Sequence record: OZ335963.1
Reading direction: 5' to 3' (one strand)
Length of the DNA stretch: 64,000 nucleotides
From: a phage
In this document: piece after piece, positions 1-64,000 of the stretch
Layout of the letters: every line of letters begins with the position of its first letter
Position numbering within the stretch: the first letter of the stretch is position 1
Notes under the pieces: model-generated
What the model saw: only the letters and a program-made list of their open reading frames with translations
What the model was told of the DNA's origin: nothing
Database searches by the model: none
Made by a program: the position numbers and the translations under genes

Positions 1-20
1 AAGTTTTAGTGTAAATTATA

Positions 21-41
21 AAGGGCCGAAGCCCTTTATTA
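21..41 (-). terminator. Stem-loop GGGC-UUCG-GCCC plus U-run immediately downstream of gene 45
   Basis: Plus aaagggccgaagccctttatt; on the minus transcript this is a C(UUCG)G tetraloop hairpin followed by U residues. Same motif recurs at 4722, 8369, 36031. Confidence 0.6.
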
Positions 42-725
42 AAAATCGTGGGTAGAATCAGCTTCAAGAGCTACTACATAATTCGCATGTTCACCTTCAA
101 ATTTAGCAGCACCTTGTTTACCTTTTGCCCAGAGCAGAAGTTTATAATTTCCTGGTTGCATTTTCATATTTGCCATATTGATAATGAAATTAAATGTATT
201 TTCACCATCATAATCACCAAGAGTCAAAGAATATTTAACACGGGTCAAAGCAGAATCTTCTACTTTGTTAAAACCGTTAATTACGATTTTACCTTCTTTT
301 ACTGTGATAGCAATTGTATCAATCTGCAGACCACGAGATACACGCAACAGCTGTTGAAGGTCTTCAGCTTTAATTTCGGTAACAACAGATGCTACCGGGA
401 ATGGAATTGGTTTATTAGGAGCAACTACTGTACTTGGATCGGCTGCTGGCCAAAAAATTGTTGAACGAGCATCAGCAATTTTAATATTTCCATCTTCTGA
501 CTGGGAAATTTCTGCATCGTCATTAACTAGGGACAGAATACCGAGAAAACCGTTCAAATCGTAAATTGCTACATCAAAATCAATGGTGTCAGAAATATTT
601 GCTTCCGCATAAGTTGTACCATTAACTGCGCGAGTCATAATAAATTGACCGGATTTAAGCATAATACCAGAGTTAATAGTAGCGAAATTTTTAAGCAGAG
701 CAGTAGTATCTTTAGACAGTTTCAT
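39..725 (-). CDS. 45: DNA polymerase sliding clamp gp45
   Basis: 228 aa, MKLSKDTTALLKNFATINSGIMLKSGQFIM... matches T4 gp45 in sequence and length as recalled. Confidence 0.95.
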   Translation of the reverse strand: MKLSKDTTALLKNFATINSGIMLKSGQFIMTRAVNGTTYAEANISDTIDFDVAIYDLNGFLGILSLVNDDAEISQSEDGNIKIADARSTIFWPAADPSTVVAPNKPIPFPVASVVTEIKAEDLQQLLRVSRGLQIDTIAITVKEGKIVINGFNKVEDSALTRVKYSLTLGDYDGENTFNFIINMANMKMQPGNYKLLLWAKGKQGAAKFEGEHANYVVALEADSTHDF

Positions 726-780
726 GTAATTTCCTTCAATTCAAATGAGATTTAATTTTATAACTAATTTAATAAAGCAA

Positions 781-1170
781 TTAACGATTAAAATCGGCAG
801 CAATTGTTTCCGCAACAAGTTGAGCAGCAACAATTAGACGTTCATCTGCATTACCGCAATAATCATCTTCAAGGCGTTCACCACATGAAGTCATAATAAA
901 TTTAGCACCAGCATTTAAAGATTCTGTCGTATGTTTGCGCATTAGTTCAATCCATTTATTGCTTACTTCACGATCGATAGCTTCATAATACGCATGACGA
1001 GCAGGTGCAGATTTAATTTTATTCTGAATAACTTCCATCGCGTTATCAGAAAGAGACAAAACCCATGCTCGACGAATTTTATTTTGATTTTGTGGATTTG
1101 ATTCAGAACGCACGTGTTTTGGCTGAATATCTTTTACATCAACAGTATAATTCACAGTAATTTTAGTCAT
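781..1170 (-). CDS. rpbA: RNA polymerase binding protein RpbA
   Basis: 129 aa, position between 45 and 46 and length match T4 RpbA. Confidence 0.8.
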
Positions 1171-1179
1171 AATACACCT

Positions 1180-1368
1180 TTAGTCATAATAATCAGTAAC
1201 AGTCCAAGCTTCATTTCTGTTGGACATTATTTTCGTATATTCTGCTTTAAATGCATTCTTAAGCATAGATTCAGTAACTATATGCTCTTCATTAGAAAAA
1301 TTATTTCTCAGAATATATCGTTTTATTTCAGGAATAGTTAATAGATGCTGTCCAGTTGAATATTCCAT
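1180..1368 (-). CDS. Hypothetical small protein (T4 45.2 position)
   Basis: 62 aa ORF between rpbA and 46; syntenic with T4 45.2. Confidence 0.6.
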   Translation of the reverse strand: MEYSTGQHLLTIPEIKRYILRNNFSNEEHIVTESMLKNAFKAEYTKIMSNRNEAWTVTDYYD

Positions 1369-1385
1369 GTTTTTCCTCCATAGAG

Positions 1386-1412
1386 ATTATACTCTAATAA
1401 ATTAAAGCATAA
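1386..1412 (-). promoter_or_regulatory. Candidate MotA-dependent middle promoter upstream of 45.2/rpbA/45
   Basis: Minus strand reads TTATGCTTTAAT (MotA-box-like TGCTTtA) then about 11 nt then TATAAT; T4 middle promoter architecture. Confidence 0.4.
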
Positions 1413-1423
1413 TCTCTTATAAA

Positions 1424-3106
1424 TTAAACCATTACAGTAAATCGACCAACTTTCTTCATTTGAAGATGTTGACCGTATGCTTGCGGGTCATGGTCTCTAT
1501 GTGAAATAACAAAAACATTAGTATTTTTTAAACTATCTAAAATAGTTGAAATAGCTTTTACGCCTTCAACATCGGTTGCTGAATCAAAAACTTCATCAAG
1601 AATTAATGTGTTTATTTTAACACCTGAAACTTTTTCGGCAATATCACGCCAAGTAAATAAAAGAGCAATATCAATTCGTGCTTTTTCACCTTGACTGAAT
1701 GAAGCATAACTAAAATCTTCACGACCACGGGATTTAATTGTCTCATTAAATTCTTCATCTAATGTAAACACATAATCCGCTTCCATTATTTTAAGATAAT
1801 GGTTAATCTGCTTATTAAATAATGGAATGTACTTTTTAATAATAGCACCTTTAATACCAGAATCTTTGAGCATATCAGTCAAAATTCCTCTGTGGTATTT
1901 TTCCATTACTAAATTAGTTTTTGTCTTAACAATTTTATCAAGTTCTTCTTGAAGCAGTGCTATTTCATCAGCATGGTCAATAAACTCGGATGATGCTTTT
2001 TCTATAGCTGCTTTAACTTTTTTAGCTTTATCTACCGTCGTGATTAGAGATTGCTTTTTATTGCGAATATCATTCGCCAACGTCTGCTGGGTTTTAATAT
2101 TATCTCGGTATTCATCAACGAGAACTTTTAAATTATCACGATGTGTTGAAAGCTGTTCAAACGAATGCGTGCATTCAGAAACTTTATCTTTAATTTTAGA
2201 AACAACTTTATCACCGGAACTTAATTGTGACAAACAGGTTGGACATAATCCACCTTCGTGATACATATTAATGACTTTATTATACGAGTCAATTTTTGAT
2301 TTAATTAAAAATGCTTCTTGACCGATTTTATTAAATGCATCAGTGGGGTCTTCATCCAAAACAATATTAACTAATCTTTCATTAGCTTCTTCTATTTCCG
2401 ATTTTAGCGTTCTAGCTTCTTTTGCCAAATCATCATACATATTCTGCAGACGAGTAAGGTTATCACCGGTTAATTTTTTCTGACGTTCAACGTTATCATT
2501 ATATATTTTAATTTGTTGGATAATACTATCTTTTTTAACATCAAGCACTTGGTTTTGTGAATTTAATTCACGTATTAGTGCTTTATTAAGCTTATCCATT
2601 TCAGCTAATGTTCCTACCTCGAGTAGGTCTTCGACAAGCTTTCTTCTTGCAGGAGTGGATAGGCCCATAAAAGGGGTATATCCAGCCGTGCCGAGTACGA
2701 CGATCTGTTTGAAACTGGCGTATGACATTCCGATAAGCTGTTCAAATTCTGCTTGGAAATCTTTACTGCTGGCAGATTCATTAAGACGTGTACCGTTAAC
2801 GGTGATTTCGAAAACATTCGGTTTTTGTCCTCTTTTGATATAGTACTTTTTCTCATCATATTCCATCCACAGTTCAACTAAAAGTTCTTTCTTATTTGTG
2901 CTGTTTATTAATTGACCTTTCTTTACATCACGAAATGGCTTGCCAAAAAGCCCAAATGTGATGGCTTCTAACATAGTAGACTTACCACCGCCATTTCGTC
3001 CAGTAATAAGAGTTTTTTGAACCTTATCTAGTTGAATGTCAATAGGATTTCCACCTACTGACATTATATTTTGATACCTAACTCGGTTTAGTTTAAAATT
3101 CTTCAC
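1424..3106 (-). CDS. 46: Recombination endonuclease subunit gp46 (Rad50/SbcC-like ATPase)
   Basis: 560 aa; Walker A GRNGGGKST; CPTC zinc-hook motif; coiled-coil middle; T4 gp46 is 560 aa. Confidence 0.92.
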   Translation of the reverse strand: MKNFKLNRVRYQNIMSVGGNPIDIQLDKVQKTLITGRNGGGKSTMLEAITFGLFGKPFRDVKKGQLINSTNKKELLVELWMEYDEKKYYIKRGQKPNVFEITVNGTRLNESASSKDFQAEFEQLIGMSYASFKQIVVLGTAGYTPFMGLSTPARRKLVEDLLEVGTLAEMDKLNKALIRELNSQNQVLDVKKDSIIQQIKIYNDNVERQKKLTGDNLTRLQNMYDDLAKEARTLKSEIEEANERLVNIVLDEDPTDAFNKIGQEAFLIKSKIDSYNKVINMYHEGGLCPTCLSQLSSGDKVVSKIKDKVSECTHSFEQLSTHRDNLKVLVDEYRDNIKTQQTLANDIRNKKQSLITTVDKAKKVKAAIEKASSEFIDHADEIALLQEELDKIVKTKTNLVMEKYHRGILTDMLKDSGIKGAIIKKYIPLFNKQINHYLKIMEADYVFTLDEEFNETIKSRGREDFSYASFSQGEKARIDIALLFTWRDIAEKVSGVKINTLILDEVFDSATDVEGVKAISTILDSLKNTNVFVISHRDHDPQAYGQHLQMKKVGRFTVMV

Positions 3107-3366
3107 AAAAGATTCCTTTTAATGTATCTTTTAGACCATTCTATCATATCATCATAATCTAAAAAGTATTCATCAAATTCAGCCATGCAAACAACACCTT
3201 GTGCTGCCTTTGATGTGATATAAATTATTCCAACATATCTAGAATCTTCTTCGGTGTAATCAATATTTGCTATGAATTCATCGTTAATGTCAAATGTCGA
3301 AAACTTCACAGTATGCATCCTTAATACAAGATACAGCCATATCTTGTAATGATTTAGGTGTGTCAT
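3103..3366 (-). CDS. Hypothetical protein (T4 46.1 position)
   Basis: 87 aa ORF; start overlaps the 3' end of the upstream ORF so the true start may be internal. Confidence 0.45.
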   Translation of the reverse strand: MTHLNHYKIWLYLVLRMHTVKFSTFDINDEFIANIDYTEEDSRYVGIIYITSKAAQGVVCMAEFDEYFLDYDDMIEWSKRYIKRNLL

Positions 3367-3553
3367 TATCTAAAATGTTGAAATTAAAAGATACAGCCCA
3401 ATCAGTGCAGACCGTAACCTTTTTAATACAATTATCTTCAACCTCTAGCGGTTCAAACCAATATTCAATAATTTCTTTATGCCCAATATCATCTTTTACT
3501 TCGCATTCAAAATGCTGACTCATCATAACATTTTTAAATTCATCAAAAGTCAT
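3290..3553 (-). CDS. Hypothetical protein (T4 46.2 position)
   Basis: 87 aa ORF; its ATG overlaps the gp47 stop (ATGA junction). Confidence 0.5.
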   Translation of the reverse strand: MTFDEFKNVMMSQHFECEVKDDIGHKEIIEYWFEPLEVEDNCIKKVTVCTDWAVSFNFNILDNDTPKSLQDMAVSCIKDAYCEVFDI

Positions 3554-4569
3554 TGTGTTGCCTCTACATATAACTGATTTGCATATTGAATAAGTGCTTC
3601 GCGGTCAGAATCAGTGATGTCTGGAATTGCATTAATGTATTCTTCCATCAACATCTGAAGAGATTGAACTTCAACTTCTTCACTATCATCTGACTCGACA
3701 GAGTTATCAATCTTTGACACAACTCGTAATGAATGCACAACTTTTTCTAGTTCAGATTCGAACTTCGTTAGATTTTTGTCTACTTCAGTTACTATAACAC
3801 GCACTGATAGATTTGTAAAATCTTTATAGTCAATTTTTCCCTTAAATGGATACTGAATTCGACGATGCCAGGTGGTGTTGTTTGGAATAAATTCCATTCG
3901 TTCTGTTTCTGTATCAAACATCCAGAACCCGCGAGGGTCATTCTCGTCACCTGCAGTTAGTGTCCATGGTGTCCCAATATATCTGACGTTAGCAGCCTCA
4001 GAGATAGTATGGAAGTGACCAGACCACACCTCTTTATAAGTCTTAAGGAAATCAGGTTCAAGACCATGAGATTTCATTCCTTTATAAAAATAAAATCCAT
4101 TCAGTTCCCAGTGACCAACACAAAAAGAAGCAGATGAAGTTTTGATGTGTTCAAGAATTTCACCAGTATTTTCTTCGCACATCCAAGGAATTAAATCAAT
4201 CAAACATCCGTCAAAATCTACTGTAGTAGGCTTATCATATACTTTAACATTAGGATATTTAGCCAAAAGCTCAGTAGAAGCATTTGGAGTTAAAGTATTT
4301 TTAAAGTGCATATCATGGTTTCCTACAACAGTATGTAGGGTAATACCAGCATCATCAAGCATTTGAACTATTTCACGGGCGAATTCCATAGTTTTATGCG
4401 TGATTGCTTTTCGCACATCAAAAATATCGCCGTATTGAATCCATGTAGTAATTCCATTTTTCTTAGAATATTCTATTGCTTGTTTAATTCCATCCAACTG
4501 AATGGATTGAACCCACTCATCATCGGCTTTAACACCTAAATGCCAATCACCTAAATTTAAAATTTTCAT
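3550..4569 (-). CDS. 47: Recombination nuclease subunit gp47 (Mre11/SbcD-like)
   Basis: 339 aa; N-terminal LGDWHLG phosphoesterase motif; T4 gp47 is 339 aa. Confidence 0.92.
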   Translation of the reverse strand: MKILNLGDWHLGVKADDEWVQSIQLDGIKQAIEYSKKNGITTWIQYGDIFDVRKAITHKTMEFAREIVQMLDDAGITLHTVVGNHDMHFKNTLTPNASTELLAKYPNVKVYDKPTTVDFDGCLIDLIPWMCEENTGEILEHIKTSSASFCVGHWELNGFYFYKGMKSHGLEPDFLKTYKEVWSGHFHTISEAANVRYIGTPWTLTAGDENDPRGFWMFDTETERMEFIPNNTTWHRRIQYPFKGKIDYKDFTNLSVRVIVTEVDKNLTKFESELEKVVHSLRVVSKIDNSVESDDSEEVEVQSLQMLMEEYINAIPDITDSDREALIQYANQLYVEATQ

Positions 4570-4721
4570 ATATCAAGAACCGTCATTGAAATGCAAAATA
4601 AAATTATTGAAATAAATCCATCTGGAGTGCTAAAGAACCCAATCCAACATGCTCTAGTGAATAGATAAAATGCGAGAAAAAGTATCACATATCCAAGAAA
4701 TATCATTATATCAAACTCCGT

Positions 4722-4744
4722 ATAAAGCTAAAGGGCCGAAGCCC
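4722..4744 (-). terminator. UUCG-tetraloop hairpin terminator downstream of a-gt
   Basis: Plus aaagggccgaagccctttatt, identical to the hairpin at 21-41. Confidence 0.55.
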
Positions 4745-4745
4745 T

Positions 4746-5948
4746 TTATTTTGTAATAATGTCAAACTGTTCTTTAAAGCAGAAGCTTGAATCTTGATGC
4801 TGATACAAAAATTCATAAGCTTTTTCGCGTTCACGGTCATAAAGATTTCGGTCAGATGACAGTTCTTTAATACGCTCAAATGTTGATTCCATGTCATTTT
4901 CATCAAACCAAACGATACCGCTATCATGAGAAATTAACGGAGTATTATCAACACGGAATTTTAAATTTTCGCCAGTAGATTTCCAAAATACCGGAATTGT
5001 TCCACACGCACCAAGCTCGAGATGAGTATATTCTAAAGAACGTTGTAGATATTTTTTGTCCAACTTACTCAACTGATAACCAAATCCGGATTTACTCATG
5101 CGTTCAAGCATCTCGCTATTTACATAACGGTCAAGAATTTGCGTTGGCAAATTAGGAGCAATTTTAATTTGGTCTACTTGATGAAGACGATAATATTCGT
5201 ATGGAATTCCTTTTTCTTTAATAGGAATGAACGCTGGAGAACGTTCCAGACCTTCCATAATAGTACTTAGCCCAGCAGGTTTAAGATGTTTTTCGTGAAA
5301 ATCAAACATCTGATAAAAACCTTTCCATGTAGTCGTACGACCAATCCAACGGTTGACATTCATGTTAATTTCAGAAACATCTTTCCAGTAGGTTGATCGA
5401 ACCTTCGCAATATCCATAGGAGGCTGAAAGTTGTATACAGTCGGTGCTTCTTCAATATCGTCAAACAGTGAAACAGTTTCTGGATACCATTCTTTCATCA
5501 GAACTTTATTAAAATCACCATTATCAGAATGACTAAAAATAACATCAGCTCGGCGAACAGTTTCTTCTAATCCCAAATTTCGGCGCAAAGAAAGAGAAGA
5601 ATGGTCATGTTGATAAACTACAACACGAACCGAAGGTTTAATGTTATCAATAATTTTTTTATAGTTATTAATAGTGTCTTCTTCGACTGAAGTAGCAGGA
5701 ACTGAATTGATAATTAGAATATCACAATCATTTACCAGCTTAAGTGTTTTATCGTATTCTTTTGCCAATAAAACCGGAATTGAAAATGATTTATAATCAT
5801 GCGCGCAATTACGGGTAAATGATTTATCTTTAGCATAAACCAAAGTTACTTCATGACCATTTTTAATAAACCAATCACGTTGCTCAAGAGAAAATTTAGT
5901 TACGCCACAACCTTCAAGACCTCGAGCCATAAAAATGCATACTTTCAT
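4746..5948 (-). CDS. a-gt: DNA alpha-glucosyltransferase
   Basis: 400 aa; near-identical to the T4 AGT sequence as recalled (IFMARGLEGCGVTKFSLEQRDWFIKNGHEVTLVYAKDKSFTR...). Confidence 0.93.
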   Translation of the reverse strand: MKVCIFMARGLEGCGVTKFSLEQRDWFIKNGHEVTLVYAKDKSFTRNCAHDYKSFSIPVLLAKEYDKTLKLVNDCDILIINSVPATSVEEDTINNYKKIIDNIKPSVRVVVYQHDHSSLSLRRNLGLEETVRRADVIFSHSDNGDFNKVLMKEWYPETVSLFDDIEEAPTVYNFQPPMDIAKVRSTYWKDVSEINMNVNRWIGRTTTWKGFYQMFDFHEKHLKPAGLSTIMEGLERSPAFIPIKEKGIPYEYYRLHQVDQIKIAPNLPTQILDRYVNSEMLERMSKSGFGYQLSKLDKKYLQRSLEYTHLELGACGTIPVFWKSTGENLKFRVDNTPLISHDSGIVWFDENDMESTFERIKELSSDRNLYDREREKAYEFLYQHQDSSFCFKEQFDIITK

Positions 5949-6001
5949 TTAATATCCTCATTGTTTTGGTTTATTTTACCAAAAATTTATAAAGCAATAT
6001 A

Positions 6002-6015
6002 GGAGCCGAAGCTCC
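6002..6015 (-). terminator. UUCG-tetraloop hairpin (GGAGC-UUCG-GCUCC)
   Basis: Plus ggagccgaagctcc; overlaps the stop codon of the small ORF 6015-6188. Confidence 0.4.
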
Positions 6016-6188
6016 TATCCGCATAATACACCATACAGAGGCTCATTAGAGCTTCTAAATTTTATGCGTTTATGTGTTATAGTTCCTTCTGCTTTAGCTT
6101 TATCATGAGACTCTTTAAAGCGTCTCATCATTTCTACTTTAGAGGAACGAATTTTATTATAATCTATTTCACAAGTCTGGGCGTTCAT
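6015..6188 (-). CDS. Hypothetical small protein, 57 aa (below the ORF-track size cutoff)
   Basis: Hand-translated: MNAQTCEIDYNKIRSSKVEMMRRFKESHDKAKAEGTITHKRIKFRSSNEPLYGVLCG; start follows the upstream stop (TGAAAGATG). Confidence 0.4.
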   Translation of the reverse strand: MNAQTCEIDYNKIRSSKVEMMRRFKESHDKAKAEGTITHKRIKFRSSNEPLYGVLCG

Positions 6189-6191
6189 CTT

Positions 6192-6398
6192 TCACAGTTG
6201 CCACCATTTTTTGACTTGATAGGAATCAACCCACACTTTCATATTAGGGTCTGCTCTTACAATAGGAGGATTAACTTCTTTAATTGAACTATCGTGGTAT
6301 TCTTTTTCAGAAATTTTCACACAAAGATGACCATTCAAAGATTCAGTAAATCCTGCATTAATTTTAAGACGCTTGAATTTTACGTGTGTAAGCATCAA
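6192..6398 (-). CDS. Hypothetical protein, 68 aa
   Basis: ORF in the a-gt to 55 interval; overlaps the upstream ORF by about 35 nt. Confidence 0.45.
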   Translation of the reverse strand: MMLTHVKFKRLKINAGFTESLNGHLCVKISEKEYHDSSIKEVNPPIVRADPNMKVWVDSYQVKKWWQL

Positions 6399-6681
6399 TC
6401 ATATCCTCAATCTGCGATCTAGTAGTCTTCCAAAGAATACTAATGAGTTCATCGTTATATGGCTGTTTTAGAATATCCCGACTTTTCTTGATAGCATATT
6501 CGTATTGAGCAAAATTATTGTTTTCAGCTGCAATCTGAGCGTGCTTATAAAGACGGTTCAGTTCGCGTTTGTTTTTAGACAATAACTTATTTGCTTTTCT
6601 TTCTGCTTCAAGACGGTTCTTTTCTTCAAGAGAAGAAATAAGCTTTTCCACTTCATCATTAATTTCGGGTTTATCAGTCAT
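6364..6681 (-). CDS. Hypothetical protein, 105 aa, basic and coiled-coil-like
   Basis: ORF in the a-gt to 55 interval; charged/helical composition. Confidence 0.5.
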   Translation of the reverse strand: MTDKPEINDEVEKLISSLEEKNRLEAERKANKLLSKNKRELNRLYKHAQIAAENNNFAQYEYAIKKSRDILKQPYNDELISILWKTTRSQIEDMIDAYTRKIQAS

Positions 6682-6682
6682 A

Positions 6683-6901
6683 TTATTTCTCTAATATAAA
6701 ATAAAAATCATCATCTGTTAAATGATACCGATAGTTTAATTCTACACCATTAGATTTAAAAGCGGTATCATACGGATTTTCTGGATCAATATCAATGTCA
6801 AGAGCTAAAACTTCCCTGAGATACATTTTAAGTAAATAGGGAATAGCTTCAACTTCAGGTATTTCTTCCAAGAATCCGGAGAGGTTAATCGTTAGCCTCA
6901 T
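6683..6901 (-). CDS. Hypothetical protein, 72 aa
   Basis: ORF immediately downstream of gene 55 on the minus strand. Confidence 0.5.
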
Positions 6902-7442
6902 ATAAAAAATCCAAACTAGGAGAATCGTCTACAACACTTTTCTTTTCAGCCCCCGGTGTTCTATAGGTTGATTCTTCGTAATGCGTCATTTTATCGTAGA
7001 TGTCTTGAATAAAAGTTTCATCTACTAACGCAACCATATCGTCGTCACGACTGTCATAGACATTGTGAACGAAGTAACTATATTTCTTTGCAACTTCCTT
7101 ACGTTCTTTTTTAATACGCTGGACGAATGCATTAAAACAAGCTTGAGTTATATATGCATGTGGGTTTTTATATTTCGTTTCATCAAAATTATGAAGCCCC
7201 TTAATAGAAGCTTCTATACCATCTGCAATCATTTCTTGTTTCCAAGATTGGGTGTATCCTGAAAAGTTGAAACGTTTAGATAAGCCTTCTGCGATAAGCA
7301 TAATGGCTAATCCGATAGTATCATTCTGACGAACTACTTTATTTGGGTCTTTATTATTTGCTAATTCTGTTTTCCAATCAATAATAGCTTGTAAAAGCTC
7401 TTTATTGTTTACGTAATTATATTTAGGCTTAGTTTCTGACAT
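6885..7442 (-). CDS. 55: Late-transcription sigma factor gp55
   Basis: Matches T4 gp55 ([24 protein letters not shown]...), 185 aa from the ATG at 7442; the track ORF begins 2 codons upstream at a GTG. Confidence 0.93.
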
Positions 7443-7520
7443 TTTCACCTCTTAGCTCAATTCATAGATCTATTATATCATAATATTTGAAGATCTATCT
7501 TAAAGCATAGAGGATATCAG

Positions 7521-7790
7521 TTATCTAAGTAAGCAGTATGCTTGGAATACTTTCTCCATCATCTTTTTAAATTCATGAATATCTATATAATGACTAGTTA
7601 AATCAGCATGATATAAAAAGTCTAAAAACTTTTCATGTGTGCTAACATATTCACTTTCATTTAATTCAGAAACATGGCTTTCCCAATATCCAACACCAGT
7701 CTTATTTGGGAAAAATGAAATTTTCATATATTGGTCAACATAGAAAATTCCATAATTTTCAATAGTAATAGAAATATTAATAAATTTCAT
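7521..7790 (-). CDS. Hypothetical protein, 89 aa
   Basis: ORF in the 55 to nrdH interval. Confidence 0.5.
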   Translation of the reverse strand: MKFINISITIENYGIFYVDQYMKISFFPNKTGVGYWESHVSELNESEYVSTHEKFLDFLYHADLTSHYIDIHEFKKMMEKVFQAYCLLR

Positions 7791-8008
7791 ACATTCATCA
7801 ACTTAGCCGCTTCAAGAGCTGCATCTAGTGAATCAAATTGGTCAACGTATTCAATCAATTCGCCGTAATTAGCGTATAACCACCATTGGCTAAATTCATA
7901 CTCAAGGATGAATCCATTTCCTTCAATTTGAGTTAAACCAATGCCGTTTGTATTTACTTCATATCCAGCAAGACGCAAATCGTTAATAAGAGCTTCGTTC
8001 ATATTCAT
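7787..8008 (-). CDS. Hypothetical protein, 73 aa
   Basis: ORF with 4-nt stop/start overlaps on both sides. Confidence 0.5.
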   Translation of the reverse strand: MNMNEALINDLRLAGYEVNTNGIGLTQIEGNGFILEYEFSQWWLYANYGELIEYVDQFDSLDAALEAAKLMNV

Positions 8009-8331
8009 ACCTTAGCAATTTTCAGGTCAGCAAATTTTTTCTTGCGTTGATTTTTCATACGACGAATAGTTTTATCAGAAATTTCATGCTTTTGATAAGC
8101 TTTAGATTCTACACCAAAAGCTTTAACATCAAATTCTGACAAGATATATTGAACCAACAATTCACGGACAGTATTGCGTCCAATCTTCTGATCATTCTGT
8201 TTCATCATCTGATGAAGCTCTTTTTCCCATTTATCCAAAATTTGAGGAGTTACAATATCGCCTTTTTCTAACAAAGAAACTACTTTATCATATGCGTAAG
8301 AATTGATGGCGTTTTTAATTTGAATAGTCAT
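8005..8331 (-). CDS. Hypothetical protein, 108 aa
   Basis: ORF in the 55 to nrdH interval; basic C-terminus. Confidence 0.5.
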   Translation of the reverse strand: MTIQIKNAINSYAYDKVVSLLEKGDIVTPQILDKWEKELHQMMKQNDQKIGRNTVRELLVQYILSEFDVKAFGVESKAYQKHEISDKTIRRMKNQRKKKFADLKIAKV

Positions 8332-8368
8332 ACATTATCCTCAATTACATTAAAATTTTATTATCCAA

Positions 8369-8388
8369 AAAGGGCCGAAGCCCTTAGC
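8369..8388 (-). terminator. UUCG-tetraloop hairpin terminator
   Basis: Plus aaaagggccgaagccctt adjacent to the stop of ORF 8384-8584. Confidence 0.5.
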
Positions 8389-8584
8389 TAAACTTTTTGG
8401 CACCCTTCCAGCCTTCGTACATCATTGCGGCTGATATTAATATTGCTCCTGCGCATTTTGAATATTTGTGATTCCAAAACCAGTTTAGAAAAACTTCGTC
8501 ATCAATACCTTGGGCTATCATATTTTCAAAGAACTGACGACGAGATTCAGCAATTCGTTGCGATAATTTAGATTCAGGATTCAT
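8384..8584 (-). CDS. Hypothetical protein, 66 aa
   Basis: ORF with stop adjacent to a terminator hairpin. Confidence 0.45.
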   Translation of the reverse strand: MNPESKLSQRIAESRRQFFENMIAQGIDDEVFLNWFWNHKYSKCAGAILISAAMMYEGWKGAKKFS

Positions 8585-8716
8585 TTAAATTTTCCAGTTA
8601 CCATTTTCATCAATAAATTTAATCCAGTCATTTACTGACCACTTGGTCGTATCGCCCTTTGGAGCAACATTTAAAGTGTATAATCCTTGTTTAAAAAGCA
8701 TGCGTTTGATATTCAT
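8585..8716 (-). CDS. Hypothetical small protein, about 43 aa
   Basis: Track ORF 8585-8800 overlaps the upstream gene; an internal ATG at 8716 has a GAGGAAAA RBS and follows the upstream stop. Confidence 0.35.
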   Translation of the reverse strand: MNIKRMLFKQGLYTLNVAPKGDTTKWSVNDWIKFIDENGNWKI

Positions 8717-8723
8717 ATTTTCC

Positions 8724-9018
8724 TCAGCTGTAACGATAGCACTCGTTTGATTTACGCTTAGCAACTCGTTGAGAAGTATTGTAATCAAAATCATCGTCAA
8801 TGTAAACTGATTTTTTCAACTTTCTTACTTCACCACGTAATTGACGATTTAGCTCATCTTTAACTTCTGAATCGATGCCTTTCATTCTACGCCATTTATC
8901 AGAGCGAAAAATGTTTTCAACCATATCTTTATGACTTACACCATCAGGAGCTTTACGCTTTCCGAAATAGTCATAATCACGAACTTTCAAGTCTTTACGA
9001 CGATACGTTTTACCCATG
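8724..9018 (-). CDS. Hypothetical basic protein, about 97 aa
   Basis: Track ORF 8724-9062 begins at a GTG; the first ATG (MGKTYRRKDL...) at 9018 overlaps the stop of ORF 9010-9186 (ATGGGTAA). Confidence 0.45.
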
Positions 9019-9186
9019 GAGTTTAATTTCCTTAGCAACTGAACTAAATACAGCACGGTCACAAATCATCTGTTTATTCCATTTAAGTACAGTATAATGA
9101 ACATCTAGATCATCTACTGCTGTAACAATAACAATATGTCCGTTAACACGATAATACTGATCTCTTTTAATCTCTTTATCAACCAT
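9010..9186 (-). CDS. Hypothetical small protein, 58 aa
   Basis: Hand-translated MVDKEIKRDQYYRVNGHIVIVTAVDDLDVHYTVLKWNKQMICDRAVFSSVAKEIKLHG; fills the gap left by the track. Confidence 0.4.
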   Translation of the reverse strand: MVDKEIKRDQYYRVNGHIVIVTAVDDLDVHYTVLKWNKQMICDRAVFSSVAKEIKLHG

Positions 9187-9325
9187 ATCAAATCCTCAAA
9201 GGCAATTCATATGTTAATAATACCACAGTTTGAACTTCCTGTAACAACTTTGTGAAAATTATTTTAGGGAACGATAAGAAGGGAACGATAGCTTAGAATG
9301 GTAATATACAGAATGTGAGAAAGAA

Positions 9326-9343
9326 AGGCCCAGAGGGCCCGTC
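9326..9343 (-). terminator. Hairpin GGCCC-AGA-GGGCC downstream of nrdH
   Basis: Plus aggcccagagggcccgtc adjacent to the nrdH stop at 9344. Confidence 0.4.
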
Positions 9344-9664
9344 TTAATCTTCTATGATATCTCTATCATATCCAAGTGAAATGAGAGTTTCTTTGAAGTG
9401 TTTAATGTTCTTTTGTCTAGAATCATTAATGAAAATGACTGGATAACGAATGTTAAGAGATGTGAATCCAGCGCGTTTAGCAAGAGATACGATTAAAGGA
9501 CGGTCGTATTCAATCTTACCATTATTAGTGAGGACTTTATAAAATGTATAAGGAGCATTGAGCTCCTTTAAAAGTTTTGTAACAGTATAACATCCTGGAC
9601 AACGTCCTACTTCTTCAGGGATGCCATAAATTTCAATCTTGTTCTTTAAGTTCGAGTTTTGTTC
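9344..9664 (-). CDS. nrdH: Glutaredoxin-like protein NrdH
   Basis: Redoxin active site YGIPEEVGRCPGCY; the track ORF (9344-9796) is 5'-extended, and the true start is probably a non-ATG codon near 9664. Confidence 0.6.
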   Translation of the reverse strand, partial: EQNSNLKNKIEIYGIPEEVGRCPGCYTVTKLLKELNAPYTFYKVLTNNGKIEYDRPLIVSLAKRAGFTSLNIRYPVIFINDSRQKNIKHFKETLISLGYDRDIIED

Positions 9665-9950
9665 CACGAGAAATAATTCCTTGGTAAGCCCAATACGGTG
9701 GGTTAACAGAATCATCACCAGAATTTTCTTCAGGAAAATAAACCTGGATAACAAATCCGGATGCATCAAAGGTAAAATAAACCGTAGGTAATTCACCTAA
9801 CAATTCGGCACGATTATTAATTTCTTCGAGTTCTCTTTCACGTCCGGCCCAAAAACTAGGATTTAGACTACATTCATAGAAATAATAGTCATTACCGAAC
9901 ATATCAAAACCTTTCCAACTCTCTACCACATACCGCTCAAAACTAATCAT
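9633..9950 (-). CDS. Hypothetical protein, 105 aa
   Basis: ORF between nrdG and nrdH; acidic, aromatic-rich. Confidence 0.5.
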   Translation of the reverse strand: MISFERYVVESWKGFDMFGNDYYFYECSLNPSFWAGRERELEEINNRAELLGELPTVYFTFDASGFVIQVYFPEENSGDDSVNPPYWAYQGIISRGTKLELKEQD

Positions 9951-9952
9951 AA

Positions 9953-10168
9953 TTAAGCCTTTTTATCAAGAACAGAATTCAGTTTATTAGTAATTTTGTC
10001 CAAACGTTCATTGAATTCGCTGGAGGATAAACCCTTTTCAGGAGAAATTAAACTAATCAAGAAAAATACAACAGTAAAAGGAATAAGAAAAATAGCTCCA
10101 ACTGCCATAAACAAAAAGAATGTTACGGTTGTAAGAAAATCAGCTAAACCTTTACGAAATTTATACAT
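9953..10168 (-). CDS. Small membrane protein, 71 aa
   Basis: Hydrophobic segment TTVTFFLFMAVGAIFLIPFTVVFFLISLI. Confidence 0.5.
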   Translation of the reverse strand: MYKFRKGLADFLTTVTFFLFMAVGAIFLIPFTVVFFLISLISPEKGLSSSEFNERLDKITNKLNSVLDKKA

Positions 10169-10284
10169 ATTTTAACCCTTAATTGATTAACCAAGCATTG
10201 ATAAGCACTAAACTATATTGTGAATAAAATTCTGGACCAAAATGAAAAATCATATCATTTATAGTGTCCATAATATAATTCAAT

Positions 10285-10755
10285 TTAATCATGTTTCCAC
10301 ACCCCATCGGTATTTGACCAAAGTCGCTGATTATCTGATCCTCGCCACAGCTTTTTGGTCGGAAGATTTTTCTCATACTTCCCATCAATAATAACATCAA
10401 CATATTTAAGCATTTCTAGTTGTTTAATATCTTCAAACTTATATCCTGTCCACAACCAAATGCTTTTATTTGGATAAAGATTTTTTACTGTTTGAACAAT
10501 GCAATGAATAACATCTCGGTTATCAGGATAAAGAGGGTCACCTCCAGTTATAGTTAATCCTTCTATATAATCATTATTCAAACATTCAATTAATTGTTCT
10601 AGTGTTTCACCAGTGAATGGAACGCCATTTCTAGCGTTCCATGTTGATTTATTATAACATCCTTCACATTTATGCAAACAACCTGTAACGAAAAGAACGA
10701 CCCTGCATCCAGGGCCATTCACAAAATCGCAAGGATAAAATCTATCATAATTCAT
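10285..10755 (-). CDS. nrdG: Anaerobic ribonucleotide reductase activating protein (radical SAM)
   Basis: 156 aa; CLHKCEGC (CX3CX2C) radical-SAM cluster motif; directly downstream of nrdD; T4 NrdG is 156 aa. Confidence 0.9.
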   Translation of the reverse strand: MNYDRFYPCDFVNGPGCRVVLFVTGCLHKCEGCYNKSTWNARNGVPFTGETLEQLIECLNNDYIEGLTITGGDPLYPDNRDVIHCIVQTVKNLYPNKSIWLWTGYKFEDIKQLEMLKYVDVIIDGKYEKNLPTKKLWRGSDNQRLWSNTDGVWKHD

Positions 10756-12569
10756 TGGTGTTTAATCCTATGCATGATTTCTTTATTTTTACCGAGATTA
10801 AATCCGCGTTCGTTCGGATTTCCCAAATAACCACAAGTTCTTCTTATTGTGTTCATCTTTTTAGGATCAGTTTCTCCACAAATAGAACAAACAAACCCGT
10901 TTTCAGTAGGAGTCATTTCATGTGTACTTCCGCATGTAAAACATTTATCTACTGGCATATTAACACCAAAATAATCTAAATGTTGTGCAGCATAATCCCA
11001 TACAGCCTCAAGACCTTTTAGGTTATTTTTCATATCAGGAAGTTCAACATAAGAAATGTGACCACCTGTCGCAATGAAATGATATGGTGCTTCTCGAGAA
11101 ATCTTTTCAAACGGAGTAATATTTTCTTCTACTGAAACGTGGAAACTATTAGTGTACCATCCTTTATCAGTAACATCTTTTACACTTCCATATTTCTCAG
11201 TATCAAGTTTACAGAAGCGATAGCACAGGTTTTCAGCAGGTGTAGAATACAAACTAAAAGCAAAACCAGTTCTTTCAGTCCACTGCTTAAGACGAGCATT
11301 CATTTTAGTCAAAATTTCCTGTCCAATATCACGACCGACAAGAATATTCAATTCGTGAATACCAATGTATCCTAGGGACACTGAACTTCTACCGTTTTTA
11401 AATAACTCAATTATGTCGTCATCAGGTTTAAGACGAACCCCGAATGCACCTTCTTGGTAAAGAATAGGAGCAACAGTCGCTTTAACTCCTTTTAAGGAAC
11501 TAATTCTACACATCAAAGCTTCAAAACACAAATCCATTCGTTCATTGAACAATTCGGCAAATTTCTGTTCATTGAATTGTGTTCCAATATAAGAATCTAA
11601 CGCAATACGAGGAAGATTCAGTGTTACAACACCAAGATTATTACGTCCATCAAGAATTTCATTACCAGTCGAATCTTTCCATACGCTTAAGAAACTACGG
11701 CAACCCATTGGAGAAACAGGAATAGATGAACCGGTGATAGCTTTATTGTTCTTAGCTGAAATAATATCAGGATACATTCTTTTGCTTGCACACTCTAAAG
11801 CAAGCTGCTTAATATCATAGTTCGGATCATCTTTATAAAGATTAACACCTTCTTCAACGAACATAACAAGTTTAGGGAAAATAGGAGTTATCCCATCGCG
11901 ACCAAGGCCTTTAATACGATTTTTCAGAATTGCTTTCTGAATCATTCGTTCAGTCCAGTCAGTTCCAGTACCAAATGTAATTGTTACAAAAGGCGTTTGT
12001 CCGTTTGAACTAAAGAGAGTATTTACTTCATATTCATAAGCTTGGAATGCATCGTATACGTCTTTTTCTGTTTTAGATTGGGCATAATTCAATGCATCGG
12101 CGATTTGCCATTTTTCTGCATCCTCAATATGTTTTGCATAGGTGCGTTTAACATAAGGAGAAAGTACTTTATCTACATTCGCAAAAGTCGTTCCGCCATA
12201 TTGATGAGAAGCAACCTGCGCAGTAATTTGTGCCATAATTGCAGTAGCAACGCCGATTGATTTAGGAGTTTCAATCTGCGCATTACCGAGCTTAAATCCG
12301 TTCTCAAGCATTCCTTTTAAATCTACTAAACAGCAATTAGTAAATGGAAGAGCAGGGGAATAATCAATATCGTGGAAATGGATAATTCCGCTTTCATGCG
12401 CTTTCATAATAAAAGACGGGACCATATTTTTGGCAATGTGTTTAGACACAATACCAGCCATAAGGTCCCGTTGAGTTGGAAAAACACGAGAATCTTTATT
12501 AGCATTCTCGTTTAAAAGGTCTTTATTAGTTTTATGAATCAATCCTTCAATTTCTTTTTCAATTGTCAT
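10752..12569 (-). CDS. nrdD: Anaerobic ribonucleoside-triphosphate reductase NrdD, uninterrupted
   Basis: 605 aa continuous ORF with C-terminal glycyl-radical region and Cys-rich zinc site; same length as spliced T4 NrdD. Confidence 0.92.
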   Translation of the reverse strand: MTIEKEIEGLIHKTNKDLLNENANKDSRVFPTQRDLMAGIVSKHIAKNMVPSFIMKAHESGIIHFHDIDYSPALPFTNCCLVDLKGMLENGFKLGNAQIETPKSIGVATAIMAQITAQVASHQYGGTTFANVDKVLSPYVKRTYAKHIEDAEKWQIADALNYAQSKTEKDVYDAFQAYEYEVNTLFSSNGQTPFVTITFGTGTDWTERMIQKAILKNRIKGLGRDGITPIFPKLVMFVEEGVNLYKDDPNYDIKQLALECASKRMYPDIISAKNNKAITGSSIPVSPMGCRSFLSVWKDSTGNEILDGRNNLGVVTLNLPRIALDSYIGTQFNEQKFAELFNERMDLCFEALMCRISSLKGVKATVAPILYQEGAFGVRLKPDDDIIELFKNGRSSVSLGYIGIHELNILVGRDIGQEILTKMNARLKQWTERTGFAFSLYSTPAENLCYRFCKLDTEKYGSVKDVTDKGWYTNSFHVSVEENITPFEKISREAPYHFIATGGHISYVELPDMKNNLKGLEAVWDYAAQHLDYFGVNMPVDKCFTCGSTHEMTPTENGFVCSICGETDPKKMNTIRRTCGYLGNPNERGFNLGKNKEIMHRIKHQ

Positions 12570-13039
12570 TTTAAACTCTTTCTAAGCTGCTTCTTAAATG
12601 AAGCTATTAATTGTGTTTTAGTGTCAGATTCATTATATTCAAATCCTCTTTGAAGCATCTCAGCCATCATTTCCTCTTTTCCTAAACGAGAAAATTCCTT
12701 TGATTTATCTCCAACGAAGTTAGGGTGAATATTATTTTGGGTGTAATCGGATTTTAAATAAGTAAGTAAATTTTCTAACCATTCAAGATAATCAACACCT
12801 TGTCCCTTTAAGCCAGAACGATTAAATTTATGCTTCATTTGACCTTCCGCTGCATTGCAGAGATTACAGAGCAATCCACGTACCTTTCCTGCTTTTGGTC
12901 CATTTAATTCATGGTCATGGTCAAGGTGATTAGCTTGAACATCAGGATTTAGTTCTCGTTGGCAAATTAAGCATTTACCGTTTTGTGCATCATAAAATTT
13001 CTGTTTTTCTTCTTTGTATAATTTGCCAGTCAATAACAT
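12566..13039 (-). CDS. 49: Endonuclease VII (Holliday junction resolvase) gp49
   Basis: 157 aa; Cys-rich N-terminus CLICQ...; T4 gp49 is 157 aa. Confidence 0.9.
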   Translation of the reverse strand: MLLTGKLYKEEKQKFYDAQNGKCLICQRELNPDVQANHLDHDHELNGPKAGKVRGLLCNLCNAAEGQMKHKFNRSGLKGQGVDYLEWLENLLTYLKSDYTQNNIHPNFVGDKSKEFSRLGKEEMMAEMLQRGFEYNESDTKTQLIASFKKQLRKSLK

Positions 13040-13088
13040 AATAAAACCCTTACCTTGAATAGATAAGGGTATTTATTATTTTCAAGTA

Positions 13089-13553
13089 TTAAAATGCTCG
13101 GCCAGAAAAAGAATTTTGAGTTTCAAGCCATTCAATATATTCTGCTGCAGCTTGCATTAAATTTCCTTCATAACCATCATTATTTTCTTGTGCAGCTAAT
13201 TTAGCTAATGCATATGAAATACGTTCACCTTGAAAAGCAGCTTCAGGCTTCCGAATAACTTGATCAACTCGTTCTACAACTTCTTCAATTTCGCCATTTT
13301 CTACTGATTCAGTATTCCACAAGCACCAATAGGCAGTTGGCTTATCGTAGATGTTAATAATCTTTCCATCAGAAAGTTCAATTTCAATAATTCCAGTATC
13401 AGGTTCTATATCATCTTCGCATTCTTTTGCAAGTTCACGAACTTTAAAGACAGTACCTGCACTAAGTTCCGGCCAGTAATTACACAGCTCTTTATCAGCA
13501 CGATTAATTCTAAACCACTTATCTACTACAATCATATCCCATCTCCATATCAA
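13089..13553 (-). CDS. Hypothetical protein, possibly the Pin protease-inhibitor homolog
   Basis: 154 aa ORF next to gene 49, where T4 carries pin (161 aa as recalled); assignment by position only. Confidence 0.35.
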   Translation of the reverse strand: MIWRWDMIVVDKWFRINRADKELCNYWPELSAGTVFKVRELAKECEDDIEPDTGIIEIELSDGKIINIYDKPTAYWCLWNTESVENGEIEEVVERVDQVIRKPEAAFQGERISYALAKLAAQENNDGYEGNLMQAAAEYIEWLETQNSFSGRAF

Positions 13554-13658
13554 TTAAGTCGTTTATCGTTGGTTCATTATATACTGTTTCTTCATCAGTG
13601 TAAACCGGTTCTTCCGGCTCTGGCTCTACTGTTTCCCATCTAGCCGCCCACCAGGGTT

Positions 13659-13979
13659 TTATAGCGTAATCCATTCTCGTATTGTCTGAGTTACTACACG
13701 TTCACGGGGCTCGACTAGTTCAACAGTCGGAACTGCATAATACCAGTCAGAATGGTAAGAACCTGAGCGAGATTCATTTACAGACACATGAACGTTATGT
13801 TTTGGACTAAAATAAACACACTGCCGATATTGGCATTTGCCATCTTGTACCCAATCTTCTATTTCGACAGGTTTAAGATAATCCGAAAAATCGAAATCAT
13901 AATTTTCTGAAAATGCATCATGGTCTTCGATGATTTCACTCAGAACTGCATCAACATCTAATTTATTTTCAATAGTCAT
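13659..13979 (-). CDS. Hypothetical protein, 106 aa
   Basis: ORF in the 49 to nrdC interval. Confidence 0.5.
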   Translation of the reverse strand: MTIENKLDVDAVLSEIIEDHDAFSENYDFDFSDYLKPVEIEDWVQDGKCQYRQCVYFSPKHNVHVSVNESRSGSYHSDWYYAVPTVELVEPRERVVTQTIREWITL

Positions 13980-14284
13980 TTGTCACACCACCAATTCGAT
14001 ACTTCAAAATCAGGTTCACCGTTTTCCCAATACCAAGGACCCACCGGATGCCAATCACCATGCTCATCTTCTTCAAATTCTTCAGATTCAAGCCCAACAT
14101 ATTGCCATTGGACTTCATAAGCGGTATCACCGATTACAACCGTGTTCTCACCATACGGATTAGCCACAACAAAGTCAATACCTTCTGCTTTAGCCAACCA
14201 AACCATGTATTCATAGAGTTTATATTCTAGGTCGTCTTCGGTGCCATCACCTAGAAAAATGGTTTGTTCGTTTAACCCAATCAT
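13976..14284 (-). CDS. Hypothetical protein, 102 aa, Trp-rich acidic
   Basis: ORF in the 49 to nrdC interval. Confidence 0.5.
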   Translation of the reverse strand: MIGLNEQTIFLGDGTEDDLEYKLYEYMVWLAKAEGIDFVVANPYGENTVVIGDTAYEVQWQYVGLESEEFEEDEHGDWHPVGPWYWENGEPDFEVSNWWCDK

Positions 14285-14469
14285 AATTCCACCATAAATT
14301 CAAATAACTGGTCGCGTACACAAGTATCAGTCCAACCCCATTCGTTGGCTTCTTCTTTTAACCAATCCGGGAGATTTGCTAATACGGTTTCTTTACTAGG
14401 GGCAGGAGTATCAAACTCTCTCGCCAACTCTCTTGCGCAGGTTTTATAGGCCATATCAAATTCAGTCAT
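14281..14469 (-). CDS. Hypothetical protein, 62 aa
   Basis: ORF immediately downstream of nrdC with a 4-nt overlap. Confidence 0.45.
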   Translation of the reverse strand: MTEFDMAYKTCARELAREFDTPAPSKETVLANLPDWLKEEANEWGWTDTCVRDQLFEFMVEL

Positions 14470-14729
14470 TTGAAATATGCTCGCAGTTCGTCAAATCCGC
14501 CAATAGAAGTTCCATCAGGAGCAAATACCTGAGGCATCGTCAATCCGATTTGAGTATCACGACCTAGTTTCGTCAGAAGCTCAGCGATTTTCTCATCATC
14601 AAAAACGCCTTTTTCCGGCATAATGTTGATAAATTCAAACGGCTGTTTCTTCACAGTCAAAAGACGTTTTGCATTATCGCAATACACACATTTGTGGATG
14701 TTGCTATCATAACCATATACTTTAAACAT
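14466..14729 (-). CDS. nrdC: Phage thioredoxin NrdC
   Basis: 87 aa; active site CVYC (KCVYCDNAKRLL); matches T4 thioredoxin length and motif. Confidence 0.9.
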   Translation of the reverse strand: MFKVYGYDSNIHKCVYCDNAKRLLTVKKQPFEFINIMPEKGVFDDEKIAELLTKLGRDTQIGLTMPQVFAPDGTSIGGFDELRAYFK

Positions 14730-14819
14730 ATTATTCCTTAATTCCTAGTACTTGTTTAAAAGTCTCGTCGTAATCAAGACTTTGGCCCGTTTGTTCTTTA
14801 TGTTTGTATATAATATCAC

Positions 14820-14972
14820 TTACTTCTGATAGCATATTTTATATGAACGAGTTAAAGCAGATTTAAGCACGCTGTATCTATCAGGAAATTTACCATGTTC
14901 ATTATAATACGCTATTGCTAATTCACGGACTGCCTTTTCAGCAATCTCCATATATTCTTTACGCTTGGTCAT
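14820..14972 (-). CDS. Hypothetical small protein, 50 aa
   Basis: Hand-translated [50 protein letters not shown]; start overlaps the stop of the Zn-ribbon ORF. Confidence 0.35.
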
Positions 14973-15276
14973 TTTCTTCTCGGTCAAATCGGTGTTTGCA
15001 ATGACGACATTTATAACGAAGATTACTAGTCTGCCAATGGACTAATTGAACCTGTTCAGTACCGCATTCAGGACAATTAGGAACGTTTTTAGAAGCCCTT
15101 TCGCGACGTTCAACCATAGCCATAATGGCATCCCAAGCTGGAGGTTTAAAGTCTAAATCATCACAATCATGAATCTTTCCACGCATTTCCAGATCGTCTT
15201 CTTCACCAGCCATAATAATTTTAATTAGACTGGAATTACTTGAAGCTGCGATATCTTCTAATAGACGCTTTTTCAT
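14959..15276 (-). CDS. Zinc-ribbon protein, 105 aa
   Basis: CPECG...(about 17 aa)...CRHCKH four-Cys motif. Confidence 0.5.
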
Positions 15277-16202
15277 TTTAATACCTCAATAGCATTACGT
15301 AAACCATTTGCTTTTGCATTAAGAGCTTTTAACAATTTGGTGTGTTCGGCAATCTGGGCTTCAACTTCAATTAAGCGAGCATTGAGATATTCACGTTCTT
15401 CGCTCAAGTTATCAATCTTTTCTACTTTAGGCTCTTTTACAACTGTCTTATATGTATTAGGGTTCTTCAGTTTAATTAGAATGCGTGAACTGTATAACAT
15501 TGAACCATTATCTTCGGTTTCGTCATACATTTCTACTACGTCCATGATTTTTAGCATCATGCGGAGTTTATAAGACAACGAACGAATAGTTTTGTTGTGC
15601 TTATTAATTTCTTTAGAGTTCATGGTGCCGAGATTACGTGAGTAATAATAAGGAACCTGGATATCAATTGACAATGATGCGTTACCATTACCAGTTGGTT
15701 TGAATACTGCAGTAACCCAATCTTTAACATGAACTTTATTTGTACGGTCATCGCCAGCGGTAAATAGTTTACGAGCATGCTTAAAAAGCATATTCACTTG
15801 GTCATTGAATTGACAAGAGAATTTATCAGCAAATTTAGTTTCAGGAATGGTAGATAGCCAATCAGCCAAATGGGTCTTTTTAACATCGTTAACAATAGTA
15901 AATTCAACCAAATCGGTTATAGATGTCGTAGATTTAATGAAGCTCGGCTTCATAAAGTTTTTAATGTTATCGCGAGCTACAGTAGAAGATAACATACGAG
16001 AACGTTTAAACCATTCAAGCAAATTGCCTAATGAATGAGAATAGGCGTTCTGAGTATCTTTACAGATATGATTTTCCTGGCCAACATATTGAAGGAAATC
16101 ACGAAGAATATTATTGATTACTGCTCTGTGTCCGATATTATAATTACGGTGTTTAGTAATAAGACTGTCAAAATAATCAATATAATGTTTACGAGTTTTC
16201 AT
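15273..16202 (-). CDS. Hypothetical protein, paralog family member A (309 aa), C-terminal coiled coil
   Basis: Shares MKTR N-terminus, FKP..N.SLSI and K.MDVV motifs with ORF 17314-18342; heptad-like C-terminus. Confidence 0.6.
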   Translation of the reverse strand: MKTRKHYIDYFDSLITKHRNYNIGHRAVINNILRDFLQYVGQENHICKDTQNAYSHSLGNLLEWFKRSRMLSSTVARDNIKNFMKPSFIKSTTSITDLVEFTIVNDVKKTHLADWLSTIPETKFADKFSCQFNDQVNMLFKHARKLFTAGDDRTNKVHVKDWVTAVFKPTGNGNASLSIDIQVPYYYSRNLGTMNSKEINKHNKTIRSLSYKLRMMLKIMDVVEMYDETEDNGSMLYSSRILIKLKNPNTYKTVVKEPKVEKIDNLSEEREYLNARLIEVEAQIAEHTKLLKALNAKANGLRNAIEVLK

Positions 16203-16254
16203 GTTCTTCTCACTTGGTTAATGATTTATACTCCGAGCCATCCATGGCTTTAAA

Positions 16255-17256
16255 TTACTTAATTAACTGTAAAGCTTGTTCAAGACGATCCAGGCGATTA
16301 ACAGATTCTTCCCAAATCCTTTTAGCCTGCTCATAATCTTTCTGCGCTTTATTAGAAATTTCTAGAGCTTCTTTATAAGCTTTTTCTAATGCAATAACTT
16401 CTGGACGAATTTCTACCGATTCAGGTGAATCATCAAGATTATCCATTAGTTCCTCAGGGGTAGTTTCTTCTTTAGGAGTATTCACAATTTCCTCACATTT
16501 TTGTTGATAAATTTCTTTATCAGTCGGTGAGTACGCGCACTTTACTTCACGAAGACTAACTACAATTTTGTATCCTTCCCAACCGCACATATTTTTAAAA
16601 GGATAAGTATAAATATTTTCTACTGTTTCCATACAAAGTAGTGCAGTCTCTAATTGACGAGTTATATCGCTAGCGATTGAGAAAAATTTATTAATGTTCT
16701 TTTGATTAGCTTCTGGTGTAAAAAATTCATAATTCACAAAAATAGCTGCTTTATTTTTATCAAGCTCATATTCTTTTATGATAATCATATCAGAAGCCCA
16801 AGGATGGATTTGACGATAATCGCCATAGCATAATTTAGAAGCTGATTTTAGAATTTGCTTCTTGAAAAGTCTAAAATTACTAATCCAACGACGAGTAAAA
16901 ATATTCTCAGGGTCTTCTTTAATATTAAGATGATAAGAATTAACATCACCGAACCAATTGTATCCTACTACATCTTTAGTTCGTTTAATTTCTTTCCCAA
17001 ATTTACTAAGAATATCTTGATTAACTAAATATGAAAGAAGACGAGACCCTTTAAAGGTTTCCTTAATATCATCTTTATATTCGCGACTAGAAATTTTATG
17101 AACTTCATGAATAAATTTGTTGGAAGAAACAATACTTGCATCAGTATTATTGAGCCATTGATTGATAATGGAAATAACACTATTCTGACTAGACATAGGT
17201 TTAACTTTATCATCAATAACACTATTGAACGATTTGATATATTCGTTACGAGTCAT
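16255..17256 (-). CDS. Hypothetical protein, paralog family member B (about 333 aa), C-terminal coiled coil
   Basis: Track ORF 16255-17307 overlaps a promoter; the ATG at 17256 has a GAGGAG RBS. Shares the F(K/R)KQ.LK..S.AS.L motif with member C. Confidence 0.6.
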   Translation of the reverse strand: MTRNEYIKSFNSVIDDKVKPMSSQNSVISIINQWLNNTDASIVSSNKFIHEVHKISSREYKDDIKETFKGSRLLSYLVNQDILSKFGKEIKRTKDVVGYNWFGDVNSYHLNIKEDPENIFTRRWISNFRLFKKQILKSASKLCYGDYRQIHPWASDMIIIKEYELDKNKAAIFVNYEFFTPEANQKNINKFFSIASDITRQLETALLCMETVENIYTYPFKNMCGWEGYKIVVSLREVKCAYSPTDKEIYQQKCEEIVNTPKEETTPEELMDNLDDSPESVEIRPEVIALEKAYKEALEISNKAQKDYEQAKRIWEESVNRLDRLEQALQLIK

Positions 17257-17284
17257 ATTAATCTCCTCAGTAGAAAGTAAGAAC

Positions 17285-17314
17285 ATTATACCACATCCTT
17301 GTGGCAAAGTAAAC
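17285..17314 (-). promoter_or_regulatory. Early-type promoter (GTTTAC -35, TATAAT -10)
   Basis: Plus attata ... gtaaac; on the minus strand GTTTAC, about 18 nt, TATAAT, just upstream of paralog B. Confidence 0.45.
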
Positions 17315-18342
17315 TAGTTTAGTGCATTTAGTGCATTGTTCAGTTTAGAACGTTGCTTCGTGAGATTTTTGACTTTTTCTTGAGCTTTTTCTAGCATCTT
17401 TTCAGCTTCTAACACTTCATTAGTTGCTTTAACGAGTTCATCATCTACTGCCTTGATAGACTTCTCAATCGCATCTGCATGCCATTTTTCAACAGGTTTA
17501 AGACTCGGATTTTCAACAGGAAGAAAATTCGCTTTATTGAATTTCCATGCATCCTTATTACCTGAACTATACATCCAAAATTTAGGATCGTTTGATGAGC
17601 AATTGGATAAATTTAAGTTATAGTTATCTTGTACTTCCTGCTTTTTCTCTTGCGGGATTTCGTCCTTTCTCAAAAAATCATATTTAAATGAAACGATCAT
17701 ATCAAGTTCATATGTTGTTGTGTCTAATTTAAATCGTTCGAAATGCTGTGAAATCTTAGACTGAACAGCAGCAACAACATCCATATACTTAAATGCTTCT
17801 GTCAACTGCGATTTAAGGCATTCGCAAATTGAAAGAGAATTTTTTGTATTAGGTTTAAAGCTAATTCGTGCAGTTCTATTATTTTCTTTTAATGGTCTTA
17901 CTTCCATCTGAAGAGTATAACCATCAAATTTCAGATTCTTTAAATTAATGTCAGAACCTTTTAATCGACTAGCCGTCGACAAAATTTGTTTTAATTGTTT
18001 ACGGAATAGAGCAATAAATCTCCATTCAATACGATAATGATTTGGATTGAAAAATCCAGATGATAAATCGACCTTACTTTGACCAACGCCTTGAACAAAT
18101 AGAGGATTTTTATAATCAATAGTTTTACAGAAATCGGTGAGCTGCTCACGAGCCGTCATTTGTGTAATATACCCCGCTTTACTAAAATTACTCACCCATT
18201 CACTGCTATTTAGATATTTAAAGTGATGAATAGCACGATTAACTTTATCAGGGTCTAAATTATTTTCACACAAAAATGTCATAACATTACGAGTATCGCT
18301 GGCAGTACGAACCATATCTTCAATTTGAGAACGAGTTTTCAT
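17314..18342 (-). CDS. Hypothetical protein, paralog family member C (342 aa), C-terminal coiled coil
   Basis: Motifs shared with members A and B (see above). Confidence 0.6.
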   Translation of the reverse strand: MKTRSQIEDMVRTASDTRNVMTFLCENNLDPDKVNRAIHHFKYLNSSEWVSNFSKAGYITQMTAREQLTDFCKTIDYKNPLFVQGVGQSKVDLSSGFFNPNHYRIEWRFIALFRKQLKQILSTASRLKGSDINLKNLKFDGYTLQMEVRPLKENNRTARISFKPNTKNSLSICECLKSQLTEAFKYMDVVAAVQSKISQHFERFKLDTTTYELDMIVSFKYDFLRKDEIPQEKKQEVQDNYNLNLSNCSSNDPKFWMYSSGNKDAWKFNKANFLPVENPSLKPVEKWHADAIEKSIKAVDDELVKATNEVLEAEKMLEKAQEKVKNLTKQRSKLNNALNALN

Positions 18343-18350
18343 GGTGTTCC

Positions 18351-19241
18351 TTAAGATTTAAGTAAATCAACAATTTTAATTAACTTTTCACGCTCAGATT
18401 TAGCTTTACTACTCAATCCAGATAGTCTGAAAATTTCATCATCATATTGTTGAATAGAAATATTCAGCTCTTCAATTTGCTTATTAAAATAATCAATTTG
18501 TTCAGAATGTTTTTCATTACTACTAATTGGTACAGGTTTCGTAGGTAATGTAGTTGAACTGGATTCATCCGGGCGGTAAATTAAAATACAACTTGAACCA
18601 ATAGGGCATTTTGCACCAGATGAATATTCTAATGTTCCAGATTCTTTTAAAACTTCAAAAGCTAAACAGAGATGATGCCCCATATTAACATAATCTGTGG
18701 AGCGAGCTCTGATGTAATAATCATCGCCACGAATACTAAATTTAAAGCATTTAAGGTCTTCCGTATTATTGGTCTTAAAAATCATTTGTTTATCTAGACC
18801 TTTAGCTAATCGAGCGCCTAATGCTAATAATCGTCGTTGATTTTCCCACAAATCCGCAATCATTTGATCGAATGATAATTTCGGCATTAGTCGACCATAA
18901 AGGTCATATCCTTTATTATAATTACGAAGGATTTCACTCGCGTTAATACGAGACAATGCTCCAATTTTATTAAGAGCTTTCATAATGCGATTAGATAAAC
19001 TCATTCCAGACCCATTTGTTCGCTGTAAATGTTTTTCTAATCCAAATCCAATATCAACTTTAAACTTATCTAAAATTTCTGCATGAACATCTCTGTCGAT
19101 AACATTCAAATCCAAAGTTGGGTTAAATCTATGAAAAAATTTATCTGGCTCTGCACTGCGAAATACAGTCCATTCATTCATCATTTTTTTATTAACTAAA
19201 GATTTAATTACTGCATTGACATTATTAATTACTACTGACAT
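18351..19241 (-). CDS. Hypothetical protein, paralog family member D (about 296 aa), C-terminal coiled coil
   Basis: Track ORF 18351-19256 starts at TTG; the ATG at 19241 has a GAGGAAAA RBS. Weaker similarity (NQRRLLALGARLAKG region). Confidence 0.5.
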   Translation of the reverse strand: MSVVINNVNAVIKSLVNKKMMNEWTVFRSAEPDKFFHRFNPTLDLNVIDRDVHAEILDKFKVDIGFGLEKHLQRTNGSGMSLSNRIMKALNKIGALSRINASEILRNYNKGYDLYGRLMPKLSFDQMIADLWENQRRLLALGARLAKGLDKQMIFKTNNTEDLKCFKFSIRGDDYYIRARSTDYVNMGHHLCLAFEVLKESGTLEYSSGAKCPIGSSCILIYRPDESSSTTLPTKPVPISSNEKHSEQIDYFNKQIEELNISIQQYDDEIFRLSGLSSKAKSEREKLIKIVDLLKS

Positions 19242-19252
19242 ATTTTCCTCAC

Positions 19253-19660
19253 TCAATCAATTTCAATTTTACTAAATATACAGAATAAGATGGAACAGAC
19301 TATATAAGCACCACACACAGATTGAACTAATACCATTCCAAAGAACCAAACAATATTATCAAACAATGTCTGTTTTACGTCGAAAGGACGTAAACTTACA
19401 GTAATATTATCACCTTTTTCTATTGAAGAATACATCTCTGGGGAAATATATTCACTAAATCTATAACCGTCTTTGAGTTCATATACGGCAATAAACGATA
19501 AACTAGACCCTTTTCCTTGTGTTCCTGTAATGGTATTAACTACAGTAACATCATAATCTTTATAATGCATATAATCATTAATTGCGTAATAACCATATGC
19601 AACTACTACACATAAACAACATATCAATAAATTCAATCTTCTAATTATCAACCGTTTCAT
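19253..19660 (-). CDS. Membrane protein, 135 aa
   Basis: N-terminal and C-terminal hydrophobic helices (LLICCLCVVVAYGYYAI; VWFFGMVLVQSVCGAYIVCSILFCIF). Confidence 0.55.
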   Translation of the reverse strand: MKRLIIRRLNLLICCLCVVVAYGYYAINDYMHYKDYDVTVVNTITGTQGKGSSLSFIAVYELKDGYRFSEYISPEMYSSIEKGDNITVSLRPFDVKQTLFDNIVWFFGMVLVQSVCGAYIVCSILFCIFSKIEID

Positions 19661-19715
19661 AATAATCTCAATTAAAAGGGCTTAGAACCATTATACCATC
19701 CTTGGTATAAAGCGG

Positions 19716-20243
19716 TTATGCGAGTACCGTCTTTAACCGTTCTTCAAACTTCCGAAGAGTATTTTGGCGTTCAGCTCTTTGCTTTTTGTAAGTTTCAATA
19801 CGCTCTGAAATGAGAGAGTATCGTTCATTTACTGATTCTTTCATAAAATCAGGAATTTCACGAGAAGCTTTAATCTCGTCAAATTTATCAATAACAGCTT
19901 GCTCTTCAGCAATTAAGTTATCATACATTAAAATATCTTTCTTGATGAACTCAATATCTTCTTGAGTTACACGAGATAATTTAGATGCTTTATCCTTTTT
20001 GTACTGTTCGTTAGTATCACGAGACCAGTGTAATGTACGATTTTTATTCGTATTTTTGTAAATTTCTACAATACCGATCTCATCAATAATAACGATCCAA
20101 TTCCAACGGGATTTGTAAATTTGTCCTCCATCAACAGTGATTTCACCTCCGATTGAGATGTCATTAAAGAACTTGCTTTGTGCTTCAGATTTAAATTTAC
20201 CATCATTGTAATTTACCAAGTTGAAAATATCTTTAGCGTTCAT
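19716..20243 (-). CDS. Hypothetical protein, 175 aa
   Basis: ORF with charged helical C-terminus. Confidence 0.55.
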   Translation of the reverse strand: MNAKDIFNLVNYNDGKFKSEAQSKFFNDISIGGEITVDGGQIYKSRWNWIVIIDEIGIVEIYKNTNKNRTLHWSRDTNEQYKKDKASKLSRVTQEDIEFIKKDILMYDNLIAEEQAVIDKFDEIKASREIPDFMKESVNERYSLISERIETYKKQRAERQNTLRKFEERLKTVLA

Positions 20244-20271
20244 TTTCTGTTCCTCCGTAGTTGATAGAGTA

Positions 20272-20301
20272 ATAATACCACAGAGGAACAGTCTTGTAAA
20301 C
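20272..20301 (-). promoter_or_regulatory. Early-type promoter upstream of ORF 19716-20243
   Basis: Minus strand GTTTACA, spacer, TGGTATTAT (extended -10). Confidence 0.4.
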
Positions 20302-20303
20302 CA

Positions 20304-20618
20304 CTAAAAGAAACTTCTTTCACAATTTTTTCCACTGAACCATGCACTTACCGCTTTCTTAGTCTCAGGAGCAGTGTTATCCATAAACCATTCAAAGGCA
20401 GCCTTTTTATGATTCTGGAGGGCTTCTCGGGCTTTAATCTGTTCACGGTCTATTAACACTAACATATGAGCCTTTCTTGTCACCATGGGCTTCTTATGAT
20501 TTTTTGAATACTCCCAATCATTTGTCCATCGCATTGTCGTTGCGAACTGAAATACTGCTTCTTTAATTTTAGTTTCGTAAATTTCACGAGCCTTTGAGTA
20601 TAACATCACTACCTCCAT
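20304..20618 (-). CDS. Hypothetical protein, 104 aa
   Basis: ORF; basic, Trp-containing. Confidence 0.5.
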   Translation of the reverse strand: MEVVMLYSKAREIYETKIKEAVFQFATTMRWTNDWEYSKNHKKPMVTRKAHMLVLIDREQIKAREALQNHKKAAFEWFMDNTAPETKKAVSAWFSGKNCERSFF

Positions 20619-20707
20619 TCACCAGTTTAATTCTAGTCATCTTTTTAATGGCAGTCCATATAATCTATTTCTGAACTGCCTTTTTGTCATAGAAGTCCTC
20701 TTATGAA

Positions 20708-21676
20708 TTATTTCAGAAGAGTAACCTCAGCGATTTCTTCCCAACCGTTTTTGTCGGTCATAATAAAGTCAGCAAGATAAAGAGCAGTACGCAGTGAAAC
20801 ATTGCGTAAACGATTAACATTAACTTTCATCCATGATAATGCTTTATAAGTTTCTTCATCAGAAAGACCGCGCTTTTGCATCATGTCAGTTGAAAGAATA
20901 ACATCTTCAACCCTGACCATAATTTCTTCATTAGTATGAACACCCAAATCCAAATAAACCGAGCGGGACACTAATGCTTGTAAATGTGGAGCAAGTTTAG
21001 TACCACGGTCTAATTCGCGGTCAATGTCAACGTTTGTGATAAAAACAATCGTTCCTTTAAATTCAAACTCACGCTCAATGCCTTTTTCTTCTAAGTAAGA
21101 AGACGCAGTGCTCCAGCAGACTTTACGGGTCTCTCCAGTGTCCAGAGCAGCTTTTAGAAGATTAAGAATGTCCATATCAGAGAAAACATCCACATCATCA
21201 ATCAAAAGGACAGAATTCTCTTCACGATTATTCCAAAGCTGTTCATAAAGACCAATACCAGAGATTTTACCATTAATGCTTTTATATTCAATGTATCCAA
21301 TATCATTTGCTTTATTCAAAGCTTTATCTAAAGAATACGTTTTACCAATACCTGCTGCGCCAGAGATAATTAATGAACGAATATTTCCATTAATAATACC
21401 ATTCGTCATCATTCCCATAACATTAAATCTTTTATTAATGCGGGTTTTCATATCTTCATACGATTCTTTAACTTCTTCAACTTTTACACCATCATATGAA
21501 ATATCTGATTTGTAAACCCAAACACCGCGACGTTTACCGTCAATTTCAACAAAAACTTTACCATCTCCTTGTGCATCTACCGGAGCATTATCTGGGAACC
21601 ATTCGCCTAAGAGCTCAAAAGTTCCAGAGATTTCTTTACCGAAGTAGATACCCTTATTGATAGTTACAGTTTTCAT
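20708..21676 (-). CDS. P-loop ATPase, AAA+-like (about 322 aa)
   Basis: Walker A SGAAGIGKT, Walker B VLLIDDVD, sensor-like FITN; ATG at 21676 with GGAGAA RBS (track ORF extends to 21694). Confidence 0.6.
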   Translation of the reverse strand: MKTVTINKGIYFGKEISGTFELLGEWFPDNAPVDAQGDGKVFVEIDGKRRGVWVYKSDISYDGVKVEEVKESYEDMKTRINKRFNVMGMMTNGIINGNIRSLIISGAAGIGKTYSLDKALNKANDIGYIEYKSINGKISGIGLYEQLWNNREENSVLLIDDVDVFSDMDILNLLKAALDTGETRKVCWSTASSYLEEKGIEREFEFKGTIVFITNVDIDRELDRGTKLAPHLQALVSRSVYLDLGVHTNEEIMVRVEDVILSTDMMQKRGLSDEETYKALSWMKVNVNRLRNVSLRTALYLADFIMTDKNGWEEIAEVTLLK

Positions 21677-21722
21677 TTTATTCTCCAATTTCACATTTGT
21701 TTTGATAGGGTAATAGTATCAC

Positions 21723-21752
21723 ACTACTACCCTACTGTAAACAATTTATTTT
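21723..21752 (-). promoter_or_regulatory. Early-type promoter upstream of the ATPase gene
   Basis: Minus strand GTTTACA, spacer, TACTAT. Confidence 0.4.
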
Positions 21753-22009
21753 AGTGTTTGCCAAATTTTTACTGCTTCGCGACGAGATACTTCTACAGCT
21801 CCAAGTTCTACGGCTTTTTGACGTCGGCGAGCATGTAAGTCATAATGTTTAATGCGTTTATCTTGAAACCAAGAACGTTTCATTCCTATTGCTTCTGCCA
21901 TTTCATGGAGCTCTTCAATATCTCCATCAGTGAACATATGACAATTTTTAGTTAGATGACCGCGAAGTTTCCATCCATGATTCATTAAAACATCTACGTA
22001 AACTGTCAT
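21746..22009 (-). CDS. Small protein, DUF4031-like (87 aa)
   Basis: MTVYVD...HMFTDGDIEELHEMAEAIG...HYDL...AVELGAVEV pattern resembles DUF4031 as recalled. Confidence 0.4.
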   Translation of the reverse strand: MTVYVDVLMNHGWKLRGHLTKNCHMFTDGDIEELHEMAEAIGMKRSWFQDKRIKHYDLHARRRQKAVELGAVEVSRREAVKIWQTLK

Positions 22010-22155
22010 TGATTCTGCTCCAAATATGTTTCTATAATTTTCTGAGCGAGATAAACTGCGTTATCTTCAGTTGCGTCTTCTAAGAAATTTTCAAAATAAG
22101 CTGAAATTTCTTCTGTGTCAATCAACTTTTTTACTTCAATTAACGTAGTTTTCAT
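22006..22155 (-). CDS. Hypothetical small protein, 49 aa
   Basis: Track ORF 22006-22323 runs through a terminator hairpin and a promoter; the plausible gene starts at ATG 22155 (MKTTLIEVKKLIDTEE...). Confidence 0.35.
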   Translation of the reverse strand: MKTTLIEVKKLIDTEEISAYFENFLEDATEDNAVYLAQKIIETYLEQNQ

Positions 22156-22189
22156 TTTATTCCCCAAATCCGTATCAGTTGATAGTTGT

Positions 22190-22219
22190 ATAGTACCATA
22201 AAGCTTTATGCTTGTAAAC
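22190..22219 (-). promoter_or_regulatory. Early-type promoter
   Basis: Minus strand GTTTACA, spacer, TACTAT. Confidence 0.4.
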
Positions 22220-22241
22220 CGTTTTGTGAAAAAATTTTTGA

Positions 22242-22259
22242 AATAAAAAAGGGAGCCCG
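22242..22259 (-). terminator. UUCG-tetraloop hairpin terminator downstream of the nucleotidyltransferase gene
   Basis: Plus gggagcccgaaggctccc flanked by A/T runs; sits just past the stop at 22271. Confidence 0.55.
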
Positions 22260-22270
22260 AAGGCTCCCTA

Positions 22271-23281
22271 TCATTTATAATAACTTCGGTGGTTTTCAAG
22301 ATAAACCCTCTCAAGGAAGTCATCCCAGAAACCCATGTCTACTTTTTGCTGCATACCGTTCTTAGAAGCTTCAATAGATGCTGCTTCTACTTGATCGACC
22401 ACATCTTCCAAAAACTCTTGAACAGTTTTAAATGGATGTTTACCCAACTTCACGTCGAGAATAAATGGAGCGTCTTGAAGTGGATAGACTAAGTCACCAG
22501 TTTTGTAAATTTCCAATAGTTGGAGTCCGCCACGACAAGCATGACTTAGAGCTTTCCAGTCAATGCCCTCATTCGCTTCAGCCTTACGAGCGCGTTCGCC
22601 GTATTCAGCATCTAATTTGTTCAGTGACTGCTTAAGCTCGATAAGAGAAAGCGTTGTCTGATATTTACGGCCCAACACAGTGTAGAACGTTTGTGGGCCT
22701 GTTTTCTCATGATTATGGAATACCCATTCACAGAATTCGTTCTCTGGAAGACGATGCTTAATATCTTCAACTTTAGTTCGACGCTGCTTAATGGAACCGT
22801 CTTCTTGGTAATCAACCCATTGCTCAGGGATTTGATTAACTACTTTCAATACATCACGCAATGCGGCCAAACGAGAACCCTTGACACCATATTTAGAAGC
22901 TTGCTTGCGGACATATCCTAAATAAGATTTCATGTTAGTTGTATAAAAACGAGAACGATTGTCTTGAATAAATTTCCATACATCAGGCAAATCAGATTTA
23001 ACTACCAGTTCAGGTGGAGTGTGAAGCATATCTAATGCTACGGTTTCACCATCTACTGCTAATTTAAAGAAATATTTAAGACTGTATAGTTCATGGTCAA
23101 TATCATCTTTAGTGTTTTTAGATGATGTGTTGTTGGTATTTTTACTCATATGCTCTTTAACATTTCCGATAAGAATATCACGAGCAGGAGGAACAAAGAT
23201 TTCTTTAAAATCTACATCAGATTCTGGTGTAGAAGTTCCATAAAGATGACTACCGAAATAGCTTTTCATTACTGTTTTCAT
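22271..23281 (-). CDS. Pol-beta-superfamily nucleotidyltransferase (336 aa)
   Basis: N-terminal YFGSHLYGTSTPESDVDF (GS...[DE]h[DE]h) nucleotidyltransferase signature; AAGGA RBS. Confidence 0.5.
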   Translation of the reverse strand: MKTVMKSYFGSHLYGTSTPESDVDFKEIFVPPARDILIGNVKEHMSKNTNNTSSKNTKDDIDHELYSLKYFFKLAVDGETVALDMLHTPPELVVKSDLPDVWKFIQDNRSRFYTTNMKSYLGYVRKQASKYGVKGSRLAALRDVLKVVNQIPEQWVDYQEDGSIKQRRTKVEDIKHRLPENEFCEWVFHNHEKTGPQTFYTVLGRKYQTTLSLIELKQSLNKLDAEYGERARKAEANEGIDWKALSHACRGGLQLLEIYKTGDLVYPLQDAPFILDVKLGKHPFKTVQEFLEDVVDQVEAASIEASKNGMQQKVDMGFWDDFLERVYLENHRSYYK

Positions 23282-23724
23282 TTAACATCCTTAAATTCTA
23301 TCATAGGGCAGATTTTAGATTTACTAGCTTTAAGGTATTCAACGATTACACTATTAGGATGTTCAATACCGTTTTCTTCGTCTTGTTGACGCTTCCACGC
23401 TCTATCATACCTGACTCCTTCCCATAAACCTGAAATCTTAGCTACAATATATGCTATACCTACTGCAATAACGACAATCGTAGCAAATATCAGTACACCA
23501 AATACGGTTCCGCCTGCGTGTAGAAGCCAGAATCCTGTAACACCAAATTGACTTAAAATAGCTTGTCCTACCACCCAACTACCTAATAGCCCCGATGTGC
23601 AAATAACACCGATAACTAAGAACGTCCACGCCATTTTCCAGAAATATTTACACAAAGAATTCGGACGCTGCCAGTAAAAGAAATCATGCATACGAACGTG
23701 CCAAGAGTTTTCATTAATAATCAT
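23278..23724 (-). CDS. Membrane protein, 148 aa (3 predicted TM helices)
   Basis: Hydrophobic segments WTFLVIGVICTSGLLGSWVV, GFWLLHAGGTVFGVLIFATIVVIAVGIAYIVA; stop overlaps the NTase start. Confidence 0.55.
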   Translation of the reverse strand: MIINENSWHVRMHDFFYWQRPNSLCKYFWKMAWTFLVIGVICTSGLLGSWVVGQAILSQFGVTGFWLLHAGGTVFGVLIFATIVVIAVGIAYIVAKISGLWEGVRYDRAWKRQQDEENGIEHPNSVIVEYLKASKSKICPMIEFKDVK

Positions 23725-23726
23725 AA

Positions 23727-24248
23727 TTATCCTTTCATTGAAGGTGTAACAGTTGTTAAATACTTAATCATAGCTTCAGCTTCTGATTTTGATAATGAAA
23801 TTTCTCCATTGTTTTGACGAATAGAAATAAAATCCGGATGATGGTCACCACCAGCTTTTAAAATACACATATAAGTATCAGTTTCATCTTCAATATCTGA
23901 AATGATTGAAGCAGTTCCACATGAATGTGGTTTTTGATAAATCAATACAGCTTTTCTTCCACCGTTTGACTGTTCATAAACTTTTAACACATCAAACAAA
24001 TCACTTCTTTTATCAATAGCTAAGATGTTGTTTTCATCTTCAATGTTAAATCCTTCGGATACTTCATAAAGTGTCACCCATAAATCACCAATATCAATAA
24101 CAGCGTTCACTTTTCCATGACTTTCAAGAGCATTACAAATTTTCTTGATTTCATCATAACTCATTTTAATAATATCATCTCCTTGAATAAAGAAGATGTC
24201 ATTTTTAAATTCAACACGAATTAAACCACTTCCACTTGAAATAAACAT
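23727..24248 (-). CDS. Hypothetical protein, 173 aa (paralog of 24255-24821)
   Basis: C-terminus SKSEAEAMIKYLTTVTPSM resembles TKDEAIALKTYLDSVIPTM of the upstream ORF. Confidence 0.5.
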   Translation of the reverse strand: MFISSGSGLIRVEFKNDIFFIQGDDIIKMSYDEIKKICNALESHGKVNAVIDIGDLWVTLYEVSEGFNIEDENNILAIDKRSDLFDVLKVYEQSNGGRKAVLIYQKPHSCGTASIISDIEDETDTYMCILKAGGDHHPDFISIRQNNGEISLSKSEAEAMIKYLTTVTPSMKG

Positions 24249-24254
24249 ATTTCC

Positions 24255-24821
24255 TCACTTTGAAATCATAGTTGGAATGACAGAATCAAGATAAGTCTTT
24301 AGCGCAATAGCTTCGTCTTTGGTAAATGTGACAATATGCGATCGAAAATCGTCAATTTGACGAATAGTTAAGACATCTCCATCTTCATAGCATTTTGACA
24401 CATTTAAAACAGTTTCATCATTTTGATCGCACTGATCGCAAGCGTTAGTAATAATAGCATTGCAATTTTTGAGCCATTTTAAACTATGTTTTCTTTCATT
24501 AGAATAATAAAAATATTTAATGTAAGTTATAAAATTATCCCAATTATTAATTGATAAGCACATTGACTCACTTTTAATATTAAATCCTGGGCATGAAGAA
24601 TAAAAATGAATTTTGTGCTCATCATTGATGCTTACTATTTTATCAGTATAAGGATATTCAATTTGGGTTAAATGAATGATTTCACTAGGCATAAAATACA
24701 GCATATCGTCTTCTTGTGTCAAACGATACATGTTATTTACTTTTTCTATAGCCAATTCACCAAAAAGCGGACTAACTTCTAATACTAATCGTTTCATATT
24801 GATTCTCTTCGACTCACTCAC
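24255..24821 (-). CDS. Hypothetical Cys-rich protein, 188 aa (paralog of 23727-24248)
   Basis: Starts at GTG in the track, ATG 8 codons in; Cys-rich segment NACDQCDQ. Confidence 0.5.
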   Translation of the reverse strand: MSESKRINMKRLVLEVSPLFGELAIEKVNNMYRLTQEDDMLYFMPSEIIHLTQIEYPYTDKIVSINDEHKIHFYSSCPGFNIKSESMCLSINNWDNFITYIKYFYYSNERKHSLKWLKNCNAIITNACDQCDQNDETVLNVSKCYEDGDVLTIRQIDDFRSHIVTFTKDEAIALKTYLDSVIPTMISK

Positions 24822-24956
24822 AATTACATACTCCTTTGAATAATATCAATAATGTTGTTCACCAGATTATAAGTAAACATTGGATAATTATATTGAATCA
24901 TCACATACACAACAAACAAAACTTTCATTCTCTTCTCCTTGGCAGTTGACAAGATT

Positions 24957-24986
24957 ACTATATCATAACCTTGCCAACTTGTAAAC
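24957..24986 (-). promoter_or_regulatory. Early-type promoter upstream of the 188-aa/173-aa/membrane/NTase gene string
   Basis: Minus strand GTTTACA, spacer, TATAGT. Confidence 0.4.
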
Positions 24987-25151
24987 CATTAAATGACGTT
25001 TTCAATAAAATTCTGAAGCTTTGTGTGAGCATCAACCATGATTTTCATTTCTTCCTTTGCGAAAGCTGTACCTCTTTCTCGAGCAGAATACTCATAGTCA
25101 GAAACTGCATTAGCATATTCTTCAATTAGCTTCATTAAAAACATCTGCTTT

Positions 25152-25346
25152 TCAGTTTTCATTATTCCACCTAATCATTTCAAGATATTGAACTAACTTA
25201 GCTTTGGATTTATCCAAATCTCTTTTAGCTGCTTCTATACCGTCGTATGAATATCCTTCACAATGCTCAACTGCCAATTGGTATGAATCTATTTCAATAT
25301 CACGTGCTAATTTGATGATTTTTTCAAACTGTTCGCGTGTTAGCAT
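25152..25346 (-). CDS. Hypothetical protein, 64 aa
   Basis: Track ORF; my reading of the displayed sequence near 25197-25202 gives an in-frame stop, so there is a 1-nt discrepancy I could not resolve. Confidence 0.35.
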   Translation of the reverse strand: MLTREQFEKIIKLARDIEIDSYQLAVEHCEGYSYDGIEAAKRDLDKSKAKLVQYLEMIRWNNEN

Positions 25347-25348
25347 AC

Positions 25349-25567
25349 TTAAACTCTCGTATTATGATTGATAATTTCATCAAGAAACATGTCTAAAGCT
25401 TCTACAGCATTATCAACTTTAGCTTCAAGTTCTTCAATGCCTGACGAAGCAAAGTTAATGCGTTCCTCATCTGCTTTGCGAATTAAAGCTACCAATTCTT
25501 TAAATTTATCTGCTTGTTCAATGCTAATCATTATTCCACCACGTATGAAAGAGAGAATATTGCACAC
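25349..25567 (-). CDS. Hypothetical protein, 72 aa
   Basis: ORF downstream of rI.1; acidic helical. Confidence 0.45.
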
Positions 25568-25764
25568 GCCATATGAGTTGCAGCTTCATCACACATATCA
25601 TAACGTTTCTTAAGAAGTTCTACAAGTTCTTCACTAGTAACTTCATCCATGTCGACGAAAAAATCACCATTAATGATGACGTAGATATTTCCTTCTTGAT
25701 TGAGTGCTTCAATTTTCATGATGTTCTCCTCTTTATCCGATAGTTGTATAGTATCACAGCTCAA
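25531..25764 (-). CDS. Hypothetical protein, 77 aa
   Basis: ORF; overlaps the next ORF, so start or stop assignment is uncertain. Confidence 0.4.
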
Positions 25765-25777
25765 ATGGAAAGTAAAC
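25748..25777 (-). promoter_or_regulatory. Early-type promoter
   Basis: Minus strand GTTTAC, spacer, TACTAT. Confidence 0.4.
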
Positions 25778-25793
25778 CGGTAAAATGAAAAAA

Positions 25794-25809
25794 GTCTCCC
25801 GAAGGAGAC
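25794..25809 (-). terminator. UUCG-tetraloop hairpin downstream of rI.1
   Basis: Plus gtctcccgaaggagac. Confidence 0.45.
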
Positions 25810-25814
25810 TAATG

Positions 25815-26201
25815 TTATTCGAGGGAAAGAAGATATTTGCTCTGGTAAAACATCCCAGTAATATCATCTATCGTGCTTTGAATGGCTGGAGGCATTTCTT
25901 TATAAATGCTGTTAGATTGGTCTAGTATGTGATCAATCATTTTAATTGTGTCGGTAGGAAGTTTACTAGCATCTGGAATTGAAGGTGTGTATTTTCTACC
26001 AGAATACCCCAAATATTGCTCACCAAATTTATCAATCAAATCTGGCAACTCAGAGAAAATAAAATCGTATGCTTTGTGTCTAGCATAACTTTTAGTTTCA
26101 AAATGCGCAGAATGAAAATAAGCTTGTGCAGCCATTAATAAACCTAAGTATTCATCTGCCTTTGAAGGTTTTCCACTTTGTGAAAAGTCGCTGAATTTCA
26201 T
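25815..26201 (-). CDS. Hypothetical protein at T4 rI.1 position (128 aa)
   Basis: ORF immediately adjacent to rI; named by synteny only. Confidence 0.55.
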
Positions 26202-26491
26202 TCAGTCTCCAATTTAATGTTCATAATTCTAGCGTATGATTGTGCCATCTCCGCGCCTCGCTCTATACATTCAAAATCGGAAGAGCACGGGTCATTTTTA
26301 TAAGTCGTTCGCATAAAACTATAGAACTGTTCAGATGATTCTACGCTTTTATTTTCAAAAAGCATATAAACGTGTCTAATACCAGATTCCATAAATTTAT
26401 CAAAATGAGGATCGACATTCGCTTCAATTGGTGGAGACAAAGCAAACGCTAATCCTAGCATGGCAAATAGTGCCGTTGCTTTTAAGGCCAT
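26198..26491 (-). CDS. rI: Lysis-inhibition regulator rI (antiholin)
   Basis: 97 aa; MALKATALFAMLGL... signal-anchor N-terminus; matches T4 RI as recalled. Confidence 0.88.
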   Translation of the reverse strand: MALKATALFAMLGLAFALSPPIEANVDPHFDKFMESGIRHVYMLFENKSVESSEQFYSFMRTTYKNDPCSSDFECIERGAEMAQSYARIMNIKLETE

Positions 26492-26503
26492 AAAGGCCTC
26501 CTA

Positions 26504-26716
26504 TCATTTTTGTCCTGTATTTACTTTATGCCGATGCACGGCCTTAACTTTATCAAGGTATTTTTCAAAATTTCGCAATCTAGTATAGTCTGCCGGAGAT
26601 TGGTTGAGTGATACTTCTCGACGCAAAGCTGAAATGATATTTCCAACTTCCCTACGAATTTCATCTAATTGAAGAACAGTAAGATTGCGAAGTTGCTTTT
26701 CAGTTAATTGTAGCAT
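26504..26716 (-). CDS. Hypothetical protein at T4 rI.-1 position (70 aa)
   Basis: ORF between tk and rI. Confidence 0.5.
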
Positions 26717-26758
26717 ATATACCCCTTTAGTTAGATAAACCTATTTATAACTTTTGCA

Positions 26759-27340
26759 CTAACCGAGCTTTTTAGTTAATTCATTCCAATGTTTTCTACA
26801 CAAAGAAACATAAATTTCATCACCAATACAGATTTGATTACCTTCTTTAACTGGCGTTCCATCTTCCATTAATCGAGCTGTCATAATAGCTTTTTTACCA
26901 CAATGACAAACTGCTTTTAGTTCAATAAGTTTATCTGCAATCGCCAAAAGTTCTTTAGAACCTTCAAATAATTTTCCAGCGAAATCAGTCCTTAGCCCAT
27001 AAGCCATAACAGGAACATTATATGTATCAACAATTCGGCTTAATTGATGCACCTGTTCAGTTTTTAAAAACTGGGCTTCATCTACAAATACACAATGAAT
27101 ATCTTTTTGTGCTTCAGCCCATTTATAGAACTCAAAAATATCCATATCATCCGTAATAATATTCGCTTCCTGTTTAATTCCAATGCGAGAAACGACTTCA
27201 CAGACAGAATCACGAGTATCAATAGCAGGCTTAAGAACTAATACACTCATTCCGCGTTCTTTATAATTATGCGCAGCAGTCAAAAGAGAAGCAGATTTTC
27301 CAGCATTCATTGCTGCATAAGTAAAAATTAAACTCGCCAT
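26759..27340 (-). CDS. tk: Thymidine kinase
   Basis: 193 aa; P-loop AMNAGKS; C-terminal CHCG...C zinc motif; matches T4 Tk. Confidence 0.93.
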   Translation of the reverse strand: MASLIFTYAAMNAGKSASLLTAAHNYKERGMSVLVLKPAIDTRDSVCEVVSRIGIKQEANIITDDMDIFEFYKWAEAQKDIHCVFVDEAQFLKTEQVHQLSRIVDTYNVPVMAYGLRTDFAGKLFEGSKELLAIADKLIELKAVCHCGKKAIMTARLMEDGTPVKEGNQICIGDEIYVSLCRKHWNELTKKLG

Positions 27341-27349
27341 ATCACCTTC

Positions 27350-27535
27350 TTAAAGCGTATTCACATAAGCTATTAATTCGTTTTCTTTCTTATCAAACCG
27401 ATCAGCAAATTCTTCTTGCTGATCGGGAGATAGCGGGCCATATTCATCATAAAAGGTGTTTGCTTCTGTATGCTCATCTAGAAGTTCATGGATAAGCTCA
27501 AACAATTTATCTTTTTGTTCTTTACTCAGACTCAT
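27350..27535 (-). CDS. Hypothetical acidic protein, 61 aa
   Basis: ORF immediately after tk. Confidence 0.5.
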   Translation of the reverse strand: MSLSKEQKDKLFELIHELLDEHTEANTFYDEYGPLSPDQQEEFADRFDKKENELIAYVNTL

Positions 27536-27705
27536 ATATTAATTTCCAGGAGTTTTAAAATAATTCGCTTTTGCTTAAATATTTCCACAGTTAAATGATC
27601 AGTATCTTTTTGACCGATTCCAATGGCAAAACCTTTATTAACAGCGAGTTCAATTAAATTATCAAGTTCACGTAACACTTCATATTGTAGCTCAGAACTA
27701 TTCAT
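27532..27705 (-). CDS. Hypothetical small protein, 57 aa
   Basis: Hand-translated MNSSELQYEVLRELDNLIELAVNKGFAIGIGQKDTDHLTVEIFKQKRIILKLLEINI; ATGA overlaps on both sides. Confidence 0.4.
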   Translation of the reverse strand: MNSSELQYEVLRELDNLIELAVNKGFAIGIGQKDTDHLTVEIFKQKRIILKLLEINI

Positions 27706-27929
27706 TTCGGTTTACCTTCTTTAACGAAATCAGGATAAGGATAAAATCCTGAATAAAATCCTTCACCTTTATGATTGATACATCCTTTATTAGAACAATA
27801 GCACCAATAATCGAAATCACAAGCCATTTCATCATTACATAAAGCAAAAACAACCGGCCATTCGCACTTTTCGCAGTGGGCATTTTTAAGAATACTAGTT
27901 TGACTCATAACCATGTAACCTTTAAGCAA
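27702..27929 (-). CDS. Cys-rich small protein, 75 aa
   Basis: Nine Cys including CEKCEW and CYCSNKGC; possible metal-binding. Confidence 0.5.
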   Translation of the reverse strand: MLKGYMVMSQTSILKNAHCEKCEWPVVFALCNDEMACDFDYWCYCSNKGCINHKGEGFYSGFYPYPDFVKEGKPK

Positions 27930-28117
27930 TATTCTTCTACGTGCTGTTTACGACCTTTCTTATCAATAAAGGTATATTCAACGAATGTTCCAATATAATC
28001 TTTATCTACATCATGCGGACTATTAATTGGGCATTTAGTACGGCAAATGCGTTCCCATTGACGAATAATTTCCACTTTGTTTTTAGGATCAAACGGATGC
28101 GGGTAATGTACTTTCAT
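27905..28117 (-). CDS. Hypothetical protein, 70 aa
   Basis: ORF; Cys/His-containing. Confidence 0.45.
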   Translation of the reverse strand: MKVHYPHPFDPKNKVEIIRQWERICRTKCPINSPHDVDKDYIGTFVEYTFIDKKGRKQHVEEYCLKVTWL

Positions 28118-28568
28118 AATCCACCACTATTAAATCAATATCAGGAGTAAACATGTCGATTAATTTAGAAACCTTATCCCAATCACCGCCAGCAATACCA
28201 CAACCTATGCGTGGAATGTAAATTACTGGTTTAAACAAAAGGGTTTCTGCCTGTTGATTTAATTCTATCATACAGTTTACTAAAGCACCATAATCAAGAT
28301 TAGGACCCGGTTCGTATTGCGTATACAGGTTATAGCATATACCAAATCCCGTAGGACTATGTTTAAAAACAATAGACATATCGCCTAATTTATCGCGAGA
28401 ACCGTACTCGGTAGTGGTTTTATCTATTTCTAAAATTTTGGGATAGGCTCTTGCTAATTGACCTGCTACACCAGAGCCCATTGTGTGGAAGCAATTGCAC
28501 CCGTGCGCAATAATATTACCTTGAAGAAATAGGGCGACAATATCGCCCTTGATATATTTTACAATCAT
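28089..28568 (-). CDS. Macro-domain protein (ADP-ribose binding/processing), 159 aa
   Basis: IKGDIV...HGCNCFHTMGSGVAGQL and IYIPRIGCGIAGG match the two glycine-rich macro-domain loops. Confidence 0.5.
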   Translation of the reverse strand: MIVKYIKGDIVALFLQGNIIAHGCNCFHTMGSGVAGQLARAYPKILEIDKTTTEYGSRDKLGDMSIVFKHSPTGFGICYNLYTQYEPGPNLDYGALVNCMIELNQQAETLLFKPVIYIPRIGCGIAGGDWDKVSKLIDMFTPDIDLIVVDYESTLPASV

Positions 28569-28912
28569 CTAGTACTCAATCCTCGATTATAAGAATCTAC
28601 TAAACGGTCAACCATTGAATGACAAGCGGCTTTATCTTTCTCCTCCGCAACTGAACATTCTAAGGTATTCCACTTTTTAGCATATCGTTTTAACAATGTA
28701 TCATTTTTATATCTGCTTGATTTATCTCTTTCTCCGTCTTTATATGCATATATTAATTTCTGTGCAAATTCAGCTTGGCATGCTTTATTTTTCCCGCAAT
28801 AATCCGCGGCAGTACGGTTTACATACTCTCTAATTTCAGTATATGATGTATCTGCTGATGCAGAAGCAGAAAATGAAATTAATCCTATACATAAAACCAA
28901 AATTTTAGTCAT
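28565..28912 (-). CDS. Secreted/periplasmic protein, 115 aa
   Basis: N-terminal signal peptide MTKILVLCIGLISFSASASA; four Cys in the mature part. Confidence 0.5.
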   Translation of the reverse strand: MTKILVLCIGLISFSASASADTSYTEIREYVNRTAADYCGKNKACQAEFAQKLIYAYKDGERDKSSRYKNDTLLKRYAKKWNTLECSVAEEKDKAACHSMVDRLVDSYNRGLSTR

Positions 28913-29450
28913 TTACTATTTCCAAAAGTTTATTATTTTTAAGGTAGTTAGCCTTTTCTAGGACTTCAGAAGCATATTTAGAACCTGCTTTAACATTCCA
29001 TCCCGAATTATAAGAGGATATTGCTTTTCTTATATCGCCCTTATGTATATTTAACCAATAAGAAAGTTCAATGTACGCCCAGGAAGCTGAATTGGACCGT
29101 TTATTCAACATTCTTTTTATTTCAGCATCGGTCATATTATAACCAAGTTCCTTAACTCTTGCTCGCATGGTTGGCAAATAATTTTGGAACATTCCATAGG
29201 CATGATGCTTTGGTTTAGATTTTAAATTAACTCCGGCAGAGCTTTCTTGCCATAAAATAGCAGCCATTATATGACCTAATCCGCTCTTGTGGATGTTTTT
29301 GTGTGTTTTATATTTTCCATCCTTAGAAAATTGTTCCCCGAATTGATATGCGTAACGCATGTTATCGAGTTGGACATTACTGAAAGTATGCTCGGAGCTA
29401 TGTGCCATCATTGAAATGGCCAATAGACCAGCGAGTAGTGCTTTTCTCAT
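28905..29450 (-). CDS. Secreted lytic-transglycosylase-like (SLT domain) protein, 181 aa
   Basis: Signal peptide MRKALLAGLLAISMMAHS; SLT-like motifs ILWQESS, AYGMFQ, SSYNSGWN. Confidence 0.55.
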   Translation of the reverse strand: MRKALLAGLLAISMMAHSSEHTFSNVQLDNMRYAYQFGEQFSKDGKYKTHKNIHKSGLGHIMAAILWQESSAGVNLKSKPKHHAYGMFQNYLPTMRARVKELGYNMTDAEIKRMLNKRSNSASWAYIELSYWLNIHKGDIRKAISSYNSGWNVKAGSKYASEVLEKANYLKNNKLLEIVND

Positions 29451-29457
29451 GCTTACC

Positions 29458-29919
29458 TCATTGAGTTTTAATTACTGCTTTAGAAGCCTTTCCTGGTAAA
29501 CGACGACTGTTGATAATTGCCATCCTGCATTGAAGCGACGGGTCTTTGAACTTCGCATTAGGTTTACAAACTGTAAATCCAAGCCAAAGATTTCCATCTG
29601 TGATTTCTAAACGTCCAGGACGATATTCAACCCCATCAATAAAATCCTCGTCAATGTCAGGACGTGGAGGCATACTCAGGAATTCATTAACTTCTAAAAC
29701 ATGGTCTTTTATTTTATGGAATAATTCAAAAACATATGTCTCATCAATCTCCCGTTGAATTGCACGATCAAGAAGATGCTGAGAATATTTTAGATGAAAC
29801 GATGAGACTCCTGCTGCTTTTGATGCCTCACGAATCTCATTGTTAATTTGACGAAACTCCGACTCAAAGTGACGACGGAGCTTATTTCGACGGATAAAAA
29901 CTTCTGTGTTGATAGTCAT
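29458..29919 (-). CDS. regB: Sequence-specific endoribonuclease RegB
   Basis: 153 aa; length and position match T4 RegB; sequence recognised from memory. Confidence 0.8.
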   Translation of the reverse strand: MTINTEVFIRRNKLRRHFESEFRQINNEIREASKAAGVSSFHLKYSQHLLDRAIQREIDETYVFELFHKIKDHVLEVNEFLSMPPRPDIDEDFIDGVEYRPGRLEITDGNLWLGFTVCKPNAKFKDPSLQCRMAIINSRRLPGKASKAVIKTQ

Positions 29920-29947
29920 GTTATTCTCCTCTTAACTGATAGAAAAA

Positions 29948-29976
29948 TTATACCACAGTCAAGAGGAAAAGTAAAC
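29948..29976 (-). promoter_or_regulatory. Early promoter upstream of regB
   Basis: Minus strand GTTTAC, spacer, TGGTATAAT. Confidence 0.45.
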
Positions 29977-29978
29977 AG

Positions 29979-30257
29979 TTATTCTTTAAATCTAATCAAT
30001 TTATTCATAGACTTTGAAACTTCTGCACGGACCTCATGTAGGTTTTTAAGCTGTTCAAGACGTTGCTCATAGTAAGCAATTTCATCTTCTTCAAGACAGT
30101 CCTGTGAGTCTTCTTTAAGATAACGTGCATAGTCCTGGAAAGCTTTACGGACTACTTCCTGGAAGTCATCAAGACTTTGAATTTTCTTAGGAGCAACAGA
30201 TACACGACGAGGGGCAGTATAATACTCATAACCAAACCCTGCGCTTAATTGAGCCAT
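29979..30257 (-). CDS. Hypothetical protein, about 92 aa
   Basis: Track ORF 29979-30299; the ATG at 30257 overlaps the upstream stop. Confidence 0.45.
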
Positions 30258-30523
30258 TAGTATTTTTCCTCTGGTTGAAACACAGCACGACAAGCCCACA
30301 TACTGGCTTCTTTGAGTTTCGTTTTAGCAATAGTTAACTGATCGAGGCTTTCAGCATAATTCTTCGTGAATTCACAGTCTTCACAATTATCTAGTGCTTC
30401 CCAGAATTCATCATATAAAGCATCAAAGATAAGTCCTAAACGAACTTCAGCATCTTTGATAGCATTCACTTTACTGATTTTATCGTCAGTATGTGGCTTA
30501 TAACCTTTAATGTCTTCAATCAT
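30257..30523 (-). CDS. Hypothetical protein, 88 aa; by map order this may be the T4 vs.4 (Acb2) position
   Basis: Position only (second ORF past regB toward ipII); sequence not verifiable from memory. Confidence 0.3.
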
Positions 30524-30737
30524 ATTTTACTTCCTCACCTGTTCCCAAATCATATTCAACTAAACGAATAGGTTCATGAATGCCATATCCTTGAACAGAA
30601 ATTTCTGTCGTAGGATAAATTCCATTAATATCACCCATGGTCCACGCTTCATTAAATTGCTGTTCGCCTGAATTACTAAACCACTCGGCGAAAGCATTTA
30701 ACACATCTTTAGAACCTTCAATAATTATCTTTGCCAT
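30516..30737 (-). CDS. Hypothetical protein, 73 aa
   Basis: ORF between the 88-aa ORF and the GrcA-like gene. Confidence 0.45.
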   Translation of the reverse strand: MAKIIIEGSKDVLNAFAEWFSNSGEQQFNEAWTMGDINGIYPTTEISVQGYGIHEPIRLVEYDLGTGEEVKYD

Positions 30738-31099
30738 TACAAGCTCTCAGTAAAGGTACGAGCGATAACGTCGCGCTGCTGTTCCGGAGTCAGAGAGTTA
30801 AAGCGAACTGCATAACCGGATACACGGATGGTCAGCTGCGGATATTTTTCCGGATGCTTAACTGCATCTTCCAGAGTTTCACGACGCAGAACGTTAACGT
30901 TCAGGTGTTGACCACCTTCAATTTTAACTGTAGGCTGTGGTTCAATTTCAATTTCACGGGTGTGCAAACCGTAGAAAATTTCTGGGTCTACAAAAGAGTC
31001 CTCTTTAAAGGTTTTAGAAACAATAATTCGTGCTTGAATACCATCTTCAAAATAAATAGTACCTTTATGTGTGCCTTCAAGAATTTGATATGCTTTCAT
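30737..31099 (-). CDS. Autonomous glycyl-radical cofactor (GrcA/YfiD-like), about 120 aa
   Basis: C-terminal ...[60 protein letters not shown] carries the RVSGY glycyl-radical motif; ATG at 31099 with GAGAGG RBS. Confidence 0.8.
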
Positions 31100-31107
31100 A
31101 TAACCTC

Positions 31108-31434
31108 TCAATTAGAAAATAAATTTATCCAAGATTGCTCTTTAATTAAAAATGGCTCAGAATCATATGCCATTAAACTTTGGGTGATTAGTCCTTTAAA
31201 AGGTCCATCAATAAATTCCATGGTAAAATATGGAATTTTATTCATTAATCTTGCATTAGGAGCAGTGCACAAAACTCTGCATCCTTTGAATACGCCTTTT
31301 TGTAATTTGTACTGCTTAGGATAAAATTCGCTCAAGACGTTGTTATTTGCCAAAATTTCAAAATGATTCACCAACTTATTTTTAATAGTTTTTGGCGAAA
31401 AATAAAGATATTCGAAAAGTTGCGTATCTGTCAT
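31108..31434 (-). CDS. Hypothetical protein, about 108 aa
   Basis: Track ORF 31108-31488 has a 5' extension; probable start [10 protein letters not shown]. Confidence 0.45.
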
Positions 31435-32024
31435 CATTGCATTCCAATTACGAAAAACTGCGGACGAGTAATACCACCAATGCGGCATTTACTATTGCAG
31501 CAGTGTTGCACAGTTTCAATATGAATATCATAAATTTTATCCATATCAGGAGATTTAACAGGCTCATCGATTATATACAAAATTCGAGAAAGCGATAAAC
31601 CTCTGAACTTGCTACCTCTATTACCAACAAAACTACGGACAGAATCGGTAAATAAGCGGAATCGAATATCATCGCTAGAATAACGAGAAAATTCTTTTTT
31701 AATGTGGCCCGCAGAAATTTTAGCGTAAGCTGAAGTATTAGAAAGAACAATAACTGTTCCACCGTCATACAACCAATTAGCGGCAAAATTAGTTACTGCA
31801 GTTGATTTACCGGATTGACGTCCACCATCTAGTCGAAGTGTACAGTATTCTTTAAATAAATGTGGCGAATCAGGTACATAAAATCCACTATTACAAATTT
31901 CTTCTACTCTAGCATCAGAATGGTGTGTAAAAGCATTCATCAGGGATAGATAAGGACCAGTTAAAAATGTTCTCATTTTATTCTCTCTAAATTTGGGCCA
32001 TTCCATGGCGCATGAATTATCCAT
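31434..32024 (-). CDS. Small P-loop NTPase (180-196 aa)
   Basis: Walker A GGRQSGKST and Walker-B-like ILYIIDEP; best RBS precedes the internal ATG at 31976. Confidence 0.5.
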   Translation of the reverse strand: MDNSCAMEWPKFRENKMRTFLTGPYLSLMNAFTHHSDARVEEICNSGFYVPDSPHLFKEYCTLRLDGGRQSGKSTAVTNFAANWLYDGGTVIVLSNTSAYAKISAGHIKKEFSRYSSDDIRFRLFTDSVRSFVGNRGSKFRGLSLSRILYIIDEPVKSPDMDKIYDIHIETVQHCCNSKCRIGGITRPQFFVIGMQ

Positions 32025-32215
32025 TTCTGTATTTACCCATTACCGCACTTGGGCTCGACCTTATTACAGGTTGGCGGGAATCCCTCATAGAATCATGAGG
32101 TCCAGGTTGTTCCCATGTTATTTGAATGTAAATATTTTTGCCGTAATACTATACCAGTGTGGCTTCATTAAAATTTTTTCATTGAGTCATTTTACCTCTC
32201 CAAGTAATTATGAAT

Positions 32216-32245
32216 ATACTATCACAATTTTAGGAGAAAGTAAAC
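32216..32245 (-). promoter_or_regulatory. Early promoter upstream of ipII
   Basis: Minus strand GTTTAC, spacer, TAGTAT. Confidence 0.4.
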
Positions 32246-32247
32246 TG

Positions 32248-32550
32248 CTATTTACCTTTAATTACTTTAGCTGCTTCGATAGCCGCTTGCTGAAGGTCGT
32301 CCATAGACATACCGAATTTAGAAGCAAAGTTATCAATTTTCTTTTCGACAGCATTCAAAGGCTTGGCCTGTTTACCTTCATTAGCGCCAGGAAGAGCGAG
32401 AATACGCTCTTTGTCAATATAAAGGCTTACAAGTTTCTTACGGTCTTTATCGGACAAATCATGAAATGAATGAGCCTTTTTATTTATAGCGGCTTCTAAT
32501 TTACTCGCAGTTACGCGGGCTTCAGTGATAAATTCTTGATAGGTTTTCAT
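32248..32550 (-). CDS. ipII: Internal protein II (head-packaged, injected)
   Basis: 100 aa; N-terminal capsid-targeting leader MKTYQEFITEA; position next to ipIII and e. Confidence 0.85.
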   Translation of the reverse strand: MKTYQEFITEARVTASKLEAAINKKAHSFHDLSDKDRKKLVSLYIDKERILALPGANEGKQAKPLNAVEKKIDNFASKFGMSMDDLQQAAIEAAKVIKGK

Positions 32551-32571
32551 ATGTTTCCTTTAAATGTAAAT

Positions 32572-32589
32572 AGGCCTAAGTATCGGCCT
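32572..32589 (-). terminator. Hairpin between ipIII and ipII
   Basis: Plus aggcctaagtatcggcct inverted repeat. Confidence 0.3.
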
Positions 32590-32591
32590 TA

Positions 32592-33167
32592 TTAATTACC
32601 ACGGGCTGCATTAGCAACGGCATAAGCATACTGAACATTAGCGTCTTTAAACGTACCTTTAGAGGTATCTATTTCTGCCTTAAAGCCGCCTTTAGCCATA
32701 ACATCGGCGAATTCTTTACGGAAAGCCATTGCATCAAGACCTTTCCATGTTGATTTGTGCTTGGCGAATTCAAGACCAGCGTAGTTGACAGCTTTAGCCA
32801 ATTTATTATCAATGACCCATTTACCGGCTTTAGGCACAAACTTCGGACCTTTTTGTTTAGAGAACAGTTTTAAATTCCAGCGACGAAGATCACTATCGGC
32901 TTTAACAAAAGCTGCGTCTAAGTTACTAGCAACAACATCTTCAATATGAGCAAATTTAAGTCCGTCAACTTCAATATTTAGATCGTTACGCCAGCGAAGT
33001 CCTTCCCAAGCGAAAGCTTTAAAATCAGAAGCTTTTGTGGCTAGATATCGTTCAAGCGGAGCAGTTTTAGGGTCAAAGCCGTTTCCTCGGTAAGTCCACT
33101 CATCTTTATTAATGCCTTTGGCCTTTTCCGCAGAAGCTTCAGCGATAAATTCTTTATACGTTTTCAT
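32592..33167 (-). CDS. ipIII: Internal protein III
   Basis: 191 aa; leader MKTYKEFIAEA; Lys/Ala-rich basic protein. Confidence 0.85.
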   Translation of the reverse strand: MKTYKEFIAEASAEKAKGINKDEWTYRGNGFDPKTAPLERYLATKASDFKAFAWEGLRWRNDLNIEVDGLKFAHIEDVVASNLDAAFVKADSDLRRWNLKLFSKQKGPKFVPKAGKWVIDNKLAKAVNYAGLEFAKHKSTWKGLDAMAFRKEFADVMAKGGFKAEIDTSKGTFKDANVQYAYAVANAARGN

Positions 33168-33204
33168 GTGTTTCCTTTAAATATTTTAATTAGTAACTGT
33201 GAAT

Positions 33205-33234
33205 ATACTATCACAGTTCTAGAAGAAAGTAAAC
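33205..33234 (-). promoter_or_regulatory. Early promoter upstream of ipIII
   Basis: Minus strand GTTTAC, spacer, TAGTAT. Confidence 0.4.
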
Positions 33235-33238
33235 AACT

Positions 33239-33769
<531 letters not shown>

Positions 33770-34225
33770 TTAAAAGAGGTTGTTCATTATTCGGTAAAGT
33801 GAAGGACCCATCACATATTGCCACTGGGTACGAGGAATAAGAGCAAAAGCATCCATCTCTGGAATCATAACGCCATCTTTATTTTCAAAATAAGACCCAC
33901 AATGGCAATTTCTAAACATCTCATGCTCTACTGGAATCGTATAATAAAATAACTGCAAGTCTTTATTACTAGAATATTTAAATACACCTAGGTCTTCTAA
34001 AAGGTCTGGATTATAATTGTTAAAGCCAGTCTCTTCTAAACATTCTCTTCGTGCTGCATCTAGTGCGCTTAAATCAGAATTTTCTACACGGCCCTTTGGA
34101 ATATCCCAGCGATGGGCCATCATTCCAGACTTACGAGAACCAGTAACTCGTCCCATAAATAAATCTTTATCTTCTGTCATAAAGATAATACCAGCTGATA
34201 ATGTTTTCATTTTAATTTCCTGCAT
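33770..34225 (-). CDS. nudE: Nudix hydrolase NudE
   Basis: 151 aa; Nudix box GRVENSDLSALDAARRECLEETGF. Confidence 0.88.
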   Translation of the reverse strand: MQEIKMKTLSAGIIFMTEDKDLFMGRVTGSRKSGMMAHRWDIPKGRVENSDLSALDAARRECLEETGFNNYNPDLLEDLGVFKYSSNKDLQLFYYTIPVEHEMFRNCHCGSYFENKDGVMIPEMDAFALIPRTQWQYVMGPSLYRIMNNLF

Positions 34226-34575
34226 TCAGTGATAAAGTTATTTAAATTTTGAGTATATTTCTTTTCATCAAAAATCTTTTGTTGTCTGCGTAGCCGCCAT
34301 GGCATTTCAATGAACGTGTACCATATCCCAGATAATATTGCTGCTGTCAAAATATTAACAAGTATGGTTAAAAGAATCCAATCTTCTATTCTGTCCATTG
34401 GATTTTTTATGAAAAAGTAAAATACGAATGATGTCACAGGAAGACTAATAATATACCACAGAATCATAATTTTATCTGTGAACCAATCAGCGTTCGTTAA
34501 CTTAGCGCGACCGTTATGAATACACACGAATTTATCGTCTGTTATAATAGATGGCTTAACTGGTTGATATCCCAT
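34207..34575 (-). CDS. Membrane protein, paralog 1 of 3 (C-terminal ...FITECRKLK)
   Basis: Two hydrophobic helices; ATG at 34575 (MGYQP...) has an AGGGAG RBS. Confidence 0.5.
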   Translation of the reverse strand: MGYQPVKPSIITDDKFVCIHNGRAKLTNADWFTDKIMILWYIISLPVTSFVFYFFIKNPMDRIEDWILLTILVNILTAAILSGIWYTFIEMPWRLRRQQKIFDEKKYTQNLNNFITECRKLK

Positions 34576-34602
34576 TCTAAACTCCCTAATCAGCAAATTT
34601 TC

Positions 34603-34698
34603 ATATCTTCGGAACAGCCATTCCAGTCAACTCCATCAACTGAAATGCCATCGTCCCCATCATCTAAATCATACCAGCGAGTTTTTAAAATCATTTGA
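34603..34698 (-). CDS. Hypothetical micro-ORF, 31 aa
   Basis: Hand-translated MILKTRWYDLDDGDDGISVDGVDWNGCSEDMKIC; sits between paralogs 1 and 2. Confidence 0.2.
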
Positions 34699-35053
34699 TT
34701 TTCCTGCAATCATTCACGAATTCTTTCATTGATTCATTTTCAATATAAGACATGTAGTTATTATATTCTTTTAATTGTATTTTGTAATCCTTTTTTCTTT
34801 GCCAATTTATTTTAAAATTATCATAATGAAAAAATAGCATGGTACCAAAGAATGAAAATAATGAAATCGCTATAGTAAAACGAAGTTCACTCCAAACATC
34901 TGTTATAATTGCTGAACTATCGATGTTTAAAATAATACAGTCAATCATTAATCCAATAAGACTACCCGCAAGAGCTACAGCCAACGCCACAGCAAAAATT
35001 AAAAATGACTCAGAAAAAGAATATTTGACTTTATTTAGTTTTGGCTTTTGCAT
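34691..35053 (-). CDS. Membrane protein, paralog 2 of 3 (C-terminal ...FVNDCRKIK)
   Basis: Two hydrophobic helices; C-terminal motif shared with 34207-34575. Confidence 0.5.
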   Translation of the reverse strand: MQKPKLNKVKYSFSESFLIFAVALAVALAGSLIGLMIDCIILNIDSSAIITDVWSELRFTIAISLFSFFGTMLFFHYDNFKINWQRKKDYKIQLKEYNNYMSYIENESMKEFVNDCRKIK

Positions 35054-35448
35054 CGTGATTCCTTAACAAATTTCATAATTTCATTAAATTCATACATATT
35101 TAGTTTAAGCTGGTGTTCCTTTTTAATCTTTTTACACTGAGCTTTCCATTCACGTACACGTTTACGATAATGTCTTCCTTGATACCAATATCCTACCCAA
35201 TTTACAGGTACTAATAAAAATGGAACTACTAATGGAAGAATTAATACTAACAGAAATATTATGCCAGATTCAATATCAGTCATAAAGTCTATAACCATTC
35301 CAACAATCAATAGAATTACAAATGATATAGCTGTCACAGGACCTATTAATACATCAGTAGGAATTATCTGACGCTTTAGTTCATACTTCACAGGTTTACT
35401 TGGAAGGTATAGTGATGGCTTTGACATATTCTCTACATTCCTTAACAA
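35035..35448 (-). CDS. Membrane protein, paralog 3 of 3 (C-terminal ...FVKESRCKSQN)
   Basis: Two hydrophobic helices followed by a basic stretch; similar architecture. Confidence 0.45.
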   Translation of the reverse strand: MLRNVENMSKPSLYLPSKPVKYELKRQIIPTDVLIGPVTAISFVILLIVGMVIDFMTDIESGIIFLLVLILPLVVPFLLVPVNWVGYWYQGRHYRKRVREWKAQCKKIKKEHQLKLNMYEFNEIMKFVKESRCKSQN

Positions 35449-36010
35449 ATTTTTCTAATAATAAATCGCTTTCAAAATTAGGATTTTCCACGAATTTATC
35501 AAAAAGATCATCAACAATAGTTAAGATATTCTTTTTACTAAGAATACGCTTATTTTCATATTTTGTTTCAGAGTCAACTATAAGAGTAAAGAAATATTTC
35601 TTTCCCTGAAATTTTACCGTAGTATCAATATAAAATAAATTTGACTTTTGTAAATTACGTTTAAACCATGCGTCACTTAAACTATAAACGCCAAGATAAT
35701 CATAATCGTCATTTAAATAACAAACTGTCCATTCAGGAGAAATGAAATCAGTAAATTCAACATCAAAATCACATGTCAATGAATGAATTGATTCAATACT
35801 TTTAATGAGTATTCCAGGACGTATTAAAGACTTTTTACCTCTAGAAAATCTTCCGGAAAGGCTTTCATCAGTTTCATATGAAGACTCCCAATAGTAATTA
35901 CGTCCTTCTGCCATGCGTTTAAGAGCATTTAGTAATTGGTCTGGAACATCAACCTGTCTTTGGAACTCTTCAAACATTGAATTGAAATCACTTTGCATTT
36001 TCATTTTCAT
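35396..36010 (-). CDS. Hypothetical protein, 204 aa
   Basis: ORF; no motif recognised. Confidence 0.5.
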   Translation of the reverse strand: MKMKMQSDFNSMFEEFQRQVDVPDQLLNALKRMAEGRNYYWESSYETDESLSGRFSRGKKSLIRPGILIKSIESIHSLTCDFDVEFTDFISPEWTVCYLNDDYDYLGVYSLSDAWFKRNLQKSNLFYIDTTVKFQGKKYFFTLIVDSETKYENKRILSKKNILTIVDDLFDKFVENPNFESDLLLEKFVKECREYVKAITIPSK

Positions 36011-36030
36011 TCCTATTTACTCCAAGTATA

Positions 36031-36050
36031 AGGGGCCGAAGCCCCTTATC
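36031..36050 (-). terminator. UUCG-tetraloop hairpin terminator
   Basis: Plus aaggggccgaagcccctta. Confidence 0.5.
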
Positions 36051-36051
36051 A

Positions 36052-36645
36052 TTATTTCAGAGAATTAATGTATTCCTGAACATCGGCAGAGGTAGTTTCA
36101 ACCCCAGAAATATTACCGTTAAAGGTTTCAACTCGAGCAAGGGTATCTTCAATATCAACCTTAGTCAGTGCTGCAATTTCAACTACATCATCAGCAGTAC
36201 TAATTCCAAGGGCATTTGCTGCACGAGTTTCACGGATATATTCCAATTTAACCGCAAGTTCTTGACGAGCATCATCTAACTCAACTACTTTCTTGGCGAT
36301 TTCAATTCGCATTTCAGCATAACCGTCAGCCTTAGTAGTCAACTGCTCAGCTGTTCGACGATATAGTAAACCGAGTTTAGCATGCATTGTTACATCTTGG
36401 CCTTCGGAAAGAAGTTTACGAATTTCACGCTCTTTTGATTCGGCCTGTCGATTCTTTTCGATAACAAGTTCACGAATACGTTTTTCTTCGTTAATAGATT
36501 TAACAGAAGCAGTTTTTAGATCTTTAATTTTATCAAGTAGTTTTGCTGCTGCAGCAGTATACTGTTCTTCGACAGATAGATTTTTAGCCATAGCAGAACC
36601 AAGTTTAGTGCGAATAAACTCAACAATTTTCTTCAGTGTGTTCAT
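36052..36645 (-). CDS. Coiled-coil protein, 197 aa (possibly PspA/IM30-like)
   Basis: Almost entirely helical heptad-like sequence; the PspA resemblance is architectural only. Confidence 0.4.
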
Positions 36646-36719
36646 AGTATTTCCTTAGGTTGATTAAGATTTAAAATCCGTAAAAGTAGTATTATACTCT
36701 ATCATCAAGTTACAGGCTC

Positions 36720-36749
36720 ATAATATCTCAATCATGAGCCTATGTAAAC
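36720..36749 (-). promoter_or_regulatory. Early-type promoter
   Basis: Minus strand GTTTACA, 17 nt, TATTAT; overlaps the inverted repeat GGCTCATGA...TATGAGCC. Confidence 0.4.
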
Positions 36750-37013
36750 TTATTTCATATTATTGAAATATTCTTCTGCAATTTCGTCGTTATCGTGGTA
36801 AACTTTAGAAGACAGTTTAACATAACCTTCAGCAGTGAACATATTAATCACAACCTTTACAGTATACCACTGTCCGTCTTCATTACCCATTACTGCGTAA
36901 GTTTCAAACATCGGATGATCAGGACCGATAACTTTAATATCATTCACTGTACGACCGAAATCTTCTGAAACGCATTTCATAAAGAAGTTGAACAGTTCGC
37001 CGTAATTATCCAT
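36750..37013 (-). CDS. Hypothetical protein, about 87 aa
   Basis: Track ORF 36750-37067 overlaps a promoter; the ATG at 37013 has a GGAGAA RBS. Confidence 0.45.
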   Translation of the reverse strand: MDNYGELFNFFMKCVSEDFGRTVNDIKVIGPDHPMFETYAVMGNEDGQWYTVKVVINMFTAEGYVKLSSKVYHDNDEIAEEYFNNMK

Positions 37014-37057
37014 TTCATTCTCCAAGTTGTTTTTCTGTATCAGTAGTTGATAGTTGT

Positions 37058-37087
37058 ATAGTACCATGGAAGAACAGGGATGTAAAC
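37058..37087 (-). promoter_or_regulatory. Early-type promoter
   Basis: Minus strand GTTTACA, 17 nt, TACTAT. Confidence 0.45.
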
Positions 37088-37218
37088 AGTTTTGTGAAAA
37101 AATTTTTAAAAAGTTTTAGGGAATTCTAGGGCAGGGAGGGGCAATTAAAGGATAGGATAATATATTATAAAGGGTAGAAACTAAATGATGCCTAGAGAGG
37201 TCCAGAAAGGTCTAGATA

Positions 37219-37245
37219 CCAAAAAGCCCTATCATTTAGATAGGG
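37219..37245 (-). terminator. Hairpin plus U-run downstream of ORF 37254-37817
   Basis: Minus strand CCCTATC-TAAAT-GATAGGG followed by CTTTTTGG. Confidence 0.45.
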
Positions 37246-37253
37246 ATTTAAAA

Positions 37254-37817
37254 TTATTTACCTAGTTTAGTTATTATAGCTTCGGCAGCAGCTTTTAGCT
37301 TAGATGCGGTGTTAATACGATTTTTAATTTCAGTATACGCATCGCCAAGAACATCAAGGCTATCAGAATAAACACTTACACTATTGCGTTCGCTATTTGA
37401 AATAGAACCTTTAGTTTTACGATCAAAATCGGTGTACACGTCTTGAAGATCACGGGCTGCCTTCTTTGCATCATCCAATGCGTCAAGAGCTTTATTTAAA
37501 GCATTAACATATTTTTTAGTGTCAAACATATTCTTAGAAATTTTAACAGGTGCACGTTCAGGAGTAGCTAATGCAGATTTAGGAACCTGAGCGCCAGATG
37601 CCAGTTTCTTAGAAATTTTGAAAAATGCTTTATTGAATTTATTTTCTTGACTCATCGTAAAAGAACTATTATCGATGTTATACATTTCAATAGCTTTAGC
37701 TTTCCACTTAAGAAAATCGCCGCGGTCTTTTGGGTCTAATTGGAAGAATACTTTAGTAAGATCTGCTTCAGATGGTAATTTTGCTGCTTCGGTTAAAAAT
37801 TCGGCATAGGTTTTCAT
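37254..37817 (-). CDS. Candidate internal (head-packaged) protein with capsid-targeting leader, 187 aa
   Basis: N-terminus MKTYAEFLTEAAK matches the ipII/ipIII leader MKTY.EF..EA; Lys/Ala-rich like ipIII. Confidence 0.55.
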   Translation of the reverse strand: MKTYAEFLTEAAKLPSEADLTKVFFQLDPKDRGDFLKWKAKAIEMYNIDNSSFTMSQENKFNKAFFKISKKLASGAQVPKSALATPERAPVKISKNMFDTKKYVNALNKALDALDDAKKAARDLQDVYTDFDRKTKGSISNSERNSVSVYSDSLDVLGDAYTEIKNRINTASKLKAAAEAIITKLGK

Positions 37818-37904
37818 TTAAAATCCTTGAAATAATTTATCGGTTGGTTATTAATTATTTATTACTTTGTTATTATCCGTAACAGCATTCTATATGTGAT
37901 TCAA

Positions 37905-37934
37905 ACTAAAAAGCCCCAACCTTTTGGTCGGGGC
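37905..37934 (-). terminator. Rho-independent terminator (copy 1 of a repeated hairpin)
   Basis: Minus strand GCCCCGACC-AAAA-GGTTGGGGC followed by TTTTTAG; near-identical to 38465-38493. Confidence 0.6.
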
Positions 37935-37942
37935 TAAGAATG

Positions 37943-38416
37943 TTATTTGATTTGTTTAGCAGACCAAATGCGGTCTTTAATAATTTTTTGGATGTCTTCA
38001 ACATACTCAAGAGAGTGAACATGTGGATTATCTTTGAAACTATAAGCACGGGCTAACTTTTGGCCTTCGGTTTTGATTACTAAAAGCTCTTTAAGGATAG
38101 CTTCATATTTAGCAATAATTCCTTTAACGATATTTTTTTCTTGTGCCGCTTTAGGATCTGCTTTAGGAGCAGGTTTACCCGAAGCCTTTGCAAAAGCAGC
38201 GCCAGTAGCAACTAGACTTTTCCAGGCCATACTAACTGCATTTCCCGTAAATCCTTCTGCTTTCATGTCGCGAGCAAATTGGAATCGTGATTCGTCAGAA
38301 GCATCTTTATAGGAATATTTACCCGCTGCAATGGCTGCTTTTGCGACAGCTTGAATTTCGGTGCTAGATGCTTCATTTAACACCGCTTCATTTAAAAATT
38401 GAGCATATGATTTCAT
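37943..38416 (-). CDS. Candidate internal (head-packaged) protein with capsid-targeting leader, 157 aa
   Basis: N-terminus MKSYAQFLNEAVL; flanked by repeated terminators; preceded by a TATAAATA late-promoter motif. Confidence 0.55.
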   Translation of the reverse strand: MKSYAQFLNEAVLNEASSTEIQAVAKAAIAAGKYSYKDASDESRFQFARDMKAEGFTGNAVSMAWKSLVATGAAFAKASGKPAPKADPKAAQEKNIVKGIIAKYEAILKELLVIKTEGQKLARAYSFKDNPHVHSLEYVEDIQKIIKDRIWSAKQIK

Positions 38417-38456
38417 CTTATTTCCTGTTTTAATTCGTGGATTTAATATACTACTG

Positions 38457-38464
38457 TATTTATA
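38457..38464 (-). promoter_or_regulatory. Late promoter motif TATAAATA upstream of ORF 37943-38416
   Basis: Plus tatttata equals minus TATAAATA, about 40 nt upstream of the ATG. Confidence 0.45.
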
Positions 38465-38493
38465 CTAAAAAGCCCCAACCTTTCGGTCGGGGC
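38465..38493 (-). terminator. Rho-independent terminator ending the tRNA/stable-RNA operon (copy 2)
   Basis: Minus strand GCCCCGACC-GAAA-GGTTGGGGC followed by TTTTTAG. Confidence 0.6.
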
Positions 38494-38497
38494 TAAG

Positions 38498-38810
38498 CCT
38501 TGCGGCAACCTTGTCGGGGTTCCACCTGCTAAGGCAAGTGTTTGTACGAAACGCCGGGATTTGAACCCGGTTATTAAGTAGTTGACGCTACTCAATATTT
38601 TTAAAAGGCCATATCTCGACCATATCCGAACGTTCCGTCAAAAACGCTACTCGGCTTACGGCAAAGATATTTCCTCGAATCGATAATTCTGTGCGCCGTT
38701 TCAGCTGTGATGTAAGGGGGCATTAACAGATCGTAAAGATTTGTTAATGCCAGTCCTTACCCAGGGAACATCAGTCCGACGACTTACCGGTAGCGACCCG
38801 GTTTCTTGTT
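38498..38810 (-). ncRNA. Candidate stable RNA region downstream of tRNA-Arg (T4 species 1/2 RNA-like)
   Basis: No ORF; several strong hairpins (GGCATTAACA...TGTTAATGCC) and a tRNA-like T-arm CCGGGTTCAAATCCCGG; exact ends not determined. Confidence 0.3.
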
Positions 38811-38886
38811 TGGTCGAGGCAGTAGGGATCGAACCTACGACCTAGGACTTAGAAGGTCCTTGCTCTTCCTTCTGAGCTATGCCTCG
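38811..38886 (-). tRNA. tRNA-Arg (anticodon UCU)
   Basis: Hand-folded cloverleaf; anticodon loop CTTCTAA; T-loop GGTTCGATC; CCA encoded. Confidence 0.85.
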
Positions 38887-38890
38887 TATT

Positions 38891-38965
38891 TGGCGGACAT
38901 GCATGGATTCGAACCATGGACCAATTGATTAACAGTCAACTGCTCTACCACTGAGCTACACATCC
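38891..38965 (-). tRNA. tRNA-Asn (anticodon GUU)
   Basis: Hand-folded cloverleaf GGATGTG...; anticodon loop CTGTTAA; T-loop GGTTCGAATCC; CCA encoded. Confidence 0.7.
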
Positions 38966-38969
38966 AAAT

Positions 38970-39056
38970 TGGTGGGGAGTGATGGAGTCGAACCACCCGA
39001 GTCGCAATGACAATGGATTTACAGTCCACACCGCTACCTCTACGGGATAACTCCCC
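38970..39056 (-). tRNA. tRNA-Tyr (anticodon GUA), long variable arm
   Basis: Anticodon loop CTGTAAA; long variable arm as in bacterial tRNA-Tyr; CCA encoded; D-arm is atypical. Confidence 0.55.
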
Positions 39057-39069
39057 TTAATTCTTAATT

Positions 39070-39144
39070 TGGTGGCCCTGGGTGGAATTGAACCACCATC
39101 TGGCGATTATGAGTCGCTTGCTTGAACCTTCCAGCTACAGGGCC
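39070..39144 (-). tRNA. tRNA-Ile (anticodon CAU; Met/Ile not distinguishable from sequence)
   Basis: Anticodon loop CTCATAA; Ile assigned by analogy with T4 tRNA-Ile. Confidence 0.75.
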
Positions 39145-39145
39145 T

Positions 39146-39221
39146 TGGTGCTGATTGACGGAATCGAACCGCCGACATCCTCATTACAAGTGAGGTGCTC
39201 TACCTACTGAGCTAAATCAGC
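39146..39221 (-). tRNA. tRNA-Thr (anticodon UGU)
   Basis: Cloverleaf GCTGATT...; anticodon loop CTTGTAA; CCA encoded. Confidence 0.85.
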
Positions 39222-39226
39222 AAAAC

Positions 39227-39316
39227 TGGCGGAGGCGATAGGATTTGAACCTATGAGTCGCCGGAGCGACTGCCGGTTTTCAAGACCGGTGCATTAAACC
39301 ACTCTGCCACGCCTCC
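39227..39316 (-). tRNA. tRNA-Ser (anticodon UGA), long variable arm
   Basis: Cloverleaf GGAGGCG...; anticodon loop CTTGAAA; CCA encoded. Confidence 0.85.
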
Positions 39317-39318
39317 AG

Positions 39319-39392
39319 TCTCCGCGGCAGGATTTGAACCTGCGACATTCTGCTCCCAAAGCAGACGCTCTACCAAACTGAGCTACACGGAG
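39319..39392 (-). tRNA. tRNA-Pro (anticodon UGG), CCA not encoded
   Basis: Cloverleaf CTCCGTG...; anticodon loop TTTGGGA; abuts tRNA-Ser as in the T4 Pro-Ser dimeric precursor. Confidence 0.85.
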
Positions 39393-39402
39393 TAAATTAA
39401 AT

Positions 39403-39476
<74 letters not shown>

Positions 39477-39481
39477 AAATT

Positions 39482-39568
39482 TGGTGCGAGAAGTGGGACT
39501 CGAACCCACAAGGAAATCATTCCGCAGCATTTTAAGTGCTGTGCCTTTACCAATTTGACCATTCTCGC
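39482..39568 (-). tRNA. tRNA-Leu (anticodon UAA), long variable arm
   Basis: Cloverleaf GCGAGAA...; anticodon loop CTTAAAA. Confidence 0.85.
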
Positions 39569-39569
39569 G

Positions 39570-39642
39570 CTGGGAATAAAGGACTCGAACCTTTGCATCT
39601 AGCAGTCAAAGTGCTATGCCTTACCAACTTGGCTAATTCCCA
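39570..39642 (-). tRNA. tRNA-Gln (anticodon UUG), CCA not encoded
   Basis: Cloverleaf TGGGAAT...; anticodon loop CTTTGAC; first tRNA of the cluster. Confidence 0.85.
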
Positions 39643-39728
39643 ATTATTAACAAAGGCTCTCAAACAAGAACCCTTGATGATAGAGGGTATTAATCAGTGC
39701 GATATGAGTTAATAATAACAAATAATTC

Positions 39729-40244
39729 TTAAAGCAAATTAAACATTTTAACGGTCGGTAAAACAATTTCTTCTTCGATATAAGCAAATTCTACATGTTC
39801 AACTACACGCAAGAAATCATATTCGCAGTATTCAGAAGCATGACCAAGAATATCAATGAGGCCTTCAGATATCTTATTACCATTCACAAAGAATAAGTCA
39901 AATACGCGTTCTTCATCTTCTTCGGATTTATTACCAAGGTCAACTTCTATATCAAAGACCTTTTTAATGAATTCTGGATAAAGTTGGTCTGAGAACAGTC
40001 CTTCAACCAAATATTCATATATAAAAAGCTCTTGCTCGCTGAATAAACCATTGCCGCAATAACGGTCAGCTTTGGTGCTAGAATGACGGCTCTTAAACTT
40101 CTTCAAAAGATATTTAAATTGTTGGAGCTCATGCTCTTCTACGCCAAACAGTGTTTTAGTTTTATAGTTGTCACCATCATTTTCATAGGTAGTGACATCA
40201 ATTACGTAACCCTTAGGAATTGTGCTGCCTAAACGAATATACAT
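39729..40244 (-). CDS. Hypothetical acidic protein, 171 aa
   Basis: ORF between the tRNA cluster and ipI. Confidence 0.5.
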   Translation of the reverse strand: MYIRLGSTIPKGYVIDVTTYENDGDNYKTKTLFGVEEHELQQFKYLLKKFKSRHSSTKADRYCGNGLFSEQELFIYEYLVEGLFSDQLYPEFIKKVFDIEVDLGNKSEEDEERVFDLFFVNGNKISEGLIDILGHASEYCEYDFLRVVEHVEFAYIEEEIVLPTVKMFNLL

Positions 40245-40540
40245 TTGCTCACCATATTAATGTAAGTATATTTAATACATTCAAGACCCAAAGGATTCTT
40301 GAAAATATCATATTCAAGAGGACCTTTTTCTGTTTCAATAAAGAAATCAAAATTTACTGTATTAAATTTACGGTCTTCCTTTACTAATTTAACCTGTGAA
40401 GACGAACGGTCAATGTAAACCTTTTCAACTTCAAAACACGTTAAAATGTCATAATCATCAATCAAGGCTTTAGCTGCTTCTTGATCATATTTATATCCAT
40501 TTTCAATGGATGATACTTTCGCATAAAGAATCATTATCAA
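40229..40540 (-). CDS. Hypothetical protein, 103 aa
   Basis: ORF. Confidence 0.45.
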   Translation of the reverse strand: MIMILYAKVSSIENGYKYDQEAAKALIDDYDILTCFEVEKVYIDRSSSQVKLVKEDRKFNTVNFDFFIETEKGPLEYDIFKNPLGLECIKYTYINMVSKCIFV

Positions 40541-40956
40541 CCTTCATCAATAATAGTATGCGTATTGGCATTTACAATTTGCCACCAATCAAAGCGATTG
40601 GAACCATACATCGGTTTGTTTTCATTTTCTTTGATGATGTCACGGAGTTCATCTTCAGTGGCGGCTTTCGCGATTAAATCAGCATATCCACCACGAGGAT
40701 AATAATTATCACCTGCAAAAAGTAAAAAGTTTGGTTTAATGTTATTGAACTCTTCAAGAGTAATAACTTTTCCTGACGGTTGAACAATCTCTACATATTT
40801 ATATCCCAATTTTTGAGCCGCATCTACTGCTTCAAGCAAAGTATCATGAGCCCATCCAATTTGACAACCTGGCTTTTCAGATGGATTAGCCTGATAATCC
40901 GCATACACTTTATACATTCTATTCACCTTTAGAAATTTTATCCATAACAATAGCAA
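40537..40956 (-). CDS. Hypothetical protein, 126-139 aa
   Basis: ORF; probable start at the internal MYKVYADY. Confidence 0.5.
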   Translation of the reverse strand: MLLLWIKFLKVNRMYKVYADYQANPSEKPGCQIGWAHDTLLEAVDAAQKLGYKYVEIVQPSGKVITLEEFNNIKPNFLLFAGDNYYPRGGYADLIAKAATEDELRDIIKENENKPMYGSNRFDWWQIVNANTHTIIDEG

Positions 40957-41104
40957 TTAAACCAATTAAAAATGCTACTACAAGTGAAAACACATTTTCT
41001 GCTGTAGTCAATAATCCGCATATAAATCCAACAAACATTGAAAAACTAAAAGCGGAAGCAGAAATTGCAATAGCAACATTTCGAATTAATTCACAACGTT
41101 TCAT
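40919..41104 (-). CDS. Small membrane protein, 61 aa
   Basis: Two hydrophobic helices; follows a promoter and a GAGGAG RBS. Confidence 0.5.
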   Translation of the reverse strand: MKRCELIRNVAIAISASAFSFSMFVGFICGLLTTAENVFSLVVAFLIGLIAIVMDKISKGE

Positions 41105-41133
41105 TTTATTCTCCTCGGTAGTTGATAGGGTAA

Positions 41134-41162
41134 TAGTATCACAACTAAAACCCTATGTAAAC
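41134..41162 (-). promoter_or_regulatory. Early promoter
   Basis: Minus strand GTTTACA, 17 nt, TGATACTAT. Confidence 0.45.
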
Positions 41163-41180
41163 AACTTTGTGAAATATTTA

Positions 41181-41468
41181 TTACAAAAGATTTTTAGCAA
41201 TAATCTTGAGATGTGCCGCAGAAATGTGTTTAGCTTTAAACAACGCAGTTTCTTCAGCAGGAGAGATAATGATTGTAGCACCATCCTTTTTAGCAGACCA
41301 CCCATCACCTAGGTAAACAGTACCTTTGATTTCTTCGCCATCAACCAGACTAATCATTGGTTTACCTTCTCGTCCTTTATTTGCTTTAATAACTTCAGAA
41401 GTAAGAGTAGCTTCGGTAATAGTAGAAACTGGGGTAGTTGTAGAAGTAAATTCTTTAAATGTTTTCAT
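41181..41468 (-). CDS. ipI: Internal protein I (injected anti-restriction protein)
   Basis: 95 aa; leader MKTFKEFTSTTTPVSTITE (19 aa); matches the T4 IPI precursor length. Confidence 0.8.
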   Translation of the reverse strand: MKTFKEFTSTTTPVSTITEATLTSEVIKANKGREGKPMISLVDGEEIKGTVYLGDGWSAKKDGATIIISPAEETALFKAKHISAAHLKIIAKNLL

Positions 41469-41489
41469 TTTATTTTCCTAATTAATTTT

Positions 41490-41528
41490 GATGAGATAAT
41501 GGTATCACAACTAAAACCCTGTGTAAAC
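41490..41528 (-). promoter_or_regulatory. Early promoter upstream of ipI
   Basis: Minus strand GTTTACA, spacer, TACCAT; region near-identical to 41829-41858. Confidence 0.4.
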
Positions 41529-41540
41529 AGCTTTGTGAAA

Positions 41541-41798
41541 TTATTTTAAATCTTCTAATCGTTTCTTCATCTTAGAACCGTTCTTAGCGATTTCGCCTGC
41601 ATCAGAGCATAATGCTAAAAGAGCTTTAACTTTAGTTTGGTCTCCTTTAAAAGATGAAGGATCGACTGCAGCAGCAAGTTCTTTAATACGAGAGAAAAGA
41701 CGCTCAGCTTCAGCTAAAGCCATTCCAAGCTTTACTTCCATACCGTGGGAAGATTCAGTAATAGTAGTTTTTGTAGCAAACTCTTTGAAAGTTTTCAT
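41541..41798 (-). CDS. Candidate additional internal protein with capsid-targeting leader, 85 aa
   Basis: N-terminus MKTFKEFATKTTITE parallels the ipI leader; own duplicated promoter and RBS region. Confidence 0.55.
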   Translation of the reverse strand: MKTFKEFATKTTITESSHGMEVKLGMALAEAERLFSRIKELAAAVDPSSFKGDQTKVKALLALCSDAGEIAKNGSKMKKRLEDLK

Positions 41799-41828
41799 TT
41801 TATTTTCCTAATTAATTTTGATGAGATA

Positions 41829-41858
41829 ATAGTATCACTACCTCATCAGCATGTAAAC
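41829..41858 (-). promoter_or_regulatory. Early promoter upstream of the 85-aa IP-like gene
   Basis: Minus strand GTTTACA, spacer, TACTAT. Confidence 0.4.
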
Positions 41859-41870
41859 AACTTTGTGAAA

Positions 41871-42567
<697 letters not shown>

Positions 42568-42568
<1 letters not shown>

Positions 42569-43293
42569 TATAGTACCTTTAGTGTATTTTTAATTTTAGA
42601 AAAAAGTTCTTCAAGAGAACCATCGTTTGTAATTACTAAATCGCCATCACGAATTGGCAATCCAGCTTCTGTAATATGAGTATCATTGGATTTTTGACCA
42701 GGACGAACTACATGAATTACTGTAGCACCCATCGCCCTAGCCGCATCCATTTCATGATCTTGACGAGTATCAGGAACGATATAATAATCATAGCCTGAGT
42801 TAAATTTATCAAGATAATCTAAAGCAAATAATTTTACCCAATACATGCGGTCGAAGTTATTAACAATCAAATCCGTACCTAGGGCTTGCATCAGACGACG
42901 GACTGACCATTGATCTTCAATATTATTTATAACATCAGCAATCTTGTTAAATGCTACGAAAGTAACTGATTCTTTTCCTTCGTCATCAAAAACAAACACG
43001 CCTTTAATTGGGCTTTTACTATTAAGATAGCAAAATGCTTGTTCCATAATCGTAATTACTTCTAATTTAGTCAGATTTAAATTAGTCTCACGATCATAGT
43101 CAATTCCTTCAAACTCTTTACGAGTTAAGCAAGGATAGTCAGTGTTTGCAGCAAACACGCCCCATGCATAAGCCAATGCATCTTTAATAGGACCAGCAAG
43201 TTGATATTTAGCTGCAGAATAATTATTCATGATAAAATCTGCAGTAGTATCTTTTCCACTACGCTTTACACCACTTAAAAAGATTAGTTTCAT
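42568..43293 (-). CDS. 1: Deoxynucleoside monophosphate kinase gp1
   Basis: 241 aa; P-loop GVKRSGKDT; T4 gp1 is 241 aa. Confidence 0.92.
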
Positions 43294-43342
43294 ATGTTTC
43301 TCCTCAAATTTAGTTAAGATTATAACACATGAAACTGAAGCA

Positions 43343-43873
43343 TTAAACTTCTGCTATAATTTTACCATCTTTTTCTACTTGAAAATACGTATAAGGAATC
43401 GTTGCTGTACATACTAAAGCTGGATCTGAATCTTCTGTGTAGCTAAATTCTACTTCAGACAGGTCAGAAACCCAGGGCTTATAAAAATTTATTGACATCA
43501 CGATTTCAGTTTTACTATTATCTAAAATGTAAAGCGTAATGTATTCAGGACCTGTTTTTTGGGCAGTATTTTCACCTGTAAGATAGTTACTAGTTCCTAG
43601 CATCCATTCATACATTCCTATCCACGACTTAAGCTCTTCATCAACTATAAATCTCACGATGAGTGGATCGTACTCAAATGTAACTCCTGGACGCTGTGCT
43701 CGGCCTAGTCCAAACGGCCCAGTCACGGTATCAGTAACAGGTATTCTAATTCCTGGAATAGGAACTGACTGAGCATTTAAAGTAAAAGCAGATGTAGTAT
43801 TACTATGCGGTATTGATACTACAAAGTTAGTTGTATTTGCTTGGTTAAAAATTTGTTGCAGAGCTTGTGACAT
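43343..43873 (-). CDS. 3: Tail tube terminator / sheath stabiliser gp3
   Basis: 176 aa from MSQALQQIFNQ...; the track ORF (to 43954) carries a 27-codon 5' extension. Confidence 0.85.
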   Translation of the reverse strand: MSQALQQIFNQANTTNFVVSIPHSNTTSAFTLNAQSVPIPGIRIPVTDTVTGPFGLGRAQRPGVTFEYDPLIVRFIVDEELKSWIGMYEWMLGTSNYLTGENTAQKTGPEYITLYILDNSKTEIVMSINFYKPWVSDLSEVEFSYTEDSDPALVCTATIPYTYFQVEKDGKIIAEV

Positions 43874-43979
43874 ATATTCCTCATAATGCTTTATAAATGT
43901 TGGTGGTATAATGGGTCTAAGTCCCTTCCATTCAATTCCAATTAGAACAAACAATAGAAAAGAATGGAAGATAATAGAA

Positions 43980-44804
43980 TTAGATATTTGACCAGACTTT
44001 GTTTGCAGAGAAACGTTTTCCTTTTGAAACGAACTGCTGAAGTGGCATTAACACAACGTTCGCCCAGTCTTTCGGGGCGATTTCAACAAGGCTACCCATA
44101 ATATTACCAGGTATATATGCCTTAATCATTTGGTCTGCACCCCTAAATCCTTTCACTTGACTCCAATCAATTTTTAATTTTGTTTTATTAGTAATAGTAG
44201 GTGTATTTGAATATTGCTTTAAAAGCTCTTCTAGAAATTGCTGACGAGCTTTAGGTGGAATATAGTGCAAGTTCAATCCGTACATTAAATTATGTTTACC
44301 TAAACCAAGATAAATTATCAAAGGAAATTTATCCCAGTAAGGAAGAGTTTCCTTGTGTTTAGCATCATAAGCAAAAGCATATATTCGTCCCGGCTGCGGG
44401 CGAACAACTTTATGTCCTTTTACTTGCTTAATAGTTTCAGCAAACCACTTTCTGGTTTTATTATTAATTGCTGCGCCTTCATTACGAATTTTATCACGCA
44501 ATGTTTGCCTGAATGAATTTATCATAAGCAGTTGTCTTTCTTGCTTATTGAGTTTATTCATTGGTTTTGATTCAAGCTTTTGAATCTTTTCAGCTGTTTT
44601 AATTCCTGAAGCATATTTTGACATTGCCGAAGTAAACGTAGAGTATTTGATTCCTCTTTCTTCAGCAAATTGCTTTCCTGTCATTCCTTTTGCTTTGGCC
44701 TTTCTGTATTCAAGACCTATCTGAATCCATTTCTTTTCGTTTAATGATTGCTTAACCTTTGGAACTTGGGGAGTGCTTTCATTAATTATTTGAAAAATAG
44801 CCAT
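43980..44804 (-). CDS. 2: DNA end-protector protein gp2
   Basis: 274 aa; position and length match T4 gp2. Confidence 0.88.
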
Positions 44805-45256
44805 TATGCCCCCTTAAAGCCAAGAGCTCGTAATCCATCTTCTGTTAGAATTCTAAATTTTATTCCACGCTTTTCAGCTAAAGCTTGTGCTGCTTTCCAT
44901 TTGTCAGTATTAACGGAATATGTATAAATTTCATTCATAAATCTTTTCTTCGCTGCAGTTGTTAGATGTGACGGTTTAACTGGTGGTTGTGTTTCTTTTT
45001 TAGGTTTTATTTCAATAAAAAATTCTTGTCCAGAAGAATCTTTCATCCAAATATCCATGAAGTATCTACGTTTTTTCCCTTCTGCATTACAAAAATAAGG
45101 AATTACTGCTGTTTCACTACCCCATGCAATAATTTCTGGATTTTTATCTAACCATTCAAAAAAGAATTTTTCCCAATTTGATCTATACGTAATTTTTTTA
45201 GGGTCACCTCTATATTTTGATATATTTTTAGGAACCCATTTTCCAGAATATGCCAT
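44804..45256 (-). CDS. 4: Head completion protein gp4
   Basis: 150 aa; position and length match T4 gp4. Confidence 0.88.
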
Positions 45257-45267
45257 TGGATTCTCCT

Positions 45268-45275
45268 TATAAATA
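45268..45275 (+). promoter_or_regulatory. Late promoter TATAAATA for gene 53
   Basis: Plus tataaata about 29 nt upstream of the gene 53 ATG, with AGGAGG RBS. Confidence 0.55.
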
Positions 45276-45282
45276 GATAATA

Positions 45283-45290
45283 TATTTATA
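45283..45290 (-). promoter_or_regulatory. Late promoter TATAAATA for gene 4
   Basis: Plus tatttata; followed on the minus strand by an AAGGAG RBS and the gene 4 ATG. Confidence 0.5.
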
Positions 45291-45303
45291 AACAGGAGGG
45301 CCC

Positions 45304-45894
45304 ATGCTCTTTACATTTTTTGATCCGATTGAATATGCGGCCAAAACGGTGAATAAAAACGCGCCGACTATTCCTATGACAGATATTTTTAGAAACTATA
45401 AAGACTATTTCAAACGTGCTCTTGCAGGATACCGCTTACGCACTTATTATATTAAAGGTTCACCACGCCCGGAAGAATTAGCAAATGCTATATATGGAAA
45501 TCCGCAGTTGTATTGGGTTTTATTGATGTGTAATGATAATTATGATCCGTATTATGGATGGATTACTTCGCAAGAAGCTGCTTATCAAGCATCTATACAA
45601 AAATACAAAAACGTAGGTGGAGACCAAATAGTATATCATGTGAATGAGAACGGTGAAAAATTTTATAATTTAATATCATACGATGATAATCCATATGTTT
45701 GGTATGACAAAGGTGATAAAGCTAGAAAATATCCTCAATATGAAGGAGCACTTGCCGCGGTCGATACGTATGAAGCTGCTGTTCTTGAAAATGAAAAACT
45801 TCGTCAAATAAAAATAATAGCAAAATCAGACATCAATTCATTTATGAACGACCTTATACGTATAATGGAGAAATCTTATGGAAATGATAAGTAA
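45304..45894 (+). CDS. 53: Baseplate wedge protein gp53
   Basis: 196 aa; position and length match T4 gp53. Confidence 0.9.
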   Translation: MLFTFFDPIEYAAKTVNKNAPTIPMTDIFRNYKDYFKRALAGYRLRTYYIKGSPRPEELANAIYGNPQLYWVLLMCNDNYDPYYGWITSQEAAYQASIQKYKNVGGDQIVYHVNENGEKFYNLISYDDNPYVWYDKGDKARKYPQYEGALAAVDTYEAAVLENEKLRQIKIIAKSDINSFMNDLIRIMEKSYGNDK

Positions 45895-47608
45895 TAACCT
45901 TAATTGGTTTGTTGGTGTTGTTGAAGATAGAATGGACCCATTAAAATTAGGTCGTGTTCGTGTTCGTGTAGTTGGTCTGCATCCACCTCAAAGAGCGCAA
46001 GGCGACGTAATGGGTATTCCAACTGATAAATTACCATGGATGTCAGTTATTCAACCTATAACTTCTGCAGCAATGTCTGGAATTGGAGGCTCCGTTACTG
46101 GTCCAGTAGAAGGAACTAGAGTTTATGGTCATTTTTTAGACAAATGGAAAACTAACGGAATTGTTCTTGGCACATATGGCGGAATAGTTCGCGAAAAACC
46201 TAATAGACTTGAAGGATTTTCTGACCCAACTGGACAGTATCCTAGACGTCTAGGAAATGATACTAACGTATTAAACCAAGGAGGAGAAGTAGGATATGAT
46301 TCGTCTTCTAATATTATCCAAGATAGCAATCTAGACACTGCGATAAATCCTGATGATAGACCATTATCAGAAATTCCAACTGATGATAATCCAAATATGT
46401 CAATGGCTGAAATGCTTCGCCGTGATGAAGGATTAAGACTAAAAGTTTATTGGGATACAGAAGGATATCCGACAATTGGTATTGGTCATCTTATCATGAA
46501 GCAGCCAGTTCGTGATATGACCCAAATTAATAAAGTTTTATCAAAACAAGTTGGTCGCGAAATTACTGGAAATCCAGGTTCTATTACAATGGAAGAAGCG
46601 GTAACTTTATTTGAGCGTGATTTGGCTGATATGCAACGTGACATTAAATCACATTCTAAAGTTGGCCCAGTTTGGCAAGCAGTTAATCGTTCTCGTCAAA
46701 TGGCATTAGAAAATATGGCATTTCAGATGGGCGTTGGTGGTGTAGCTAAATTTAACACAATGTTAACTGCTATGTTAGCCGGAGATTGGGAAAAAGCATA
46801 TAAAGCTGGTCGTGATTCATTGTGGTATCAACAAACAAAAGGCCGTGCATCTCGTGTTACCATGATTATTCTTACAGGGAATTTGGAATCATACGGTATT
46901 GAAGTGAAAACACCGGCTAGGTCTTTGTCTGCAATGGCTGCTGCTGCTGTAGCAAAGTCTTCTGATCCAGCTGACCCTCCTATTCCGAATGATTCGAGAA
47001 TTTTATTTAAAGAACCTGTTTCTTCATATAAAGGTGAATATCCGTATGTTCATACAATGGAAACTGAAAGCGGTCATATTCAGGAATTTGATGATACCCC
47101 CGGGCAAGAACGATACAGATTAGTTCATCCGACTGGAACATATGAGGAAGTATCACCTTCAGGAAGAAGAACAAGAAAAACTGTTGATAATTTGTATGAT
47201 ATAACAAATGCTGATGGTAATTTTTTGGTAGCTGGCGATAAAAAGACTAACGTCGGTGGGTCAGAAATTTATTACAACATGGATAATCGTCTCCACCAAA
47301 TAGATGGAAGCAATACAATATTTGTGCGTGGAGATGAAACTAAGACAGTTGAAGGTAATGGAACTATCCTAGTAAAAGGCAATGTTACTATTGTAGTTGA
47401 AGGTAATGCTGACATTACAGTTAAAGGAGATGCTACCACTTTAGTTGAAGGAAATCAGACTAATACAGTAAATGGAAATCTTTCTTGGAAAGTTGCTGGG
47501 ACAGTTGATTGGGACGTTGGTGGTGATTGGACAGAAAAAATGGCATCTATGAGTTCTATTTCATCTGGTCAATACACAATTGATGGATCGAGGATTGACA
47601 TTGGCTAA
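45878..47608 (+). CDS. 5: Baseplate hub and tail lysozyme gp5
   Basis: 576 aa; N-terminal OB-fold region, central lysozyme domain (EMLRRDEGLRLKVYWDTEGYPTIGIGHLI), C-terminal VxGxxxxxV beta-helix repeats. Confidence 0.95.
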   Translation: MEMISNNLNWFVGVVEDRMDPLKLGRVRVRVVGLHPPQRAQGDVMGIPTDKLPWMSVIQPITSAAMSGIGGSVTGPVEGTRVYGHFLDKWKTNGIVLGTYGGIVREKPNRLEGFSDPTGQYPRRLGNDTNVLNQGGEVGYDSSSNIIQDSNLDTAINPDDRPLSEIPTDDNPNMSMAEMLRRDEGLRLKVYWDTEGYPTIGIGHLIMKQPVRDMTQINKVLSKQVGREITGNPGSITMEEAVTLFERDLADMQRDIKSHSKVGPVWQAVNRSRQMALENMAFQMGVGGVAKFNTMLTAMLAGDWEKAYKAGRDSLWYQQTKGRASRVTMIILTGNLESYGIEVKTPARSLSAMAAAAVAKSSDPADPPIPNDSRILFKEPVSSYKGEYPYVHTMETESGHIQEFDDTPGQERYRLVHPTGTYEEVSPSGRRTRKTVDNLYDITNADGNFLVAGDKKTNVGGSEIYYNMDNRLHQIDGSNTIFVRGDETKTVEGNGTILVKGNVTIVVEGNADITVKGDATTLVEGNQTNTVNGNLSWKVAGTVDWDVGGDWTEKMASMSSISSGQYTIDGSRIDIG

Positions 47609-48137
47609 TATACTTCCAATGAGCGCTGATTTAGGAGAATCCATGGAAGGTTCTTCTATCGACGTCACCTTTACCGCTCAATTAGAAACAGGTGAAACGT
47701 TAGTATCTATAAATATAACTAGTTACGAAGAAACTCCTGGGGTTTTAGTAGAAGAAAATCGTTTATATGGAACGTATGAATCTGTATTTGGATTTGGAAA
47801 TGACGCATTGAAATATCGTTTAGATGATGAATTTAAAACTGCTGCTTCATGGGAAGACCTTCCAACTGATTCTAATACTCAGTTATATCTATGGAAAGCT
47901 CCTCAAAACCTCCAGAAGATATTCACTTATGAAGTAACATTAATATATGACTACCAAGAACAAAGTGAATCTGGAGGTTCTGGCAGTAATTCTAGGTCAT
48001 CTTCTGATACTACTGAACCAACCGATCCTCCAACTCCAATAAGAAAAACTCTTGTTAAAAATTACACAAAAACTATAGTTGGAAATTGGAGTCGTTGGGC
48101 TGATAAATTAAGAAGCTACGTATATGAGAGGCAATAA
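47580..48137 (+). CDS. Hypothetical protein at T4 5.1 position
   Basis: 185 aa ORF between 5 and 5.4. Confidence 0.6.
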
Positions 48138-48430
48138 TGTCAGGATTAAGTTATGATAAGTGTGTTACTGCTGGCCATGCTTCATGGCCTCCAACGGTTG
48201 TGAATGCTACACAAAGTAAAGTATTCACTGGAGGAATTGCTGTTCTCGTAGCAGGTGATCCAATTACAGAACATACAGAAATTAAAAAGCCATATGAAAC
48301 ACATGGCGGAGTGACACAACCTAGAACTTCTAAGGTATATGTCACTGGAAAGAAAGCTGTTCAAATGGCTGATCCAATATCATGCGGTGATACTGTGGCT
48401 CAGGCATCATCTAAAGTATTCATTAAATAG
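48137..48430 (+). CDS. 5.4: PAAR-repeat spike-tip protein gp5.4
   Basis: 97 aa; Gly-rich PAAR-like repeats; T4 gp5.4 is 97 aa. Confidence 0.85.
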
Positions 48431-48438
48431 GATTTAAA

Positions 48439-50421
48439 ATGGCAAATACCCCTGTAAATTATCAATTAACACGAACAGCAAATGCTATTCCCGAGATATT
48501 CGTCGGGGGTACATTTGCTGAAATAAAACAAAACCTCATTGAATGGCTTAATGGCCAAAATGAATTTTTGGATTATGATTTTGAAGGTTCAAGATTAAAC
48601 GTTCTGTGTGACCTTTTAGCTTATAATACGTTGTACATTCAGCAGTTTGGTAATGCTGCCTTGTATGAAAGCTTTATGCGTACTGCTAATTTGCGTAGTT
48701 CAGTAGTTCAAGCTGCACAAGATAATGGATATTTACCTACTTCAAAATCAGCTGCTCAAACTGAAATTATGTTAACTTGCACAGACGCATTGAATAGAAA
48801 TTACATTACTATTCCTCGCGGTACTCGTTTTTTAGCATATGCAAAAGATACTTCTGTTAATCCTTATAACTTTGTCTCTACCGAAGATGTTATTGCTATT
48901 CGTGATAAAAATAACCAATATTTTCCACGATTAAAATTGGCTCAGGGACGTATAGTAAGAACTGAAATCATTTATGATAAATTAACACCGATTATCATTT
49001 ATGACAAAAATATAGATAGAAACCAAGTTAAACTATACGTTGATGGAGCAGAATGGATTAACTGGACAAGAAAGTCAATGGTTCATGCTGGTTCTACATC
49101 AACAATTTACTACATGCGTGAAACTATTGATGGAAATACTGAATTTTATTTTGGTGAAGGTGAGATTTCCGTTAATGCGGCAGAAGGAGCATTGACCGCT
49201 AATTATATTGGAGGTCTTAAACCTACCCAGAACTCTACGATTGTTATTGAGTACATCAGTACTAACGGTGCAGATGCGAATGGCGCAGTCGGATTTTCAT
49301 ATGCAGATACATTAACAAATATAACTGTCATCAATATTAATGAAAATCCAAACGACGACCCAGATTTCGTTGGAGCAGACGGCGGTGGTGACCCAGAAGA
49401 TATTGAGCGTATTCGCGAATTGGGTACTATTAAACGCGAAACCCAACAACGCTGCGTAACTGCGACTGATTATGATACATTCGTTTCAGAGAGATTTGGT
49501 TCTATTATTCAAGCAGTTCAAACTTTCACTGATTCTACAAAACCCGGTTATGCATTTATTGCTGCTAAACCTAAATCAGGTCTGTATTTAACTACTGTAC
49601 AGCGTGAAGATATTAAAAATTATCTCAAAGACTATAATTTAGCTCCTATTACACCATCAATTATTTCTCCTAATTACCTTTTTATTAAGACTAATTTAAA
49701 AGTCACATATGCTTTAAATAAGCTGCAAGAATCCGAACAGTGGCTCGAAGGTCAAATAATTGATAAAATTGATCGTTATTATACCGAAGATGTAGAAATT
49801 TTTAACTCATCTTTCGCTAAATCTAAGATGTTGACATATGTAGATGATGCAGATCATTCTATCATTGGCTCATCAGCGACAATTCAAATTGTTCGTGAAG
49901 TACAAAACTTCTATAAAACGCCTGAAGCAGGTATTAAATACAATAATCAAATAAAAGACCGTTCTATGGAATCTAATACGTTTTCATTTAATTCTGGACG
50001 AAAGGTTGTAAATCCTGATACTGGTTTAGAAGAAGATGTATTATATGATGTTCGCATAGTATCAACAGACCGAAATTCTAAAGGAATTGGTAAAGTTATT
50101 ATTGGTCCATTTGCTTCTGGCGATGTTACAGAAAATAAAAACATTCGTCCATATACAGGCAACGATTTTAATAAATTAGCAAATTCTAGTGGACGCGACA
50201 AATACTATGTTATCGGTGAAATAAATTATCCAGCTGATATGATTTATTGGAATATCGCTAAAATTAATTTAACATCCGATAAATTTGAGGTTCAGACTAT
50301 TGAACTATATTCTGACCCAATAGACGATGTTATTTTCACACGTGATGGTTCACTGATTGTATTTGAAAATGATTTACGCCCGCAATACTTAACTATCGAT
50401 TTGGAGCCTATATCACAATGA
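48439..50421 (+). CDS. 6: Baseplate wedge protein gp6
   Basis: 660 aa; position and length match T4 gp6. Confidence 0.92.
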   Translation: MANTPVNYQLTRTANAIPEIFVGGTFAEIKQNLIEWLNGQNEFLDYDFEGSRLNVLCDLLAYNTLYIQQFGNAALYESFMRTANLRSSVVQAAQDNGYLPTSKSAAQTEIMLTCTDALNRNYITIPRGTRFLAYAKDTSVNPYNFVSTEDVIAIRDKNNQYFPRLKLAQGRIVRTEIIYDKLTPIIIYDKNIDRNQVKLYVDGAEWINWTRKSMVHAGSTSTIYYMRETIDGNTEFYFGEGEISVNAAEGALTANYIGGLKPTQNSTIVIEYISTNGADANGAVGFSYADTLTNITVININENPNDDPDFVGADGGGDPEDIERIRELGTIKRETQQRCVTATDYDTFVSERFGSIIQAVQTFTDSTKPGYAFIAAKPKSGLYLTTVQREDIKNYLKDYNLAPITPSIISPNYLFIKTNLKVTYALNKLQESEQWLEGQIIDKIDRYYTEDVEIFNSSFAKSKMLTYVDDADHSIIGSSATIQIVREVQNFYKTPEAGIKYNNQIKDRSMESNTFSFNSGRKVVNPDTGLEEDVLYDVRIVSTDRNSKGIGKVIIGPFASGDVTENKNIRPYTGNDFNKLANSSGRDKYYVIGEINYPADMIYWNIAKINLTSDKFEVQTIELYSDPIDDVIFTRDGSLIVFENDLRPQYLTIDLEPISQ

Positions 50422-53400
50422 CAGTAAAAGCACCTTCAGTCACTAGTCTCAGAATTTCCAAGTTATCCGCAAATCAGGTGCAAGTACGCTGGGATGACGT
50501 TGGTGCTAATTTCTACTATTTTGTAGAAATCGCTGAGACAAAAACAAACTCGGGGGAAAATCTCCCGAGCAATCAATACCGATGGATTAACTTAGGATAT
50601 ACTGCAAATAACAGCTTCTTTTTTGATAATGCTAATCCATTGACATCGTACATTATTAGAGTAGCTACAGCTGCACAGGATTTTGAGCAGTCTGATTGGA
50701 TTTATACCGAAGAGTTTGAAACTTTTGCTACAAACGCTTATACATTTCAAAACATGATTGAAATGCAATTAGCTAATAAATTCATTCAGGAAAAATTTAC
50801 TCTTAATAATTCTGACTATGTTAATTTTAATAATGATACTATAATGGCTGCATTGATGAATGAATCATTCCAATTCAGCCCATCATATGCTGATGTTTCA
50901 TCAATAAGTAATTTTATTATTGGTGAAAATGAGTATCATGAAATACAAGGTTCTATTCAGCAAGTATGTAAGGATATTAATCGAGTTTATTTGATGGAAT
51001 CAGAAGGGATTCTATATCTTTTTGAGCGTTATCAACCTGTAGTTAAAGTATCCAATGATAAAGGTCAAACCTGGAAAGCTGTAAAGCTCTTCAATGACCG
51101 TGTAGGATATCCTTTATCTAAGACTGTATATTACCAATCTGCGAGCACAACATACGTTCTAGGATACGACAAGATTTTCTATGGCCGCAAATCTACTGAT
51201 GTTAGATGGTCAGCTGATGATGTTAGATTTAGTTCACAGGATATAACATTTGCTAAACTTGGTGATCAACTTCATTTGGGATTTGATGTTGAAATCTTTG
51301 GTACTTATGCTACATTACCTGCAAACGTGTATCGTATAGCTGAAGCTATTACTTGCACCGATGATTACATTTACGTTGTCGCCAGAGACAAAGTTAGATA
51401 CATAAAAACAAGCAATGCACCTATAGATTCTGACCCATTATCTCCAACATATTCGGAAAGGCTTTTTGAACCTGATACAATGACTATAACTGGAAATCCT
51501 AAAGCAGTATGCTATAAAATGGATTCTATCGGTGATAAAGTTTTTGCTCTTATTATTGGTGAAGTTGAAACATTAAATGCTAATCCTAGAACATCAAAAA
51601 TAATTGATTCTGCTGATAAAGGAATATATGTTTTAAATCATGGCACAAAAACGTGGAAAAGAGTTTTTGGCAATACTGAAGAAGAAAGAAGACGTATTCA
51701 ACCCGGGTATGCGAATATGTCAACTGATGGTAAATTAGTTTCGCTATCTTCAAGTAATTTTAAATTTTTAAGTGATAATATTGTTAATGACCCTGAAACT
51801 GCAGCAAAATATCAGTTAATTGGTGCCGTTAAATATGAATTTCCTCGTGAATGGTTAGCTGATAAGCATTATCATATGATGGCATTTATAGCAGATGAAA
51901 AATCTGATTGGGAAACTTTTACTCCTCAGCCAATGAAATATTATGCAGAACCATTCTTTAACTGGTCTAAAAAATCTAACACACGGTGTTGGATAAACAA
52001 CTCTGATAGAGCTGTAGTAGTTTATGCTGATTTAAAATACACTAAAGTTATTGAAAATTTTCCAGAAACATCTCCAGACAGATTAGTTCATGAATACTGG
52101 GATGACGGCGATTGCACTATAGTAATGCCAAACGTTAAATTCACTGGATTTAAAAAATATGCGTCTGGGATGCTTTTTTATAAATCCTCCGGTGAAATAA
52201 TTTCTTATTATGATTTTAACTATCGAGTGAGAGACACGGTTGAAATAATTTGGAAGCCAACTGGAATATTTTTAAAAGCATTTTTACAAAACCAAGAGCG
52301 TGAAACTCCTTGGTCACCAGAAGAAGAGCATGGATTAGCTGACCCTGATTTAAGACCATTAATTGGCACAATGATGCCTGATTCTTATTTACTACAAGAT
52401 TCGAATTTTGAGGCATTTTGCGAAGCATATATTCAGTATCTTTCTGATGGATATGGAACTCAGTATAACAATTTACGAAATTTAATTCGTAACAAATATC
52501 CACGAGAAGAGCATGCATGGGAATATTTGTGGTCAGAGATATATAAAAGAAACATTTATTTAAATGCTGACAAACGTGATGCTGTTACAAGATTTTTCGA
52601 ATCACGTAGCTATGATTTTTATTCTACTAAAGGAATTGAAGCATCATACAAATTTCTTTTTAAAGTTCTTTATAATGAAGAAGTTGAAATTGAAATTGAA
52701 TCTGGGGCTGGTACTGAATATGATATAATCGTTCAATCTGATTCTTTGACCGAAGACTTAGTAGGACAAACGATTTATACAGCTACAGGAAGATGTAATG
52801 TTACTTATATAGAAAGAAGCTATTCTAATGGTAAATTGCAATGGACCGTAACTATTCATAATCTTTTGGGAAGATTAATTGCCGGTCAAGAAGTTAAAGC
52901 AGAAAGACTCCCTAGTTTCGAAGGCGAAATTATTCGCGGGGTTAAAGGAAAGGATTTGCTTCAAAATAATATAGACTATATTAATAGAAGTAGATCATAT
53001 TATGTAATGAAAATTAAATCCAATTTACCTTCTTCCCGCTGGAAATCTGACGTTATTCGTTTTGTTCATCCAGTAGGATTTGGATTTATAGCAATTACTC
53101 TTTTAACAATGTTTATTAATGTTGGTTTAACTCTTAAACATACAGAGACTATAATTAATAAATACAAAAACTACAAATGGGATTCTGGATTGCCTACTGA
53201 ATATGCTGATAGAGTAGCTAAATTAACTCCAACTGGTGAAATTGAACATGATTCAGTAACAGGAGAAGCAATTTATGAACCTGGCCCAATGGCTGGTGTA
53301 GAATATCCTCTTCCTGATGACTATAATGCTGAAAATAACAATTCAATATTTCAAGGTCAATTGCCGTCTGAACGACGCAAATTAATGAGTCCTTTATTTG

Positions 53401-53516
53401 ATGCATCTGGAACAACATTTGCACAATTTAGAGATTTAGTTAATAAACGTCTAAAAGATAATATAGGAAATCCAAGAGACCCTGAAAATCCAACACAGGT
53501 TAAAATAGATGAATGA
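50418..53516 (+). CDS. 7: Baseplate wedge protein gp7
   Basis: 1032 aa; position and length match T4 gp7. Confidence 0.92.
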   Translation: MTVKAPSVTSLRISKLSANQVQVRWDDVGANFYYFVEIAETKTNSGENLPSNQYRWINLGYTANNSFFFDNANPLTSYIIRVATAAQDFEQSDWIYTEEFETFATNAYTFQNMIEMQLANKFIQEKFTLNNSDYVNFNNDTIMAALMNESFQFSPSYADVSSISNFIIGENEYHEIQGSIQQVCKDINRVYLMESEGILYLFERYQPVVKVSNDKGQTWKAVKLFNDRVGYPLSKTVYYQSASTTYVLGYDKIFYGRKSTDVRWSADDVRFSSQDITFAKLGDQLHLGFDVEIFGTYATLPANVYRIAEAITCTDDYIYVVARDKVRYIKTSNAPIDSDPLSPTYSERLFEPDTMTITGNPKAVCYKMDSIGDKVFALIIGEVETLNANPRTSKIIDSADKGIYVLNHGTKTWKRVFGNTEEERRRIQPGYANMSTDGKLVSLSSSNFKFLSDNIVNDPETAAKYQLIGAVKYEFPREWLADKHYHMMAFIADEKSDWETFTPQPMKYYAEPFFNWSKKSNTRCWINNSDRAVVVYADLKYTKVIENFPETSPDRLVHEYWDDGDCTIVMPNVKFTGFKKYASGMLFYKSSGEIISYYDFNYRVRDTVEIIWKPTGIFLKAFLQNQERETPWSPEEEHGLADPDLRPLIGTMMPDSYLLQDSNFEAFCEAYIQYLSDGYGTQYNNLRNLIRNKYPREEHAWEYLWSEIYKRNIYLNADKRDAVTRFFESRSYDFYSTKGIEASYKFLFKVLYNEEVEIEIESGAGTEYDIIVQSDSLTEDLVGQTIYTATGRCNVTYIERSYSNGKLQWTVTIHNLLGRLIAGQEVKAERLPSFEGEIIRGVKGKDLLQNNIDYINRSRSYYVMKIKSNLPSSRWKSDVIRFVHPVGFGFIAITLLTMFINVGLTLKHTETIINKYKNYKWDSGLPTEYADRVAKLTPTGEIEHDSVTGEAIYEPGPMAGVEYPLPDDYNAENNNSIFQGQLPSERRKLMSPLFDASGTTFAQFRDLVNKRLKDNIGNPRDPENPTQVKIDE

Positions 53517-54513
53517 TTCAAGTGTTATCTATCGTGCGATAGTTACTTCAAAATTTAGAACAGAAAAAATGTTGAATTTTTATAATTCAATTGGAAGTGG
53601 TCCAGATAAAAACACTATCTTTATCACATTTGGAAGATCAGAACCGTGGTCATCAAATGAAAATGAGGTGGGCTTTGCTCCACCTTATCCAACTGATTCT
53701 GTATTGGGTGTAACTGACATGTGGACTCATATGATGGGAACTGTAAAGGTTCTTCCATCTATGCTTGATGCAGTTATTCCTCGTAGAGATTGGGGAGATA
53801 CTAGATATCCGGATCCATACACATTTAGAATTAACGATATTGTAGTGTGTAACTCAGCTCCTTACAATGCTACCGAATCAGGCGCAGGCTGGTTAGTATA
53901 TCGTTGTTTAGATGTTCCTGATACAGGAATGTGCTCAATTGAGTCTTTAACTAATAAGGATGAATGCCTTAAGTTAGGTGGAAAATGGACTCCTTCTGTT
54001 AGGTCAATGACTCCTCCTGAAGGTCGAGGAGACGCGGAAGGAACAATCGAACCCGGAGACGGATATGTTTGGGAATATCTTTTTGAGATTCCGCCTGATG
54101 TATCTATAAATAGATGCACGAATGAGTATATCGTGGTTCCTTGGCCTGAGGAATTAAAAGAAGACCCGGCTAGATGGGGTTATGAAGATAATCTCACTTG
54201 GCAACAAGATGATTTCGGATTAATTTATCGCGTTAAGGCAAACACTATACGTTTTAAAGCATATTTAGATTCAGTTTATTTTCCGGAAGCTGCATTGCCT
54301 GGAAATAAAGGATTTAGACAAATATCAATAATCACGAATCCTCTTGAAGCTAAAGCTAATCCAAATGACCCAAACGTTAAAGCTGAAAAGGATTATTATG
54401 ATCCGGAAGATTTAATGAGGCATTCGGGCGAAATGATTTATATGGAAAATAGGCCACCTATTATCATGGCAATGGATCAAACAGAAGAAATCAATATTCT
54501 GTTTACATTTTAA
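53509..54513 (+). CDS. 8: Baseplate wedge protein gp8
   Basis: 334 aa; position and length match T4 gp8. Confidence 0.92.
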   Translation: MNDSSVIYRAIVTSKFRTEKMLNFYNSIGSGPDKNTIFITFGRSEPWSSNENEVGFAPPYPTDSVLGVTDMWTHMMGTVKVLPSMLDAVIPRRDWGDTRYPDPYTFRINDIVVCNSAPYNATESGAGWLVYRCLDVPDTGMCSIESLTNKDECLKLGGKWTPSVRSMTPPEGRGDAEGTIEPGDGYVWEYLFEIPPDVSINRCTNEYIVVPWPEELKEDPARWGYEDNLTWQQDDFGLIYRVKANTIRFKAYLDSVYFPEAALPGNKGFRQISIITNPLEAKANPNDPNVKAEKDYYDPEDLMRHSGEMIYMENRPPIIMAMDQTEEINILFTF

Positions 54514-54516
54514 CTT

Positions 54517-54540
54517 AAGGGAGCCCATGGGCTCCCTTTT
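54517..54540 (+). terminator. Rho-independent terminator after gene 8
   Basis: Palindrome gggagcccatgggctccc followed by ttttt. Confidence 0.6.
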
Positions 54541-54550
54541 TCTTTATAAA

Positions 54551-54558
54551 TACTATAA
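54551..54558 (+). promoter_or_regulatory. Late promoter TATAAATA for gene 9
   Basis: tataaata about 19 nt upstream of the gene 9 ATG, with AAGGAAA RBS. Confidence 0.55.
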
Positions 54559-54576
54559 ACTCATAAGGAAACCGCT

Positions 54577-55443
54577 ATGTTCATTCAAGAACCAAAGAAA
54601 TTGATTGATACCGGCGAAATTGGTAACGCTTCTACTGGTGATATCTTATTCGACGGTGGTAATAAAATTAATAGTGATTTTAACGCAATTTATAATGCGT
54701 TTGGCGATCAGCGCAAAATGGCAGTAGCAAATGGCACTGGAGCAAATGGCCAAATTATCCATGCTACTGGATATTATCAAAAGCACTCTATAGCAGAGTA
54801 CGCAACTCCAGTAAAAGTTGGCACTAGACATGATATTGATACCTCTACTGTTGGTGTTAAAGTTATCATTGAAAGAGGAGAACTCGGTGACTGTGTTGAA
54901 TTTATTAACTCAAATGGATCAATATCAGTTACTAATCCTTTAACGATTCAAGCTATTGATTCAATTAAAGGCGTTTCAGGTAATTTGGTAGTAACTAGCC
55001 CATATAGTAAAGTAACTTTGCGCTGTATTTCATCTGATAATTCTACGTCAGTTTGGAATTATTCTATTGAAAGTATGTTTGGCCAAAAGGAATCACCGGC
55101 CGAAGGTACATGGAATATTTCTACGTCTGGATCAGTTGACATTCCGCTATTTCATCGTACTGAATATAACATGGCTAAATTGTTAGTTACATGCCAATCA
55201 GTAGATGGAAGAAAAATTAAAACAGCAGAAATAAATATTCTTGTAGATACTGTTAATTCAGAGGTCATTTCTTCTGAATATGCTGTCATGCGAGTTGGGA
55301 ATGAAACCGAAGAAGACGAAATCGCTAATATTGCATTTAGTATTAAAACAAATTATGTAACAGCGACTATAAGTTCTTCAACTGTCGGTATGAGAGCAGC
55401 AGTTAAAGTTATCGCTACGCAGAAAATCGGGGTGGCTCAATAA
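54577..55443 (+). CDS. 9: Baseplate protein gp9 (long tail fiber socket)
   Basis: 288 aa; position and length match T4 gp9. Confidence 0.92.
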   Translation: MFIQEPKKLIDTGEIGNASTGDILFDGGNKINSDFNAIYNAFGDQRKMAVANGTGANGQIIHATGYYQKHSIAEYATPVKVGTRHDIDTSTVGVKVIIERGELGDCVEFINSNGSISVTNPLTIQAIDSIKGVSGNLVVTSPYSKVTLRCISSDNSTSVWNYSIESMFGQKESPAEGTWNISTSGSVDIPLFHRTEYNMAKLLVTCQSVDGRKIKTAEINILVDTVNSEVISSEYAVMRVGNETEEDEIANIAFSIKTNYVTATISSSTVGMRAAVKVIATQKIGVAQ

Positions 55444-57248
55444 TGAAACAAAATATTAATATCGGTAATGTTGTTGATGATGGTACCGGTGACTACCTGC
55501 GTAAAGGTGGTATAAAAATAAATGAAAACTTTGATGAACTTTATTATGAACTTGGTGATGGAGATGTTCCATATTCAGCCGGTGCCTGGAAAACTTATAA
55601 TGCTTCATCTGGACAAACACTAACGGCAGAATGGGGAAAATCATATGCCATTAATACTTCGTCTGGAAGAGTAACTCTACAACTTCCTAAAGGAACTGTT
55701 AATGATTACAACAAGGTAATTAGAGCTAGAGACGTATTCGCTACATGGAACATCAATCCAGTTACTTTAGTAGCTGCTTCCGGAGATACAATTAAAGGGT
55801 CGTCATCATCGGTTGAAATTAATGTTCAATTTAGTGATTTAGAGTTAGTTTATTGCGCTCCAGGACGTTGGGAATATGTCAAAAACAAACAAATTGACAA
55901 AATTGTTAGTTCAGATATTAGTAATGTAGCTCGCAAAGAATTTTTAGTTGAAGTTCAAGGACAAACTGACTTTTTAGATGTTTTCAATGGAACTAGTTAT
56001 AATGTCAATAACATCAGAGTAAAACATCGTGGTAACGAATTGTATTACGGCGATGTATTTAGCGAAAACAGTGACTTTGGCTCTCCGGGCGAAAATGAAG
56101 GCGAATTAGTTCCTCTTGATGGATTTAATATTAGGCTAAGACAGCCATGTAATATTGGTGACACCGTTCAAATTGAAACATTTATGGATGGTGTATCACA
56201 ATGGAGAAGTTCATATACAAGACGCCAAATAAAAGTACTAGATTCAAAACTAACATCAAAGACTTCTTTAGAAGGAAGCATTTATGTTACTGATTTATCG
56301 ACGATGAAATCAATTCCATTTTCCGCTTTTGGATTAATTCCTGGTGAACCTATTAATCCTAACTCTCTTGAGGTTCGTTTTAATGGAATTTTACAGCAAC
56401 AAGCTGGAACAGCTGGATATCCTCTGTTTTTGTGTGAAGGCGCTAGTTCAGATACACAAGAAGGTTGTATATCTCTTGGTGGTGAATGGAAAGAATCAAA
56501 CACAGATTATTCTATAGAATATGAAGATGGAAAACCTACCAGTCTTTTATTTGATAGAAAATTTGAATCAGGTGATATAATCGTTATAACGTGGTTCAAT
56601 AATGATTTAGGAACTCTTTTAGAAAAAGATGACATCATTGAATTGACTGATGACCGTTATGTTAGTAAAGGATCATCTACTGAAGTTACTGGTGATGTAG
56701 CCTTAACGGATTTTGATAAAATCGGTTGGCCAAATGTTGAAAAAGTTGATTCTTATACTAGAACGTATAATTCAATATCATCTATTTTCGATAGCATTTA
56801 TCCTGTAGGTTCAATTTATGAAAATGCTATAAATCCAAATAATCCGGCGACTTATATGGGGTTTGGTTCATGGAAATTATTTGGTAAAGGACAGGTTTTA
56901 GTAGGATGGAATGATGATGTTACGGATCCAAACTTTGCTTTAAACAATAATGATTTAGATTCTAGCGGAAATCCTTCACATACTGCCGGTGGAACAGTTG
57001 GAACAACAACAGTGACACTTGAGAATGCAAATCTTCCTGCAACTAAAACCGACGAAAGAGTTTTAATTGAAGACGAAAATGGATCAGTTATTATTGGAGG
57101 TTGCCAATATGACCCAGATGAAACTGGTCCTATATATACAAAATATCGTGAAGACTATGCAACAACAAACTCTTCACATACTCCTCCTGCTAATATTAGT
57201 AATATTCAACCGTCTATTACTGTATACCGTTGGATAAGGATTGCATAA
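55443..57248 (+). CDS. 10: Baseplate wedge protein gp10
   Basis: 601 aa (T4 602); stop overlaps the gp11 start. Confidence 0.92.
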
Positions 57249-57907
57249 TGAGTTTACTTAATAATAAAGCGGGAGTTATTTCCCGCTTAGCAGATTTTCT
57301 TGGTTTTAGAACTAAGAAAAATGATATTTCGGTTATGAATAATCAGCCAGTAGGCGCTGTAACAATTTCACAAATAGCAAAAGGTTTTTATGACCCAAAT
57401 GTAGAATCTGCTATCAATGATGTTAGAAATATGGCAGAGCAACAGGTTGGAGCTGTATTAGTTAATATAAGCGGCGTATCTCCTACTGGCGTGCAACAAA
57501 CAGACTATTGGTCATTTGAAGGAACCGTTACTGATACTTCAGCCAAACCAGGTGATCCAGTTATTGTTAACATGTTTGGTATTCCAGTTAAAGCTACTAA
57601 TGGAATGACTTCAATCGAATTCACTAGTGCCGTTAGAATAGCTCTACAGGAAATGGTTGTAAAATTTATTGCAATTGATTCATTTGAAGACCATCCTACC
57701 ATAGGAAATAAAATACAAGTTAAGTATTTAGATAACCAAGAACATATCTTAGAACAATACTCTGATAAAGGAATTACTTTCAAACAGGAAATAATTTCTC
57801 CTTCTAAACCTGGGTACGGAACTTGGCAATTATTAGGTGCGCAAACTGTTACGCTAGATAGTCACACACAACCTACAGTATTTTATTATTTTGAGAGAAT
57901 AGCATGA
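57248..57907 (+). CDS. 11: Baseplate protein gp11 (short tail fiber attachment)
   Basis: 219 aa from [20 protein letters not shown]; the track ORF has a 6-codon upstream extension. Confidence 0.92.
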
Positions 57908-59454
57908 GTAACAATACATATCAGCACGTATCAAATGAATCAAAATATGTTAAATTCGATCCTACTGGATCGAATTTTCCTGACACTGTTACGACAGTGC
58001 AGTCTGCATTATCAAAAATAAGTAATATCGGCGTAAATGGTATTCCTGATGCAACTATGGAAGTTAAAGGAATAGCAATGATTGCGTCAGAGCAAGAAGT
58101 TTTAGATGGAACTAATAATTCTAAAATCGTTACACCAGCTACATTAGCAACAAGATTATTGTATCCAAATGCTACTGAAACTAAGTATGGTTTAACGCGC
58201 TATTCAACAAATGAAGAAACATTAGAAGGCTCAGATAATAATTCATCAATAACGCCACAAAAACTGAAATACCATACTGACGATGTGTTCCAAAATAGAT
58301 ATTCGTCTGAGTCATCAAACGGGGTTATTAAAATATCATCTACACCTGCAGCTTTGGCCGGCGTAGATGATACTACGGCAATGACTCCATTAAAAACCCA
58401 AAAACTTGCAATAAAATTAATTTCACAAATAGCTCCTTCAGAAGACACTGCAACAGAATCGGTGAGAGGAGTAGTTCAATTATCTACTGTTGCACAAACT
58501 CGTCAAGGAACTCTCCGCGAAGGATATGCAATTTCCCCATATACCTTTATGAATTCTGTTGCAACAGATGAATATAGGGGTGTTATACGTTTAGGAACAC
58601 AAACTGAAATTAATAATAATTTAGGGGGTGTTGCAGTAACAGGTGAAACACTAAATGGTCGAGGAGCTACCGGTTCTATGCGTGGAGTAGTTAAATTAAC
58701 GACGCAAGCCGGTATTGCCCCTGAAGGTGATAGTTCTGGAGCATTAGCATGGAACGCAGATGTAATTAATACTCGTGGTGGACAAACTATTAATGGTTCT
58801 TTAAATTTAGACCATCTTACAGCAAACGGAATTTGGTCGCGTGGTGGAATGTGGAAAAATGGCGATCAACCTGTTGCCACTGAAAGATATGCGTCCGAAA
58901 GAATTCCAGTTGGGACTATTATGATGTTTGCAGGTGATTCAGCACCTCCAGGTTGGTCTATGTGTCACGGTGGAACCGTGTCAGGTGACCAATTTCCTGA
59001 TTATAGAAACGTAGTTGGAACAAGATTTGGTGGTGATTGGAATAATCCTGGTATTCCTGATATGCGAGGTCTTTTCGTCAGAGGGGCCGGCACAGGCGGT
59101 CATATTTTAAATCAACGAGGACAAGATGGTTATGGAAAGGATAGACTTGGCGTAGGATGTGACGGAATGCATGTTGGCGGTGTTCAAGCACAACAAATGT
59201 CATACCATAAACACGCCGGTGGTTGGGGGGAATATAACAGAAGTGAAGGCCCATTTGGCGCGTCTGTTTATCAAGGATATCTTGGAACTAGAAAATATTC
59301 CGACTGGGATAATTCTTCATACTTCACTAATGATGGATTTGAATTAGGTGGACCGAGAGATGCCCTTGGTACACTTAATCGTGAAGGATTAATTGGTTAT
59401 GAAACTAGACCATGGAATATATCATTAAACTATATTATTAAAGTTCATTACTAA
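57904..59454 (+). CDS. 12: Short tail fiber gp12, variant C-terminal region
   Basis: 516 aa (T4 527); N-terminal two-thirds close to T4 gp12, C-terminal third diverges. Confidence 0.9.
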
Positions 59455-59463
59455 GGATTACAA

Positions 59464-60921
59464 ATGATTGAATTAAAAGAGTTACCTTTTGTTGATAGCG
59501 TTCCTGACGAAGGTCAGGAACGTATTTCATGGATTAAAAATGGTGAAGAAATATTAGGAGCTAGTACTAAGTATGGAAATGATGGATCAATGAATAGACC
59601 AATTGTTTCCGTGTTTAAAAACGTCGAAGTTCTTGATGAAAATGTGGGAATTCTTAAAACTGCCATTGAAACATCACAGAAAGATATTAAAACAATTCAA
59701 GGAGTTTTAGATGTATCAGGAGATATAGAAGCACTATCGCAGATCAGTGTTAATAAAAATGACATATCGAATTTAAAGACACTTACTAGTGAACACACTG
59801 ATATATTAACTGGAACTAATAATACAGTTGACAAAATTATTGCTGATATAGGTCCATTTAATAATGAAGAAAACTCTGTTTATAGAACAATTAGAAATGA
59901 TTTACTGTGGATTAAACAGGAATTAGGACAATATTCTGGCCAAGACATTAACGGTCTTCCTGTTGTTGGTAATGCTAGCACAGGAATGAAACACAGAATA
60001 ATAACAAATAGCACATTATTATCTTCACAAGGCATTCGTTTAAGCGAATTAGAAAATAAATTTACTGAATCTGACGTAGGATCATTAACTGTTGAAGTTG
60101 GTAAATTACGTGATGAACTTGGTAATAAACCGGTAGATTTTGGACCAAATATTTATAATAGATTAAACGCTATAGATGATAAACAAACTTTAATAAATTC
60201 TGATATAGCAGAAATTAAATCTTCTATTGGATACCCAGAAAATGTTTCTATAATAACAGAAATTAATAATAACAAAAGTAGCATTGAAGCTATTAATAAT
60301 GAATTAAATCAGAGTGAAGGTGTTAAACAACGCTTAACGGCTATTGAAACTTCTATCGGTTCAGATGATATTCCTTCTAGTATTAAAGGAAAAATTAAAA
60401 ATCACACAACTTCTATTGAATCTTTAAACGGAATTGTTGGTGAAAACACTTCGTCTGGTTTAAGAGCGAATGTTTCGTGGTTAAATCAAATTGTTGGAAC
60501 TGACTCCAGTGGAGGACAACCGTCTCCTTCTGGATCTCTATTAAATAAAGTTTCAGTGCTTGAAGGAGAAGTTTCAGTTTTAAACAATAATGTTCAAAAT
60601 ATACAAGTTGAAATAGGAAATAATAGAACAGGAATTAAAGGTCAAGTTATTGAACTTACTTCACTTATAAATGGAAATAATCCTGACGGATCAACTGTTG
60701 AAGAACGAGGATTAACTAATTCTGTAAAAACGAATGAAACCAACATTGCGGCAGTCACACATGAAGTAAATACAGCTAAAGACAATATATCCTCTTTACA
60801 GAGCAGCGTTCAAGCTCTACAAGAAGCAGGTTATATTCCTGAAGCTCCAAAAGATGGCCAAGCTTACGTTCGTAAAGACGGCGAATGGGTATTACTTTCT
60901 ACCTTTTTATCACCAGCATAA
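59464..60921 (+). CDS. wac: Fibritin (whisker) Wac
   Basis: 485 aa; coiled-coil repeats and C-terminal foldon [27 protein letters not shown]. Confidence 0.95.
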
Positions 60922-60945
60922 CATGGGGCCGCAAGGCCCCAAAGG
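60922..60945 (+). terminator. Hairpin after wac
   Basis: ggggccgcaaggcccc (GCAA tetraloop); the U-run is weak. Confidence 0.4.
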
Positions 60946-60952
60946 ATTTTAA

Positions 60953-62654
<1,702 letters not shown>

Positions 62655-62695
62655 TAAATATTATAAACTAATTAAAGCCCAGATTAGGAGAAATC

Positions 62696-64000
<1,305 letters not shown>

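Follow-up and report, generated by a model that had tools for sequence, protein, structure and literature searches.

Two genes of a T4-like phage, here named ORF187 and ORF157 after their lengths in amino acids, are probably additional and so far unnamed members of the T4-type internal protein (Ip) class, i.e. proteins that would be packaged into the head, injected with the DNA, act against host defence and be shuffled between genomes as cassettes. The analysed window (64,000 nucleotides of sequence record OZ335963.1) represents a Tequatrovirus genome and is at this locus 99.1% identical to Shigella phage sb3. Both reading frames had been proposed from the nucleotide sequence alone, and an ORF check reproduced their coordinates, lengths and leaders (MKTYAEFLTEA and MKSYAQFLNEA, respectively) exactly. 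The features of the locus and the other leader-bearing ORFs of the window are the following (the arrow stands behind the glutamate at which cleavage is predicted):

36750..37013, minus strand: e.8 homologue, conserved sequence bordering the insertion site on its far side
37227..37245, minus strand: own terminator of the ORF187 cassette, with a different stem and the same GGGCTTTTT end (-10.7 kcal/mol, z -2.8)
37254..37817, minus strand: ORF187, candidate internal protein, leader MKTYAEFLTE↓A (codons 37788-37817)
37531..37628, minus strand: internal direct repeat in ORF187 (copies 37531-37553 and 37606-37628, 75 nt apart, flanking the linker)
37856..37863, minus strand: AATAAATA, possible degenerate late promoter of ORF187, 38 nt upstream of the ATG, with putative function
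37912..37935, minus strand: own terminator of the ORF157 cassette, downstream copy of a duplicated terminator (-19.5 kcal/mol, z -4.6)
37943..38416, minus strand: ORF157, candidate internal protein, leader MKSYAQFLNE↓AVLNE↓A with two L-N-E sites (codons 38372-38416)
38457..38464, minus strand: late-promoter core TATAAATA, abutting the T-run of the upstream terminator, 40 nt before the ORF157 ATG
38471..38494, minus strand: resident terminator of the tRNA/rnaD/rnaC operon, upstream copy of the duplicate and attachment point of the cassettes (-20.3 kcal/mol, z -4.3)
38545..38809, minus strand: rnaC and rnaD homologues (about 38545-38684 and 38691-38809, from the T4 alignment), conserved flank on the near side
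32248-32550: ipII, leader-bearing
32592-33167: ipIII, leader-bearing
41181-41468: ipI, leader-bearing
41541-41798: Ip5, leader-bearing

The assignment starts from the N-terminus. Residues 1-10 read MKTYAEFLTE in ORF187 and MKSYAQFLNE in ORF157, next to MKTYQEFITE in ipII and MKTYKEFIAE in ipIII of the same window. A start of the form MK[ST][YF]x[EQ]F occurs in six of the 138 ORFs within the window that begin with ATG and comprise at least 60 amino acids, as compared with 6e-4 expected from composition; the leader is thus present far above chance, and the suggestion that both ORFs share it with ipII and ipIII holds. In T4 maturation the cleavage motif of the gp21 prohead protease is (L/I)-x-E, and with this motif the leaders end: LTE↓A at positions 8-11 in ORF187, and LNE↓A at positions 8-11 in ORF157, repeated there at 13-16. 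The comparison motifs are IAE↓A in ipIII, ITE↓A in ipII and ITE↓A at positions 17-20 in ipI. [quoted passage not shown] The mature N-terminus of ORF187 would start at A11 (AAKLPSEADLTK), that of ORF157 at A11 (AVLNEASSTEIQAVAK) or at A16 (ASSTEIQAVAK). For the reference CTS MKTYQEFIAE it was reported that these ten residues suffice to package foreign proteins and that the prohead protease cuts the CTS once, and cleavage of Ip leaders has been described (PMC8442874, PMC9958956).

Also behind the leader both proteins resemble the class in their bulk properties. The predicted mature form of ORF187 has a mass of 19.6 kDa, a pI of 9.54 and a net charge of +9, that of ORF157 about 16 kDa, a pI of 9.50-9.59 and a charge of +7/+8. 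For ipII the respective values are pI 9.66 and +6 and for ipIII pI 9.58 and +9, so that ORF187 has the charge of ipIII and nearly its pI. Both mature proteins contain 13-18% Ala and 14-15% Lys and are predicted to be helical, with bulk properties near those of IPII and IPIII. The ORF187 model, obtained from a single sequence (pLDDT 62), is predicted to be all-helical with a disordered linker at approximately residues 77-98. In Shigella phage CT01 the ORF187 variant comprises 162 amino acids and is without exactly the 25 codons of the internal repeat, with KISK...KISK collapsed. The ORF157 model is based on an alignment of 12 sequences (pLDDT 71.5, with a good N-domain) and suggests a helical N-domain (about 17-78), a disordered linker rich in Pro, Lys and Ala (about 79-93) and a C-terminal helical hairpin.

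The T-even phages reportedly possess a set of internal proteins named Ip1-Ip13, which is said to go back to work by Repoila et al. in 1994, by Mullaney and Black in 1996 and by Silas et al. in 2025. With IPII, IPIII and this wider set the two proteins have in common a near-identical leader of ten residues ending in (L/I)-x-E↓A, small, basic and Ala/Lys-rich sequences, a non-essential and patchy distribution, regulatory signals of their own for each gene, and the lack of any relationship between members save the leader; what sets them apart is a locus bordered by e.8 and the rnaC terminator. In agreement with the original prediction of uncharacterised genes, neither is a homologue of a characterised T4 protein; no similarity to Ip1, Ip2, Ip3, Ip4 (DUF7412), Ip5 or Ip6 was found beyond the leader in a comparison covering these six members. 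An identity of ORF157 with Ip4 was considered because both have 157 amino acids (a 474-nt Ip4 gene is found in PST and RB14), and rejected since the similarity is no better than chance; Ip4 corresponds to Pfam family DUF7412, which is matched by neither ORF. ORF187 and ORF157 were also compared as possible paralogues, and BLASTP as well as hhalign (with or without the leader) found only the 11-residue leader. The comparison of ORF187 with the Klebsiella-type relative P0066 was insignificant, and the two ORFs are therefore taken as unrelated save for leader and gross architecture.

No family match was obtained for either ORF in Pfam or NCBIfam, no match in a PDB sequence search, and nothing at E<1 when the models were run with Foldseek against PDB. 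A BFVD search returned only the own family and one protein of Serratia phage PS2. A deep search with a profile of the ORF157 family yielded 11 representatives among 1.84 billion sequences and no non-phage relative. All sampled records and cluster members carry the label hypothetical and no Ip name, and searches by accession and leader string found no paper that mentions these genes. The missing Pfam and NCBIfam matches and the frameshifts in some copies would also be expected if the ORFs were no genes at all and the 1.2-kb insert were non-coding filler or the degenerate remnant of a mobile element. This is effectively refuted by conservation of the proteins across genera and by peptides of an ORF157 homologue in mass spectrometry (see below). 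Hundreds of genomes in which the frames are intact and have Shine-Dalgarno sites speak against it as well, as does the fact that both ORFs match phrog_2280 over their full length with E values of 1e-53 or better. Frameshifted, pseudogenised or rearranged copies of the cassette genes exist, as is expected of dispensable genes.

The site itself is well delimited. On one side window positions 36711-37245 align with T4 70321-70854 (94% identity); here the phrog_2678 match to the e.8 ORF begins only at residue 19, and a longer e.8 ORF reaching 37067 is probably an over-call. On the other side 38462-38856 align with T4 70825-71217 (90%), including the rnaC and rnaD homologues, for which Rfam gave no match. 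The terminator at 38471..38494 matches T4 70827-70859, the only copy in T4, and its sequence is identical after rnaC in T4, PST, phiD1, CT01 and SA21RB. As had been predicted, it is duplicated on the two sides of ORF157: the 40-nt segments 37899-37938 and 38458-38497 share 93% identity, and both copies form a 10-bp stem (7 pairs being G-C) with a U-run behind it. The idea of a terminator box around ORF157 is right in so far as there are two near-identical copies; the upstream copy is, however, the pre-existing rnaC terminator that is single in T4. Each of the two genes is an autonomous unit of a 5' region with a Shine-Dalgarno site, the ORF and its own intrinsic terminator. In ORF187 the cassette-specific 5' region (37818-37911) begins with AGTTTGAATCAC and contains AATAAATA, and its terminator leads into the T4-type tail GGTATCTAG; in phiD1, which has ORF157 only, the T4-type tail GGTATCTAGG comes directly after the ORF157 terminator.

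All four conceivable states of this site are present in GenBank. The site is empty, with a single terminator, in T4, T2, T6 and PST; it is occupied by ORF157 alone in phiD1, by ORF187 alone in RB14, CT01 and RB69, and by both genes in the window, ime09 and SA21RB. In the ten loci compared, which come from phages belonging to three genera, every junction lies at the GGGCTTTTT end of a terminator. Phage records with ORF187 number 165 (all at least 85% identical) and those with ORF157 512, with both occurring together in 128; the junction from the rnaC terminator to ORF187 was found in 37 records, which equals 165-128. This census used 74-nt queries at 80% coverage, and because 61 of the 74 nt are common to the "empty" and the "ORF157-only" query, their counts (293 and 284) are inseparable and only the count for the ORF187-only junction was used. 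In RB69, which belongs to a different genus, the block from e.8 to ORF187 is 94.5% identical and lies beside an e.6 gene at 79%. Judged from these comparisons the locus is non-essential, hyperplastic and cassette-like. The original prediction of a discrete cassette is thus backed by the presence/absence data, with the correction that ORF187 forms a separate cassette outside the ORF157 box. The units were likely moved by terminator-mediated shuffling, in which recombination inside the common stem/GGGCTTTTT ends of the terminators would add, remove and combine them.

A comparable arrangement is known from the promoter-early stem-loop (PeSL) cassettes that are shuffled in T4-like phages (Arbiol et al. 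2010; Comeau et al. 2014; PMC2839356, PMC4122927). Both systems have in common an ORFan bounded by repeated terminator/promoter elements, indel junctions inside the repeat and transcriptional insulation. In contrast with the sigma-70-type early promoter of PeSL, the intrinsic terminator is here fused to the late promoter TATAAATA; strong sigma-70-like early promoters are typical of PeSL, whereas only weak sigma-70-like matches were found here. For ORF187 the search for a sigma-70 or MotA-type promoter gave weak matches only, with a sigma-70 site at 37900..37872. Moreover, the junctions share little homology, some 33-40 nt at the ORF157 box and at ORF187 no more than GGGCTTTTT, and mini-circle intermediates would here be hypothetical.

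Regarding expression, the predicted late-promoter motif at 38457-38464 was recovered as TATAAATA on the minus strand, 40 nt from the ORF157 ATG. Its core is kept as GGGCTTTTT(A/G)GTATAAATA in phiD1, SA21RB, F26, ESh32 and Klebsiella phage KpV477, and the deposited SA21RB record labels the equivalent site as late promoter. Upstream of ORF187, at a spacing equivalent to that of ORF157, the sequence (A/G)ATAAATA departs from the consensus late promoter; its ATAAATA core is kept in SA21RB, F26, RB69, CT01 and RB14, with A or G as first base. As ORF187 is without a consensus late promoter, a timing of its expression suited to prohead assembly is putative. In purified virions of phiD1 the product g140, a homologue with 97% identity to ORF157, is listed as particle-associated (PPAP) by LC-MS/MS in a dataset of low specificity, deposited as PXD026812; out of 277 gene products, 137 (49%) were identified there overall, and 113 at the strict threshold. 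Since this particle-associated set takes in DenV, lysozyme e and NudE, i.e. non-structural enzymes, the detection of g140 is weak evidence for specific packaging. A search for virion data on ORF187 gave none, and no virion proteomics was found in the papers on Sfk20 and fPS-2/65/90.

The departing promoter of ORF187, the origin of the single virion detection from an unspecific dataset and the similarity of the two leader regions at the DNA level (42 nt at 76%) would all fit a leader that is a non-functional relic of recombining 5' ends of ip genes, with proteins that stay cytoplasmic and unpackaged. We consider this quite unlikely. The leader was found at the start of all ten inspected representatives of the ORF157 family with the pattern M..F.(E/D)FL.E, and it is still present in those relatives that align by BLASTP over the N-terminal half only (53-58% identity there). 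The most distant relatives of ORF157 have thus kept leader and (L/I)-x-E motif, with the remainder diverged or swapped, which argues for purifying selection and not for a relic. In addition, ORF157 has a perfect late promoter, and as a 10-residue CTS alone packages unrelated proteins any late-expressed carrier should be packaged.

If ORF187 and ORF157 are packaged as proposed, the basic mature proteins would stay in the head with the DNA and be injected into the next host, where they would probably neutralise a first-line nuclease defence. For this target, the weakest step of the explanation, a type IV (GmrSD-like) restriction enzyme is our best guess by analogy with Ip1, Ip2 and Ip3. These share only the leader, and between 2022 and 2025 all three T4 Ips were shown to inhibit different GmrSD enzymes of type IV (PMC12373910). 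IPIII is active in the cytoplasm also without its CTS (PMC9391042). With IPI*, Ip2 and Ip3 the two candidates share a predicted delivery logic (pre-made, injected with the DNA and acting before phage gene expression) and a phage group with glucosyl-hmC DNA, which is targeted by GmrSD enzymes. They differ in being larger, with a predicted two-domain architecture and a flexible linker, and in showing no structural similarity to IPI* or to PDB entries. Neither sequence nor fold searches revealed a similarity to IPI* (PF11634) or to a known anti-defence protein; since Ip1-3 are mutually unrelated the missing similarity to IPI* is no argument against an inhibitor function. The analogy with Ip1-3 need not generalise, however, as Silas et al. 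found no reproducible GmrSD target for the ip4-10 genes that they tested (PMC12373910).

Alternatively, the proteins might be packaged via the leader and be just generic basic filler that serves in scaffold-core assembly or in the neutralisation or condensation of DNA, with no specific target. Basic, Ala/Lys-rich and largely helical mature forms with predicted disordered linkers are reminiscent of DNA-associated IPs, T4 DNA holds roughly 1000 embedded IP molecules (PMC3012670), and neither Foldseek against PDB nor BFVD gave a fold match to an enzyme or inhibitor. Yet this role is unlikely, as the three T4 Ips, too, were formerly seen as fillers before they proved to be specific GmrSD inhibitors (PMC12373910). 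Furthermore, patchy presence among near-identical phages suits a host-specific accessory role better than a structural one, and the N-domain of ORF157 is well conserved across phage genera, which suggests a specific interaction.

Unlike the ipI locus (57B-tRNA.4) and the ipII/ipIII locus, the site of ORF187 and ORF157 lies at e.8/rnaC-terminator, and no description of an Ip-type locus at this position was found in the literature. To our knowledge internal proteins are the only counter-defence factors of T4 that are delivered before any phage gene expression. Going beyond the preferred explanation, it is possible, though we hold it only tentatively, that this site represents a third Ip locus of T-even-type phages and that its occupants are injected inhibitors of defences that have no known phage antagonist so far. 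Several active GmrSD clusters, as well as the tested ip4-10 genes, remain unmatched (PMC12373910); among 15 cluster representatives, five act on T-even phages and have no known inhibitor. Under this tentative reading the targets might be GmrSD clusters that restrict T-even phages and are unblocked by Ip1-10, or a first-line nuclease other than GmrSD. Within the same reading ORF157 might be a modular inhibitor, whose N-domain is conserved in T4-like phages of Escherichia, Klebsiella, Yersinia and Serratia and whose C-terminal helical hairpin, attached by a flexible linker and differing between phage groups, might tune specificity.

ORF157 (in about 500 phages) and ORF187 (in about 165) have so far been annotated as hypothetical only. 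As candidate internal proteins they would add two testable effectors to the arms race between phages and GmrSD enzymes, and their site would add a third Ip locus. The locus is also a clean natural example of cassette exchange at a terminator/late-promoter element, across genera as well, as seen in RB69. Finally, the candidates may be of relevance for host-range prediction of therapeutic T4-like phages, and their CTS leaders for the packaging of cargo.

The genome belongs to the genus Tequatrovirus (T4-like), and the 1.5 kb around ORF187 and ORF157, two candidate genes for T4-type internal proteins (Ips), share 99.1% identity with Shigella phage sb3 and 96-98% with many ime09-like phages. Every gene of this region is encoded on the minus strand, in the order ipII, ipIII, e, nudE, e.2-e.6, e.8, ORF187/ORF157, rnaC/rnaD, ten tRNAs, tRNA.2-4 homologues, ipI, Ip5, 57B, 57A and gene 1. 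The tRNA cluster (38811-39642; Arg, Asn, Tyr, Met, Thr, Ser, Pro, Gly, Leu and Gln) lacks the homing-endonuclease gene segB; T4 has segB and eight tRNAs. T4 gene e.7 is missing as well (36662 joins 36711, versus T4 69922-70321), and at its position other relatives have either a 58-aa ORF (ORF130/RB14ORF134) or, in CT01, one of 176 aa; this is a further indel hotspot adjoining the site described here.

Elements of the ORF187/ORF157 site
37227-37245: ORF187 terminator, the third of the region and different from the duplicated pair
37254-37817, minus strand: ORF187 (187 aa), starting MKTYAEFLTEA
37899-37938: duplicated terminator, ORF157's own copy
37943-38416, minus strand: ORF157 (157 aa), starting MKSYAQFLNEA
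38464..38457, minus strand: late-promoter motif TATAAATA, directly 3' of the T-run of the upstream terminator
38458-38497: duplicated terminator, resident copy

Both ORFs with their leaders, the duplicated terminator and the late-promoter motif are present as the original prediction had claimed. The terminator copies are 93% identical over 40 nt, and in each a U-run follows a G+C-rich stem of 10 bp (-19.5 and -20.3 kcal/mol; none of the shuffled sequences folds as well). The promoter motif lies 40 nt upstream of the start of ORF157, where an AGGA Shine-Dalgarno site is found. Between e.8 and the ORF187 terminator there is a non-coding stretch of ~145 nt (37068-37212), 94% conserved with T4 (70624-70826) and with RB69, and an early-promoter-like site for e.8 is located at 37086..37058.

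Six ORFs in the window (ipII, ipIII, ORF187, ORF157, ipI and Ip5) start with MK[ST][YF]x[EQ]F, against 6e-4 expected from composition. The ten-residue capsid-targeting sequence (CTS) MKTYQEFIAE is sufficient for packaging foreign proteins in T4 heads, and a single cleavage removes it (PMC8442874, PMC9958956). ORF187 matches it at seven of the ten positions and ORF157 at five; at positions 2-4 and 8 residues are replaced conservatively, positions 5 and 9 vary between ipII and ipIII too, and both leaders end in L-x-E|A. Residues 6-15 of ORF157 (38372-38401) form a tandem repeat, FLNEA-VLNEA, with two potential protease sites; a single such site is present in its homologues from Mosigvirus and from Klebsiella phages.

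Alignment with T4 pairs 36711-37245 with T4 70321-70854 (e.8 and upstream spacer, 94%) and 38462-38856 with T4 70825-71217 (terminator, rnaC, rnaD and tRNA-Arg, 90%), and the terminator occurs in T4 as one copy (70827-70859). These two blocks and the single T4 terminator show ORF187 and ORF157 to be an insertion of ~1.2 kb relative to T4, bordered exactly by the stem/T-run of the tRNA-operon terminator on one side and, on the other, by the GGTATCTA that comes next in T4. For comparison every GGGCTTTTT-ending terminator was taken from ten loci, and the RB14 and RB69 loci were examined additionally.

Arrangements at the insertion site (stemA, stem of the resident tRNA/rnaD/rnaC-operon terminator; stemA', ORF157's own copy; stemB, ORF187's terminator)
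Empty site (T4, PST): rnaC-stemA-GGGGCTTTTT / GGTATCTA-e.8
ORF157 only (phiD1): stemA-T-run / GTATAAATA...ORF157...stemA'-T-run / GGTATCTAGG
ORF187 only (CT01, RB14, RB69): stemA-T-run / AGTTTGAATCAC...ORF187...stemB-T-run / GGTATCTAGG
Both units in series: window, SA21RB, ESh32, F26

The empty-site junction query also matches T2 and T6 (98.6-100%). The arrangements in the sampled loci show that each ORF is a unit by itself, comprising a 5' region, the ORF and a terminator, and that the breakpoints fall at terminator ends. The numbers of records in the phage collection fit: 165 contain ORF187 (identity at least 85% in all), 512 ORF157 and 128 both together, and the junction of the rnaC terminator to ORF187 is found in 37, i.e. 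165-128. The "discrete cassette" proposed originally is supported, with the refinement that two cassettes, independent of each other, are attached to the rnaC terminator resident at the site.

Several loci show signs of mobility and dispensability. In RB69 (genus Mosigvirus; NC_004928, 8889-10112) the block of e.8 and ORF187 is 94.5% identical to 36715-37938 of the window, whereas the adjoining e.6 reaches only 79%, which indicates that the two genera exchanged it recently; in RB69 a frameshift divides ORF187 into ORF148c/149c. In Escherichia phage vB_Eco_F26 (locus 516-1106) ORF157 is frameshifted, and a local 350-bp duplication, produced either by recombination or by misassembly of the sequence, joins the 5' end and first codons of e.8 to the 3' end and last codons of ORF187; it includes a second copy of the ORF187 terminator and of the spacer upstream of e.8. 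ORF187 of CT01 lacks 25 linker codons exactly between internal direct repeats. Cassette structure and mobility match the shuffling model for promoter-early stem-loop (PeSL) cassettes of T4-like phages (Arbiol et al. 2010, Comeau et al. 2014; PMC2839356, PMC4122927), but here the promoter fused to the stem-loop is a late one. At the classical ipI locus the upstream regions of ipI and Ip5 (41469-41560 and 41799-41890) are nearly identical over ~75 nt and have early-promoter motifs (GTTTACA...GTGATAC(C/T)ATT) and the Shine-Dalgarno region in common; these repeats are PeSL-like and the same kind of shuffling could occur there.

ORF187 can essentially be regarded as an ORFan confined to Tequatrovirus and RB69; among 5.8 billion proteins a search found only 11 clusters, each a close relative or a fragment. 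A profile search with the ORF157 family found 11 proteins among 1.84 billion representatives. Its Mosigvirus relatives are ~73% identical (in APCEc01 encoded at the equivalent place behind the rnaC terminator), and further ones come from T4-like phages of Klebsiella and Yersinia and, as a fold-search match, from Serratia phage PS2. In the latter three groups conservation is limited to the N-terminal domain and the C-terminal half is different. All ten inspected sequences of the 11 matches start with M..F.(E/D)FL.E, and this retention of the leader while the remainder diverges or is swapped argues for a functional leader.

Mature ORF187 (19.6 kDa, pI 9.54, net charge +9) and ORF157 (~16 kDa, pI 9.5, +7/+8) are predicted to have values very near to those of ipII and ipIII of the same genome. 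Both structure predictions are all-helical. In the ORF157 model an N-domain predicted with confidence (residues 17-78, pLDDT 82-91) is followed by a disordered linker of Pro/Lys/Ala and by a helical hairpin at the C-terminus; the low-confidence, single-sequence model of ORF187 is laid out similarly, and the codons missing from CT01 coincide for the most part with its disordered residues 77-98. Neither protein gave a significant match to solved structures or Pfam/NCBIfam families, and outside the leader sequence and profile comparison detected no relationship between the two. An assignment to Ip4/DUF7412 was rejected, as outside the leader no relationship is detectable. Pfam PF24183 (DUF7412) is the Ip4 family, matched over its full length by IpIV of Yersinia phage PST (427-900, E=6e-96), and the N-terminal part of its model weakly picks up the ipI and ipII leaders.

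The sole experimental packaging-related data found concern phiD1 (fD1) g140, which is 97% identical to ORF157 and was detected by LC-MS/MS of virions. Undetected in the particle table are the neighbours g138 and g139 (e.8) as well as g133-135, which are membrane proteins; DenV, lysozyme and NudE are included and 49% of all gene products are scored, so the detection of g140 shows expression and co-purification, not specific encapsidation. Leader, composition and cassette evidence support the earlier reading as internal-protein-type genes, and both products are probably packaged Ip-type proteins.

In every record sampled the two are annotated as "hypothetical protein", and no cluster member bears an Ip name; Ip5, by contrast, is named in its own cluster. 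In RB14 Ip4, ipI and Ip5 are labelled and ORF136 (= ORF187) is left hypothetical. A literature search by accessions and leaders found no mention of either in the papers covered. Silas et al. (PMC12373910) cite two published Ip loci, that of ipI and that of ipII/III. The Ip class, its leader logic and the shuffling of cassettes were established before; new are two unnamed probable Ip members, by comparison with Ip1-Ip6, and a third Ip locus.

Ip1, Ip2 and Ip3 have solely the leader in common and inhibit different GmrSD type IV restriction enzymes, one each (PMC12373910). IPIII is required on ECOR17 and acts from the cytoplasm without the CTS (PMC9391042). T-even phages are restricted by five more GmrSD clusters, for which none of the tested Ip1-3 and ip4-10 was a reproducible inhibitor (PMC12373910). 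Our best guess, by analogy, is that ORF157 and ORF187 may be injected inhibitors of first-line nucleases such as GmrSD. Taken by itself a GmrSD-type target is a tentative proposal; the explanation as a whole is rated fairly likely, a blend of the higher confidence in packaging and the lower one in this target.

What the first reader, a model, noticed from the sequence alone, without database searches (positions are those of the whole stretch)
41105..41870. ipI locus holds two tandem leader-bearing genes with duplicated promoter and RBS blocks
ipI (41181-41468) is followed by a second 85-aa gene (41541-41798) beginning MKTFKEFATKTTITE, parallel to the ipI leader MKTFKEFTSTTTPVSTITE. The upstream about 70 bp of the two genes are near-identical (tttattttcctaattaattttgatgagataat[g/a]gtatcac... 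gtaaac), each holding a GTTTAC / TA(C/T)TAT early promoter. This reads as cassette duplication with divergence of the cargo protein, consistent with an arms-race locus.
Basis: partly seen in the sequence, partly recalled or inferred. Interest (0 to 1): 0.6.

Follow-up and report, generated by a model that had tools for sequence, protein, structure and literature searches.

The report
Known T-even internal-protein cassette array (Ip5–IPI)
This is the well-described variable "internal protein" locus of T4-like phages, here carrying two small virion-packaged, host-injected proteins (Ip5 and IPI), each behind a copy of the same early-promoter block; it is a known arrangement made by cassette shuffling, not a fresh duplication.

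Summary
On the minus strand, ipI (41181-41468; 94/95 identical to T4 IPI) is preceded by an 85-aa gene (41541-41798) with a parallel leader, and their 72-bp upstream regions are 61/72 identical. Each holds GTTTAC, 18 nt, then TAC(T/C)AT, a Shine-Dalgarno sequence and the leader codons. A third copy (41105-41180) precedes tRNA.4.

The arrangement is already known. The 85-aa protein is 100% identical to Ip5 of phage RB15 (GenBank Z35082), and 57B–Ip5–ipI–tRNA.4 is annotated in RB14 and present in RB3-RB10. The conserved promoter blocks and shared leader at the T-even IP loci trace to Repoila et al. 1994.

"Duplication with cargo divergence" is not supported. The two proteins match only in the leader. 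IPI is the solved α/β fold 2JUB, whereas Ip5 is predicted to be a helical hairpin.

The block upstream of ipI is a chimera: the Ip5-cassette tail joined to the ipI head, crossing within the 12-bp core GTGATAC(T/C)ATTA, and its hairpin is lost. That fits homologous recombination between alternative cassettes.

Ip5's target is unknown; an injected anti-restriction role is inferred by analogy with Ip1, Ip2 and Ip3. Interest is low.

The parts
41871..42326 (-). Gene 57B (Acb1 anti-CBASS nuclease family). It forms the fixed upstream border of the IP array.
   Evidence: Pfam Acb1 2.6e-60. Annotated 57B in RB14 and T4. In all but one of the ten loci compared, its 3' tail carries the type-A left half-block (..GTTTACAT[A/G]CTGATGAGGTA); the IMG/VR locus L039 has a type-B tail.
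41799..41870 (-). Promoter/RBS block 1, upstream of ip5: -35 GTTTAC, -10 TACTAT, hairpin TGATGAG/CTCATCA around the -10, and AGGA Shine-Dalgarno.
   Evidence: Promoter scan. RNA fold -14.8 kcal/mol, z = -2.65. The T4 block upstream of ipI and the RB15 block upstream of ip5 differ from it at only 2-3 positions.
41541..41798 (-). ip5: 85-aa internal (head) protein precursor. The leader MKTFKEFATKTTITE has an I-T-E gp21-type cleavage motif, giving a predicted 70-aa mature helical-hairpin protein.
   Evidence: 100% identical to RB15 Ip5 in Z35082. phrog_3499 'internal head protein' 1.2e-49. Annotated Ip5 in RB14. AF2 model has helices 17-44 and 54-84 with pLDDT 72. I13, T14 and E15 are invariant among the close variants. 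The L/I-X-E motif is from PMC9026906.
41469..41540 (-). Promoter/RBS block 2, upstream of ipI. It is a chimera: the left part (stop codon, -35, spacer CAGGGTTTTAGTT) is the Ip5-cassette tail and the right part (TCTCATCAAAATTAATTAGGAAAATAAA) is the ipI-type head. The -10 is TACCAT and no hairpin forms.
   Evidence: Segment identities: spacer 13/14 to the RB15 ip5-to-ip9 block against 5-6/14 to the 57B-proximal block; right part 28/28 to the 57B-proximal block against 18-20/28. Fold z = +0.38.
41181..41468 (-). ipI: 95-aa precursor of IPI*, the injected inhibitor of GmrS/GmrD type IV restriction. The leader is MKTFKEFTSTTTPVSTITE and the mature protein is residues 20-95.
   Evidence: Pfam IPI_T4 2e-53. 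2JUB matches residues 20-95. 94/95 identical to T4 IPI. Function is from PMC3012670 and PMC12373910.
41105..41180 (-). Promoter/RBS block 3, upstream of tRNA.4: same -35 and core, hairpin ATAGGGT/ACCCTAT, and a different 5' UTR (CAACTACCGAGGAGAATAAA).
   Evidence: Fold -17.4 kcal/mol, z = -2.63.
40919..41104 (-). tRNA.4: 61-aa predicted membrane protein. It forms the fixed downstream border of the IP array.
   Evidence: Annotated tRNA.4 in RB14 and T4. phrog_1692 6e-35.

Best explanation
This is the 57B–tRNA.4 'IP1' hyperplastic locus of a T4-like (Tequatrovirus) phage, holding two alternative internal-protein cassettes in tandem: Ip5, then IPI.

Each cassette has four parts: (1) a 'head', running from the -10 downstream sequence through the Shine-Dalgarno sequence; (2) a conserved N-terminal capsid-targeting leader ending in an I-T-E prohead-protease site; (3) an unrelated cargo protein; and (4) a 'tail', running from the stop codon through the A/T-rich UP region and -35 GTTTAC to the left hairpin arm.

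Adjacent cassettes share the 12-bp -10 core GTGATAC(T/C)ATTA and the roughly 20-bp TTTCACAAAGTTGTTTAC segment. The phage's homologous recombination system can therefore swap, add or delete cassettes between co-infecting relatives. The Ip5–IPI array arose when an Ip5 cassette (as in T2, RB15 and RB32) was joined to a T4-type ipI cassette by a crossover in that core. This left a hybrid, hairpin-less block upstream of ipI.

Functionally, both proteins are made from T4 early-type promoters, targeted into the prohead core by the leader, trimmed by gp21, packed with the DNA and injected. IPI* blocks GmrS/GmrD. Ip5 most likely blocks a different host defence, probably another modification-dependent nuclease.

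Shown here: gene identities, block anatomy, the chimeric junction, and the distribution across phages. Inferred: promoter activity, packaging and cleavage of Ip5, and the anti-defence role of Ip5.
For: Identity and prior annotation: (RB14 has 57B-Ip5-ipI-tRNA.4; Z35082 is 'RB15 DNA for Ip5, Ip9, Ip7, Ip8').

Alternative arrays at the same slot: T4 has ipI only; T2 has ip5 plus a 102-aa IP gene; RB32 has ip5-ip9-ip7; RB15 has four IP genes. Of 36 IMG/VR loci, most of those in which the script found both borders hold 1-5 genes with a recognisable leader between 57B and tRNA.4.

Chimeric junction: one search gives the segment identities. One search shows that every ip gene keeps its own head and tail across the genomes compared, with the switch always in GTGATAYTATTA. 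Searches show that the hairpin pairs only in matched head/tail combinations.

Cargo unrelated.

Leader and cleavage motif.

Anti-restriction precedent: PMC12373910, PMC3012670, PMC9391042.

Shuffling at conserved promoter blocks in IP loci is already described: PMC2839356 and PMC4122927, both citing Repoila 1994.

An Ip5 homologue (54% identity) lies in the other IP locus (between e and denV) in phage VR25, which shows cassette mobility between loci.
Against: There is no direct evidence here that Ip5 is packaged, cleaved or injected, or that any of the three promoters fires.

The only late-promoter consensus nearby lies inside gene 1 (42924-42931), so how enough protein is made at head-assembly time is not shown.

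The crossover model is inferred from sequence mosaicism in about 10 genomes. Gene conversion or independent point changes could mimic part of it.

Some of the block similarity is generic T4 early-promoter consensus: the TTTCACAAAnnnGTTTACA half also occurs at 37081 and 22213.

The Ip5 model has only moderate confidence (pLDDT 72, four-sequence alignment).
Confidence: 0.88

Rival explanations
1. This is the first reader's reading: a local tandem duplication of an ipI cassette (promoter, RBS, leader and cargo), followed by rapid divergence of one cargo until similarity was lost.
For: The promoter block and leader are clearly homologous: 104/123 nt and 14/26 aa. Small proteins under arms-race selection can diverge fast.
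Against: Cargo similarity stops abruptly at the cleavage site. The folds differ: 2JUB is α/β, while Ip5 is predicted all-α. Ip5 occurs without ipI in T2, RB15 and RB32 with an identical sequence, and distant Ip5 homologues sit in another locus, so Ip5 predates this array. The junction block is a hybrid of two pre-existing block types.
Confidence: 0.04
2. The block similarity reflects only convergence on the long T4 early-promoter consensus plus a good RBS. No recombinational history or cassette mobility is involved.
For: The 5' half (TTTCACAAA..GTTTACA) also occurs at unrelated early-promoter-like sites at 37081 and 22213. The core GTGATACTATTA occurs at 21711.
Against: Identity downstream of the -10 is 28/28 through the 5' UTR and continues into the leader codons and into the 3' end of the upstream gene. 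That is far beyond any promoter consensus; the other early-promoter sites do not share this half. Arrays differ among near-identical phages exactly at block boundaries.
Confidence: 0.05
3. The 85-aa ORF is a non-functional remnant, neither expressed nor packaged. Only ipI matters at this locus.
For: No expression or proteomic data were available. Only 12 database records hold the ip5–ipI junction.
Against: The ORF is intact and at least 95% identical in about 250 phage records. It is kept at 48-54% identity in other genera, with length differences between variants (80-94 aa) that leave the ORF intact, and with conserved motifs (KLGxAL.EAE, EIAKNG, RLE). It has its own promoter, Shine-Dalgarno sequence, leader and I-T-E site.
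Confidence: 0.03

Closest known systems
T-even phage IP1 locus polymorphism (Repoila, Tétart, Bouet & Krisch 1994, EMBO J 13:4181; GenBank Z35082 and related records)
   Same: It occupies the same genomic slot (57B to tRNA.4) and includes the same gene (Ip5, 100% aa identity). It has the same conserved leader and the same roughly 70-bp conserved early-promoter blocks on both sides of each ORF, and the same shuffling was proposed. The content of the 1994 paper is recalled from my own knowledge; it is corroborated by PMC2839356, PMC4122927 and record Z35082.
   Different: Nothing essential differs. The particular Ip5–IPI combination is the RB14/RB3-type array rather than the T4, T2 or RB15 arrays. 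The window sequence is 97-98% identical to those records, not identical.
RB14 / RB3-RB10 genomes (FJ839692, KM606994-KM606999)
   Same: The gene order 57A-57B-Ip5-ipI-tRNA.4 is identical, and identity over the 1.4-kb stretch is 96.9-97.8%.
   Different: The genes beyond tRNA.4 differ: the window has a 125-aa gene where RB14 has tRNA.3. The window's ipI promoter has TACCAT where RB14, T4_ev240, T4 and T2 have TACTAT.
PeSL (promoter-early stem-loop) cassettes of RB49/phi1 and other T4-like phages (Arbiol et al. 2010; Comeau et al. 2014)
   Same: Intergenic early promoter plus stem-loop motifs flank small non-essential genes and act as recombination sites for modular shuffling. Crossovers map within or next to the loop (PMC2839356), as at the hybrid ipI block here.
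   Different: Arbiol et al. state that the IP-locus elements are analogues of PeSLs, not homologues. They are T4-early-type rather than σ70-like promoters, with weaker AT-rich stems and no polyG/polyC. Here no stem is followed by a T-run, so none is terminator-like, and the hairpin straddles the -10 element.
T4 IPI*/Ip2/Ip3 injected GmrSD inhibitors
   Same: The N-terminal capsid-targeting leader and L/I-X-E cleavage site are present. The proteins are small and non-essential and lie in an IP locus. IPI here is 99% identical to T4 IPI.
   Different: Ip5 has no sequence similarity to IPI and no significant sequence or fold match to any solved structure. Its target is unknown.

Membership tests
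T4 IPI (Pfam PF11634 IPI_T4; PDB 2JUB), tested on gene 41181-41468 | Sequence match of the mature 76-residue domain | tested here: met
   Pfam 2e-53 over residues 20-95. 2JUB 1.5e-44 over residues 20-95 against chain residues 1-76. 94/95 identical to T4 IPI.
T4 IPI (Pfam PF11634 IPI_T4; PDB 2JUB), tested on gene 41181-41468 | Inhibition of GmrS/GmrD type IV restriction | not testable with these tools
   Inferred from 99% identity to T4 IPI; function is from the literature.
T-even internal proteins (CTS-bearing IPs), tested on the 85-aa gene (Ip5) | N-terminal capsid-targeting leader of the MKT(F/Y)(K/Q)EF type, with aromatic residues at positions 4 and 7 | tested here: met
   The leader is MKTFKEF, with F4 and F7. 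Positions 4 and 7 matter for targeting in IPIII (PMC9026906). The same leader is found in IPI, IPII and IPIII of this window.
T-even internal proteins (CTS-bearing IPs), tested on the 85-aa gene (Ip5) | gp21 cleavage motif L/I-X-E at the end of the leader | tested here: met
   I13-T14-E15 is invariant among the close Ip5 variants even where residues 8-12 are deleted. The distant homologues have L-N-E or L-A-E. The motif is from PMC9026906. Cleavage itself was not tested.
T-even internal proteins (CTS-bearing IPs), tested on the 85-aa gene (Ip5) | Location in one of the two IP loci (57B–tRNA.4, or the IP locus beside gene e: ipIII–ipII in this window, e–denV in VR25) | tested here: met
   It lies between 57B and tRNA.4. 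A homologue lies between e and denV in VR25.
T-even internal proteins (CTS-bearing IPs), tested on the 85-aa gene (Ip5) | Physical presence in the virion and injection into the host | not testable with these tools
   No proteomic report on Ip5 was found in the held literature.
Ip5 family (phrog_3499; RB15 Ip5 CAA84462) | Full-length sequence match | tested here: met
   100% identity to RB15 Ip5. phrog_3499 1.2e-49 over residues 1-85 of 85.
IP-locus conserved promoter block (Repoila-type, 'PeSL-like') | T4 early-type promoter (-35 GTTTAC, -10 TAnnAT) in a conserved block of about 70 bp both upstream and downstream of the IP ORF | tested here: met
   Three blocks flank the two ORFs. Promoter activity was not tested.
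IP-locus conserved promoter block (Repoila-type, 'PeSL-like') | AT-rich stem-loop associated with the promoter | tested here: inconclusive
   Present in blocks 1 and 3 (z about -2.6) and absent in the chimeric block 2 (z = +0.38). Across 29 block variants it pairs only in matched head/tail combinations.
True PeSL (RB49/phi1 type) | σ70-like promoter plus GC-rich (GGGG...CCCC) stem-loop acting as a terminator | tested here: not met
   The stems are AT-rich, straddle the -10, and are followed by an A-rich rather than T-rich tract. No terminator-like site was found. Arbiol et al. call the IP-locus elements analogues, not homologues.

The most novel reading that the evidence does not exclude
Ip5, a roughly 70-residue helical hairpin with no relatives outside T-even-like phages, may be an injected inhibitor of a host defence distinct from the GmrSD variants blocked by Ip1, Ip2 and Ip3. 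Phages that stack Ip5 with IPI next to Acb1 would then gain an additive host range. A second point: the hairpin-less hybrid block shows that the promoter-straddling stem-loop is dispensable for cassette function, so its conservation in matched junctions may reflect recombination history rather than regulation.
Probability: 0.45. Interest if true: 0.4.

Novelty: already known. Interest (0 to 1): 0.15.

Why it matters
The locus is a textbook case of how T4-like phages diversify their injected counter-defence repertoire. Knowing that this genome carries IPI, Ip5, IPII and IPIII helps predict its host range against type IV restriction systems. Nothing conceptually new follows from this finding.

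Two small additions come out of the analysis. First, the head/tail dissection places the cassette junction in the -10 core. Second, the chimeric junction has lost its hairpin. The real open question is the target of Ip5, which needs experiments.

Tried and rejected
- **PDB sequence search with Ip5:** only E > 0.7 noise.
- **Foldseek of the Ip5 model against PDB:** 175 matches, none with E ≤ 0.001, all generic helical hairpins (LSD1 tower, designed bundles, DksA, TraM). Uninformative.
- **Word-indexed protein search:** only 5 near-identical clusters.
- **Exhaustive HMMER over 1.84 billion representatives with the mature Ip5:** only 2 clusters, so no profile deep enough for remote homology or a confident structure could be built.
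- **Pfam for Ip5:** only a sub-threshold DUF7890 hit (13 bits against a cutoff of 26). Rejected.
- **Rfam on 40500-42500:** only a snoRNA chance hit, E = 0.82.
- **Intrinsic terminator scan:** none found, so the stem-loops were not interpreted as terminators.
- **Literature:** Repoila 1994 (PMC395341) is not held in the library. Searches for 'Ip5' returned nothing, and a search for virion proteomics gave no relevant hit.
- **Column-wise covariation test of the hairpin:** considered and dropped, because the arms sit at different offsets in different block types. Per-block inverted-repeat detection was used instead.

Full report
**What is there.** The region lies in a T4-like (Tequatrovirus) genome, and all relevant genes are on the minus strand. 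In the direction of transcription the order is:
- gene 1 (dNMP kinase) and 57A;
- 57B at 41871-42326, Pfam Acb1 2.6e-60;
- an 85-aa gene at 41541-41798;
- ipI at 41181-41468;
- the 61-aa tRNA.4 gene at 40919-41104;
- further small ORFs and a cluster of 10 tRNAs at 38811-39642.

ipI matches Pfam IPI_T4 at 2e-53. It matches the solved IPI* structure 2JUB at 1.5e-44 over residues 20-95, and it is 94/95 identical to T4 IPI.

**Checking the observation.** The 72-nt regions upstream of ipI (41469-41540) and of the 85-aa gene (41799-41870) are 61/72 identical without gaps, and none of 10,000 shuffles reached that value. The repeat extends to 123 nt at 85% identity. It covers the first 35 nt of each coding region and 16 nt of the 3' end of the gene upstream.

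All copies contain (G)TTTACA, 17 nt, TAC(T/C)AT with a TG extension, an AGGA Shine-Dalgarno sequence and ATGAAAAC. A third copy at 41105-41180 precedes tRNA.4, so the two IP genes are each bracketed by blocks.

- The -10 hexamers are TACTAT and TACCAT, not TA(C/T)TAT.
- Nine of the 11 mismatches are concentrated between the -35 and -10 elements.
- There are three blocks, not two.

**What the 85-aa gene is.** It is 100% identical to Ip5 of phage RB15 in GenBank Z35082 ('Bacteriophage RB15 DNA for Ip5, Ip9, Ip7, Ip8'). It matches phrog_3499 'internal head protein' at 1.2e-49. In RB14 it is annotated as Ip5 in exactly this order, 57B-Ip5-ipI-tRNA.4, and RB3, RB5, RB6, RB7, RB9 and RB10 have the same arrangement.

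About 250 phage records encode Ip5 at 95% identity or more. Only 12 of 50,697 records hold the Ip5–ipI junction as one piece. The combination is therefore uncommon but already sequenced and annotated.

**The locus is a known variable array.** The same interval holds different sets of IP genes in different phages:

| Phage | Genes between 57B and tRNA.4 |
|---|---|
| T4 | ipI |
| T2 | ip5, 102-aa IP |
| RB32 | ip5, ip9, ip7 |
| RB15 | ip5, ip9, ip7, ip8 |
| T4_ev240 | ip5, ipI, 74-aa IP |

In 36 IMG/VR loci recovered with 57B as bait, most of those in which the script found both borders hold one to five genes with a recognisable leader in this interval; a few loci were not resolved.

From my own knowledge, Repoila et al. 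1994 (EMBO J 13:4181) described exactly this: ten IP-like ORFs with a conserved 11-residue leader, flanked by conserved roughly 70-bp blocks containing a T4 early promoter, which were proposed to mediate shuffling. That paper is not held in the library. However, Arbiol et al. [quoted passage not shown] 2014 repeat this.

**Duplication or shuffling?** The two proteins align only over the leader: 14 of 26 positions, and nothing beyond. Mature IPI* is a compact fold of two β-sheets flanked by helices (PMC3012670). Ip5 is predicted as two long helices, 17-44 and 54-84, with pLDDT 72. It has no PDB sequence match, and its Foldseek matches are only generic hairpins.

The mature Ip5 cargo has just two clusters at 50% identity among 1.84 billion proteins. 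The second cluster is the 48-54%-identical form, which in phage VR25 sits in the other IP locus, between e and denV. Ip5 is therefore an independent cargo family, not a diverged ipI copy.

**The junction tells the history.** I aligned every block in the 57B–tRNA.4 interval of the window, T4, RB14, RB15, RB32, T2, T4_ev240 and three IMG/VR loci.

Each gene keeps its own 'head', which runs from downstream of the -10 to the ATG. ip5, ipI and ip7 share YCTCATCAAAATTAATTAGGAAAATAAA, while ip9 and tRNA.4 share CCCTATCAACTACYGAGGAGAATAAA.

Each gene also keeps its own 'tail', which runs from the stop codon through the -35 to the spacer. The 57B tail is type A (CTGATGAGGTA) in all but one of the ten loci; L039 is the exception. 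The ip5 and ipI tails are type B (AGGGTTTTAG).

The switch always falls in the core GTGATAYTATTA. In the window, the block upstream of ipI matches the Ip5 tail at 13/14 in the spacer, against 5-6/14 for the 57B tail. It matches the ipI-type head at 28/28, against 18-20/28 for the alternative.

Matched combinations form a hairpin around the -10. These are TGATGAG(G)/(C)CTCATCA and ATAGGGT/ACCCTAT, with fold z of about -2.6. The hybrid block does not form one, with z = +0.38.

This is what a crossover in the shared core would leave, between an Ip5-bearing array and a T4-type ipI array. Insertion of an Ip5 mini-circle would give the same product. T4 recombination needs only short homology patches (cited in PMC2839356).

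**How it most likely works.**
- Shown: the anatomy above.
- Inferred from established T4 biology: the 10-residue CTS targets IPs into the prohead core, with positions 4 and 7 critical, and gp21 cleaves after L/I-X-E (PMC9026906). Ip5 has F4, F7 and an I13-T14-E15 motif that is invariant among its close variants, even in one lacking residues 8-12. A 70-residue mature Ip5 is therefore expected to be packed and injected.
- Inferred by analogy: IPI, Ip2 and Ip3 each block a different GmrSD-type enzyme with no cross-protection (PMC12373910; PMC9391042). Ip5 probably blocks yet another defence. This was not tested here.

**Caveats.**
- Part of the block's 5' half is generic early-promoter consensus. 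Sites at 37081 and 22213 share TTTCACAAA..GTTTACA.
- A full IP-type block also occurs outside the IP loci, at about 21.7 kb.
- No terminator-like feature follows the stems.
- The nearest late-promoter consensus lies inside gene 1, so late expression needed for head assembly is unexplained by sequence alone.
- Rfam finds nothing in the region.

**Verdict.** The 'arms-race cassette' interpretation is right, but the 'duplication with cargo divergence' part is wrong. The feature is already known, as both a locus type and a specific arrangement. Interest is low. The head/tail dissection and the hairpin-less hybrid junction are minor refinements.

Noticed in passing
window 21680-21760 (-), upstream of ORF 20708-21676 (-): A complete IP-locus-type block (GTTTAC, stem TAGGGTA/TACCCTA around GTGATACTATTA, then CCCTATCAAAACAAATGTGAAATTGGAGAATAAA-ATG) sits about 20 kb from the IP loci. 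It precedes a roughly 322-aa P-loop-like gene. By eye, its right half appears identical to the block upstream of tRNA.4 in RB15. These blocks are therefore not confined to the two IP loci, contrary to the suggestion in Arbiol et al. 2010.
   Followed up: partly
window 32195-33235 (-): This is the second IP locus: IPIII-like (32592-33167, 191 aa, MKTYKEFIAE) and IPII-like (32248-32550, 100 aa, MKTYQEFITE). The pair is bracketed by two copies of a different early-promoter block, GTTTACTTTCTYCTARAAYTGTGATAGTATATTCA. The phage thus carries four leader-bearing IPs in all.
   Followed up: partly
window 41871-42326 (-): 57B is a member of the Acb1 anti-CBASS nuclease family (Pfam 2.6e-60). Acb1, Ip5 and IPI therefore form a contiguous run of three known or presumed counter-defence genes.
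   Followed up: partly
window 41541-41556 and 41871-41886: Both 57B and ip5 end in ...DLK-stop. The DNA repeat extends 16 nt into these 3' coding ends, so the recombining block overlaps the C-terminal codons of whichever gene lies upstream.
   Followed up: no
window 41499-41504 (-): The ipI promoter -10 in this window is TACCAT, and the -35 flank has AAAGCTG. RB14, T4_ev240, T4 and T2 have TACTAT and AAAGTTG. These are two substitutions private to this window among the loci compared, and their effect on promoter strength is unknown.
   Followed up: no
L002 (T4_ev240, LR597657) locus 1751-1975: This laboratory-evolved or recombinant phage has a third cassette (74 aa, MKTYQEFIAEAKRH, ip8-like) inserted between ipI and tRNA.4. 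It suggests cassette gain at this locus can occur on short timescales.
   Followed up: partly
window 38811-39642 (-) and 39729-40914 (-): The window has ten tRNA genes where T4's annotated cluster has eight. Beyond tRNA.4, the small ORFs (125, about 101 and 171 aa) replace T4/RB14 tRNA.3 and tRNA.2, and the 101- and 171-aa ORFs match the sizes of the T2 ORFs at this position. The mosaic boundary lies immediately next to the IP array.
   Followed up: no
window 42924-42931 (-): The only T4 late-promoter consensus (TATAAATA) upstream of the ip genes on the coding strand lies inside gene 1. Late synthesis of the IPs, needed for prohead assembly, would require read-through across 57A and 57B and through the promoter-straddling hairpins.
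   Followed up: no
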